From Octopus vulgaris (Eukaryota), in assembly GCA_951406725.2 (NCBI GenBank), contig OX597823.1, positions 78,802,001 to 78,866,000 on the forward strand: a stretch of DNA of 64,000 nucleotides, in the 5' to 3' direction. The translations under genes and the position numbers were made by a program. Under the pieces are notes generated by a model. That model saw nothing but the letters and a program-made list of their open reading frames with translations. It did no database searches and was not told the origin of the DNA. This document shows, piece by piece, positions 1 through 64,000 of the stretch (its first letter is position 1; every line of letters begins with the position of its first letter).

Positions 1-257
1 TTTAGTTGGATTTCCTTCCATATTATCAGAGGAATGGCAATTTATTAAGAGTGTACATATTTCTGTAAGGTACTGTTCATACACACACACACACACATAT
101 ATCAATATATATGCACAGCTGGGAGTAATTAGGGGTGAATCCATGCTCCAGAGAATTCCAGAACTAGAACCTCTCCAGTGGATGCAGTTTAGTGGATAGG
201 GGGAAATCCGCGAAGTTGAAAAAAAAACTGTTCCGCATATTTAAAAAGAAATATATA

Positions 258-299
<42 letters not shown>

Positions 300-499
300 T
301 ATCGTAAATGCAAAACAACACCACGGAGGAGTCGACGTAATATTAAGGGATAAACCGTGATAGATGGACCGTGATAGGTGAAACACGATATGGCGAGGGA
401 TTACTGTACAATCACACATACATATATAACGAAAAATAACGAAACTTCACCCGGCATTTGATTACTTGTGGACGCGTTTCTGAGTAAGATAGATATACT

Positions 500-645
500 T
501 TTACACTTTACACTTTTACTTGTTTCAGTCATTTGACTGTGGCCATGCTGGAGCACCACCTTTTTTTTTTAGTCGATCAAATCGACCCCAGGACTTATTC
601 TTTGTAAGCCTAGTACTTATTCTATCGGTCTCTTTTGCTGAACCC
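500..645 (-). mobile_element. 3' part of abundant SINE family ending GGTGCTCCAGCATGGCCACAGTCAAATGACTGAAACAAG
   Basis: Same tail at ~3230-3270, 42860-42905, 45645-45680 and 59935-59985. Confidence 0.7.
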
Positions 646-987
646 TAATTATAATTATACTCATAATTATATAAAGTAATGTTTAAGTTTACCGTAAATG
701 GTACTTTTAATATGCTGAACACTACTTGGTAGAATTATTAATTACTAATTAATAATTAATTTTACCCTTTATTATTATTGATAATATAATTCTCTCCCTG
801 ATAATAACCTACAGATTTTTCTGTAGGTATTTGTTGCTCGACAAATGGGTGAAGGAAAATATGAAGCCTCATTTGTATGTTTTGAATTCGTGGGTACTGG
901 ATGTTGAAAATAGTTTGTCTGATGTTACTTGAATCAGATAGGCATATTCAATTTTTTCAGACCTCTTTAATTTAAAATATTGAAATC

Positions 988-1069
988 TTTGTGCTGATGA
1001 AGAGAATGATAGAATGGAGATGTAATTCTTGCATCTCCATATCTATCTAACTCAGAAACGCGTCCAAAG
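988..1069 (+). ncRNA. Hammerhead ribozyme-like motif (type I, degenerate)
   Basis: CTGATGA 994-1000, long stem II, GAAA 1055-1058, palindromic stem III ACGCGT, GTC cleavage triplet. A.A mismatch at the base of stem II. Confidence 0.45.
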
Positions 1070-1329
1070 TAATCAAATGCCGGGTGAATTTTCGTTATTT
1101 TTTCCTCTATGCCCACGTGAATTGTTTTTGAGTATACATTGTCTGGAAGATTCTTCTTATAGTAGAAGAACTAGCTAAGTTCTTTGGCTGCTATTTCTAA
1201 ACGTTCGGTATGTGGCAAAGCAAATTTTTTTGCTGAACCCTAATTATAATTATACTCATAATTATATAAAGTAATATATATATATATATATATGACAGGC
1301 TTCTCTAAAGGCTTTGGTCAGCGAAGATG

Positions 1330-1438
<109 letters not shown>

Positions 1439-1944
1439 AACGACGATACAACCGGCAACATTAACTGCAGTATATTACCTACTGCGGAACTGTTTCCGGA
1501 ATTTTGCGTGCCAGAACTTAGACATTTGAAAATAACACCAATGTAATCGGTAGAACTATATACACATCCAATTTTATAAGGGCAACTAGTGTATAGTTCT
1601 ACAAATTATATTGAATTGGAACGATCGTACTGAAGACTCTACAGACGAGAATCACCCAAGTAATTATCGGTGATGGCGAAACCGATCTATGATTAATTCT
1701 GTATTTTGTATATTTTCATCTGTCTTACCCGCTTATGTTCAGGTATTTGCTGAATTTCTCTAGAGAACATTCATTTCCTTGTAGTTAGATCATAGGTGAT
1801 CTTCATCTAGCATATTGGATGTCCACTTAGTGGTTATCTTTATTATACGCATGTATTACAATTTTTCTGAATTTTCAGATTTTTCTATATGTCAGGCTAC
1901 TGGTTTAAATTGATATTAATTAAATTAATATTCAATTTATCCTC

Positions 1945-2111
<167 letters not shown>

Positions 2112-2398
2112 TGAAGTATATTTGCCACCTAAATCTGACTGACCCACAAGGGACAATGCAACTGTAGTTTATAGCCCCAGGAAGACATCTCCTCCAGCTG
2201 ACTAACGACACGCTGTCTATGCTCGATAAGTATTTGCTAAGGGAAATCATCCTTCCCATCTCTAGCCTTACATGATACTCACGAACCTGTGTTTCTGAAT
2301 AGTAACCCGCCATCAGCGTGTGACAATCACCGGCAAGAGATGAGAAGTGATTCCGAATGTCGCTGATCTCGACAAAAGAGAAACAAGGCGGTGATTGT

Positions 2399-2443
2399 CA
2401 CATGCTGATGACGGCTTACTACTCGGAAACTCGGGTCTGTGTG
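2399..2443 (+). ncRNA. Hammerhead ribozyme (type I), complete core
   Basis: Stem I CACATG/TGTGTG, CTGATGA 2405-2411, stem II CGG/TCG, GAAA 2426-2429, stem III ACT/GGT, GTC 2435-2437. Confidence 0.6.
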
Positions 2444-2496
2444 TATCACGTAAGGCTAGAGATGGAAACGATGATTTCCCTTCGCAAATACTGATC

Positions 2497-2557
2497 GATA
2501 ACTGAAGAGATGCCGGTGCAGGTTTCCGCCCCGACATCCGAAACTCGGAGTTTTATT
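2497..2557 (+). ncRNA. Second hammerhead-like motif
   Basis: Stem I ATAA/TTAT, CTGAAGA, stem II GATG/CATC with one extra C before GAAA, stem III ACTC/GAGT, GTT triplet. Confidence 0.45.
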
Positions 2558-2660
2558 ATGGCAACCAAATAATTGTCACATAATATATTACGGATAAATT
2601 CCTCTATTTACATAATATCGAGGTCTCTTTCATTCTTTTGTTGTCTTACCATTACTATTA

Positions 2661-2716
<56 letters not shown>

Positions 2717-2849
2717 GAGTAGGAGTGGGCGTGCATACGTATTTACGTGTATGGGAATATATATATGTGTGCATATGAATGTGTGCATGTGTATACGTAC
2801 GAGAGTGATTATGTGTAAGGGCGTGGGGTGTACATGCGTGCGTGTATGA

Positions 2850-2887
<38 letters not shown>

Positions 2888-2894
2888 ATGTATT

Positions 2895-3275
2895 TAGTTG
2901 CAACCACGTGGTTTCGGGTCTCTCGTATTTCGGGTTCTGTCCCACTGCGTGATATCTTGGGCAAGTGTCTTCTACTGTATCCCCGAACCTACGAAAGCTT
3001 TGTGAGTGGATAATGCAAAGGGAAACTGTTGAGAAACCTGTCATGTGTGTGTGTGTGTGTGTGTGTTTATGACTTTGATCCCACCACCGTGCGAATTACA
3101 CGGTGAGAGTGTTGCTGTGTTTACATCCACTTAACTTAGCGCTTTGACAAAAGAGAATGGGAGAATAAGTGCTGGGTTTTAAAAAATTCAAGTAATGGTA
3201 TCGATTCATTGGACACAAATTCTTCAAGGTATCGCCCCAGCATGGCCACAGTCGAATGACTGAAACAAGAAAAAG
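2895..3275 (+). mobile_element. Degenerate tRNA-derived SINE with internal (TG)n
   Basis: B-box-like GGTTCTGTCCC, CTTGGGCAAGTG block and family tail CCCCAGCATGGCCACAGTC. Homologous to 59602-59990. Confidence 0.65.
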
Positions 3276-4021
3276 TTAAGATACTTTCTTTGTGTGTGTG
3301 AATTTTGTCATTTGTAAGATATTTAGGTCAAATATGAAAAATTTAGGTCATCTATTTAAAACTCAGAAATGAAGCATTCCTGTCTGTTCATTACATTCAA
3401 CAACTCTGACGTCATAATGAGGCATTAATTATAAGTTATGATTTTTTTTCACCACGCAACCCTACTCCTATCTGGACAGATGTTGAGTAATTTTTTTTGC
3501 GCTACGCACTTGGGAGCGATGGAGGAGGCCTTTCTGGTAAAAAAGAAAATTCTGTGGATGGGGTTTGTGGTTTAAGGGATATTTGGCTATTGTTTCTGGC
3601 AGATTCTACGACTACCTGGTATCTTCCTCGTTTCTGCCCCTCCATTTCGGCTCCAGGCGAGTCCGTGTGTGTGCGTGAGAGTGTGTGTGAGCGTGAGAGT
3701 GTGCGCGTGCGTGAGAGTGTGTGTGAGTATAAGAAAATATATTTACCAAGAGAATAGCATATCATTAAAAACAAATATATCATTAAAAGTATATTAAATA
3801 TGGTTTCTGTTCACAAATATCTTGGGTCATACATATCATCATCCGGATAAGATTTTCTAACTAGAAAGGGTATGGCCTGATCAGCCTGTAAGGACATGCA
3901 TAAGATCTGGACATTCTTGTAGAGTTGAAAACGAGGTAATTTCTACTCTTCTCCTCTATAAGCCATCTGCTGGCCATTGATAAAAAATTTTTCCCGAAAA
4001 AAAGTCTATCCTACATTAGTT

Positions 4022-4108
<87 letters not shown>

Positions 4109-4140
4109 AGTTAGAAGGTTTGGAGATGATGTACAGGTAA

Positions 4141-4336
4141 TATATATTAGAAGAAACGAGGTAGTCAGAAATCCGGATGGTTTTATATTTACCGATATCT
4201 ATTAGTATGTTACATGTTTTTATACATCATATATCATAAATTAGCGCTTTCTTCCACTCTAGTGGAGTCTTCAAATTGATCTAAATTGTGTATCTAATAT
4301 ATACAGATCAATGCGGATTTCTGAGTACCTCTTTTC

Positions 4337-4348
<12 letters not shown>
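4141..4348. mobile_element. Short foldback element in (TA)n (MITE-like or Penelope-derived)
   Basis: ~35-bp inverted repeats TATATATTAGAAGAAACGAGGTAGTCAGAAATCCG / CGGATTTCTGAGTACCTCTTTTCTTCTAATATATA. Degenerate minus-strand hammerhead-like core inside. Confidence 0.55.
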
Positions 4349-4398
<50 letters not shown>

Positions 4399-4428
4399 TG
4401 TATGTATGTATGTATGTATGTATGAATG

Positions 4429-4474
<46 letters not shown>

Positions 4475-5240
4475 GATAAAATGCTTTGATCAGTTATGTG
4501 TGCATACACATAAATATATGTGTGTGAGAGTGTGTATATAAAACGCTCAACCTACAAACCTTGCCTGCATGAGGCACTTCACATATAAAAGCACAACTCT
4601 CCAGCACTGCTAAATAAACATAATGAGGCACTAAGCATATGCAACCACCCCAATTTAAATTTTTGATTTTGTTTACTTTAAAGAGATCGAAACGAATTGA
4701 CGAACATGTGCAAATCGAAATTAAACCCAGACAAAAACATAAAAGTGAAGAGAATTTACGTTTTACTTATGTAAATAAGTATTTAATTAAAATTAAATAC
4801 ACCATTTTTATGAGAAACAAACATTAATGTTTAAAAATTAATGTTATAATGTTTAATAAGGGGCTCAACTCCTTTTTCATCCCTTTATTTGTCTATCTAT
4901 TTATCCCTGTCCGTTTATTCATAAAATATCTTTGTCAACTAAATGTGGCGGCCCTATAGAAGACGGTGTTACTGCTGCTTTCAGACCCGGGATGACATTC
5001 ATATCTATCTCTTTATACACGTATCTATATGCATTTGAATTTAAAAGTTTCAAAACGTGGTTTCTTGCATATAAAACATAAGGAGAAAAAGTTTCGAAAA
5101 GTTAAGTGGTGGTGTTGGGGGTTAAAAAAATTAATTTTTGCATATTCGTAGTCTCCGACATCTAAAACGTAGGAACTCGAAAAGTTTTTTCCAAAAATGC
5201 CTTTTTCAAGGAGAGGTGCGAAACTGCATTAGAAACTACA

Positions 5241-5288
<48 letters not shown>

Positions 5289-5392
5289 CATATATACATA
5301 CACACACACACACCACACACACACACACATATATATATATGTATATATATGTATGTATATATATATATATATATATATATGCAGTTTTGCAC

Positions 5393-5467
<75 letters not shown>

Positions 5468-5526
5468 CAACTAAATTTCACGTTAAATTTCTGTTAAAAT
5501 GTCTTATTGACGAGCTTCATTTCTTC

Positions 5527-5615
5527 ACTGCCCTGAAGAGAAGATTACATTGTTTTACGCCATTTTATTCCTTTGGAATAATATCAGTGAATTCTTCGAA
5601 ACATGTGTCGGGAGT
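5527..5615 (+). ncRNA. Hammerhead ribozyme (type I), near-intact
   Basis: Stem I ACTGCC/GGGAGT (1 mismatch), CTGAAGA 5533-5539, stem II GAAGA/TCTTC, GAAA 5598-5601, palindromic ACATGT in stem III, GTC 5607-5609. Confidence 0.55.
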
Positions 5616-7369
5616 AAAAGTATTTGAATTATACCTGCGTTAAACTCTATTTATTTATTTATTTATTTATATTTAAATAATAATGGATTACTCCAAACGT
5701 TTACCAGTTTGCGCGCTCTTTGTCAGGTATTTATGAACTATAATGGAATGCCTTCCTTTTCTGGGTCTGTTAGGTTTTGAAATGTCATCGATGCTTCCGT
5801 TACTTTATTTTTCTCTAAGTTGATCTGTTGGCCCCAAGGCAAACCCACTTTTACCTCGGATAAAACGTGATATTCACTTGGCGGCCTCACTCCTTTGACT
5901 TATTCCCTTTGAGCGGCTCTTGCCAGGTACTTGCACTCCATTGGCATAGCTTTCAATGCTCACTGATACTACAAATCACTAAACCGCAACAAGTACTGGA
6001 CCTTCTTGGCCCCGTCACCTGTGACCAGGTGGCACAACCAGGATGTGACAGCTGGAAGGAGAGAAACAGAGAGCTACACCAGTATTCAGCTAGTGCCTAC
6101 TTGCAGCCGAGTAGACTGAGGTGACGTGAAATAATGAGCCTTGTACAAATATACAACGTGCTACCGTTAAGCGTCATTTTGCCCGACTTTATGTTCTGCG
6201 TTCAAACGGCACCGTGCTTTCTGGTTAGTGCACTCGGCTCACAATCGTGAGGTCGTCAGTTCGATTCCCTTTCTGTCTTTGAACCCCTACCATCTTATAG
6301 CAACAGGACCAGCAGACCAGGTCTGGTTTCGGGCTATTCCTGCCACTGCTCAGTACTGGACACCTCATCTGCTAATCTGTGGAGACGGGATGTATATAAT
6401 AAAGTGTATATAATAAAGTATGTGCATATAAAGAAACCTGTGTAGATATATTTGTTCAGAAGAAATGAGTTCGATGTTAGAAGTGAAATATATTTCTGGA
6501 ATATATGTAGTTCACTGTGTGTCAACCAATTTCTATGATGTATCAGGGTCAAGACAGACATTTACCAATGTATGTATGCATGTGTGTGTATGCATGTATA
6601 TGTGTGTGTGTGTCTGTGTCTGCGCCATTTAACTACACAAAATGCTGTATGTATGTAATTGTTTAAAGAAGAGTTTCTGCTGTACTCTTGGTAGTTACTG
6701 ATGTATCTTATAATATTCTCTATTCCGAACATGTAAATACTATAATATTTGTTATAAATGAATGTTATTGATTGGATGTTTCTGTTTTGTTCACAGATGT
6801 TTGTGGTGCAGAAATAAAGCGACCACAACAAAAGTCCATCGTGTGGACACCTTGTAATATGTAAGGGATGTTCAAACGTTCCACTTCAACAATGTCTGAA
6901 GTGTTTAAAACCTGTAACAAGCAGAGGTCGAGTTGGTAAGAATATTCTTTGCTGATCTGTCTTTTTGTCCTGCTTGTCCCATTGCCCTTATTGCGTAGAA
7001 TAATATACTTCATGTTGTTGTGTAGACATAGATCTGCCATAATCTGGCAGATTTATAATAAAAGGTGTTCCTAGTGTCTGTTCTCTGTAATTGTATATCT
7101 CTCACACTACATCCACTAAACATTGACCTTATCCAAGTAGGAAACATATCATACTTCAAGAGGGTTGTAGTCTGCAACATAAAAATAATGGAGGATTCTG
7201 CAAGATAATTAGTGAGTAACTGAAGTATCAATAAATCTCCATCAACACTATAATTAATTATGAGTTGTTAGAAGATAAGTAAATACAACAGTACTTACAA
7301 AGACATCATTGTAATCTTTGGTAAAGTATTAAAATTAGCAGAATATTTTAAAGGAGTAAAAGTACGTGT

Positions 7370-8200
7370 CACCAGTGTTTGAGACTTCAACACACAACTT
7401 CCTCTTCTATTTGTGGGCACCCTACTCTTTACCTTTCTCCAATTCTTTTCCGCCTGGAGGTCCGAACCAAATCAAAACCCAAGCAGTTTAACCAGTTCTC
7501 CCTCCAGCGCCCTACGGTGCTGCCGGTCGGCATGGACCCTCCCATATAGATGCCGAGTTTAGCCTTGTTAATCTTTGCTTTTATTGCCGTTTCATATTTC
7601 CTGTGAAGACTACTTCCAAGTATTGGTGGTTGACCTTATCAGAAGCTTTTAATTAATCCAAATAGATCAGGATCCTTGTTGATAATTTAGAGTGTGTGCT
7701 AGAGGTTGCGATGCATAGGTCAGTTTGGGATAGCGCATATCTGTGCAACATCGACCACTGTATCAAGTACAAGCGCAAACTTCTTGACTAACATCGTGGT
7801 CAAAACGTAACCGGCTTTTAGCAGAGTTACGGGCCTCAAATTATCTATCTGGTTGTTCTTGTTCGGCTCCTTTTTCAGAAGCACCGCCACTCCACGGCTC
7901 ACAGCACTCGTAATTTTTCCGTTATGCTGCTAGTTACGGTGGACATGGGCCAAAAGATCGACCAGCAAACCTGGCATATAATGATAAATCTCCCTGCACC
8001 TCCGGCTGAATTGTGGCTTCGTTACCATGTTGCGACTTCGCCATTCTAGCCCATCGAATGACTTTCATCCCCTCATATTTTAGTGCACACGCCCTAGCTG
8101 TTACAACACAGCTTTCGTTCTTAGCATTGAGCAATTGATCAAGAACCACTTTGCCACTTCTAAGTGCTTCTTATAGCTTTCTAACGAGGGTTCCCTCTAT
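7370..8200 (-). mobile_element. Tx1/L1-clade LINE ORF2 remnant (RT)
   Basis: Peptide GVAVLLKKEPNKNNQIDNLRPVTLL...AQICAIP resembles the RT N-terminal motifs. The downstream piece resembles 57230-57390. Many stops and deletions. Confidence 0.7.
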
Positions 8201-8577
8201 TCTACATTCCTCTAATAATACTGTATGTGTTTTATATACATGCAATTCATATGTTTTACTTTCCAGTTCGGGGCTGGTGTATAGCGAATCCGTGTGGTAA
8301 ATATGGTTTATGCATCGAGAGACCATGGACCTATCTCTGTATCTGTCAACCAGGGTTCCGTTTCGATGGGATGACATGCGTTGGTAAGTAAAGAAGAAAC
8401 AGTACCACCGACGATATACACGCGATTATTTATAAATTGGTTTGAAACTATAATATTAATAATAATAATAATCTTTAAAAAATAATAATAATAATAACAA
8501 CTACAACAACAACAACAACAACAACAATGATAATAAAAATAACAACAACAACAACGAAAACAATATTAATAAATGAC

Positions 8578-9739
<1,162 letters not shown>

Positions 9740-9745
9740 TATTGT

Positions 9746-10248
9746 TTGGAAGTGTTATCATGTACATTGTTTTGTCTTGGTATAAAAGATGGGCTACAGC
9801 AAATATTCTGCTCAATACCACAGATTTGCTTGTCAGTTGTTTGACCTTAACCAGTTGAGCATGTCCCTTAGTGGCTGACGATATGTGCATCTCTGATCAC
9901 GATCAGAAGTAGTGGGGGAGCATCATAGCCATGTGTTGAGAAGGATTCTTTGGGGTTTGAATAATTCACCTCTGGAAACATGGGTGTTTCGTTCGACATC
10001 CTTAAACAACCCTTATTCAGGGACCTTTTGAGCGGGATGGGTTACTCGATCTGAAGAAAATTCTAACTGGGCCCCACCTGCAAGGTCATGTGCTGTTTAT
10101 CTTGATATGAGATCACCATGTCGCGCACATATGGTTGTGATGCATGTGCCTGGTGTACCCTTATCAGACGGGTAGTCATGATGGGTATACTGGGCTTAGT
10201 ATATTTTACCCCAGTGTCACTTTGATGGCATGAACTGCTCGCTCACTC
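9746..10248 (+). mobile_element. Element X (non-coding retroelement), 5'-truncated copy
   Basis: Homologous to ~10576-11078. Ends CACTC-(AAT)n. Confidence 0.8.
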
Positions 10249-10312
<64 letters not shown>

Positions 10313-10315
<3 letters not shown>

Positions 10316-10540
10316 GCCCTGATGCAGTACCAATGCCCTGATGCAGTACCAATGCCGTGATGCAGTATAAATGCCCTGATGCAGTACCAATGCCCTGATG
10401 CAGTACCAATGCCCTGATGCAGTATAAATGCCCTGATGCAGTACCAATACCCTGATGCAGTATAAATGCCCTGATGCAGTACCAATGCCCTGATGCAGAA
10501 TAAATGCCCTGATGCAGTATAAATGCCCTGATGCAGTACC
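10313..10540 (+). repeat. 12 x 19-bp tandem array of the element X 5' end (AATGCCCTGATGCAGTA[CC/TA])
   Basis: Counted directly. The last unit continues into element X. Confidence 0.95.
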
Positions 10541-11078
10541 AGGCAGTGGCTCTCATGGCTTCTGATCTTAACTGATTGGAAGTGTTATCATGTACATTGT
10601 TTTGTCTTGGTATATAAGATGGGCTACAGCAAATATTCTGCTCAATACCACAGATTTGCTTGTCAGTTGTTTGACCGTAACCAGTTGAGCATGTCCCTTA
10701 GTGGCTGACGATATGTGCATCTCTGATCACGATCAGAAGTAGTGGGGGAGCATCATAGCCATGTGTTGAGAAGGATTCTTTGGGGTTTGAATAATTCACC
10801 TCTGGAAACATGGGTGTTTCGTTCAACGTCCTTAAACAACCCTTATTCAGGGACCATTTGAGCGGGATGGGTTACTCGATCTGAAGAAAATTCTAACTGG
10901 GCTCCACCTGCAAGGTCATGTGCTGTTTATCTTGATATGAGATCACCATGTCGCGCACATATGGTTGTGATGCATGTGCCTGGTGTACCCTTATCAGACG
11001 GGTAGTCATGATGGGTATACTGGGCTTCGTATATTTTACCCCAGTGTCACTTTGATGGCATGCTCTGCTCGCTCACTC
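10522..11078 (+). mobile_element. Element X, full-length (~557 bp)
   Basis: Same start as copies at 11458 and 32606. Same end as 10248, 28375 and 33164. (AAT)n tail. Confidence 0.85.
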
Positions 11079-11159
11079 AATAATAATAATAATAATAATA
11101 ATCAGAAGAAGGAGAACAAGAACAAGAACAAGAACAAGAGCAAGAAGAATTATTTCTAG

Positions 11160-11363
11160 TGGAAGCACAAGGCCTAAAATTTGAGAGAAGGGATTAAGTC
11201 GATTACATAGACCTCAGTAGGCAACTGGTACTTAATTTATCGATCCCGAAAGGATGAAAGGCAAAATCGACCTCGGCGGAATTTGAATACAAAACGTAGC
11301 GGCAGACGATAAACCGATAAGCATTTCGTCCAAAGTGCTAACGATTCTTCCATCTCCCCGCCT
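11160..11363 (-). mobile_element. tRNA-derived SINE with Meta/MESC-like domain
   Basis: Reverse complement contains GCCTTTCATCCTTTCGGGATCGATAAATTAAGTACCAG. Homologous to 13512-13744. Confidence 0.75.
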
Positions 11364-11367
11364 TTAC

Positions 11368-11452
<85 letters not shown>

Positions 11453-11457
11453 TAATA

Positions 11458-11825
11458 AATGCCCTGATGCAGTACCAGTCAGTGGCTCTTATGGCTTCTG
11501 ATCTTAACTGATTGGAAGTGTTATCATGTACATTGTTTTGTCTTGGTATATAAGATGGGCTACAGCAAATATTCTGCTCAATACCACAGATTTGCTTGTC
11601 AGTTGGTTGACCTTAACCAGTTGAGCATGCCCCTTGGTGGGCGACACTACGTACTTTTCTGATCACGATCAGAAGTAGTGGGGGAGCATCATAGCCATGT
11701 GTTGAGAGGAATTCTTTGGGTTTAGAATAATTCACCTCTGGAAACATGGGTGTTTCGTTCAACATCCTTAAAAAACCCTTATTCAGAGACATTTTGAGCA
11801 GGGTCATGCGTTGTTTATCTTCATA
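11458..11825 (+). mobile_element. Element X, internally deleted and 3'-truncated copy
   Basis: Starts AATGCCCTGATGCAGTACC after (AAT)n. Homology is lost after ~11825. Confidence 0.8.
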
Positions 11826-12260
11826 TAAAATCACGATTTTTGCCGCAGTCACTATCTGTGTGACAAATTCACAGTGAAACCCTTTAAGGGTTTGTCAAAT
11901 GGGGAAGATTTCTTTCCTAAATCCTTTCAGTTTCGACTCTTTTTATCAATGCCACCGGCAACAATAACTGCAAATCAAATATTTGGGCAATTACGAAGAC
12001 AAAAGTTACTTAGAATTTTCATATACGCGTATGAACACTGACAACAGGAACAACAATGCACAAGCTCAGAGCTATGAGTGCGTTACAACTGATAGCAGAA
12101 ACAACTGTGAGCCAATAAGGTGAATTACATAATTTATTATTCCCTTGTCCCCTACAAATACACAAACACACAAACACATATAATAGAGATTACTTCGTTA
12201 ACAGACTGAGTGAGAGAGAGAGAGAGAGAGACAAACACGATGTTTTTGGTTAAACTATCA

Positions 12261-12266
12261 TTTATT
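12261..12266 (-). terminator. Putative polyadenylation signal of the EGF-domain gene
   Basis: AATAAA on the minus strand ~500 nt after the stop, followed by a GT/T-rich stretch. Confidence 0.5.
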
Positions 12267-12759
12267 TAACTAATTGGATAAAATTATTGGTTTAATAAAA
12301 TCTTAAAATATATGCAACAATGATTTGGTATATAAGTGACATATTGGGACCACGGGATTGTCATCGCGTGATTTTGTGCGATGATCACCTGATGTGGTGA
12401 TCACGTAATAGAGAGATGACCTAAGTCATATGGAAGTCATCCAGAAGGGAGATGACTTGCTCTGGAGGTAACCTCACAGAGATGTCCTACTGTGAATGGT
12501 TTACAATTGGCCGGTGATTGCGTTCTCCGTGTTCTGTGTAAGTCGGTGTTATTTGTTTTATTACCAGATAGAGAGAATATAGACTATGTGCATCTAGGAG
12601 TACATTATATAATGTACAATATAATAGATAATAATAGTTGTTTTTCATGTCAGCTTCGATTGAGGAGAATCGTAGGAAAAATCAAGAATATATATACATT
12701 CCATTTACGACCATCTCGTCTATTTTGAGAATTCACTCTCAGATGGTTCAAAAGTTTAG

Positions 12760-12959
12760 TTAAGGAATTTTATATTTTGGTATGGCAGTTGGATTACCGG
12801 GTATAGCAATTTTCAGTTTCCTTTGAGGTATCGAAAGGTAACACATGTTCCGTCTTGCTACAAACCCGAAGGGGCAAGCACAGTAGTGGAAGCCGGGTCT
12901 GTTAACACATCTGTAAGGGAAAGGGCATCCACCATTGTTTTTCTTACATTCGTTGATGT
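12760..12959 (-). CDS. Exon 3 (last) of secreted single-EGF-domain protein
   Basis: Acceptor ttttctcccttatcttcag, phase 1. Encodes DINECKKNNGGCPFPYRCVNRPGFHYCACPFGFVARRNMC (6 Cys, calcium-binding-EGF-like spacing), a basic tail and TAA. Confidence 0.85.
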
Positions 12960-13511
12960 CTGAAGATAAGGGAGAAAACAAACCAGCATAAGAAAAATAA
13001 TAACACAAAATTAGGGAACAATATACATGGATGTGAGAAGAGCCGACATCTAAATTTATGAGGTGCCTAAGCAGCCGGGTAGTCATATACTTACATTTAT
13101 TGTGTTAAGATGAAAAACCCTCACCCTTGTATTCAAGGTAGGCCCCTGTGCTGATTCCTTGAATATGATTCGATCCCTTTTTATAGTCTACACGTCCTAC
13201 TAAGGTACCGGAAGGTCTGCACTTTTCTTGTAGTCCTCACTTGATCTTATATTGTGCAGTGGTTTCTTCCAATATCCATATATACCTTACGAAAGGTGGA
13301 GTGTCATATCACTGTCAGATGTTAAATGGGGACCTGAATAACTTTTAGTAAATATGCTCAAACCTAGCAACTCTCATGTTGAGGTACCGTCACATGCTAT
13401 CAAAATAGTCAATGTGATAGAGAAAATAAAAATATGCGGGTGAAAATGAAGACCCCCTCCCCGAGACCTGATTAAACAACCACAAGTGAGAAGGAAACGG
13501 TAATAAGCCTT

Positions 13512-13744
13512 AAGGCGGCGAGCTGGCAGAACCGTTAGCACGCCGGGCGAAATGCGTGGCCGTATTTCGTCTGCCGCTACGTTCTGAGTTCAAATTCCGC
13601 CGAGGTCAACTTTGCCTTTCATCCTTTTGGGGTCGATAAATTAAGTACCAGTTACGCACTGGGGTCGATGCAATCGACTTAATACTTATGTCTGTCCTTG
13701 TTTGTCCCCTCTGTGTTTAGCCCCTTGTGGGTAATAAAGAAATA
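13512..13744 (+). mobile_element. tRNA-derived SINE with Meta/MESC-like domain, full monomer
   Basis: A box TGGCAGAACCG and B box GAGTTCAAATTCC. 13-bp TSD GGTAATAAGCCTT at 13499-13511 and 13745-13757. Confidence 0.9.
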
Positions 13745-14831
13745 GGTAATAAGCCTTCTGGTAATGTAGAGCTGGACAGAGTTGAGATTGCTCTAGTACG
13801 GACAGATAAATCAATGTGTGTTGGGTTAAATATTAAACTGAAATGATGAACCTAGCAACACAGTAACGATTCCTAAATATTTTAAAATCCGTTCAACAGC
13901 AGCAATAATAGGATCCCGGAGTATTGATACGTATGTGGTACCATCTTCCTCTATATTTACCCTCGTTGATATCTGTTACATAAATAAATGTCATTTAGAC
14001 GCAAAATCTGCAAGAAACTGTAGCATATCCATCATGCCTGCTTGGATTGTCTCAGGGACACAACGGGCACTCAAAACGCATGCGCAAAACACAACAGCCC
14101 TTACAGATAACGGAAGTGGTAAAAGGAATATAAGGGGTCCGACAGACAGGATCAGCCTCTTTTCCATTTGGGCAGTCAGCTTGTGAACTGCCCACAGCTA
14201 GGACTGCTAGCTCTCTTCCTCTGTATCAGCGCTCTATACGTGGTATCGCGATGCCTGCCTCACAGTGCGTAACATTTGTTAACGAATTCACACACACACA
14301 CACACACACACAGTGTTTCTAAGCATATCATGCCAGGATGCCGTAGCATTTTACAATGAATAAATCGCTGTCGCTAAATTGCCTGAGTTTATTGCTTCCT
14401 CTCCGCAAAACTGCTATTTACCAACACTACACGCATGCCTGTCTTGATTCCCTGAAATTCCACCATTGCAGTCACAAATACACATCTAAACTATATTTTA
14501 AAAAACACTGTATGTTTTCATGTACAGCATGTTCACACTGTTATACGACACCGCATGCAGTTAAACAAGCAAACAATACGGACAACTCATCGCCATCACG
14601 TTTTTATCTCTCTCTCTCTCTCTCTCAACTCCCAAACAATCGTTCTTAACACTCTCTTCAAAAATATCCATGGCTACATTGCCTCTTTACAGAGAGAAAC
14701 AAATCTATCTTTTAAAAAAAATCTATTGTTTGCTGTGCTAAACTATTCGAATGCTTCAATTACCTCTTCGTTATTTAGAAGTGTTTTATTCTTTATGGAT
14801 TTATTGTTTTATTGTTTATGGTTCCTTCCCT

Positions 14832-16030
<1,199 letters not shown>

Positions 16031-16119
16031 AGTTCTGCCGATAGCAGTCGAAGACGTACGGAACGCAATGACTGGCTGCACAAGAGAGAATTCTCCGGGG
16101 CTGGATGGTCTGGCATTTG

Positions 16120-16433
16120 AAACGAAACTCTGCCTCATCCGCCATACTCACCAAACCTCACGCCTACCGACTACCACTTTTTCAAGCATCTCGACAACCT
16201 CCTGCGTGAGAAATGCTTCAAAAACCAAGACGATGCCATTCACGCCTTCAACGACTTCATCGCCACCAGAACACAGGATTTTTACGCTAATTGCATAAAA
16301 AAATACTTGTTTGGCGTTGGCAAAAGTATGTTGATTCAAATTTATTTCGATTAATAGAGTTTTGTTTGAGCTGAGATATGTGCATCTGAATTTAAAGTTT
16401 AAAAACCGCAAGAACGTTCTTGACAACCTAATA
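16120..16433 (+). mobile_element. Mariner transposon 3' relic
   Basis: Translates ETLPHPPYSPNLTPTDYHFFKHLDN (YSPDLAPxDY motif). Ends in TIR-like ACAACCTAATA. Confidence 0.8.
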
Positions 16434-16610
16434 ACTGTGTCAGAAGCATAACTAAAAGCAATGCTGTTGCTTATATTTGTGATATAAAATAAAAAGAAGA
16501 AATTAATTACGCTGATGTTCATGTATTAGAGTATAAAATATAAGATACTAAGAAACCTCTAAGTCTTGCTTTAACACAGAATCGGAACAGTATTGAACAC
16601 ATGTCCTTAC

Positions 16611-16651
16611 CATTGCGCTTTCCAATTTTGAGATGGGTTGAACAATCCGTC
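16611..16651 (-). CDS. Exon 2 (41-nt mini-exon) of secreted EGF-domain protein
   Basis: Acceptor tttttcttcacag, donor GTAAGG. Converts phase 2 of exon 1 to phase 1 of exon 3. Encodes (R)TDCSTHLKIGKRN(D). Confidence 0.75.
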
Positions 16652-16879
16652 CTGTGAAGAAAAATAATGTTAGAATATCAGAATGTATAACGAGAACATA
16701 GTGCGCTGTGGGAAATCTTCGTTCTACTCTTCAATCGCTATTTGAACGAGGATAGCATACTGTCACTGCGGAAAGAATGGAATATCATCCTGCTTCTTAG
16801 GACGGGTGATAAAGAAGATTTTAAATTACTATAGCAAACTAAGCCTTTTTTCCCTCATCTTTACGAGCTTCTTACAATG

Positions 16880-17110
16880 TCATCAGACTATCAAAACACC
16901 TCGATGGCCAACAGAGTTGTGAAAGGACAAATCCAGTTGGGACGGACAGGTCGAAGGGTTAACAGGCAACATGTGGATCCGTGCAGTTTTTGAGTGGAAT
17001 CCAAGAAATTGGAAAAAAAGGTCACTTGGACGGTCATCACGACGATGGGAAGATAATTTGGCCAAGCAATTCGGGCCAAGATGGAAAAAAATGGCAGAAG
17101 CAAGAACAAA
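16880..17110 (+). mobile_element. Highly decayed RTE LINE 3' fragment
   Basis: Weak similarity (W.G.V...W.PR..K..G) to the RTE C-terminus seen at 38520-38865. Confidence 0.4.
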
Positions 17111-17534
17111 TTAGAAGCGCATCGTGCCTAGTGGTGTATCTTGTATTAGGGGAAAGTAAAACATTTACGAAGGTCTAACGAACAACACACAAGTCTAATA
17201 CAGAAACTAAAGATTTTCATTTGTGACTATTATCAGAGAGGAATTGGTTTAAGTAAAATCAAGAACAACATGAAATATTTAAATGCTTGGTTGATTCAGG
17301 CACCTTGAGTCCCTTCTGCTGCAATCCTTAAAACCAGGCCCCCTTCTCTCCCCTTCTTTTATTCCAATCTCAGACGCCCTGTAGAAAGTTATGTGCTTCG
17401 CCCACTCCATCTTGTCTGAAATATTTAAAAGAGACCCAAGCACTAAACTCGCTTGAAATGTTTAATAAGAGATTAGACAACGCCAGGGTTAAGTTGGAAT
17501 CGGGTAGAGTAAAACAATAATACACGAAATTTAC

Positions 17535-17740
17535 CTCAGCGCAGCCTTTCCTCCTTCTGTAGTTGAGGGACTGTCAGTTACGGCCTTATCTTCCCCATCT
17601 GACGCTGTTACGTTCTCGAACGGTTTTGCAATCACAGTCACTTCTTCATTATTCACTGACGGTCGTTCAGTCGTCTGCTTTCCTTCAATCACCAAAAGAC
17701 CCACAACGAAAACAAATGAGAAAAGTACGAGGTTCTTCAT
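17535..17740 (-). CDS. Exon 1 of secreted EGF-domain protein (signal peptide and acidic/Thr-rich spacer)
   Basis: ATAGCC-ATG context. MKNLVLFSFVFVVGLLVIEG hydrophobic signal peptide. Donor AG|GTAAAT, phase 2. The three exons total 447 nt = 148 aa plus stop with no internal stop. Confidence 0.8.
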
Positions 17741-17990
17741 GGCTATAATTTTTTTCTTTCCAGTGCCCCTCCTGCTTACTGACACAAGAACGGCTTGTAG
17801 TATCAGAAGGAATAGATTTGAGTGACACAGAACACAGAATGGATGTCTAGTTCTTCCTGTTGGAGTTGTCTTGTCTTCTGGTGGTTCCTGCAACACAAGG
17901 AAGCCTTCGTCAACAGCAGCGGGAGTTCCAGCAGCAGAATCGAGTTATACAGTCGGTCTGATTCTGTCACATTTCTACAAGACACTCACA

Positions 17991-18054
17991 TTTATAACAA
18001 ATCTTCATCCTTCTCCCCTGCAATTTGATTGGCCCCAAACAAGTTTTGACGTCA
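17991..18054 (-). promoter_or_regulatory. Putative Pol II promoter: TATA, CCAAT and full CRE
   Basis: TATAAA 17996-17991, CCAAT 18032-18028, TGACGTCA 18047-18054, and Inr-like TCAGA near 17960, ~220 nt upstream of the ATG. Confidence 0.6.
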
Positions 18055-18250
18055 TCAAATCCGGAATGTTAAGACAAAAAACAGCAACGTACACCGCCCG
18101 CCGTCTATACCCCTTCACCAAAGCAACCAGACTGCCACGCTGGAAATCTTTTCTGTAAACAAGCTCCAGAATAAAAAAAAGGTGAAGCGAATTGTCACAC
18201 ACGTATGAGTATGTGTTTACGCACGCACACAGACACACACATATACGTAC

Positions 18251-18288
<38 letters not shown>

Positions 18289-18514
18289 TCAGATACTGAA
18301 GAATCTGAGGGCCTGTGGAAGATTGGCTTGATTTAATTTAATCAGGTTAGTTTACCATTAATCAGCAGATGAAACGGTATATCGTATAAGAAATTACAGG
18401 GTAAATGTTTTTAAATTTTCTCCTGGTTTACTGAATTAACTTTTATTTGCGGTTGAAGCTTTGGCTGTTATTTCTAGTGGGTGAATGGCCTATTACGGCC
18501 GTTCCTTTATTGTT

Positions 18515-18545
<31 letters not shown>

Positions 18546-19190
18546 ACACAAACACACATATACACATATAGGCGCAGCCGTGACTGTGTGGTAAGTAGCT
18601 TACAATTACATGCCAAACTTGCAAAAGCAAGCAAGACATAACCTAACATAGCAACCAATAGACTTGCGCAGTCAACCCTACCCCCTCCCTTCATTGTTTT
18701 GTGTAGAAATGCTGACACACCGAATTCCTTAAGGGAAGAAATACTTGACTTTGTATTTTTGAGCGTTACATTGTCAAAGTAAGACGATTGAATCCGATGA
18801 GACTAAAATACATAAAATCCCGTCATGCATTGTGCGTACATAACAAAACAGAAACACCTGCAGGCTTGTTTACAAAGTCCGACACACACGAATAAATTCT
18901 AAATAATAATTTAACGTCAAATCGGATTAATGAGGACAAAGCTAATAACCACCTCATTCAAATCCACTCACCCCAAAAATGTTTTTAACTCAGCAAAAAT
19001 ACGTGAAGCCAAGATTAATTTTAATGCAAATCAGACCGATCATGGCTTAGCTGGTCGAAACTTCAAAGTGACTGTCAACAATATTTTTGTATAAGAATAT
19101 AAAATATGCATTCCTCAAAAGCATAGAATAATCCGCCGGGTTAATGTAAAGTTGCTTTTAATATTGAACATAAAAACACCAATATCAATA

Positions 19191-20298
19191 AACGAGGGAG
19201 AGTCAAAAATTATATGCCCTTTTGTTTTCTGAATCTATTTACCCCCAAAATAAGGGGATGAACAAGCAAGTCATTTCTCTATATAGTCTACTTCCTTTTT
19301 GATGCACTTGGTCCAGTGGCCCACAAGCTATCGTATTCTCTCCGAGATGAAGGTTTTCTGTTGGTCATAGTTAAGTTAAGTCAAGTTAATATTTTGGCTC
19401 AAAAAGCAAAAAGCAAGGCCATGTAGGGGGACATGGAGTTATGTACAGGGTGGTGTTCATGCAAAGAGTTCAGCCCATTTCTGGTCAAAAGAGACTTTGA
19501 ACCGAGCGGTCGTCGGCATCTTCACTATCTCGTCCGGCAGCTTATTCCACGGATATGCAACCCGGACGGAGAAAGCCTCTCTCCTTCGATTGAGATGAAA
19601 TCGTCGCAGATAGAGCTTTTCGGAGTGACCCCGCAGCCGACGCTCTGGAGCAGGAGTGAAGAACAGCTCTTTCGAGAGGTTACACTTTCCGCTTATGATG
19701 TGAGCAAGAATGAGATCACCACGGCGTCGTCGTTTTTCGAGAGAATAAAGGTCGAGCGTCTTCAGCCTTTCTTCATAAGACAAATGATTGAGACCAAGAA
19801 CCATGCGGGTAGCCAGCTTCTGGACTCTTTCGAGATGATGTATGTCTTTGAGGAGATAAGGAGAAGAGGCTTACCATTTATGTATCGCTTCCTTCACATC
19901 TTCATGTGTAGGAAATCGACGATCTCGTAAACAATCTTTGTTGATCGTACAATACTTTTCCTGCTAATCTTCAAATATAGTCCCTTTTGAGGATTTCTCA
20001 GCGGAAGACTGAGCCTTGAATTTCTTCGTCGCTGGCGAGCCAGGATTTTTTCCAATTCAGCACCCGACACATCTTCCGACCAGGGAAGTCGAATCACTGG
20101 TTTTTGCTCTTCTTTTGTACACATTGCGAGTGGAGCGGCCATACGTACACAGAAAGTAAAATGGCGCACTCAGGGTCAAACTTCGATCACGTAACCACCA
20201 TTGCACCAACTATAAACACGCATGCCCTGAAGGCAGTGCGACAATAATAGAGATATATTATGGCGAAAGAGCGGATAATTTTTGTATTTCCCCGTGTA
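19191..20298 (-). mobile_element. Internally deleted mariner element
   Basis: Imperfect TIRs (ACGAGGGAGAGTCAAAAATTAT / ATAATTTTTGTATTTCCCGTGT). N-terminal MAAPLAMCTKEEQKPVIR and C-terminal HWTKCIKKEVDYIEK*. Confidence 0.75.
19367..19855 (-). mobile_element. CR1-type LINE 3' fragment nested in mariner
   Basis: LSYEERLKTLDLYSLEKRRRRGDLI...RGHSEKL...FSVRV..WNKLP. Short (TTAAC)n-type tail. Confidence 0.85.
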
Positions 20299-20349
20299 TA
20301 TATATGTATAAAATAGACATTACCATATATAAAAGGATAATAGTTATAG

Positions 20350-20381
<32 letters not shown>

Positions 20382-20394
20382 AATATAATATGCA

Positions 20395-20651
20395 GCAATT
20401 ATTCGGTAGCCATGGTAAAACTCCTAATTTCGGATGTCGAGACGGAAAACCACGCTGGCATCTCTTCAGTTATCGGACTATCAAAAAAAATGGCTCAAAT
20501 ACTGAAGAGATGTCGGCGTGGGTTTCCGCCACGACATCCGAAACTCGGAGTTTCATCATGGCTACCGGATAATTGTCACATATAATAATTACAGATGAAT
20601 TCTTCTATTTACATAATATCGAGGTCTCCTTCATTCTTTTATTGTCTTACC

Positions 20652-20655
<4 letters not shown>
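20395..20655. mobile_element. Penelope-like pseudo-LTR with inverted partial copy
   Basis: 20395-20472 is the reverse complement of ~20500-20575. Both carry the CTGAAGA...CGAAA motif. Homologous to 2500-2655. Sits in (TA)n/(TC)n. Confidence 0.6.
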
Positions 20656-20720
<65 letters not shown>

Positions 20721-20902
20721 GCCCTATCTCAATTTGCAACTATATGTAAATATATATATACATACATATATATTTATGTATATATATATATGTATATACA
20801 TATACATACATGTACATATATATATATAGGTATACATATACATATATATATACATATACATATATATATATGTATATATATATATACATACATATATATA
20901 TG

Positions 20903-20941
<39 letters not shown>

Positions 20942-21179
20942 ATACATACATACATAGGCAGATATGTAGGTAGACAGATAAATAGATAGATAGTTGGAAG
21001 CTTCAGTGATGGAATTCTTCCATTCGAAGGGCGAGTACTGGTATCAGTATGGGATCAGTATGGGATTAATAACTTTTAATGTTTACAACTTTTGGGTAAT
21101 TCTAACCAATCGAAACCCTGTACGCTGTGTTTTCCTGCTTGTACGCATCTGTTGCCGTTTTGGTTATTTTGTGTTGCAT

Positions 21180-21715
21180 TTTCGATAAACTACAAAAGTA
21201 TTCATCAAGGCATCTTTTTACGTCCTCCAAGAAGTTGAAATTCTTACCATTAAGACTATTCTGCAGAGACCTGAATCAATGACCATTGATTTTTTGTTGA
21301 GCCTGTAGATCAACATAACTTCTTTGATACGAAGTGTTCCTGTATTCCTCTACGAGGCTGGTCTGGAGGCGTCTATCTCTTTGGCAGTGTTGCCGCATTT
21401 GCTTAAGTGTCTGCGGAAGGAAAATTCATCGTTGTTAGGTGTTCCTTAATTCGGACTTGGAATGGACGGACTGTGCTTCAGATGTAATAGTTATAGCATT
21501 TGCTGCACTGTATCAGGGATGCCACGTATATACGTAGGCAAATATACGTGTAACGAATAAAGCAGTTCGCCAGTATGCAGGGCTGTTGTTCTGCACGTGA
21601 CCATCTCGTTGATAAGTGCACACATAGAGATGGTCTTGAAACGGCCTGTAGTATGTTGAAGGCTTCCCTGCGGATGGCCTTTGTGATCAAAATATAAAGG
21701 TATGATTTTTGTAAA
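21180..21715 (-). mobile_element. Penelope-like element remnant, GIY-YIG endonuclease region
   Basis: Reads LIQCSKCYNYYI*STVRPFQVRIKEHL (YIG.T.R...R..EH motif, with GGA>TGA). Confidence 0.7.
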
Positions 21716-21747
21716 ACTTTCTGCACATATGTGTGCAAATATGTATA

Positions 21748-21819
<72 letters not shown>

Positions 21820-21917
21820 CATATATATATACATACATACATATACATACATACATATACATACATACATACATACATACATACATACATACATACATAC
21901 ATACATACATACATACA

Positions 21918-21950
<33 letters not shown>

Positions 21951-21962
21951 GTATGTATATCT

Positions 21963-21993
<31 letters not shown>

Positions 21994-22201
21994 TATATAT
22001 TTCAAAATGTTACCACATGTGAATTGTTGGCGACTTTTTCCTCCGTCTTCCCTTCTGTTGGAATTTCCTCTCTCTCCGAAGATGAGCGTCTGCTCGAAAC
22101 GTTAAACTACCTTTATTTCCTTCCCTTAGCGTCTGCTAATATTTTACATGTACCACGTCCTCGCGTTGTGTTGTTTTTGTGTTGTTCTTCTTTTTGAGAT
22201 T

Positions 22202-22253
<52 letters not shown>

Positions 22254-22811
22254 GAAGGTTTGAAAATGCAATTTTAGACGATGTTTATTTCCTTGATCGG
22301 TTTTACTTTTTAAGAAAAAGATTGTCAAAAGTAACATTTAAAAACTTTGTTGTGTTAGGTACTGGTTGTCACAAAATATTACAATACATATGTACATTCT
22401 TTGATAATAATAAGAACATGTTAAAAACAGTTTACAAAGAAAATAATGGGAAAATATAAAAAAATTAAAAAGTTCTTTAAAATATTAGGCACAAAATATT
22501 ACAATACATATATACATTCTTTGATAAAAATATGAAAATGTTAAAAACAGTTTATATAAAAAATTATTAAAAAGTTCATAAAGAAAATTGGGATTTCATT
22601 AAAAATCATGTTTGTTTGGAAGTATCTATATATATAAACAGAAAATTATAAGTTCAAAAAGGTCATATTTTGTTAGTATATATATGTACAACGAAGGAGA
22701 CAGACATATTCAGTTTACAAAGAATTTGAGATGAACTGACCTGTTTCACCATTTTATCGTAAAAGACTATTTTCTATTTCAAGGGACAGTTTATATACAT
22801 ATACATAAATA

Positions 22812-23115
22812 TCACGTGATCACGTGACCGACCAGACCATCAGATGCTGCTACATATCGCTGGTCACAATGCGTTCGCATTGTTTTTAGCCTTCGAATGA
22901 CGCCACCCCGCTGGCTAAGCGAGCAGGCCAACAGAAGAAAGAGTGAAAGAGCGTGGTGAAAGAGTACAGCAGGGATCACCACCCCCTGCCGGAGCTTCGT
23001 GGAGCTTTTAGGTGTTTTCGCTCAATAAACACACACAACGCCCTGTCTGGGGATCGAAACCGCGATTCTACGACCGCGAGTCCGCTGCCTTAACCACTGG
23101 GTCATTGCGCCTCCA
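22812..23115 (-). mobile_element. tRNA-derived SINE (head shared with 38914 and 46817 copies; tail type 1)
   Basis: A box TGACCCAGTGG and B-box-like TTTCGATCCCC. Tail homologous to 61575-61695. Confidence 0.8.
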
Positions 23116-23133
23116 CTATATACATAAATATTT

Positions 23134-23263
<130 letters not shown>

Positions 23264-23264
23264 G

Positions 23265-23460
23265 TGCGTGCATGTTGTCGAAGAAAGGGCACAGGGCAGT
23301 AAGTGAAGAGGAAGGTAGACAACATTGATAGACAACATTAAGAGGTTGTTGGACGAGGGTGGTTGGGCATTTGGAGCGCTCGTGCTCCATTGGCTAGGTT
23401 TTCATCATAATGTCATCAATGCACTAAAGGTGTGCGATAAATGACGATGACGACGACGAT
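23265..23460 (+). mobile_element. Decayed RTE 3' end
   Basis: [22 protein letters not shown] resembles the RTE C-terminus. (GAT/GAC)n tail. Confidence 0.4.
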
Positions 23461-24359
23461 ATACACATATATTTAGAGAGGGGGAGGAATGGGAAGAGAG
23501 TGTGTATTAGTCTGTGTAGGGTTGTTTTGTGGTAGTCATAAAACCGATAGGGAGGAACTTCTTCCACGAAAAGATAGCTTAAACTGTGCTCTAAATGGAG
23601 GTGTAGTCAAATCCTATTTTATGGACTCAACCATGTTCTAAAATAAGTCGAAAGGTAAGCTACTAAAATAAGTCGAAAGGTAAGCTACTATAAATCGGCA
23701 CGAACTTTCCGGATAATCTAATATTTGATGAAGGGAATTCATTAGCAGTGGCAAAACGCGTTAAGAATTTATCTTCTTGTTTTCTTTCTTTTTTTAACGA
23801 TGAAGTCAAGTTATGCTGATACAGTTTATAAATCTTCTCGTAATGTTTTTAATGATGTCATGTTCAGTTAGTTTGAAATTCTGTCGGTTGATAGTTTTAC
23901 CAAAAATATGATCAATGATAGGAGATTTAAAGTTATGCAGCTTCATAAAGAGTTCACTATGTCATGTAATTGTATGACACGGATGATGAATGTAGAAAAT
24001 GGACATTCAGAAGTAAGAATAAAAATGTATTAAAAAAGAAATTAATGATGATTCTAAAAATAATTAATAGTCTGTTATAATCAGACTTTAGTTAATTGAC
24101 ACGTTTCACCCAACTCATTTTCCCAATTTTTTTTTTAATATTTTGGCATAACAACAAATTCTCTTGTTAATCTATAAATAAAAGTTGAGGCTAAATTTTG
24201 AAAAATGTAGCTGAAATTAGTATATATTATTGCCATATTTATATAACACGCGTATACAAAATCGCAGTAGTGTGTGATGCGAAAATCATATTAATCATAA
24301 ATAATGATAAAAATAATAATGATGATAATGATGAAAATAATAATAATAGTAATAATAAC

Positions 24360-24433
<74 letters not shown>

Positions 24434-26404
24434 GTATACGCAGCAGCCACTGCAGCCACAAAAGAAGCTGGATACTCACACAAACCCATCCAAACAGGAG
24501 TACTACCACCCAAACAAACACTGTGGATAAATAACATCCAAAACAAAATACAAAAAATGAGAAAAGATCTGTCGATTCTGAATGAAATCAGTAGATAATC
24601 AACGCTACTGAGCAACAAAAAGAAAACAAAAATACTCTGCAAATATCACATCACAGAAAAGGATTTACCTGAGATAAAAAAGAAAAGCTGAAGCAAGATA
24701 TCCTTGCCAAAGCATAAAGGATCCGCCTGTACGAGAAACGCCAGCGCTTCTTTGAACAAAACAAAAAGTTCAACTCCAACCCCAAAAAGTTCTACCAAGA
24801 ACTTGGCAAAAATAAAATAGAAGTCACTGCAGCACCAACGGCAGAAGAATTGGAAGAATTCTGGAGAGAAATATGGTCGGCGAACGAACAACAAAAAAAA
24901 AGAAGTATCAAAACAACAAACTCAGCATCTGAGCAATTTGGACCCCCATAACAACTGAAGAGGTCACCCAGGCACTGCAAAGACTAAGCAACTGGAAGGC
25001 ACCTGGGCATGACAAGATCCCCAACTTCTGGATGAAATATCTAACAGGAATGCACAAAAGGCTGGCTGAAAACTTTAACAGCATACTAGCAGAGCCAGAG
25101 ACAATGCGTGAATGGCTCACGAAGGGGAAAACCATCTTAATTCCCAAATCAAATGAGACAGCAAAACCAGAAAACTACAGACCAATAACATGTCTCCCTA
25201 CAATATACAAGGCATTTACTGCAGTGATAACGCAAAGGTTGAATAAGCACCTGGACGAAAACAACCTGTTTCCAGAAGAGCAGAAAGGATGCCGCAAAGG
25301 CTCATATGACTGTAAAGATCAACTAATTAGTTGATCAAATTAGCCATAACTGAAGACAACCATAGAAAGAAGAAAGGCCTCAGTATGACCTGGATAGCTT
25401 ACAAAAAGGCGTTTGATAGCATCCCCCACACATGGATCCTCGAAACACTAACCATTAACAAAGTAGCACCAACCCTTATAAAATTCATAGAGCACTCTAT
25501 GATTAAATGGCAAACCGTGCTACAGCTCCAAAAAAAAGAGGGACTCATGAAAACCAAAGCCATCCCCATTAGAAGAGGAATATTCCAGGGAGACACGCTC
25601 TCTCCACTCCTTTTCTGCTTGGCACTGTCACCTCTATCTGATATGCTAAATAGAACTGGATGCGGATATAAATGTTACGGCAAAACGATCAGCCACCTTT
25701 TATATATGGATGACCTAAAACTATACGCTGCAAATGAGAAACAGCTAGAAACACTATTAAAGACAGTTCATGGATTTACCAAAGAAATAGATATGAAATT
25801 TGCATTAGAAAAATGCGCCAAAGTAACCCTGAAAAGAGGAAAACTAGTTAAGGGTAGCAACATCACACTAGATAAAACCAATGAAATAAAAGAATTAGAC
25901 CAAGGCCAAACTTACAAATACTTAGGAATCCATGAACTAGATAAGACACAACACACACAAATGAAAGAGAAAATAAAAAAAGAATATTATAGACGAGTTA
26001 GATCAATACTAAAAACAGAGCTCAATGCTAAAAACAAGATAATAGGTATTAACACTTTAGCTGTCCCAGTTATAAGTTACAGCTACAATATCCTTAACTG
26101 GACACTAAATGAACTGACCAAAATAGATAGGAAAAGAAGAAAAATAATGACAGGATCTCGGATGCATCACCCAAAATCTGACATAGAAATACTATATATA
26201 CAACGTATAGAAGGTGGTAGAGGCCTTATACAGCTAGAAAACTACTATAAAATAACCACCATTGGACTGAAAAAATATCTACTTCAGAAGGAAGGAAAAG
26301 TGATACAAATAGCGGCAAAACACGAGCAAAACAAAAAACTGTTCTCAGTATTTAAGGAAGCTGACAAATACAAACAAGAAATCATACCACCTAATAAATA
26401 TGAA

Positions 26405-26435
<31 letters not shown>

Positions 26436-27443
26436 AAGAAGAAGAAGAAGAAGAAGAAGAAGAAGAAGAAGAAGAAGAAGAAGAAGAAGAAGAAGAAGAA
26501 GAAGAAGAAACAACAAAAGCTATAAAACAAATGAAATCCAAACTAAAAACAGAACAGCAACGAACCATGATAAAACGATGGCAAGAAAAGCCCCTTCATG
26601 GTAAATACTGGACTAAACTAAACGCGAAAGAAATAGACAAAGAAAAATCTCAGCAATGGTTGAGAAGCTCAGGACTCAAAGCAGAAACAGAGGGATTTTT
26701 AATTGCAGCACAAGACCAAAGCCTCCCCACCAGAAATTACCAAAAACATGTAATGAAAAGAAATATAACAAGTAACTGCAGAATACGTGGAGATGGACAA
26801 GAAACAATAAATCATATTATCTCTGGCTGCCCAGTGCTGGCTAAGAAGGAATATATTCACAGACATGACAGAGCTGGAACCTACATACACTGGAAGCTAT
26901 GCCAACATTATGGAATAACAACAGAAAAAAGATGGTATAGGTACACACCAGAAAAGGTTACAGAAAATGAGAAAGCAACCATACTCTGGGATATGCCGAT
27001 ACACAAAGATAGAGAAATTAAGGCCAACAGACCAGATATAGTTGTCAGAGATCATGAAGAAAAAAACTGCTTTCTAATTGATGTATCAATACCGGCAGAT
27101 GACAACGTGTCTCTAAAAGAAATGGAGAAACTTTCAAAATACCAATACCTGGAAATAGAGGTAACCAGAATGTGGAATCTAAAAACAGAAACAATTCCTA
27201 TCATAGTAGGTGCATTAGGCATGATAAAAAAATATTCAGACAAATACATAACAAAAGCACCAGGACTTACAAACACATATAACATACAGAAAATTGCACT
27301 ACTACGCACTGCACACATCCTACGCAGAACACTTTCCATACAATAACCATGAGAGCATCACAACAAATCACAGCACATCACTAAGGCACACAGAGCTGCG
27401 CTCGGTAGTGAAGTGAAAGCACGCTATAAAAATTAAACTACTG
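24434..27443 (+). mobile_element. R4/Dong non-LTR retrotransposon family A, 5'-truncated, recently inactivated
   Basis: RT motifs NYRPITCL, GIFQGDTLSPLLF and YMDD. Zn-knuckle remnant, RHD, RPDIV..D..K..KY (RLE). Few stops or frameshifts. (AAT)n on both sides. Confidence 0.95.
25032..27346 (+). pseudogene. Disrupted RT-RLE ORF of Dong family A
   Basis: ORFs 25032-25334, 25331-26407 and 26531-27346. Frameshift near 25330. The last two ORFs are in the same frame, separated by one TAA and (GAA)~34. Confidence 0.9.
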
Positions 27444-27477
27444 AATGATAATAATAATAATGATAATAATAATAATG

Positions 27478-27517
<40 letters not shown>

Positions 27518-27539
27518 TAATAATAATAATGATAATAAT

Positions 27540-27741
27540 ACTGGTTTCAAATTTTGCCACAAACTCAGCAGTTTTGGGGGAGGGGATGAGTCGGTTACAC
27601 CAACTCCAGTCTTCAAATGGTGCTTATTTTATCGACCCCGAAAATTTGAACTCAGTAGAATTTGAACTCAGAACGTAGCGACGGTCCAAATACCGCTAAG
27701 AATTTCGGCCAGCGCGCTAATGATTCTGCCAGCTCGTCGCC
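27540..27741 (-). mobile_element. Meta/MESC-like SINE, deleted copy within (AAT)n
   Basis: Reverse complement GGCGACGAGCTGGCAGAATC...GAGTTCAAATT...GGGGTCGATAAAATAAG. Confidence 0.7.
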
Positions 27742-27799
<58 letters not shown>

Positions 27800-27800
27800 T

Positions 27801-27872
<72 letters not shown>

Positions 27873-28375
27873 TTGGAAGTGTTATCATGTACGTTGTTTT
27901 GTCTTGGTATAAAAGATGGGCTACAGCAAATATTCTGCTCAATACCACAGATTTGCTTGTCAGTTGTTTGACCTTAACCAGTTGAGCATGTCCCTTAGTG
28001 GCTGACGCTATGTGCGTCTCTGATCACGAGCAGAAGTAGTGGGGGAGCATCATAGCCAAGTGTTGAGAGGGATTCTTTGGGGTTTGAATAGTTCACCTCT
28101 GGAAACATGGGTGGTTCTTTCAACATCCTTAAACAACCCTTATTCAGGGACCGTTTGAGCGGGATGGGCTACTCAACCTGAAGAAAATACTAACTGGGCC
28201 CCACCTGCAAGGTCATGTGCTGTTTATCTTGATATGAGATCACCATGTCGCGCACATATGGTTGTGATGCATGTGCCTGGTGTACCTTTATCAGACGGGT
28301 AGTCATGATGGGTATATTGGGCTTAGTATATTTTACCCCAGTGTCACTTTGATGGCATGAACTGCTCTCTCACTC
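27873..28375 (+). mobile_element. Element X, 5'-truncated copy
   Basis: Starts at the same TTGGAAGTG point as the 9746 copy. (AAT)n on both sides. Confidence 0.85.
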
Positions 28376-28448
<73 letters not shown>

Positions 28449-28497
28449 GTGAGACTTGGAGCCAACTTGTACAAATATAAACAAAAGTCAAACATAG
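28449..28497 (+). mobile_element. 49-bp 3' tip of Dong family B
   Basis: Matches ~31953-32002. Embedded in (AAT)n. Confidence 0.85.
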
Positions 28498-28522
28498 AAT
28501 AATAATAATAATAATAATAATG

Positions 28523-28564
<42 letters not shown>

Positions 28565-28629
28565 TTAATAATAATAATAATAATAATAATAAAAATAATA
28601 ATAATAATAATAACAATAATAACAATAAC

Positions 28630-32145
<3,516 letters not shown>

Positions 32146-32146
32146 T

Positions 32147-32393
32147 AAACAGAAACAATGCATTAGGCATGATAAAAAATATTCAGACAAATATATAACA
32201 AAAACACCAGGACTTACAAACACATATAACATACAGAAAATTGCACTACTAGGCACTGCACACATCCTACGCAAAACACATTCAATTCAGTAACCATCAG
32301 AGCATCATCACAACAAATCACAGCACATGCCCAAAGCACACAGAGCTGTGCTCGGTAGAAAAGTGAAGGCACGTTATAAAAATAAAACTACTG
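32147..32393 (+). mobile_element. 3' tip of Dong family A
   Basis: Matches ~27183-27443. In (AAT)n. Confidence 0.9.
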
Positions 32394-32403
32394 AATGATA
32401 ATG

Positions 32404-32461
<58 letters not shown>

Positions 32462-32472
32462 TGATGATGATG

Positions 32473-32531
<59 letters not shown>

Positions 32532-32549
32532 TTAATAATAATAATAATG

Positions 32550-32605
<56 letters not shown>

Positions 32606-32609
<4 letters not shown>

Positions 32610-33164
32610 CCCTGATGCAGTACCAGGCAGTGGCTCTCATGGCTTCTGATCTTAACTGATTGGAAGTGTTATCATGTACATTGTTTTGTCTTGGTATAAA
32701 AGATGAGCTACAGCAAATATTCTGCTCAATACCACAGATTTGCTTGTCAGTTGTTTGACCTTAACCAGTTGAGCATGTCCCTTAGTGGCTGACGATATGT
32801 GCATCTCTGATCATGAGCAGAAGTAGTGGGGGAGTATCATAGCCATGTGTTGAGAGGGATTCTTTGGGGTTTGAATGATTCACCTGTGGAAACATGGGAG
32901 TTTCATTCAACATCCTTAAACAACCCTTATTCAGGGACCTTTTGAGCGGGACGGGTTACTCGACTAGAAGAAAATTCTAACTGAGCCCCATCTGCAACGT
33001 CATGTACTGTTTATATTGATATGAGATCACCATGATGCGCACATATGGTTGTGATGCATGTACCTAGTGTACCCTCTTATCAAATGGGTAGTCATGATGG
33101 GTATATTGGGTTTCGTATGTTTTATTCCAGTGTCACTTTGATGGCATGCACTGCTCTCTCACTC
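32606..33164 (+). mobile_element. Element X, full-length
   Basis: AATGCCCTGATGCAGTACC start and CTCTCACTC-(AAT)n end. Confidence 0.85.
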
Positions 33165-33211
<47 letters not shown>

Positions 33212-33228
33212 TGATGATGATGATAATA

Positions 33229-33753
33229 GCTCTCATGACCTGAGATCTTAACAGATTGGATATGTTATCACGGATATGTTTTGTCTTGGTATAAAAGATG
33301 GGCTACAGCAAATATTCTGCTCAGCACCACAGATTTGCTTGTCAGTTGCTTGACCCTAACCAATTCAGCTTGACCGTTGGTGGTTGACGATATGTGCATC
33401 TCTGATCACGAGCAGAGTTAATGGGGGAGCATCATAGCCATGTGTTGAGAGGGATTCTTTGGGGTTTGGATAATTCACCTCTTAAAACATGGGTGCTTCG
33501 TTCAAAATTCTTAAACAGCCCTTACTCACGGACTTTTTGAGCGGTAAGGGCTACGTGACGCGAAGAAAATTCTAACAGGGCCCCACCTGCAAGGTCATGT
33601 GCTGTTAATCTTAATATGAGATTATCATGTCGCGCAGATATTGTTGTGATGCATGTGTCTGTTGTACACTAATCAGACGGGTAGTCATGATGGGTATATT
33701 GAGCTTCGTATATTTTACCCCAGTATCACTTTGATGGTAAGCATTATTCTCTC
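33229..33753 (+). mobile_element. Element X, older divergent copy
   Basis: Colinear with 32634-33164, with many substitutions. AAT tail. Confidence 0.8.
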
Positions 33754-33922
33754 AATAATAATAATAATACCATCACACAGAGACATGGTTCAACTTGTTG
33801 GGCTGTGACGTCATTAATACTTTAAGATATACTATTGCATATATAGTACTTCAGTAAAGATACTGGTTCTGGTGCTATTTGTTGAGATACCTTTTTATAC
33901 ACTATTTATTAAGATAACAAAA

Positions 33923-34236
33923 GGCGCGTGGCTTACTGGTTAGGGCATTCGACTCACGATTGTAAGGTAGTGAGTTCAATTCCCAGCGACGCGTTGTGTC
34001 CTTGAGCAAGACACTTTATTTCACGTTGCTCCAGTCCACTCAGCTGGCAAAAATGAGTTGTACCTGTATTTCAAAGGGCCGGTCTTGTCACACTCTGTGT
34101 CACGCGGAATCTCCTTGGGAATTACGTTAGGGATACACGTATCTGTGGATTGCTTAGCCACTTGCACGATAATTTCACGAGCAAGCTGTTCCGTTGATTG
34201 TATCAGCTGGGACTCTCGTCGTCGTAACCGACGGAT
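33923..34236 (+). mobile_element. tRNA-derived SINE (CORE-like GTGTCCTTGAGCAAGACACTT block)
   Basis: A box TGGCTTACTGG and B box GAGTTCAATTCC. 3' half shared with 47000-47175. Degenerate relatives at ~48710-49010 and 60567-60720. Confidence 0.8.
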
Positions 34237-34767
34237 TGCTTCTATTAAGATAACATTGGGTTGTGTCCTGAAAGAAATACCTCTGGAAACTCGAGACTTT
34301 TCAAAGTCTAGGTTTTGGAATCTTTTATCTATCTTTAGGGGTCTGTTGCATAGAATTGAATCTGAATCTCTCATACTAACTTTCTAAGTTCATGAGATTT
34401 AAGTAACCATGACCGAATGCTTTATTAAATTCAGAAGGCTCATAAAAGTAATCGTCTGAAGAAACATGTGCCCCATATAGATTCTCACCTCTTTTCTTTA
34501 ATAGTGATAAATCAAGAATTCTATGTAATATTCATATTAGCTTCAACCACAATCTTAATTACAAGAAAAGTAGCTAGTTCTAAAATACTGATCCAGTCAA
34601 ATCGCTAGATTTTAGGTGTTCGCTTCCCTAATCGCAATATATCGGACACAGGTTGCATCATTAATCAGCAGGTGGAATTTGTCTCTTGAGGTCAGAAAAG
34701 AGTAGTAACGTTGTTCTGTACGGAGCAGCCATGTTGAGGTGGCAAAACATTGCTTTTCAATTTTAAA

Positions 34768-35090
34768 TCATCATCGTTTAACGTCCATTTTCCATGCTAG
34801 CATGGGTTGGACGGTTCGACCGGGGTCTGGGAAGCCAGGAAGCTGCACCAGGCTCCAGTCTAATCTGGCAGTGTTTCTACAGCTGGATGCCCTTCCTAAC
34901 GCCAGCCACTCCGTAAGTGTAGTGGGTGCTTTTTATGTGCCACCGGCACAGGTGCCAGGGGAGGCTGGCAACGATCACGATCGGTTGGTGCTTTTTACGT
35001 GTCACCATCACGGAAGCCAGTCAAGGCGGCGCTGGCATCGGCCACGTACGGATGGTGCTTTTTACGTGCCACCGGCAGAGGTGCCAGGGG
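34768..35090 (-). mobile_element. RTE-associated SINE/repeat with internal ~45-bp subrepeats
   Basis: Reverse complement GGCGTTAGGAAGGGCATCCAGCTGTAGAAA ... GGACGTTAAACGATGATG. Three GGTGCTTTT(T)A[CT]GTG units. Confidence 0.6.
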
Positions 35091-36101
35091 AGAGTTGCAC
35101 CAATAAAATTAATATCAATTAATTTGTTGTCTATTGAAGCCAAATATTAAATAATAAATCGAATACAGTATTCTTTGCCTTACAGCAGTTCGCTTCTTTG
35201 CTGCATTAATCGACTCTTTGCAGAATATATGAACTGGTTTGTTTGCTTCAATATACCAACAACCTAAAAATTACAATGATTTAATAATAGCGTTGTAAAC
35301 TATCTTTTAATTTCACTCATAAATGTATTGAATAAGGATGTAACAAATTTACCTGAATAAATATCTATGAGAAGACTATATCTATAACCACACTAAGAAA
35401 TTAGGAATGCCTTTGAAATATTACTTTCTATGCCGTTTATAACATTTAGCCTTGGAATGTCATCAATTTCCATCATCAAATGTTATGATGTGAGGACTAT
35501 CTCTTACTACATCATCTCCATCTATTTAAATAGCCTTCAAGTTGATCCCCAGCTCTCTAGTTTGATTGAATATAAATGTAAAAGGAAACAGCAGTTAATA
35601 ACTTTCAGATTCTTGCATCTAAAATCAATTCCGTCATCAACATTATGTGTTGAATGTTAGACTATAATTTCCTGTTTCTTCAACTGACTTTGTCCAGTAT
35701 CGCTGTCTTTCAATTTAATCTGTTATAACCATTCTACAATTACCATTTATTTCTTCCTTCATGAAGTGTCATATTCTTGGATATGTATATAACACCAATA
35801 CTACATTTGAACTATAAATCCTTTGCCTCTAATTTAAAAGCAATAATGCTCATATCCACGGTGCCAAACGATGGCGTTTTATGAAGGTCGAAATCTTAGA
35901 AATATAAATCAAATTCACAGTTTAAAGGGGGAAAAAACAACACTCACATACAAGGATATACTTCCAGCTAAACTATTTTATATAAAATAAACTACATAAA
36001 AAGTAAAGTTAAGCGCCAATCTAAGTGGCTGCTCCATGATACTATTAGTTTAACCACAGGCAAATCTTCCACCAACTGGTTATCGGTGCAGCACTGCACC
36101 C

Positions 36102-36188
<87 letters not shown>

Positions 36189-36214
36189 GCATGTATGTAT
36201 GTATATATCCTTAA

Positions 36215-36400
36215 ATCCTTAAAAATGTTTCAGCCCGAAAACTGTGGTCATGCTGGGGCACCACCGTTGAATGAGCTACACTAGTATGTGAAACCACCTC
36301 TGATACGTGGCACTTGGTCAACAGGGGAGTTCGACGCCGCTGCCCGCATCTGTGTTTCCTGCCGAGAGGTAGGTTCATCTGGAACCCCTTGACAAGAAGA
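36215..36400 (-). mobile_element. CR1/Jockey-group LINE 3' tip
   Basis: GVPDEPTSRQE peptide shared with 54060-54505. Ends in GGTGCCCCAGCATGACCACAG. Confidence 0.65.
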
Positions 36401-36402
36401 GA

Positions 36403-36464
<62 letters not shown>

Positions 36465-36994
36465 TGCCAATATATGTACAGGGTGCAGTTTTGCACCGAT
36501 AACCAGCAGTTGGCGGAAGATTTACCTGGGGTTAAACTAGTAGTAACATAGAACAGCCATTTTGATGTGGTGATTAACTTTATTTGTTGGCATAGTTACT
36601 ACTCTCATGTCTTCTTAAGATTCTACAACAAACTACAGAATAGTTGTCTGAATGCCTTTATAAGAAACTCGCTTGATTAGCGTTCACTTCGAGTTAAACA
36701 ACAGCAACAGTTCGAGCAGACACGACCTCTTTGTTCATTCATCTTTTCTTCTACTACAACTGAAGGCAAACGCATTGCACGACTTATCTAGATAATTGTG
36801 ACTCAACGTCACAATCATTCGCGGTGATCTATATAAGAATGCAAATCTCATTAACATCGTGCAAAAATACTTATTCGAATTCTAATTGATTTCTAATTAA
36901 TAAAAAAAATGTCTCCCTTGAAATAAATATTTGAAGTTTTGCTACTTGGAACATCGGCCACAAAAGAGTTCATGAGTTCACTGAATAGGAAAAG

Positions 36995-38400
36995 GTAGAT
37001 GATGACGACGAGGGACGACAATGATGATATTGGTGGTGATGACATCAGCGATAATGATGACGATATGACGAGGACAACGACGACGACGACGACGAAGAAG
37101 AAGAAGAAGAAGAGGAAGAAGAAGAAGGAGAAGGAGAAGGAGAAGTAGAACAAGAAGAAGTAGAAGAAGAGGAAGAAGAAGGAGAAGGAGAAGGAGAAGT
37201 AGAACAAGAAGAAGTAGAAGAAGAGGAAGAAGAAGAAGGAGAAGGAGAAGGAGAAGTAGAACAAGAAGAAGTAGAAGAAGAGGAAGAAGAAGGAGAAGGA
37301 GAAGGAGAAGTAGAACAAGAAGAAGTAGAAGAAGAGGAAGAAGAAGAAGGAGAAGGAGAAGGAGAAGTAGAACAAGAAGAAGTAGAAGAAGAGGAAGAAG
37401 AAGAAGGATAAGGAGGAGAAATAGAACAAGAAGAAGTAGAAGAAGAGGAAGAGGAAGTAGAAGAAGAGGAAGAAGAAGAGGAAGAAGAAGAAGAGGTAGA
37501 AAAAGTAGAAGAGGAAGGAGAAGAAGAGGTAGAAAAAGTAGAAGAAGGAGAAGAGGTAGAAGAAGAAGGAGAAGAAGAAGACGAAGAAGAAGAAGGGGAA
37601 GGAGAAGAGGAAGAAGAAGAAGAAGTAGTAGAAGAAGTAGAGGGAGAAGAAGTAGAAGAAGAAGAAGAAGTAGAAGACGAAGAAGTAGAAGAAGAAGTAG
37701 AAGAAGTAGAAGAAGAAGAAGTAGAAGAAGAAGTAGAAGAAGAAGAAGTAGAAGAAGAAGAAGTAGAAGAAGAAGAAGTAGAAGTAGTAGAAAAAGAGGT
37801 AGAAGAAGTAGAAGAAGAAGAAGGAGAAGAAGAAGTAGAAGAAGAAGTAGGAGAAGAAGAAGTAGAGGAGTAGAAGAAGAAGTAGAAAAGGAGGTAGAAG
37901 AAGTAGAAGAAGAAGAAGGAGAAGGAGAAGTAGAAAAAGAGGTAGAAGAAGTAGAAGAAGAAGAAGGAGAAGTAGAAGAAGAAGAAGTAGAAGAAGAAGT
38001 AGAAGAAGAAGAAGTAGAAAAAGAGGTAGAAGAAGTAGAAGAAAAAAAGGAGAAGAAGAAGGAGAAGAAGAAGTAGAAGAAGAAGAAGAAGAAGTAGAAG
38101 AAGAAGAAGGAGAAGAAGAGGAGAAGAAGAAGAAGGAGAAGAAGAAGGAGGAGAAGAAGGAGAAGAAGAGAAGGAGAAGAAGAAGAAGAAGAAGTAGAAG
38201 AAGAAGAAGGAGAAGAAGAGGAGAAGAAGAAGAAGGAGAAGAAGAAGGAGAAGAAGAAGGAGAAGAAGAAGGAGAAGAAGAAGAAGAAGAAGCAGGAGAA
38301 GAAGAAGGAGAAGAAGAAGAAGAAGAAGAAGGAGAAGAAGAAGAAGAAGAAGAAGGAGAAGGAGAAGGAGAAGGAGAAGAAGAAGAAGTAGAAGAGGAAA
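36995..38400. repeat. ~1.4-kb purine-rich compound trinucleotide tract (GAT>GAC>GAA/GGA/GTA) with 57-60-bp higher-order units
   Basis: Read directly. Unit GAAGAAGGAGAAGGAGAAGGAGAAGTAGAACAAGAAGAAGTAGAAGAAGAG repeats ~6 times at ~37110-37450. Confidence 0.95.
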
Positions 38401-38539
38401 CTAGTATAACAAATTGGCGCAGACAACCAGCTGGGCGAACATTTTGCTTCTTAGTTGAGCTATTACAGAAAACATTAGAATCGAATTAAGCTGCGGAGTT
38501 TAGAAAGAAACTGTGCGTAAAAGCTGTTGCACATATATA

Positions 38540-38865
38540 TATCACCTTGATCACCTTGACCGACCAGTCCGTCAGGCGTCCATTTGACACCGCTGTACAC
38601 TCCTCTCTGGATCGCGCCTTTCTCATCCACGTGATCCCAATCGTCCTCCTGAAATCGTAACTCCACCGTCGTGGAGGTCTTCCGGGTGGTCTTTTCCGCT
38701 CACCACTCGACGACTGCGTGCGTCCACCGATTATCGGTGAGCCGGGCGACGATTCCAGCGCATCTATACTTGCTGCGTGTATACTCTGCGATGACATCTC
38801 TCACGCCGGACTTCTTTCTGATGATCTTGCTACTTATGTGCTCTCTCAACGAGATACCAAGCATT
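38540..38865 (-). mobile_element. RTE LINE 3' fragment
   Basis: IRKKSGVRDVI...AGIVARLTDNRWTHAVVEW and RKRPPGRPPRRW. Confidence 0.8.
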
Positions 38866-38913
38866 TGGTATCTTGGTATGCTTGGTACATATATATATAT
38901 ATATATATATATA

Positions 38914-39173
38914 TGTTCGTTCCTACTTGAGCCACGCCTGTTTCCCGTTTTGCTTGGTGTATAGGATTCCCCTCCTGTACGGGACGCTGGTCCATCGCAG
39001 GTGAGCTGCAAGATGCAAGAGTGAGAGAAAGTTGTGGCGAAAGAGTCAGCAGAAGTTTCGCAATTACCTTCTGCCGGAGCCGCGTGGAGCTTAGGTGTTT
39101 CGCTCATAAACACACTCATCGAACCCGCGATCACTCGACCGCGAGTCCGCTGCTCTAACCACTAGGCCATGTG

Positions 39174-39174
<1 letters not shown>
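38914..39174 (-). mobile_element. tRNA-derived SINE (shared head; tail type 2 with V-SINE-like CCTGCGATGGAC block)
   Basis: TGGCCTAGTGG A box, GGTTCGA B box, and AAACACCTAAGCTCCACGCGGCTCCGGCAG shared with 22812 and 46817. Confidence 0.75.
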
Positions 39175-39248
<74 letters not shown>

Positions 39249-39776
39249 TGTGTGTGTGTGTGGGGGGGGGGCGTGCGTGTTTGTGTATGTTTGATTACGT
39301 ATGTGTATTTGTATCCATGGATATACACCTATGTTTTAAGCAGCATTCTTTTATGACAAATGGTAACTCGGCCATTCGATATTTACAGATCAAGAAATTA
39401 ATTACAAAACCGAAGTAATCCCATTATCTGCCAGGAAATTAATCTGGCAATTTACGATTTTACCATCGTCTGTCTCATTATTTAGAATAATATTAATTTT
39501 TAATATTGGTAACGGAGTCAAACGTTTTTGCGGAGATTATAGTCATACCAAGCCGTCTGACACCGGCCCGTATTAGGATGCAAGATTTCAATTTTAAAGT
39601 AATCAGAAATTTAAACATTGTATTAATATTTCATGTTAATTTATGATCCAAACACCAGCTTAATAACAGGGCATTTTTATTATTTGCAAAATTAATTGAA
39701 ATATTGGCAGAGTATTCCAAAGTAAATGTAGCAAAAAGGTTATCGACTGCAGTACTGGACAATTAGATATTTTTCT

Positions 39777-40368
39777 ACCTATTTCTTTACTACCCACAAG
39801 GGGCTAAACACAGAGGAGACAAACAAGGACGGACAAACGGATTAAGTCGATTACATCGACTCCAGTGCGTAACTGGTTCTTATTTAATCGACCCCGAAAT
39901 AATGAAAGGCAAAGTCGACCTCGGCGGAATTTGAACTCAGAACGTAACGGCAGACGAAATACCTATTTCTTTACTACCCACAAAGGGCTAAACACAGAGA
40001 GGACAAACAAGGACGGACAAACGGATTAAGTCGATAACATCGACTCCAGTGTGTAACTGGTACTTAATTTATCGACCCCAAAATAATGAATGGCAAAGTC
40101 GACCTCGGCGGAATTTGAACTCAGAACGTAACGGCAGACGAAATATCTATTTCTTTACTACCCACAAGGGGCTAAACACAGAGAGGACAAACAAGGACAG
40201 ACAAACGGATTAAGTCGATTATATCGACCCCAGTGCGTAACTGGTACTTAATTTATCGACCTCGAAAAGATGAAAGGCAAAGTCGACCTCGGCGGAATTT
40301 GAACTCAGAACATAGCGGTAGCTAAGCATTTCGCCCGGCGTGCTAACGATTCTGCCAGCTCACCGCCT
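39777..40368 (-). mobile_element. Meta/MESC-like SINE trimer (one head, 184-bp period)
   Basis: Units start at 39777, 39961 and 40145. TTAGATATTTTTCTACCT is duplicated at 39763-39780 and 40389-40406. Confidence 0.9.
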
Positions 40369-41638
40369 TTAAAAAGTAAAATCGACACTTAGATATTTTT
40401 CTACCTTCACAAACCGGAAGAAGGACTAGCAACTTCAATACTAGTCGAATATGAATTCAGAACATAAATATTCGCAAAAGACAGACACTGGATGTTTTGT
40501 CTTTTATGCTACTGGATTTTATGAAACATTTTGAACGATTTTTTGTTAAAAGCATGAAGTCGCAAAAGAAAAAATTGTGCGTATGACACAGTGATAGAAT
40601 AATTAAGAAACTCACGTTTTAAAATCGCAGGAAGGTATATTTGTAGAATACTCGTACGCTGAAATGAAAGACAATCGGTAAATCATCTCATTATTTCATT
40701 AATAACTAGACCATCGAGGAGAGATTCTACACGATTTTTCGATCTGCTTGAAAGAGAAGTCAACGATTCTGCCAACTCGCCGTCTCGTAATCACTGAATA
40801 TTACAGAAAACTATCATTTATACGTCATCAGATTCAGGATATTACAGGAAAAGCTCTGCATATACTTATAAATTTGTTTTTTGATTGATTGATTGATTCT
40901 AGTTTCAGCTCATGAGCTGTGGCCATGCTGGGGCACCGCCACAAAAATATTGAATCACGGGAAAAAGTGGGGATTAAGCAGTAGAAGATGCGGGGGTCGA
41001 GGAGATCTCCGGCGGGACATCAGATGTTCCCAGACCCTGTACTGCCGATTTCTTCTGAAATGAGCCCCCACGAGATGGAGTGGTTGCCGCAGCGAGTGTC
41101 GTTGGTCATTCTCCGCGGCAACGTTGTATCGGTAACGTCCGTAGGGACGCGGTTAAATACGCTTATAATGTGAATAAAAAATGTCAGCTGTGCAAAACAT
41201 TTTATCACTCGTATTTAGAATTTTTTTTTACATTTGCTGAATTGACTATACTTATATATTAGTAATGAAGATAGTCTAGTTGTATATGCATTTAGCTGCT
41301 CACTATTTAAGGTTTTAGAAGGAACGAAAACCGAGCAGGCGAGTGAGCGAGCGGGGAGGCTCCCGGGTCGCGTGACGTAGAATAAAGACGATGTTAATTT
41401 TTCATGTCGTCACGAATTTTGTCACTAAGCGTGGCTGTGTTTTTGAGAAACTGTGTGATAGGGGTCAGTCATACAGCGCAGCAGTTATGGCAAGTGTCTT
41501 AAACTATAACCTGGGGCAACCAAAGCCTGATGAGTGGATTTGGTTGGTGGAAGCAGGATGAAGCCTGTCGTGTATATATATGTGTGTGAGTGTGTGTGTA
41601 TGCATGCATATATGCATACATACATACATATATATATG

Positions 41639-41714
<76 letters not shown>

Positions 41715-42377
41715 TTCAGTAAAAATTTTGATTCAAATGAATATGGTACTTAATTTAGATGCACCAGAATTTTGTATGGTGTTATCCATAAAAATCCGTG
41801 GGATGATTATAATCAAAATAAGCAACAAGAATGACTCCGGTAATTTGGTATGATCGTTTCGTACTACATCATTTTATTAAATGTTGTAAGTATTACAACA
41901 GATTTAAGATGCTGAGTACTCATCAGCCAATTATAGAGGTCTTCCATTAATACAAAAATGTTCAAATCAAGTGGCAACATTATAGAGAAGGTAGATATAT
42001 AGACAAAGATGAGGATTTAAATTTTAAGAACATATGAGGTAGTGGAGTCTCTCAACTGAATGACTAAGATTTGGTTGTTCCAGACTGCTGTAAGGTTGTG
42101 AGAGGGACAAATAAGTTGAAGGAAGTAATAAAGATTTTCTAATTATAGAAATGGGGTAGAGGGGGTTTCAGAACTCCATAAAAGGAATTCCCGTGGAAGA
42201 CAGCAATTGTCACTACTAAATGCCAGTTACTACTATTTGATGAGAGAACTAGGTCAATGTCAAGTGATCACAATCACATTCACAGAGAGTACAATTTGGA
42301 GAAAAAAAAAGGCTATCACTTATTACGAGTAGGCATAGTACTTTTTAACTGGGGGAAAACCTTACTAATCAGACGAA

Positions 42378-42418
<41 letters not shown>

Positions 42419-42422
<4 letters not shown>

Positions 42423-42627
42423 CGGGAAGCTTTATGAAAATAAACAAAAGACGAAGGCAGGTGGAATACAAACAACAATTGTATTAGTATGGCGCTCAGG
42501 AATATAAATAAAACAAGTCTTTTACGTTTCGAGCCTACGCGCTTCAACAGAAACATACACAGAAAAGGAACACGGGGAGAAACAAGGAGAGAAAAAAATG
42601 CGTGCAGAAGCTAGCGAATCAACATGG

Positions 42628-42630
<3 letters not shown>
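42419..42630 (-). mobile_element. ~210-bp (TA)n-embedded element with hammerhead-like motif, copy 1
   Basis: Reverse complement of 43653-43866. Confidence 0.75.
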
Positions 42631-42672
<42 letters not shown>

Positions 42673-42689
42673 TATATACATATATTGTG

Positions 42690-42910
42690 TGTGTGTTGTA
42701 TTTGTCCCCCACCAACATTTGACAACCGGTGTTGGTTTTTTACGTCCTCGTAACATAACGGTTCTGTAAAAGGTACCTAAAGACTAAGTACCACGCTTAA
42801 AAACAAGAGAAAGAAAAATGAGTACCTGGGGTCAATTTGTTCGACTGAACTTTATTCAAGGCAGTGCCCCAGCATGGCCATACTGCAATGACCTGAAACA
42901 AGTAAAATAT
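42690..42910 (+). mobile_element. SINE 3' half (CCAGCATGGCC tail family)
   Basis: Homologous to 45495-45690 and 59790-59990. Confidence 0.7.
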
Positions 42911-43614
42911 AACGATATGAAATTTCAGCACGTATTCAATACTTCTTGCTTTCATGCAATAATCCGGGCAATTTTATATGACAAAAATGGCGACGATGTT
43001 TAATTGAAATATATTTAGGAATATTTTAGCTGAAAGAAACTACACATAACAATTCCAGTTCATTAGCAGAGGATATTGTATCGTAAATGAAGTCCTTACA
43101 TATTAATTTAACAAAGTATAACTAGTTTAAGAGAATTACTATAATTAAGTGTCATGCTTATGGATATACTGCATATTAATGAGCAGTGGAGATGGTCGAT
43201 TCAGTCGGTAGCTGAAAACTTGGCAATAAGATCCTAACGCTTGAGAATAAACAATTAAATGGGAGAAGCGGTTAGAGATATTTTGAAGTTTTCATCTCTC
43301 TTAATTCAAGACGTTAATCAAATAAGTCCTTATTACCATAAATTTAGTTTCATTGCTGTTGATTTATATAGTCAAATGATTTAGTAAATTTTTGAAAGCG
43401 AATAGGAAATCATTGTTTGAGGTATGTACATACACGCATGCGTATATACATACATGTATACAAGTATACACAAATATATGTACATACATGTATATACACA
43501 CACACACACATACATACAAATATAACATATATACACATATATACAGACATTTTAGATATATACATATATACACACATATATATGTTCATGCATACACATA
43601 AATACATATATACA

Positions 43615-43652
<38 letters not shown>

Positions 43653-43866
43653 TCGCCATGTTGATTCGTTAGTTACTGCACGCATTTTTTTTCTCTCCTT
43701 CTTTCTGTGTTTTTTTTCTCTCTGTGTATCTTTCTGTTGAAGAGCGTAGGCTCGAAACGTTAAAGACTTGTTTTATTTATATTTCCTGAGCGCCATACTA
43801 ATACAATTGTTTGTTTGTTTTCCACCTGCCTTCGTCTTTTGTCTATTTTCATAAAGCTTCCCGTTA
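43653..43866 (+). mobile_element. ~210-bp (TA)n-embedded element with hammerhead-like motif, copy 2
   Basis: TCTTT-CTGTTGA-A-GAGC GTAG GCTC-GAAACGTT-AAAGA. Related motif at ~22075-22105. Confidence 0.75.
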
Positions 43867-44639
43867 TATATATATATATATATATATAGCAGCGTACGTA
43901 CATATTGGTCTCTTATAGGTAAGTATACATTTTTCTAAATTTTGTACGACTCTATTTCTGTCTATCAGCCCTTTCACGCTCGTTTGTTCATTCCACTCTT
44001 CGTTCTTTCGTTCCCCCTCTCTCACATTTCTTTGCTTTCTCTTCTTACTCTCTTTCCCTCCACTTTTCACTTCACTGCGTTCCTGTCAATTTTTCTCGTC
44101 CCTCCTTAATTGTTCTGTCCCTCTGCTCCTACTTCTCTCTCTTTTCTTCCCACGTGACCGGCGTTCCGCCAAGCCTGTTCTTTCTTTCTTAGTCTGCCCG
44201 TTGTCCGTGCAACATTGATATTCCTCCCTGTGTTTGTGAAATCTTCTATCCCTACCGTAAGGCTTCATTTCCCCCCACACCAGCTTAATTCAATTCGTCC
44301 TTAGTCGAAAGACACCTGTTGTTATGTCCTGTTATTATTTTTATTGTATTTGGGTATCGTCCGTTTTTTCCGTCCTTGTTTTTGTATACATTCGCTGCTT
44401 TCTTCCAAGGAATCTAATGCTCTTAGCTTAGTTTTTCCTAGGGACTGGCCAGATTGGAGCAATCTCAAGAATAATCAGTCGAAATTGCGAGGATAATCTG
44501 GTGCTTGACTGAGGAAAGAAAACTTCGAATGACCCGTCCTTGTTTTCTTTGTATCGTCTATCTGGATGTTTTGTTGTCCCATTTTTGTATCACCTAGCTG
44601 TCCGGATGTTTTGCCTTCTTGTCCCATTTTGTGTGTGTG

Positions 44640-45429
44640 TCTCAGACGGATTTATGGCATTAATTGGGAGGACCGCATCAGTCATCTTGAGATATTGGAA
44701 GGCTCTCGGTGTGAAAGTACAGAAGCTCTTGTGTTGAAGCAAAGGCTTAGATAAAGTGGTCATCTGGTTAGGATGAAAGATTCAAGGATGCCAAAACAAC
44801 TCTTTTATGGAGAGTTAGCTAAAGAAGAACGACCTCCACGTAAACCAAAAAAAGGTATAAAGACTTGCTGAAGGCTTCATTAAGAGATGCTAGCATCTCT
44901 CCTGACACATGAGAGAACATAGCTATTGATCGTAGCAGGTGGATAAGGATTGTGTACGAGGAGACAGCTACTTTTGAGAAATCTCGAGTTGCGCATATGA
45001 AAGTAAGGAGGGATGTCAGGAAAGGCATCGTTGTTGCACTTCCAGATGGTAAGGGTCTTCCTATGATGCTGACATGCAGTGTCTGTGCAAGAACCTGCCT
45101 CAGTAAAGCTGGACTCAAGAGTCATCTTCGCAGTCTTAAAGCGAGACAGATGAGTAACAGCCTGTCCACTGGTGGTGGTGTAACACACCAAACTAATCAT
45201 ATCTGTCGGGCATGTGGAAGAGAGTGTAATTCGGCGGGAGGACTTAAACGACAGGCAAAAGTACACGTAACACAGTTACAACTACAGCCGGCTATTGCCG
45301 GTAAAGGTTTTAGCTGCCAATTCTGTACAAGACATTGTAGATCTTTAGCTGGGCTAAAAGGTCACATTTGATCACAGCAGCGTGAGCAGTTAAGCCTTGT
45401 GCAATAGGCATACGCGATTACAAGAGGCA

Positions 45430-45440
<11 letters not shown>
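44640..45440 (+). mobile_element. RTE (BovB-like) LINE 3' fragment with C-terminal C2H2 fingers
   Basis: INWEDRISHLEIL...QRLR*SGHLVRMKDSRMPKQLFYGEL, then CSVC..KAGLKSH, CRAC..GGLKRQ and CQFC..LAGLKGH. Confidence 0.8.
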
Positions 45441-45460
<20 letters not shown>

Positions 45461-45494
45461 GATGTGTGTACGTGTGTGTGTGTGTATGTTTGTG

Positions 45495-45688
45495 AGTCTA
45501 TATTTGTTCCCTATCCATCGCTTGACAACCGATGGTGGTGTGTTTACGTCGCCGTAACTTAGCAGTACAACAGAGACCGATAGAAGTACTAGGCTTACAA
45601 AAGAATAAGTATTGGGGTCGATTTGTTCGATTAAATTTCATGATCCAGCATGGCCGCAGTCAAATGACAGAAACCAATAAAAGAATAG

Positions 45689-45690
<2 letters not shown>
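45495..45690 (+). mobile_element. SINE 3' half (CCAGCATGGCC tail family)
   Basis: CATCGCTTGACAACCGATG...CCAGCATGGCCGCAGTCAAATGAC. Confidence 0.75.
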
Positions 45691-45748
<58 letters not shown>

Positions 45749-45842
45749 ATATATATGCGTGTAAGTGTGTGTGTGCATGTATGTACATGTATGTATATGC
45801 GTATATATATATATATACATGTATGTATATGCATGTATATAC

Positions 45843-45912
<70 letters not shown>

Positions 45913-46816
45913 ATGAGAGTGTTCGTGTATGTGTGTGTGTGTGTGTCTCGAACAATAGCATACGGTGAAAACTGTTATTATTTCAAGGGGATTTTGCAAC
46001 TACTTAAAGAGGCCTAGGGCATTCGGAGGCTCCTGAATATTGGATAGAGTATAGATAGCAACGATAATTAGATCCTATTGTCATTACTTTATAATTATGT
46101 TCATTATTTAATGTTTATTGTCAGGATAAGCATCTAAGAGGATCATTTGAACGTCAGGTCAAATTGCCATGCGGTATCTCTTCTGACTCCCTACGTTTCT
46201 ATGTTGAAACCCCGCGGAGATTAACTTTACTTTTCTTCTATTCAGGGTTTATAAGATGATGCACTAATGAAGTACTGATATCAAGAGTACTGGTGAACCA
46301 TCTCTCGCCAATTAAAAGCCATTATTTAATGAATATCATGTTTATTATTTCATGCGTTGATGGCCATTAGTACACATAAGATGCAATATTTCTCGTTTAG
46401 GTTGTTCGCGGTTTTTGTGGAAAGATTCCGTTCCATAAACAGCACTATGCTACAGAACAGGTTACCAAATATATTATTTAAATCTTTCATTTCCACTGAT
46501 TTTCGTTAAAAAATTTTAATATTTTTCTGATTTCGGCTAATGAATTTATGAGTGTAAATTCATAGTTCTACGACATTGATAAAGAAGCCTAAACAAATGG
46601 AAATAAAAGAGGAATAGTATATGGAAAAGGTGCGCTTGTTGTAGGATATTTTTAACAGGAGAAAATTGAAACAGCATCGCAAAATACTAATTTTAAAACA
46701 AAAAACTCCAGACAATAATTCACTGCTTAATTGCAGATTGACCCGCACAAATCCCGTAACCTCTTGTAGCTCATGGGTTCGCTTCGTGCTTTTAAGGAAG
46801 ATATATCTAATTGTGC

Positions 46817-47184
46817 GGAGGCGCAATGGCCCAGTGGTTAGGGCAGCGGATTGCGGTTTCGATTCCCAGACCGGGCGTTGTGAGTGTTTATTGAGCGAAA
46901 ACACCTAAAAAGCTCCACGAGCCTCCGGCAGGGATGGTGGTGATCCCTGCTGTACTCTTTCACCACAACTTTCTCTCACTCTTACTTCCGGTTTTTGTTG
47001 TACCTGTATTTCAAAGGGCCGGCCTTGTCACTCTCTGTGTCACGCTGAATATCCCCGAGAACTACGTTAAGGGTACACGTGTCTGTGGAGTGCTCAGCCA
47101 CTTGCACGTTAATTTCACTAGCAGGCTGTTCCGTTGATCCGATCAACCGGAACCCTCGTCGTCGTAACCGACGGAGTGCTTCCC
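46817..47184 (+). mobile_element. tRNA-derived SINE (shared head; tail type 3)
   Basis: Head matches the 22812-23115 copy. Tail matches 34060-34236. Confidence 0.8.
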
Positions 47185-49319
47185 ATCTATCAATTGTCTC
47201 AGCAACGTTTAGTTAATATTCATAGAAAGCCCCTAAATATATGATTGAAGTATTGTTGTTAGAATTGTTCTGTCCAAATTCAGTTACTATTAATCCATGA
47301 CGGAGTTACTGATGCACCCCAATCCTATTATTTCAACCATTTCTCTTCTGTTCTCAAGGCATTTATTTACCCATAAATTATTTCAGAGATCATTGGTCCA
47401 GTGTTTATAATCAGAGATATTCTACTGAAAACATATCATTTGACATCTGAGCAAAAATCAATTCTTTCGTTTTCCAGTGGCATTACCAACATTTGAAAGA
47501 GCGCCCGCGTTTCAACTATGTAAACTCCGAGATTTTGAAACGCCACATCAAATTTTCTTGTTAACATTGTTCTCAATACCAGCCTAATTACTTAGGTAAA
47601 CACCAGCTTTCTGATTTAGATACAAGGCTAACAATTTTTGAATTTCCGTATTTCCTCGTGAAGTACGAAACAGGGGACTCCTGATAAAAAAAAAAACAAA
47701 TATAAAAAAGAAAAAGAGGCATGCGGTTAAGGGGACACTCACGTTGGGTCGCTGACTTGTGAGAAATACTTTTGTTATTGTCGTTGATCTCGTCGTTAAC
47801 CCAAGACCAGCTTTGATCGGGCAAGCTAAGCGTTTCCAGCCGCGTCCTGCACGTCTTAGGTTTAGGAATAGTATATATAGGACTACATTATTCATATGCC
47901 TCCCTTTCGTTTTTTAAGATGGTAGTGTGTGATTTGGGCAGGTTTGGCTTTTTTTCTTGCAGAACAAGCGACTGCAAACAGTCTACCCCATTTTGTTATT
48001 TATAGTGTATATAAAGTGTTTACACTACACTATGTCCTGAAATATCGTTTTAAATGGAATACATCTCAACTACGTATTCAGTTAGGAATGTATTACGATC
48101 TCTGCAACATTTATTTAAAAATCTATAAAAGTTTATTATTTCAATCATTAGTGATGGAATTTAATTGAAAGCAGGGGAAAAAAGCAATAATCGCATGGGA
48201 AAAGGTAGGTGATATGTGTGTAATATGGCTGCCATAAAGAGCATGTTGCAATCTTTAGCAACATAAACTTCTCGTATGCGAAAATACTGTTATATTGTTA
48301 TTTACGTTAGTTAATAGCTTCTGAAAATTCTAATTAATTCGCTCGAAATTGCTGTTGTCAAGTTTTGTTTAAACACATCAGAGGAAACATTTAATCTGTG
48401 GGTATATAAAATAACAAACATCAGAATATCCGAAAATAATAACACAAGGACATTCCCGTGTTTGTATTTTATAAGATGGAAACGACAAATATATTTGCAT
48501 GTAAGAGAAATATTTTGTTTCCTGAATCATTATTGCTTCACTCAGTATTTAGGCTTCTTTCCATAAAGTGATTATATCTAGGCATTATCTTAAAGCCACA
48601 CTGCAATAAGCGATATATCTTATTTAAGTATTATATCACACGCGTTATATTATAAGCATTAACGAAGTTATTATTAAACAGTTTAGAAATTCTCTTCCTA
48701 AATATAAAATGCCGGGTTCATTTATTGTGCGCGACATCTTGAGCAAGAATATTTTTACCAAAATTCCATATCGGTCACAAAGGTGTAAGTAAAATTAAGA
48801 AAACGGAAAGAATGTTTGGAAGCTCATGATATGGTGTGTGCTTGTAAATCAAAGAGCCAATCTCCTCACACAATGCATCATGCTGAATCTGCTAGAGAAC
48901 TGAGTTAATTGTACAAGTGTCTGGGAGATACTCAGTTATTTACGCGCTCAATCAAAGATCAGGTAGTTCAGGTGATCGCACCACGGGAATACACATCGTC
49001 GAAACCAACAGAAATCCATTATTTTATTTCAAAGGTGTTATATGTCGGTAATGTGATACATGTATCATATGCTGGTATTGTAATATAAGTATTATAAGCA
49101 TTACATATATCGTTAAGTCATTAGGCTGGTTAGGCTGGTATATCGTTATTAGTCGATATTACTAATATTACTAATATGATATTACTAATATGATATTTCA
49201 ATAATATGATATGGATGCTTACAAATATAGGAATTGTGTATTACAAGCATTATATGTCCGTATTGTGTATACAATATTAGTATGCAATTTTTATATTAGG
49301 TATTGTGTACTAGGTGTTA

Positions 49320-49495
49320 AGGCGGCGAGCTAGCAGAATCGTTAAAGCGTTGGACAATATTTTTTTGGCTCTTTACGTTCTGAGTTCAAATTTCCGCCGA
49401 ACTTAACTTTGTCTTACATTCTTACGGGGCCGACCTAATCGGCTAAACTCTTCCTCCTAAAATTTACTGGTCATATGCTAAAATTTGAAACCATT
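49320..49495 (+). mobile_element. Degenerate Meta/MESC-like SINE (another at ~50428-50610, minus)
   Basis: GGCGGCGAGCTAGCAGAATCGTTA...GAGTTCAAATT. Confidence 0.6.
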
Positions 49496-51959
49496 CTACA
49501 TTAGACATTACATTACAGATGTTTACGATATAATTAGGTGCTGCTCTACTAACAATAGAAATGTTAACATATACACGATGGTCTGCAACCGTTGTTATTA
49601 CAAATAGTTTGTAAGTCAGTTGACCTTTTAAGGAATTAAAACCTGCTTTATACTAACTTGATTTTCGGGTTATGTTTTGCTTCAATTTAATAAAATAATA
49701 ATTGAATTCATCACTGTTATCGTCGAACACAAAGAACCAATGTGATACTAACAGCTGCTGAAGATTTGCGTACCTTTAAGTATTAGAGGTTTATCTATAT
49801 AGAATATAAGTCTTCATACGAAGAAACTAGTAAATTTCGGCCTGAGGCAACTAACAAGTTCCATTTCCGAGTGAAAACTTTAAACTATTTCGAAATTATT
49901 CTTTAGTGTACTTTTTACTATAACTTCGCCATACCCACCAACCCAACAAAATAAAGCAATTGACCACAAAATTTCTTAATAGATACATACTATGACATCT
50001 GAAATTCTGCTTTCATAATACAGATTAACTGTATTATGGCTGATACATACGGGGACGAATTATTCGCAATTCATTGGTGAGCAGAATATTTTCTGTTCGC
50101 GTACTACCCATTCTACAGGAAAACAACCCTCTTGATTTGGTATCAGGCATTTAAAGGTTCATTTCTTAAAAAGAAAGTCATTATAGATAAATCAGACCTA
50201 TGGCTATTCTCTCCAGGTAGTAAATCCTACAGTAACCTTCAGTGAAAATTACTAGAGAGAAAACAAGTTGCCAACGGAAAAATATCACACCTCTTGTGTA
50301 GCTGAACCTCGTTTAAATGTATTTTTCCATGGGGAATGGGAATTTTCCGCTACGTGATCGAAAAAAACCCCGCATATTTTAGTTATTGTCTTTAAAGCTT
50401 TAGAGATGCGACAAATCCATTAATATAATGGTTTCAAATTTTAACGCGGCCAACAGTTTTTAAAAAGGGCAAGGGCAAGTTGATTATCTGCCCTTGCTAT
50501 TGCTTATCTTATCGACACTGAAAGGACGCAAGGCAGTTTTGACCTCAGCAGAATTTAAGCTCAAAGCATTAAAATGGTCGAAGTGTCGCTGAGCATTTTG
50601 TCCGGTGTACTAATATGATATCATTAAGAGTGTCAAATTTTACGAAATTCTTAAGCTGTTGTATTTTGCTTCTATGCCTGTAGCAGCTATAAATACGTTG
50701 TAACTTGCTAGCTCTGGATGTTTTGATAGTAGAAGTTACTTAAACATTTTAAACTGATTTGTCTCTGGCATTGCTCTTATTTTCACATGATAGTTTGCTC
50801 ATATTATAAAACTATTATCTGGGTAATATAGTTATGTAAAGAGAATAAAATAAAGATAGATAATGTGAGCGGAACTATATCTTTTGCTTAGCGAAGCAAA
50901 AATGTATCCCATATTTGTTTAGCTGGCAGTTTATCTCATGTTTTATCCTATCAGCCACGTTTCATTATACATCTTAACACTTTATAGATACACTATGTTT
51001 AATGGTTAATATCATGTCATTATTATTACAGCGGTGTACCTTAAATGTAGCGTAGGTGTAGATGCAAACACCGAGAAAGCCATTTTTATGACGCGGTTGT
51101 GATTTCACGTCGATCTGTTTGATGTACAACATATACTTATTGATCTCGACGATTCTCACTCGTAACATTTCCATCACATTTGTTCGAAATTGAAAATTTT
51201 AACACCCAGTTTTTTGTAAAGTAATAATGTTTTAATATTGCTTCAAATATTACATTTAGAGACGAGACACTAAATGGTTCGGTTCTTATAGCTGTAAGTG
51301 CTATAGTCAGGGAACAACTCAAAGCAGCAATTAAATTTTCGTTACATCTACAAAATCTAGTGTTTCAAAGTGTTCAAAAATCTTTTTACGTGTAAAATAT
51401 GCAATAAATATTACTTATATTCAGATCATTGAAGCTGTTTATCTTCTCAACTCAAATCAGCTTCTGAGTTCTGCTTTAGACGTGAAGTAGCTAATGGTTC
51501 TGCTCTGGTTAAAGGAAACTGGCCGCCAATGAGAGGGAAATAAGGATAACTAAGTAGACAGTTTTGATTTTCTGCCAGTATCCAGCTGAGAGCGAAAAAT
51601 GAATTACGTAGCAAAGGGCGTGAAAGAGTCCTTATGTAAAAGACAAAAATTAGAGTTTGTCACGTAGCAATCATTGTGTAAAAGGGATCTGACTCTACAG
51701 GCAAGCGTCGTGAATCTTATTATACAAGGTGATGCTTACAAAGTGATGACGTCTGCATGTGTTTTGTAGATAAAGACCGCGTTATAAATTGCTCGATCAA
51801 AATGTTCCTTACTCTGACAGAAAAAATAGATGCTCTAATAATCACCTTTCAATAACATATTTATAAGCTTGAGAGCCTGTATAGAGTCAGTATATTTGTG
51901 AGAAATAGTAACCAATCTACCTCTCAAAACAATTATTCTTTCGTGCTTTATATGAAAAC

Positions 51960-52022
<63 letters not shown>

Positions 52023-52309
52023 AATCCGAGGCAATATACGAAAGTCCCGGTTTTCACACCATTGCTCGTAGGTCAAATCTTATCAGAATTGATATAAGCA
52101 GCAAAAGCCATAACTGAAAAATAGTCTTTACATACAAGTTTAAAAACCACCACTGCATATATGAAGCAAAAAATGTGATCGCTATGTGGTAGCTCAGCCT
52201 GCTACAATTACCATTGTTATTCATGCATGCTCGTTAATGTATTCAAAATATGGTCTATATTATTCTTGTCAGCTATATATCCTACACTTAGAGAGCGAAA
52301 CTTTACAAT

Positions 52310-52385
<76 letters not shown>

Positions 52386-52478
52386 ACACACAGACACACA
52401 CATATATATATATATCAGCCCAACGGCAAGTTAAAAGCGTGTTGAACTGTGAACGAAGAAACATGACATCTTTTTCTT

Positions 52479-52523
<45 letters not shown>

Positions 52524-52555
52524 GGGTTGTGTTGACCGCGCGTGGAGAAATGATG

Positions 52556-52722
52556 GGAGACGAAAAATTATAAAAAGGCAGAATAATAAAAATGGGTGTA
52601 TGAAAAATTAAAAAAATAATTTTAAAAAATAATAAAAAATTAATAATTAATTTCCATACACCCATTTATATTAAAATTTACCTTCAATTTAGCATTCTGC
52701 CTTTTTACAATTTTTCATCTCC
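52556..52722. mobile_element. MITE-like foldback in (TA)n
   Basis: Nested inverted repeats GGAGACGAAAAATTATAAAAAGGCAGAAT/ATTCTGCCTTTTTACAATTTTTCATCTCC and AAAATGGGTGTATG/CATACACCCATTTT. Confidence 0.65.
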
Positions 52723-52761
<39 letters not shown>

Positions 52762-52989
52762 GTATATATATATATAGTTAATACAAAAAACGGAAAAAAA
52801 GACAAGAAAACAACATCAGCGGAAAGACGTAGCACACATACACGGATATATATTTTATTTCATCCGCCTTACATCATTTTGTATCAAGGAGAATTGTCGA
52901 GGCTCTATTTAAACATTGATTATTCAACACGCACGAAGATAAAGTTTTTCACCTGCCCTCCTCCCCCTCTCTCTCTCTCTCTCTCTCTC

Positions 52990-53029
<40 letters not shown>

Positions 53030-53039
53030 TACACACACT

Positions 53040-53082
<43 letters not shown>

Positions 53083-53566
53083 GCATATACACTATCGAAG
53101 CTCTAAAAGCATCACAAAAGCATCATAACTGACTAATGAACGGAAACGTGAAACTCTGAGTAGCAGTTTTTTCTGATATTTTTTTGATGTTTTTGCAGCT
53201 TTAATTAAAGAAAAAGGTTATTACCCTACCTCCGGTATTCGAGTACTATTTTTCGCCCCTTGTTTCCCATTTATATGCTTACTCTGGTATATGCATATTT
53301 ATATAAAGATCCCTTCACATTTAAACGGAATCTGAACAAATTTTTTCAAGGGATATCAGATAAACCACCTATGCCTGAATACAACTCACTCAACAAGAAC
53401 TCCTTACTTTAATGGTCCACGATACCACAAAATACCACAACACTTGTCTTAAGGATTTAGCAAATACTATCAGTTGGTGCTATCACGTTAGCCATGGCCT
53501 GGGTCGATCTTTGGTCGAAACATATCTAAGTTATGTGTATGCACACACACACACACACACACACAT

Positions 53567-53652
<86 letters not shown>

Positions 53653-53820
53653 CAGTGTACATTTAAACACATTAAGAGATGTCCATCATAGGAATGCCTT
53701 AGGCTAGAAGGAACAGCTAAAGTCCAAATCATTAATTAGGGATAAATTCTCGAAGGGAATGAAAAATAGAAACATTTACCATCTATTTCCTGGACCGGTT
53801 TCTGAATTTTTTTTAACAAG

Positions 53821-54040
53821 TAAAATAATTTACCAGGCGAAGTCTTCGTCAACAGGTACGCCAAGATTAAATATATAAACACGAAGCCAATCCACCATGT
53901 GCCTCTTGCTTATATATTATAATTTTACTCAAATCCACTGCGCAAGCGCAGTTTTTTGTCGACAGCAAATTATACCGGCAATTTTATATATTTAATCTTG
54001 GCGTAAAGTTGACGAAGACTTCGCCTGGCAAATTATTTTA
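53821..54040. mobile_element. MITE with ~58-bp terminal inverted repeats
   Basis: TAAAATAATTTACCAGGCGAAGTCTTCGTCAAC...TACGCCAAGATTAAATATATAA, with its reverse complement at ~53984-54040. Confidence 0.75.
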
Positions 54041-54059
54041 TATATATATGTATATATAT

Positions 54060-54505
54060 ATGGAGAGAAGACGAGAGAGATATGCAGTAATATATGTCTG
54101 GAAGATCCTGGAAGGAATTGTGCCAAATTTTGGCATTGTAAGCTACACCAATGCTAGAACGGGACGACACTGCCTAGTGCCAAAGATCCCAGCAATGCCA
54201 TCACGCTTCAGGACCAGCTTCTGCAACAGCCTGGGTTTCAAGGGCCTACAGCTTTTTAATATTCTCTCAAAGAGTCTGAGGAACTTGCACAAAGTAGATG
54301 TAGCGGTTTTTAAATCAAAGCTGGGCATCTTCCCGTCAAGAGTCCCAGATGAACCTACCTCACGGCAAGAGGTGCAAATGAGAGTAGCTATATCAAACTC
54401 CATTCTTCACCAAGTGCCACATGTTAGAAGAGGTTCTTCGTAATAACAGTGTAGCACAAAACGGCGGTGCATCAGCATGGCCGCAGCTATAAGCTGAAAC
54501 TAGAA
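54060..54505 (+). mobile_element. CR1/Jockey-group LINE 3' fragment
   Basis: ERRRERYAVIYVWKILEGIVPN...LFNIL...FKSKL...VPDEP. Confidence 0.75.
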
Positions 54506-54514
54506 GAGAAAAAA

Positions 54515-54550
<36 letters not shown>

Positions 54551-54570
54551 TGTATGTATGTATGTATGTA

Positions 54571-54608
<38 letters not shown>

Positions 54609-55164
54609 CATATGTATATATAGATATGTCTGCTGCTTATATACATGTGCGTGTGTGTGTTTGTGTGTGTGTGTGTTTGTAGAATAGATTCCTGGATCGA
54701 ACAATCATGGCCAGGACACTTCTAATTATGAATCAGTTGAATCTGGGCTGCTTCATGCTTAAAGGAAAACAGCAAGTATGAGAATCTAACAATGCTATTC
54801 ATCGAAACACAAGCGACTATTGAATCAATCGTTGCTTTCCTACAGTCATTGTGTAGATTTAGATGAAACGAAATTAGTCGTTATCCACAAAAGAAGTTAC
54901 GTCGGGTTTCTTTTAACTTTAAAATAAATTGTTCTTAAACAAAACGAAATTAACTGAAATTGTTCACCGAATAGTGGAATGATCAAAACCGAAAAGGTAT
55001 TGTCAATCAAAATGCTAAATTTAATATAGATTTTGAATAGCTATTTTCAATTGTTGGATACTACATTGTCTGTGTTTCGAGTGAATAACCAATTTTACGT
55101 CTGAACATCGCATAGCTGATTAACTTATGCAAATAGTCATAAGTGTATTCTGACTTTTCGTACA

Positions 55165-55211
55165 CTACCTGATGAGGAATATAGAACTCGAAACACTACG
55201 TTTTGTAGTAG
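55165..55211 (+). ncRNA. Hammerhead ribozyme (type I), complete core
   Basis: Stem I CTAC/GTAG, CTGATGA 55169-55175, short stem II GG/TC, GAAA 55190-55193, stem III ACA/TGT, GTA cleavage triplet 55205-55207. Confidence 0.55.
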
Positions 55212-55996
55212 AAAACTTACTAAGAGGTATTACCACATATACCATGTTTATATCATGTCAGAACTTAACACTTTTCATTTTGTCTTTTTCTGTATAATAA
55301 TTCATACCCGAAACGAACATTTATCGAGCACTTGGGGTGACTAATGACTAAATATGATATATTCTGCGACGTATGATTCGTCACGTTATCGAGTGTAAAT
55401 GCATTAACACATACACGTACACACACAAACACACACACACACACATTTGGTTAATATACTAACCAACGAACTAAAGTTATTTGCCAAGTCCTCAAGTAAT
55501 TTTCGAGTGAAAAAATAAATATTACTTCAGACTTGCTTCTGGATATAAATGGCATTTAAGCAGGCAATCAAATTGCATTTTTTGTATTAGTTTGAGCGGT
55601 TTCCAGCATAAAGACACTACTTGATTTATTGAAATTAGTCACTTTCGATTCCACTATCTCTAACATCTTTATCTTCGGCACCACCATCACCACCATCACC
55701 ACCAATACCATCCTCCCCACCTCCTCATGAAGCTTGATTACCGCTATCAACATGAACTGCACAAGCAACAGAAAGGGGAAAAAAAGATGTAAAACATGTA
55801 GTTTCTGGTCACAAATTTCCTACCTCCTTGTGGTGCCTGAGAAAAAGCAAAGAAAAATATAACAAAACAAAAACAAAAACAAGGAAGGGGGAAAAACACG
55901 CACACACACACACTCAATCCCTGAAATGGCAGGACAAATCAAATATTTCATATTGGATTGTGAATTATTGAAGGAAATATTTAAATTCTACTACCA

Positions 55997-56054
55997 TCAA
56001 CGTCGTCATCGTCATCATCATCATCCTCATCATCATCATCACCATCATCATCAC

Positions 56055-56098
<44 letters not shown>

Positions 56099-56099
56099 C

Positions 56100-56141
<42 letters not shown>

Positions 56142-56168
56142 CATCATCATCATCACCATAATCATCAC

Positions 56169-56239
<71 letters not shown>

Positions 56240-56252
56240 CCAGCAACAGCAT
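55997..56252. repeat. (CAT)n microsatellite
   Basis: Read directly. Confidence 0.95.
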
Positions 56253-56776
56253 CTGTAGTAGTGAAAGCTAAAAGAGAGGCAGCAATGTTAATATCTCTTT
56301 GCAAATGTCCTTACTCCCACCCGCCCCCCAAAACTAGTCATCTTTAAGTACTGACTACCAGTTAAATGAATAACTCCAACTGTTACAGCTGAAATATTAG
56401 AATATCAGATTAAGAGATGGACACTCATTATTACATAATTATAAATTCCAGGACTTAAACTATATTACTGTATGTAGCACTGTATCCCCATTTTTTATAC
56501 GTATTACAAAGACTGCATTACTCTAATAATTCAGACTATTACTAAGATATATAGCTTATAGAAATTTTTACGCCCCTAATTATGAAGAGAAGGACAGTGA
56601 TAATAATTCATTTTTCGAAGGCTTCCGAATCTGGTTAGAGCAAGACTTGGAGTAGAACTTAAAGTAGAAACTTGTTCTGCAAGTTTATAACAGTATGATG
56701 TCCACTAAAGATATTAAAAAACGATGTTGCGATGCTAAGTCTGGCTACGCATTAAATTTTCCTTGCAAGGACACAG

Positions 56777-56837
<61 letters not shown>

Positions 56838-56884
56838 ATGCACACACAGAGGAGGGAAGACGTATTTGCAGAAACATTAGCGCG

Positions 56885-58445
56885 TGAGATGTCGATGAAT
56901 GGTTAAATGACCAATCCAAGATTCTTGCAAGTTCCTCAACTGTTACGATGGGATTTTGTTCCACCAGAGATTGAAGGGTGTCCTCGTTGAGCTCTACAGA
57001 TCTTCCAGAGCCTAGTCCTGGAAGACTGACCGCTCAGTACGTCAGGGATGTTCCCTGTCACCGATTTTGTATGTATTGGCTCTTGAGCCATTGCTGTGGA
57101 AGTTGGAAGCGTTAGGGGGCATGCCAAATGATCTGTGGTGTGGAAGGGGAGCCAATACGTATGCGGATGACATGTCCATCATCGTGTCCGAAGAAGAAAA
57201 CGCCATTAAAGGATACGAGGCAGTGGCAGGAGCAAAGGTTAACCAGGACAAGTCGGTCGGCTTGCAACTCGACACCTGGAGGGGCAAGTCGGTGTCGTCC
57301 AATAACGTCGTGGGGCGTTGGACGGAATGTCCGGCTAAGTTGCCAAGGGTCTGGTTCGGTCCAGACCTTCAGATAGAGAAGAATTGGAGCGAGGTCACGG
57401 GCAAGGTGACTGCTCTGACCTGGTCTGGGCGGGCGTTATCTTTGCTAAGGAGGGCGGAGGTGACGCAGATGTTCATAGAATCTGTCATCACCTACCGCCT
57501 GACCATTGTGCCTTGTCCCGATCTGTGGCTGAACAAGTTGGAAAGAATCCTTTTTCGCTTTTTGCAGAAGTGAGGAAAGCCACTTGTGAAGGAGTTCTGC
57601 TGCCAAAAACCGCTAGAGGGTGGGCTAGGGATGCCTTGGGTGAGGATGCGAAAATCCGCGTTAAAGTTGAGACACCTCTGGCTTTACCTGGATGGGGAGC
57701 AAGTGTGGTCACCGCACATAGGGTTCTACCTTCCACAGCTGACGTCCTTAACGGACATTGGTTCATGGATCAAACGAAGACCTAAACTGGCTGATTAGCA
57801 ATTGGGGTGCCTGACGACACTCCAGCTGCTCTCTCGAGCGGGCAATACCAGTAACAGGAGTTCCACTGCGGATTATTGGAATTTATGTCAGACTATATCC
57901 TAGGGGAGACTCTGGACTTCGATAGAAATCAGTTGATCAACCTGTTCAGGAGAACTTTCGGACCGGGTTATCTGGATAATCACCAGAAATCGCTGACTTG
58001 GCAGTGCTACCGTTCGGCTTTGCCTCTTCGAGACAAGCTGTCAAGGCTCAGAAGTGCCGTCTCGCCGACTTGCCCTAAGTGGGGGCGGGATAGAGAAACT
58101 GTCTTGCACGCCTTCGTAGAGTGTCCGGAATTATCGGGACTGATAGCTTTCGTCGAGCAACTGTTGTCAACGATGGGAAGAGTACAGCTATCGGCTGAGG
58201 CTATTGTGCCGTCTCCTTCCCTTAACAGGAAAAGGAAGGCTTGTTTTATTCTGTGTAGTAGCCATACTGAAAGAAATAGTATGGAAGACGTGCGTAAGAG
58301 ATATAGTGACAGGTACCTTCGTGTCCGATCAGGGGTTGGTTAACTTCTTTCGGTACCACCTCGATAGCAAGATCAGTTTAGAGAAGAGATACCTGTCGCA
58401 GAGCATGTTGGCAAAAAGATGGAAGCAAGTAGTGAACGAGCTGTT
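56885..58445 (+). mobile_element. Tx1/L1-clade LINE ORF2 remnant
   Basis: RQGCSLSP.LYVLALEPLL, YADD, GAKVN..KS, GGLGMP, and C-terminal CPK...ETVLHAFVEC. Several stops and frameshifts. Confidence 0.85.
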
Positions 58446-58568
58446 GGCTCTTATCAGTGGACATGCACCGCAATGGCGCTCAGATCGAGATCTGATCACC
58501 ATAGTGCTGCCTGTGGGCTCTTATCAGTAGTCATGCACCGCAATGGCGCTCAGATCGAGATCTGATCG
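58446..58568 (+). repeat. 70-bp-period tandem duplication at the LINE/mariner junction
   Basis: GGCTCTTATCAGT.G.CATGCACCGCAATGGCGCTCAGATCGAGATCTGATC occurs twice. Confidence 0.85.
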
Positions 58569-58599
58569 CTATAACGCTATTGCCAGGCAGAGAGGGACA

Positions 58600-58950
58600 A
58601 TCACCCCAACTCCGATCAGATCTTTCCTGCTCGGAATTTCGGGAGCCACCGTTGACACTGGCTTACGCTTATTGTCCGATCCCCGTATAATGCATTCCCT
58701 TGCGTAGTTGCCTTTATTGATGTCATAAAGCAAAATATGCCGAATATACTCCTTTGTCACTTCCATTATAGTATTGAAAAATTACTGTTAAAATCGAAAC
58801 GCACTCTTTAAATTTTGCACTAAGAATAAGTACAAGGTAAAATTGCTACCTGCTATTATAGCAAGTTAATGCAGGTAGTTTATTCCGTACCCCTTCGGTT
58901 TTTAGTTCATGCAATTGAAAAAACCGCATTATTAATGGGATGACCAAATA
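58600..58950 (-). mobile_element. Mariner 5' relic
   Basis: MEVTKEYIRHILLYDINKGN mariner-like N-terminus. TIR-like end near 58950. Confidence 0.7.
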
Positions 58951-59102
58951 TAATTTGAAAACAGAGCAAAACAATGCTGTAATAACTTGAACTGTGATAG
59001 ATACTACATTTAATCAACACACGGAAACCACAATAGAGTACAAATACGAAATATGGTAGCTGTAGCTAAGCTCCTCAGTCCTACTATAACAACTAGCAAT
59101 AA

Positions 59103-59522
59103 GGCGGCGAGCTGGCAGAAACGTTAGACCGCCGGGCGAAATGCTTAGTGGTATTTCGACTGCCGTTACGTTTTGAGTTCAAATTCCGCCGAGGTCGACT
59201 TTGCCTTTCATCCTTCCGGGGTCGATAAATAAAGTACCAGTTTCGCACTGGGGTCGATGTAATCGACTTAATCCTTTTGTATGTCCTTGTTTGTGCCCTC
59301 TGTGTTTAGCTCCCTGTGGGTAGTAAAGAAATAGAAATAGGTATTTCATCTGTCGTTACGTTCTGATTTCAAATTCTGCCGAGGTCATCTTTGCCTTTCA
59401 TCCTTTCGGGGTCGATAAATAAAGTACCAGTTTCGCACTGTGGTCGATGTAATCGACTTAATCCCTTTGTCTGTCCTTGTTTGCCCCCTCTATGTTTAGC
59501 TCCTTGTGGGTAGTAAAGAAAT
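59103..59522 (+). mobile_element. Meta/MESC-like SINE dimer
   Basis: Full monomer plus a headless unit joined at GAAATAG|GTATTTC. Flanked by TATAACAA..AGCAATAA direct repeats. Confidence 0.9.
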
Positions 59523-59601
59523 ATATAACAAACAGCAATAAATCATGAAGAACACACACATACACACACGCACGCGCACAGATATCTACATACACGCATA
59601 T

Positions 59602-59990
59602 GCGCAGGCATGGTAGTACAGCAAGTAGCTTCTGTCACGACCCAATGGTTTCGGGTTCAGTCTACTGCGCAACATCTTGGAGAAATGTCTTATGCTATCA
59701 CTCTGGGCTGATCAAAGCCTTGTGAGTGAATTTGATAGACGGAAACTGAAAGAAGCTCATATGTATATGTGTGTGACCACGCGTGTCATTGCGTTTGTCC
59801 TCCAACCGGAACCACTGGACAACAGGTGTTGGTTTGTTTACGTTACCTTATCCTAACGTTTCAGCAAACGAGACCCATATATTAACTGCTAGGCTCTTAA
59901 AATTACGTAGTAGGGTCCGCTAAAACCCTTCAACGCGGTGCCTCATTATGGCCGTAGACTGTAGTCCAATGAGTGAAACAAGTTAAAGAT
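59602..59990 (+). mobile_element. Near-full-length degenerate SINE (CCAGCATGGCC tail family)
   Basis: GCGCAGGCATGG head, GGGTTCAGTC B box, AAAGCCTTGTGAGTG block and family tail. Confidence 0.7.
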
Positions 59991-60024
59991 GAAAGGTACA
60001 CCTACACACAAACACACACACATG

Positions 60025-60061
<37 letters not shown>

Positions 60062-60190
60062 TTTACTCTTTATCTTTTATTAAACTTTTAACACTTTTGA
60101 TATATATTTAAAATAATTAAATTCATTTTATGTATTGGCTTATGTTTTTCATTGTTTGATTTGCCTAATATTGGTTTTATTTCTAATTTA

Positions 60191-60236
<46 letters not shown>

Positions 60237-60493
60237 AGAAATATGTTACAAAAAGAAAATAGAAACTGCACGTGGAAATGTAAGGGGAAAATAAGAAAAA
60301 TCAACGAAAATGCACATTGTAAATAAAAAAGAAAAGGCTTTTTATGAAATGTAACGACAGATATATACAATTAGATGAACTGAAGTAGCAATAAAAGTCA
60401 TAAAAGTCATAAAAGTCATTATTATGAGATTATTGAAGAGATTCAAGCATACCGCGGTTTCGTCAGACAATTCATTGCTTTGAATGAAACCGG

Positions 60494-60558
<65 letters not shown>

Positions 60559-60891
60559 GTGTGTGTGAAGGCACATGACCCAATGGTTAAGGTGTTGCCA
60601 TTTCGATAGCTTGATTGCGGGTCTAACAGCTTGATCCCGGACCTAGCGGTGCATGGTGTTCTTGCGCAAGACACTTCATTCGGCATTTCTCCAGCCGATT
60701 CAGCTGTAAATGGGTCATTCTGTGGCGGACTGGCCTCACGATGAGTGGGGAATACTGGCCGGCTCGTGAAATTCTTTTTCGCATGTGAGTTCCGTACCCC
60801 ATTTATGAACTCATTTGCATACTGCCAATCAGAGCTCAACTATCAAACTAATTCATGCGCGCATAAGAAGCGATGGGTGATAAGATATGAA

Positions 60892-61120
60892 GGCGGCGAG
60901 CTGGCGGAGACGTTAGCGCGCCGGCCGAAGTGCTTCGCAGTATTTCGCCCGTCGCTACGTTCTGAGTTCAACTTCCGCCGAGGTCGACTTTGCCTTTCAT
61001 CCTTTCGGGGTCGATAAATTAAGTACCAGTTACGCACTGGGGTCGATATAATCGACTTAATCCGTTTGTCTGTCCTTGTTTGTCCCCTCTATGTTTAGCC
61101 CCTTGTGGGCAATAAAGAAA
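60892..61120 (+). mobile_element. Meta/MESC-like SINE monomer
   Basis: A and B boxes. GATAAGATA TSD. Confidence 0.9.
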
Positions 61121-61946
61121 CAGATAAGATAAAACCACAAGGGTAAGGAATGACCATGCTTCTTTTCTTTTTTAAGAATGCTTGTTGTTCTTGTTCTTGT
61201 TTCAACCATGGCTGCCTCTGCGTAGATATTTGTGTTTTTGTTTACTTTGTAAAACAGTAAGGGGACAGGGTTGCTAGCACATCACACTCTACCCACATTT
61301 TTCTCATCCACATCTTTATCATATGGGGCCCTAACAAAATCATATGGGGCCCTAACGATAGTAGGTATAGATGCAAATCTATCTAATTACTTGTCTACTT
61401 CTAAAATCAGGCATAACTTGACCAATCGATCGATTTACAACACCATTCTTCGTCTTGAGTTTATTTGGTAGAGTGTGTTTCTTACTTTACAACAAGGTCA
61501 AGGTGAGCTCTGATTGGCTGTGTGCAAACGAGTTTATTACTGGGGTCCGGAACTGTCATCGAAAGAAATTTCGCGGCCGGCTCGCCCCCAGCCAACGAAG
61601 GTAGAATCAGGTGAAAGCTAAAACGTTGCAAAGCGCATTGTAACCAGCAATGTACAGCAACATCCGATACTTTGATCGATCAAGTGATCACGTAGTAATA
61701 TAATGTAAATAGTTTTCTGTTAGTTTCACTGAACTCGAAACTCATTGAATTGTAGCATAACTGGATGAAGTGGTTACAGATACGGGAATTCTCAATGTAA
61801 TCCTTAAACAAAGTTAGCAAGACGGTGTGTAACAAAGCTGAGTCGCTGAATTGCAATTACAGCCACACCTAAGTCTGTGCCTTTTCAATTTTACTCATAA
61901 AGTATAAGTCGACAGAGAGCTACGGAAAAAAAAAATCTCCCCTTAA

Positions 61947-62352
61947 AGCGGCGAGCTGGCAGAAACGTTAGCGCGCCGGGCGAAATCCTTAGCGGTATTT
62001 CGCCCGTCGCTACGTTCTGAGCTCAAATTCCGCTGAGGTCGACTTTGCCTTTCATCCTTTCGGGGTCGATAAATTAAGTACCAGTTACGCACTGGGGTCG
62101 ATATAATCGACTTAGCACGTTTGTCTGTCCTTGTTTGTCCTCTCTGTGTTTAGCCCCTTGTGGGTAGTAAAGAAATAGGTATTCCCCCCGTCGCTACGTT
62201 CTGCGTTCAAATTCCGCTGAGGTCGACTTTGCCTTTCATCCTTTCGGGGTCGACAAATTAAGTACCAGTTACGCACTGGGATCGATATAATCTACTTAAT
62301 CCGTTTATCTGTCCTTGTTTGTCCCCTCTGTTTAGCCCCTTGTGGCAATAAA
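61947..62352 (+). mobile_element. Meta/MESC-like SINE dimer
   Basis: Same GAAATAG|GTATT junction near 62178. AAAAAA.ATCTCC direct repeats on both flanks. Confidence 0.9.
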
Positions 62353-63053
62353 GGAAAAAAATATCTCCTCTCTTGTTGCCTCGATGTAGAATCGAATCTC
62401 AAACATTATAACTACTAAATAAATTGCTCTTTATGACTACAACAATTTGTAGAAAACAACAAGAACATGCGTGTATAAATATATAAATATTTAATATATA
62501 TTTATTGAATATAAACAGAATATGGTGTTCTTTCTCCTTCTTTCCTCTTCGTTCTGTTTCTATCACTTTCATCTTTCCTTTCCATTCTTTTACTATCATT
62601 TCCATCTCTCCGCTATCAATAGCCATAATTTAGTAATCTCCGACCACAATATCTGCAGCTATCGAGAATAGCAATATGTTATTTATTTATTGCCAAATAT
62701 GTTTGTTTACTTTGTTCAGTGGATTATAATCGGTAGCTTCATTCATTTGCCAGAAAATGAAAGATAAATTAGTTTTAAACACAGTTCAGTGGAAATATTT
62801 ACTTTTACACGTGCCAATCAACAATATAGTTTAAACATTTACACATTTTATGCATTGGCAGTGATTTTTGTTCCAAGTCGACAAATATTTCTCTTCGTGA
62901 TTGCATTTTAAGAGTTATTTTTTTTCTTCCATTGTGTTGCTATTGCTGTAATTGCGATCTTTGTTCTGCTCTGCTTTCAGGTCAGTCTAGATTGATACGA
63001 CCTATTATCAAAGGTGTTACAGCCGTGACAATCCATTTATTATTATTATTATT

Positions 63054-63158
63054 CAGTAGTTTTATTTTTATAGCGTGCTTTCACTTCACGACCGAGCGCA
63101 GCTCTGTGTGTCTTGGGTATGTGCTGTGATTTGTTGTGATGCTCTGATGGTTACTGTA
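63054..63158 (-). mobile_element. 3' tip of Dong family A
   Basis: Reverse complement of ~27340-27443, with a short (AAT)n tail. Confidence 0.85.
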
Positions 63159-63684
63159 CATGGCTGTACTCAGCTGTACATGGGCTCCAACAATAGCTGG
63201 AAAGTTAAACCTGCAACGGCCAGGCGTACCATTCTGGAGTGGGTACCTGTTGTCATCTTAGTCACTTACACACCTTGGAAACCGGGATTACCTCTGGCTT
63301 TATTAATCCTAGGTGTTATGATTGGCCTAAGACTGACCAGTCAGTGATTACTTGATATTCCTTGTTTGAAATTGTAGATTTGGTATGAGGAGGATTTGAT
63401 TGCTATTTCTAGCAGGCCGAACAACGTAGATGAAGGGCTTGCCCTTGTGTCTGTTGATAAGCCAAGTCACATGCACAGACATCATTCTTAATTAAGTCTG
63501 TCATAGGCAGGCCCAAGACCGGGTTATGAAGGAGAAAGGTAGTAGTCATGGAATTAGAAGCCCTGCTCTATCAATTTGCCTATTGCTATTGGAACAAGAG
63601 AACATATGAAACCAATCTTGGTAAGGGGAGGTAATCATCAGAGACTAAGAATGAAGCAATGTAGTGAAAGCTGAAAGAGAGCTA

Positions 63685-63900
63685 CGATGTGGAACAACCA
63701 TTTCTCACCATGGACAACCACTCACCTGGGTACACCAAACTTCACGACCATGTTCGAAACCGGAAGCGTGGCAGGCCAAAAGAACAACATGGGAAAGGTC
63801 CGCACGAATTGAAGCACTCGAAGGTGGCTACGCCTGGAGATAACCGCAATCCAGTGCTAGGCACCCTATGCTCCAAATGGAGTCAAAGGGATTAAGGAGA
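63685..63900 (+). mobile_element. Decayed RTE 3' fragment
   Basis: RNRKRGRPK...W motif typical of the RTE C-terminus. Confidence 0.45.
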
Positions 63901-64000
63901 ACAGTTTATCGAAATGGGTTCCGTTTAACCTATATAACAAAGTTTATCTTATGGGGTTTAATTTGTTAGAAATTATGAAGTTTAATGTAACGTTTCAGAA

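What the first reader, a model, noticed from the sequence alone, without database searches (positions are those of the whole stretch)
10522..11078. Element X: unidentified ~560-nt structured non-coding retroelement that lives in (AAT)n next to Dong/R4
Seen: six copies (9746, 10522, 11458, 27873, 32606, 33229), all on the + strand like the adjacent Dong copies and all preceded by (AAT)n. Five end at the same CTC-(AAT)n. Three share an exact 5' start and the others are 5'-truncated. There is no ORF, no tRNA-like A/B box pair, and no visible match to either Dong 3'UTR here. The + strand folds by eye into nested stems (GCCC/GGGC, UACCAGG/CUUGGUA, CAGUG/CAUUG, GCUUCUGAUC/GAUUGGAAGU, AGCAAAU/AUUUGCU, GUCAGUU/GGCUGAC, UACCC/GGGUA, AUACUGGG/CCCAGUGU), several of which rely on G-U pairs that fail on the other strand. 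Known: RLE-type elements mobilise by target-primed reverse transcription, and silkworm Dong targets TAA repeats. Inference: a non-tRNA, structured parasite RNA (or a host ncRNA) mobilised in trans by the Dong RT-RLE, forming a two-component microsatellite-targeting system. I cannot tell whether repeat libraries already name it.
Basis: partly seen in the sequence, partly recalled or inferred. Interest (0 to 1): 0.8.

Follow-up and report, generated by a model that had tools for sequence, protein, structure and literature searches.

The report
Non-coding parasite of octopus Dong retrotransposons
A 557-base non-coding repeat with at least 14,000 copies sits almost always inside AAT microsatellites of what is likely an octopus genome; it likely borrows the enzyme of the Dong retrotransposons that use the same sites, possibly by imitating a hairpin in their tails rather than sharing their sequence.

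Summary
X is a discrete 557-nt retroposon with fixed ends: 14,768 exact 3' ends genome-wide, 79.9% followed directly by (AAT)n; about 49,000 copies by sampling. Copies are 5'-truncated, 5'-inverted or 5'-duplicated, form subfamilies, and the youngest differ by 0.5%. X is not a LINE 3'UTR. It has no homology to full-length Dong A or B, no ORF, no Rfam hit, and no tRNA boxes or ribozyme motif. It folds on the sense strand only (z -2.9 to -4.7), but covariation was not shown. Evidence for Dong as mobiliser: same target, strand and tail phase, matching ages, and four direct Dong A/X junctions. New here: octopus Dong families share a covarying 3'UTR hairpin, and X has a candidate copy about 56 nt before its tail. 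That match is significant in a post-hoc profile score but not in a covariance model, so it is suggestive only. Transcription is unshown. Closest precedents are EhSINE1/EhLINE1 and the R2 SIDEs. Verdict: a new variant of a known kind, probably already present unnamed in repeat libraries that I could not search.

The parts
10522..11078 (+). Element X, full-length copy of the youngest subfamily (557 nt)
10313..10521 (+). 11 tandem copies of X's own first 19 nt, placed 5' of the full copy
10525..10624 (+). predicted 5' stem domain (X4-103); many 5' truncations fall at X76-98
   Evidence: segment z -2.5
10625..10794 (+). segment X104-273, also carried inside an older TA-flanked MITE family (Y)
10983..11022 (+). 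candidate Dong-like 3' recognition hairpin (X462-501), about 56 nt before the tail
   Evidence: 4.9 bits, E 1.1; 0 of 200 shuffles
11079..11102 (+). (AAT)8 3' tract
10249..10311 (+). (AAT)21 tract between two X insertions
9743..10248 (+). X, 5'-truncated (52-557)
11458..11837 (+). X, full 5' start, 3' part lost or decayed (1-345, 393-428)
27873..28375 (+). X, 5'-truncated (55-557)
32606..33164 (+). X, full length, 94% to majority
33229..33753 (+). X, older 5'-truncated copy (from 28), degenerate 3' end
8578..9624 (+). Dong/R4-type LINE family A, 5'-truncated, ends in (AAT)n
24433..27443 (+). Dong/R4-type LINE family A, 5'-truncated, broken ORF
28717..32002 (+). Dong/R4-type LINE family B, 5'-truncated; ORF 28778-31786 with RT, CCHC finger and PD..D..K nuclease motif
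31933..31971 (+). Dong B 3'UTR hairpin, the covarying motif shared by Dong families
   Evidence: 39.5 bits; family B was in the training set
32159..32393 (+). Dong A 3' end fragment

Best explanation
X is a high-copy, non-coding 557-nt retroposon that sits in (AAT)n microsatellites and is likely copied in trans by the reverse transcriptase and restriction-like endonuclease of the Dong/R4 LINEs that use the same sites. Shown: fixed ends, AAT target and strand, 5' truncation, inversion and duplication, successive subfamilies, and no coding or tRNA part. Inferred steps: (1) a unit-length RNA starting at about AATGCCC is made, by an unknown promoter. (2) Dong protein binds it, possibly through a 3' hairpin shaped like the hairpin that Dong families share in their 3'UTRs. 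(3) The protein nicks the (ATT)n strand and primes reverse transcription at the CACUC-(AAU) end. (4) Template jumps give the 5' repeats and the occasional Dong A/X chimera. Family A (older) and family B (very young) would have served in turn.
For: Target: 11,795 of 14,768 exact 3' ends are followed by CAATAATAA; about 22 distinct GAA tails. In 89 less-biased 3'-intact copies, 82 have an AAT tail, 0 have ATT, and 65 of 88 have AAT upstream. Filled site: in L015, X splits the AAT tract of another repeat whose halves are contiguous in L193 and L141. Retroposition marks: 48 of 61 hits reach the 3' end while 5' starts scatter; inverted 5' parts in L115/116 and L124. Dong link: 86 of 96 Dong 3' ends carry AAT in the same phase; 34 of 34 X-Dong neighbour pairs lie on the same strand. 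5'-terminal duplications occur in 8 of 156 X copies and, by eye, 4 of 19 full-length Dong copies. Three direct Dong A to X junctions with 0-2 nt microhomology and no rest of A downstream, plus one X-end to A junction. Ages: B 0.24% pairwise, youngest X 0.54%, A 3.3% pairwise, X median 3.5% from its majority. Hairpin: the Dong motif covaries (9 of 11 pairs change on both sides; covariation score reached by 0 of 500 shuffles). X's last 110 nt scores 18.3 (0 of 200 shuffles), inside the 9-28 range of held-out Dong families; other X segments score 3-6. Of 15 hits >=18 in 796,800 random positions, 11 look like Dong 3'UTRs, 3 are X and 1 is unexplained.
Against: No RNA or biochemical evidence. The runs laid were contigs, and the best 'RNA' run is only a guess. 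The covariance model gave the X hairpin 4.9 bits, E 1.1 in 557 nt; it also missed held-out Dong A in the window, so that test is inconclusive. The profile score was designed after I had seen the candidate. X's hairpin lies about 56 nt from the tail against roughly 35-55 nt in most Dong families, and X's last 30 nt hold 4 A against 9-19. Chimeras could be deletions inside same-strand clusters; 2 of the 3 came from loci chosen for Dong A, none involved B, and the L095 junction is single-copy. Same-strand pairing follows from a shared target and is not independent. The B, A and youngest-X sets were best hits, so they are biased young. I had no non-Dong control for 5' duplications.
Confidence: 0.75

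Rival explanations
1. X is an internally deleted derivative (SIDE-like) of a Dong family that is extinct, rare or unsampled. It would still be Dong-mobilised, but the hairpin would be inherited rather than mimicked.
For: The candidate hairpin resembles the Dong motif. At least 16 Dong 3'UTR clusters occur in my loci, and a paper lists 51 Dong-R4 families in O. vulgaris. I saw 5' ends only for families A and B.
Against: No blastn, nhmmer or six-frame match to A, B or 89 Dong ORF pieces. Loose ends in 72,877 contigs exposed the MITE Y but no parent (only the best-supported ends were shown). X's tail is not A-rich like Dong tails.
Confidence: 0.15
2. X copies are retrocopies of one conserved host non-coding RNA gene, picked up by the Dong protein.
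For: Slow change: 6-7 differences in 170 nt from the Y majority, against 10.4% mean decay of Y copies (p about 0.001-0.002). Strand-specific fold. An X-like stretch occurs in an O. bimaculoides gene model.
Against: No Rfam hit. Several co-segregating subfamilies. All 30 best copies lie in AAT tracts with unrelated flanks, and none looks like a source gene.
Confidence: 0.06
3. X is mobilised by another machinery, such as a Penelope-like element, as animal retrozymes are.
For: X forms short head-to-tail runs, and a hammerhead-like repeat with an internal AAT tract often flanks it.
Against: X has no compact hammerhead. That repeat is a target that X interrupts. The direct junctions found are with Dong A (only Dong A and B were screened).
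Confidence: 0.03
4. X is merely the 3'UTR of a LINE.
For: 5' truncations are common.
Against: 42 of 89 copies start within the first 4 nt and 55 of 89 within the first 25. Upstream lies AAT or unrelated DNA.
Confidence: 0.01

Closest known systems
EhSINE1 / EhLINE1 of Entamoeba histolytica (PMC2996970, PMC1635306; passages read)
   Same: 500-600 nt, no ORF, no identified precursor small RNA, partner LINE with a restriction-like endonuclease
   Different: EhSINE1 shares about 70 nt of 3' sequence with EhLINE1, is polyadenylated and has no specific target. X shares no detectable sequence with Dong A or B, targets (AAT)n and has tens of thousands of copies.
R2 and R2/R1 SIDEs of Drosophila (PMC3414825; passages read)
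   Same: non-autonomous partners of a site-specific RLE element; 3' structure kept while sequence diverges; template jumps in vivo
   Different: SIDEs keep recognisable 5' ribozyme and 3'UTR sequence of the parent and insert in 28S rDNA. X shows neither homology nor a ribozyme motif.
Dong of Bombyx mori and Rex6 (TAA-repeat targeting as stated in PMC1635306); Dong-R4 families of O. vulgaris (PMC13282606; parts 1-2 of 3 and the supplement read)
   Same: the proposed autonomous partner: RT, CCHC and PD..D..K domains, (AAT)n target; that paper lists 1129 recent Dong-R4 insertions in 5 families
   Different: These are autonomous. That paper describes no partner, but it holds 1279 unclassified SINE and 1102 unknown families whose sequences I could not see.
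tRNA-derived cephalopod SINEs OK, OR1, OR2 and Ceph-SINEs (names from PMC4758252 passages; sequences not seen)
   Same: short, high-copy, non-autonomous
   Different: They have tRNA heads with A/B boxes; X has none.
Sadhu of Arabidopsis (PMC2848041; abstract only)
   Same: non-autonomous retroposon attributed to LINE mobilisation
   Different: plant element; a partner of RLE type or a microsatellite target is not mentioned in the abstract

Membership tests
SINE, strict (pol III, tRNA/7SL/5S head) | head from tRNA, 7SL or 5S with A/B boxes | tested here: not met
   ARAGORN 0; Rfam 0 at gathering, one chance snoRNA hit outside X; best B box has 3 mismatches, and no A box with fewer than 3 mismatches lies in the first 40 nt (box consensus recalled)
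SINE, strict | transcription by RNA polymerase III | not testable with these tools
   only contigs were laid; three internal T4 runs on the sense strand
Non-autonomous non-LTR retroposon (broad) | non-coding, fixed 3' end with simple-repeat tail, variable 5' truncation, dispersed high copy number | tested here: met
Non-autonomous non-LTR retroposon (broad) | target-site duplication | tested here: inconclusive
   insertion inside (AAT)n hides any duplication; flanks are intact at a filled site
Stringent SINE/LINE pair | 3' tail sequence shared with the partner LINE | tested here: not met
   no blastn or nhmmer match to Dong A, B or other Dong 3'UTRs in 241 sequences
Stringent SINE/LINE pair | 3' stem-loop structure shared with the partner LINE | tested here: inconclusive
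   profile score positive; covariance model not significant
SIDE (internally deleted LINE) | both ends homologous to an autonomous element | tested here: not met
   for families A and B; 5' ends of other Dong families were not obtained
R2-type SIDE or retrozyme | HDV-like or hammerhead self-cleaving ribozyme | tested here: not met
   0 HDV-like hits (descriptor had no positive control; 1 of 100 shuffles hit). One CUGAnGA/GAAA pair 100 nt apart with a 2-bp stem II, and no 5' ends at the implied cut.
Known ncRNA (Rfam) | match to a family model | tested here: not met
Covarying structured RNA | compensatory base changes across copies | tested here: inconclusive
   no two-sided change in a stem; transition-only test p 0.16-0.52 on 10-14 shared changes; copies are too alike for power
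Dong/R4 clade (for the partner LINE) | single ORF with RT, CCHC and PD..D..K RLE, TAA-repeat target | tested here: met
   (best solved relatives are R2 proteins)
Dong/R4 clade (for the partner LINE) | RT phylogeny groups with R4/Dong references | not tested
   no reference sequences were at hand; the clade name rests on domains, target and recall
Named Dfam/Repbase family | match to a library consensus | not testable with these tools
   no such library is offered; the paper's Zenodo library was not visible

The most novel reading that the evidence does not exclude
X is a head-less parasite RNA that hijacks microsatellite-targeting Dong/R4 proteins by shape mimicry of a covarying 3'UTR hairpin common to many Dong families, with no sequence homology to any of them. 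This would have let one RNA lineage persist under selection since before the Y MITE expansion and switch from family A to family B.
Probability: 0.3. Interest if true: 0.75.

Novelty: new variant of a known kind. Interest (0 to 1): 0.5.

Why it matters
How R4/Dong proteins choose their RNA template is, to my knowledge (recall), much less studied than for R2. The covarying 39-nt hairpin and a natural non-coding cargo that may copy it make that question directly testable, and they define a candidate minimal template for a site-specific RLE system. X would add a microsatellite-targeted case to the few non-tRNA partners of RLE LINEs. At roughly 20,000-100,000 copies it is also of the order of 1% of the genome and contaminates Octopus gene models.

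Tried and rejected
LINE 3'UTR: rejected (fixed 5' end). SIDE of Dong A or B: no homology; weak antisense likeness of X237-323 to the Dong A RT region had E 2-10. A by-eye RT-like reading of a minus frame gave nothing in Pfam, blastp or the protein search; the profile HMM was poorly built, so only its blastp part counts. Ribozymes: HDV-like, hammerhead, twister-like and pistol-like motif scans were negative. The first hammerhead control was a mutated copy and failed; a second control showed a compact core. Structural selection: the first test looked significant (7 of 29 against 229 of 440 pair-breaking, p 0.004) but was confounded by transitions and CpG and disappeared on control. The covariance model was not significant for X and blind to held-out Dong A. 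An amplified chimera family: the L095 junction has 1 copy. A GAA-tailed subfamily: about 22 sites only. Expression: small shares in metatranscriptomes and one guessed RNA run are not evidence. Earlier scan notes: none found. Ten literature searches found no description of X or of a Dong-dependent partner; the 2015 octopus genome paper was not held.

Full report
Observation. Self-comparison finds six + strand copies at the stated places, 88-98% identical to the 10522 copy. Five end at CTC-(AAT)n and three share the 5' start. The 10522 copy is preceded by 11 tandem repeats of its own first 19 nt. The own genome G000 has 2.8 Gb. It is inferred to be an octopus, because the only 2 protein hits (of 52 candidates) to a read-through frame of X are gene models with an X-derived stretch, one named O. 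bimaculoides. The species was not established.

Abundance and target. All 40 scored genome hits are full length and at least 99% identical, and the 30 fetched have the same ends in AAT-type flanks. An internal 20-mer occurs 14,229 times with control 0. The 3' 20-mer occurs 14,768 times, 11,795 of them followed directly by CAATAATAA; GAA tails number about 22. Forty 10-kb stretches taken at round coordinates held 7 copies, giving about 49,000 (95% interval 20,000-101,000), while AAT/ATT runs cover 0.6% of that sample. In 89 3'-intact copies from pattern-chosen (first 14 Mb of C1) or random loci, 82 have an AAT tail, none an ATT tail, and 42 start within the first 4 nt. In L015, X splits the AAT tract of another repeat that is uninterrupted in L193 and L141. 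Runs under five organism labels hold at least 0.91 of its words (one row may be the source), and organism E shows its own frequent substitutions.

What it is not. It is not a LINE 3'UTR, because the 5' end is fixed. Full-length Dong B (about 5.0 kb) and A (about 4.1 kb) were recovered from 20 loci, and neither matches X by blastn. nhmmer over 241 sequences found only E 2-10 noise outside X and family Y. Six-frame searches gave no Pfam family and no Dong homology. Rfam, ARAGORN, A/B-box and ribozyme scans were negative; those motifs were recalled and the HDV descriptor had no positive control.

Age and structure. Copies fall into subfamilies. The youngest 26 differ by 0.54%, and 100 less-biased copies lie a median 3.5% from the majority. 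Loose ends in public contigs led to family Y, a roughly 490-bp TA-flanked MITE that contains X104-273. In that segment Y copies have decayed 10.4% from their majority, while X differs from it at 6-7 of 170 positions (p about 0.001-0.002). The X lineage is therefore old and slow; that Y captured X rather than the reverse is inferred. Folding is strand-specific: z -2.88 against -0.23 for the window copy and -4.65 against +0.79 for the older majority (25 shuffles). Covariation was not shown. An apparent shortage of pair-breaking lineage changes vanished when only non-CpG transitions were compared.

Link to Dong. The partner encodes RT, CCHC and PD..D..K motifs, and its best solved relatives are R2 proteins. 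The name Dong/R4 rests on these domains, the TAA target (PMC1635306, passages) and recall. Of 96 Dong 3' ends, 86 carry AAT in the same phase. All 34 X-Dong neighbour pairs within 300 nt in X-selected or random loci are co-oriented; one opposite pair sits in the Dong-selected locus L053. 5'-terminal duplications occur in both: 8 of 156 X copies and, by eye, 4 of 19 Dong copies. Three loci join Dong A directly to a 3' part of X with 0-2 nt microhomology and no rest of A downstream, and one joins X's 3' end to the last 114 nt of A. These fit template jumps, which R2 makes in vivo (PMC3414825, passages), but deletions in clusters give the same picture. Ages overlap: A 3.3% and B 0.24% pairwise, both from best-hit sets.

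The hairpin. Dong 3'UTRs unrelated in sequence share a motif: a stem, a 4x2 internal loop (YTAG/TC), a 5-bp stem and an nGGnn loop. On 17 sequences from six family groups, 9 of 11 pairs change on both sides and 0 of 500 shuffles reach the covariation score (relatedness inflates this, and I chose the instances with a descriptor that rewarded the inner stem). X has one candidate, at 462-501. A covariance model ranked it first of 7 within X with all 11 pairs formed, but at 4.9 bits and E 1.1; the same model missed held-out Dong A. A simpler profile-plus-pairing score recovered all 9 held-out Dong tests (0-4 of 100 shuffles) and gave X's last 110 nt 18.3 (0 of 200), against 3-6 for five other segments. 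In 796,800 random positions, 15 hits reached 18: 11 Dong-like by eye (5 of them training sequences), 3 X and 1 unexplained. That score was set up after I saw the candidate, so the result is suggestive.

Mechanism. Shown: ends, target, strand, truncation pattern and subfamilies. Inferred: a unit-length RNA (repeat units begin at AATG or TAAATG, so the RNA start likely lies there), binding by Dong protein, and priming on nicked (ATT)n. The promoter and expression are unknown. Confidence is 0.75 for Dong mobilisation and about 0.45 that the hairpin is the recognition signal.

Comparison and novelty. EhSINE1 is the nearest precedent: non-tRNA, 500-600 nt, RLE partner, but it shares about 70 nt with its LINE (PMC2996970, passages). 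R2 SIDEs keep parental ends. X works like these but fails the strict SINE and SIDE tests. Ten searches found no account of it. A 2026 O. vulgaris annotation lists 1279 unclassified SINE and 1102 unknown families (PMC13282606, parts 1-2 of 3 and supplement), so an unnamed library entry is likely; that library, Dfam and Repbase were not visible. Other papers seen: PMC9115989, PMC4758252, PMC4640811, PMC2657916, PMC8967140 and bioRxiv 10.64898/2026.07.22.740005 (passages), PMC5786205 (introduction and passages), PMC2848041 (abstract). Verdict: real, a new variant of a known kind, interest 0.5.

Noticed in passing
L171-L220 (e.g. L178, L196); shares window 10625-10794: Family Y: a roughly 490-bp TA-flanked MITE with about 120-bp imperfect inverted repeats carrying X104-273; 360 and 580 exact motif matches genome-wide; copies about 87% identical to their majority.
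   Followed up: yes
window 31933-31971 and Dong 3'UTRs in alignment A2: A covarying 39-nt hairpin shared by at least six Dong family groups whose 3'UTRs are otherwise unrelated; a candidate template-recognition signal for Dong/R4.
   Followed up: yes
L193:100-480, L141, L086, L090: A repeat with a tRNA-like stretch, an internal (AAT)n tract and a compact hammerhead-like core (Penelope-like or SINE-like); a frequent landing site for X and Dong.
   Followed up: partly
L081-L100, 5' ends of Dong A and B: Both families have a GGACG(T) word near the 5' end (DPE-like, recalled) and a GTAAGT splice-donor-like word about 130 nt in; B has a 1270-aa ORF intact in 4 of 10 copies examined.
   Followed up: no
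window 26408-26490: A (GAA)n expansion inside the Dong A ORF gives a poly-Glu stretch; alignments of several other A copies break at the same place.
   Followed up: no
window 11188-11374, 13508-13749, 39776-40372, 59100-59527, 60890-61127, 61941-62371: A different abundant repeat of about 185-240 nt, present as tandem runs on both strands; probably one of the common octopus SINE-like families.
   Followed up: no
L164, minus strand, about 2129 from the reverse end: The one hit of the Dong hairpin score (21.9) that is neither Dong-like nor X, with no AAT tail nearby.
   Followed up: no
P0001, P0002: Two public gene models, one named O. bimaculoides, include an antisense X-derived stretch as a predicted exon, probably a mis-annotation.
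   Followed up: partly
window 57016-58343 and 36893-38489: Fragments of a second, unrelated RT element (L1/Tx1-like by eye) and a 1.5-kb GAA/GGA-rich simple repeat.
   Followed up: no
runs X15, X17: X-like contigs occur at low depth in runs labelled insect and marine metatranscriptomes; contamination, diet or mislabelling was not resolved.
   Followed up: no
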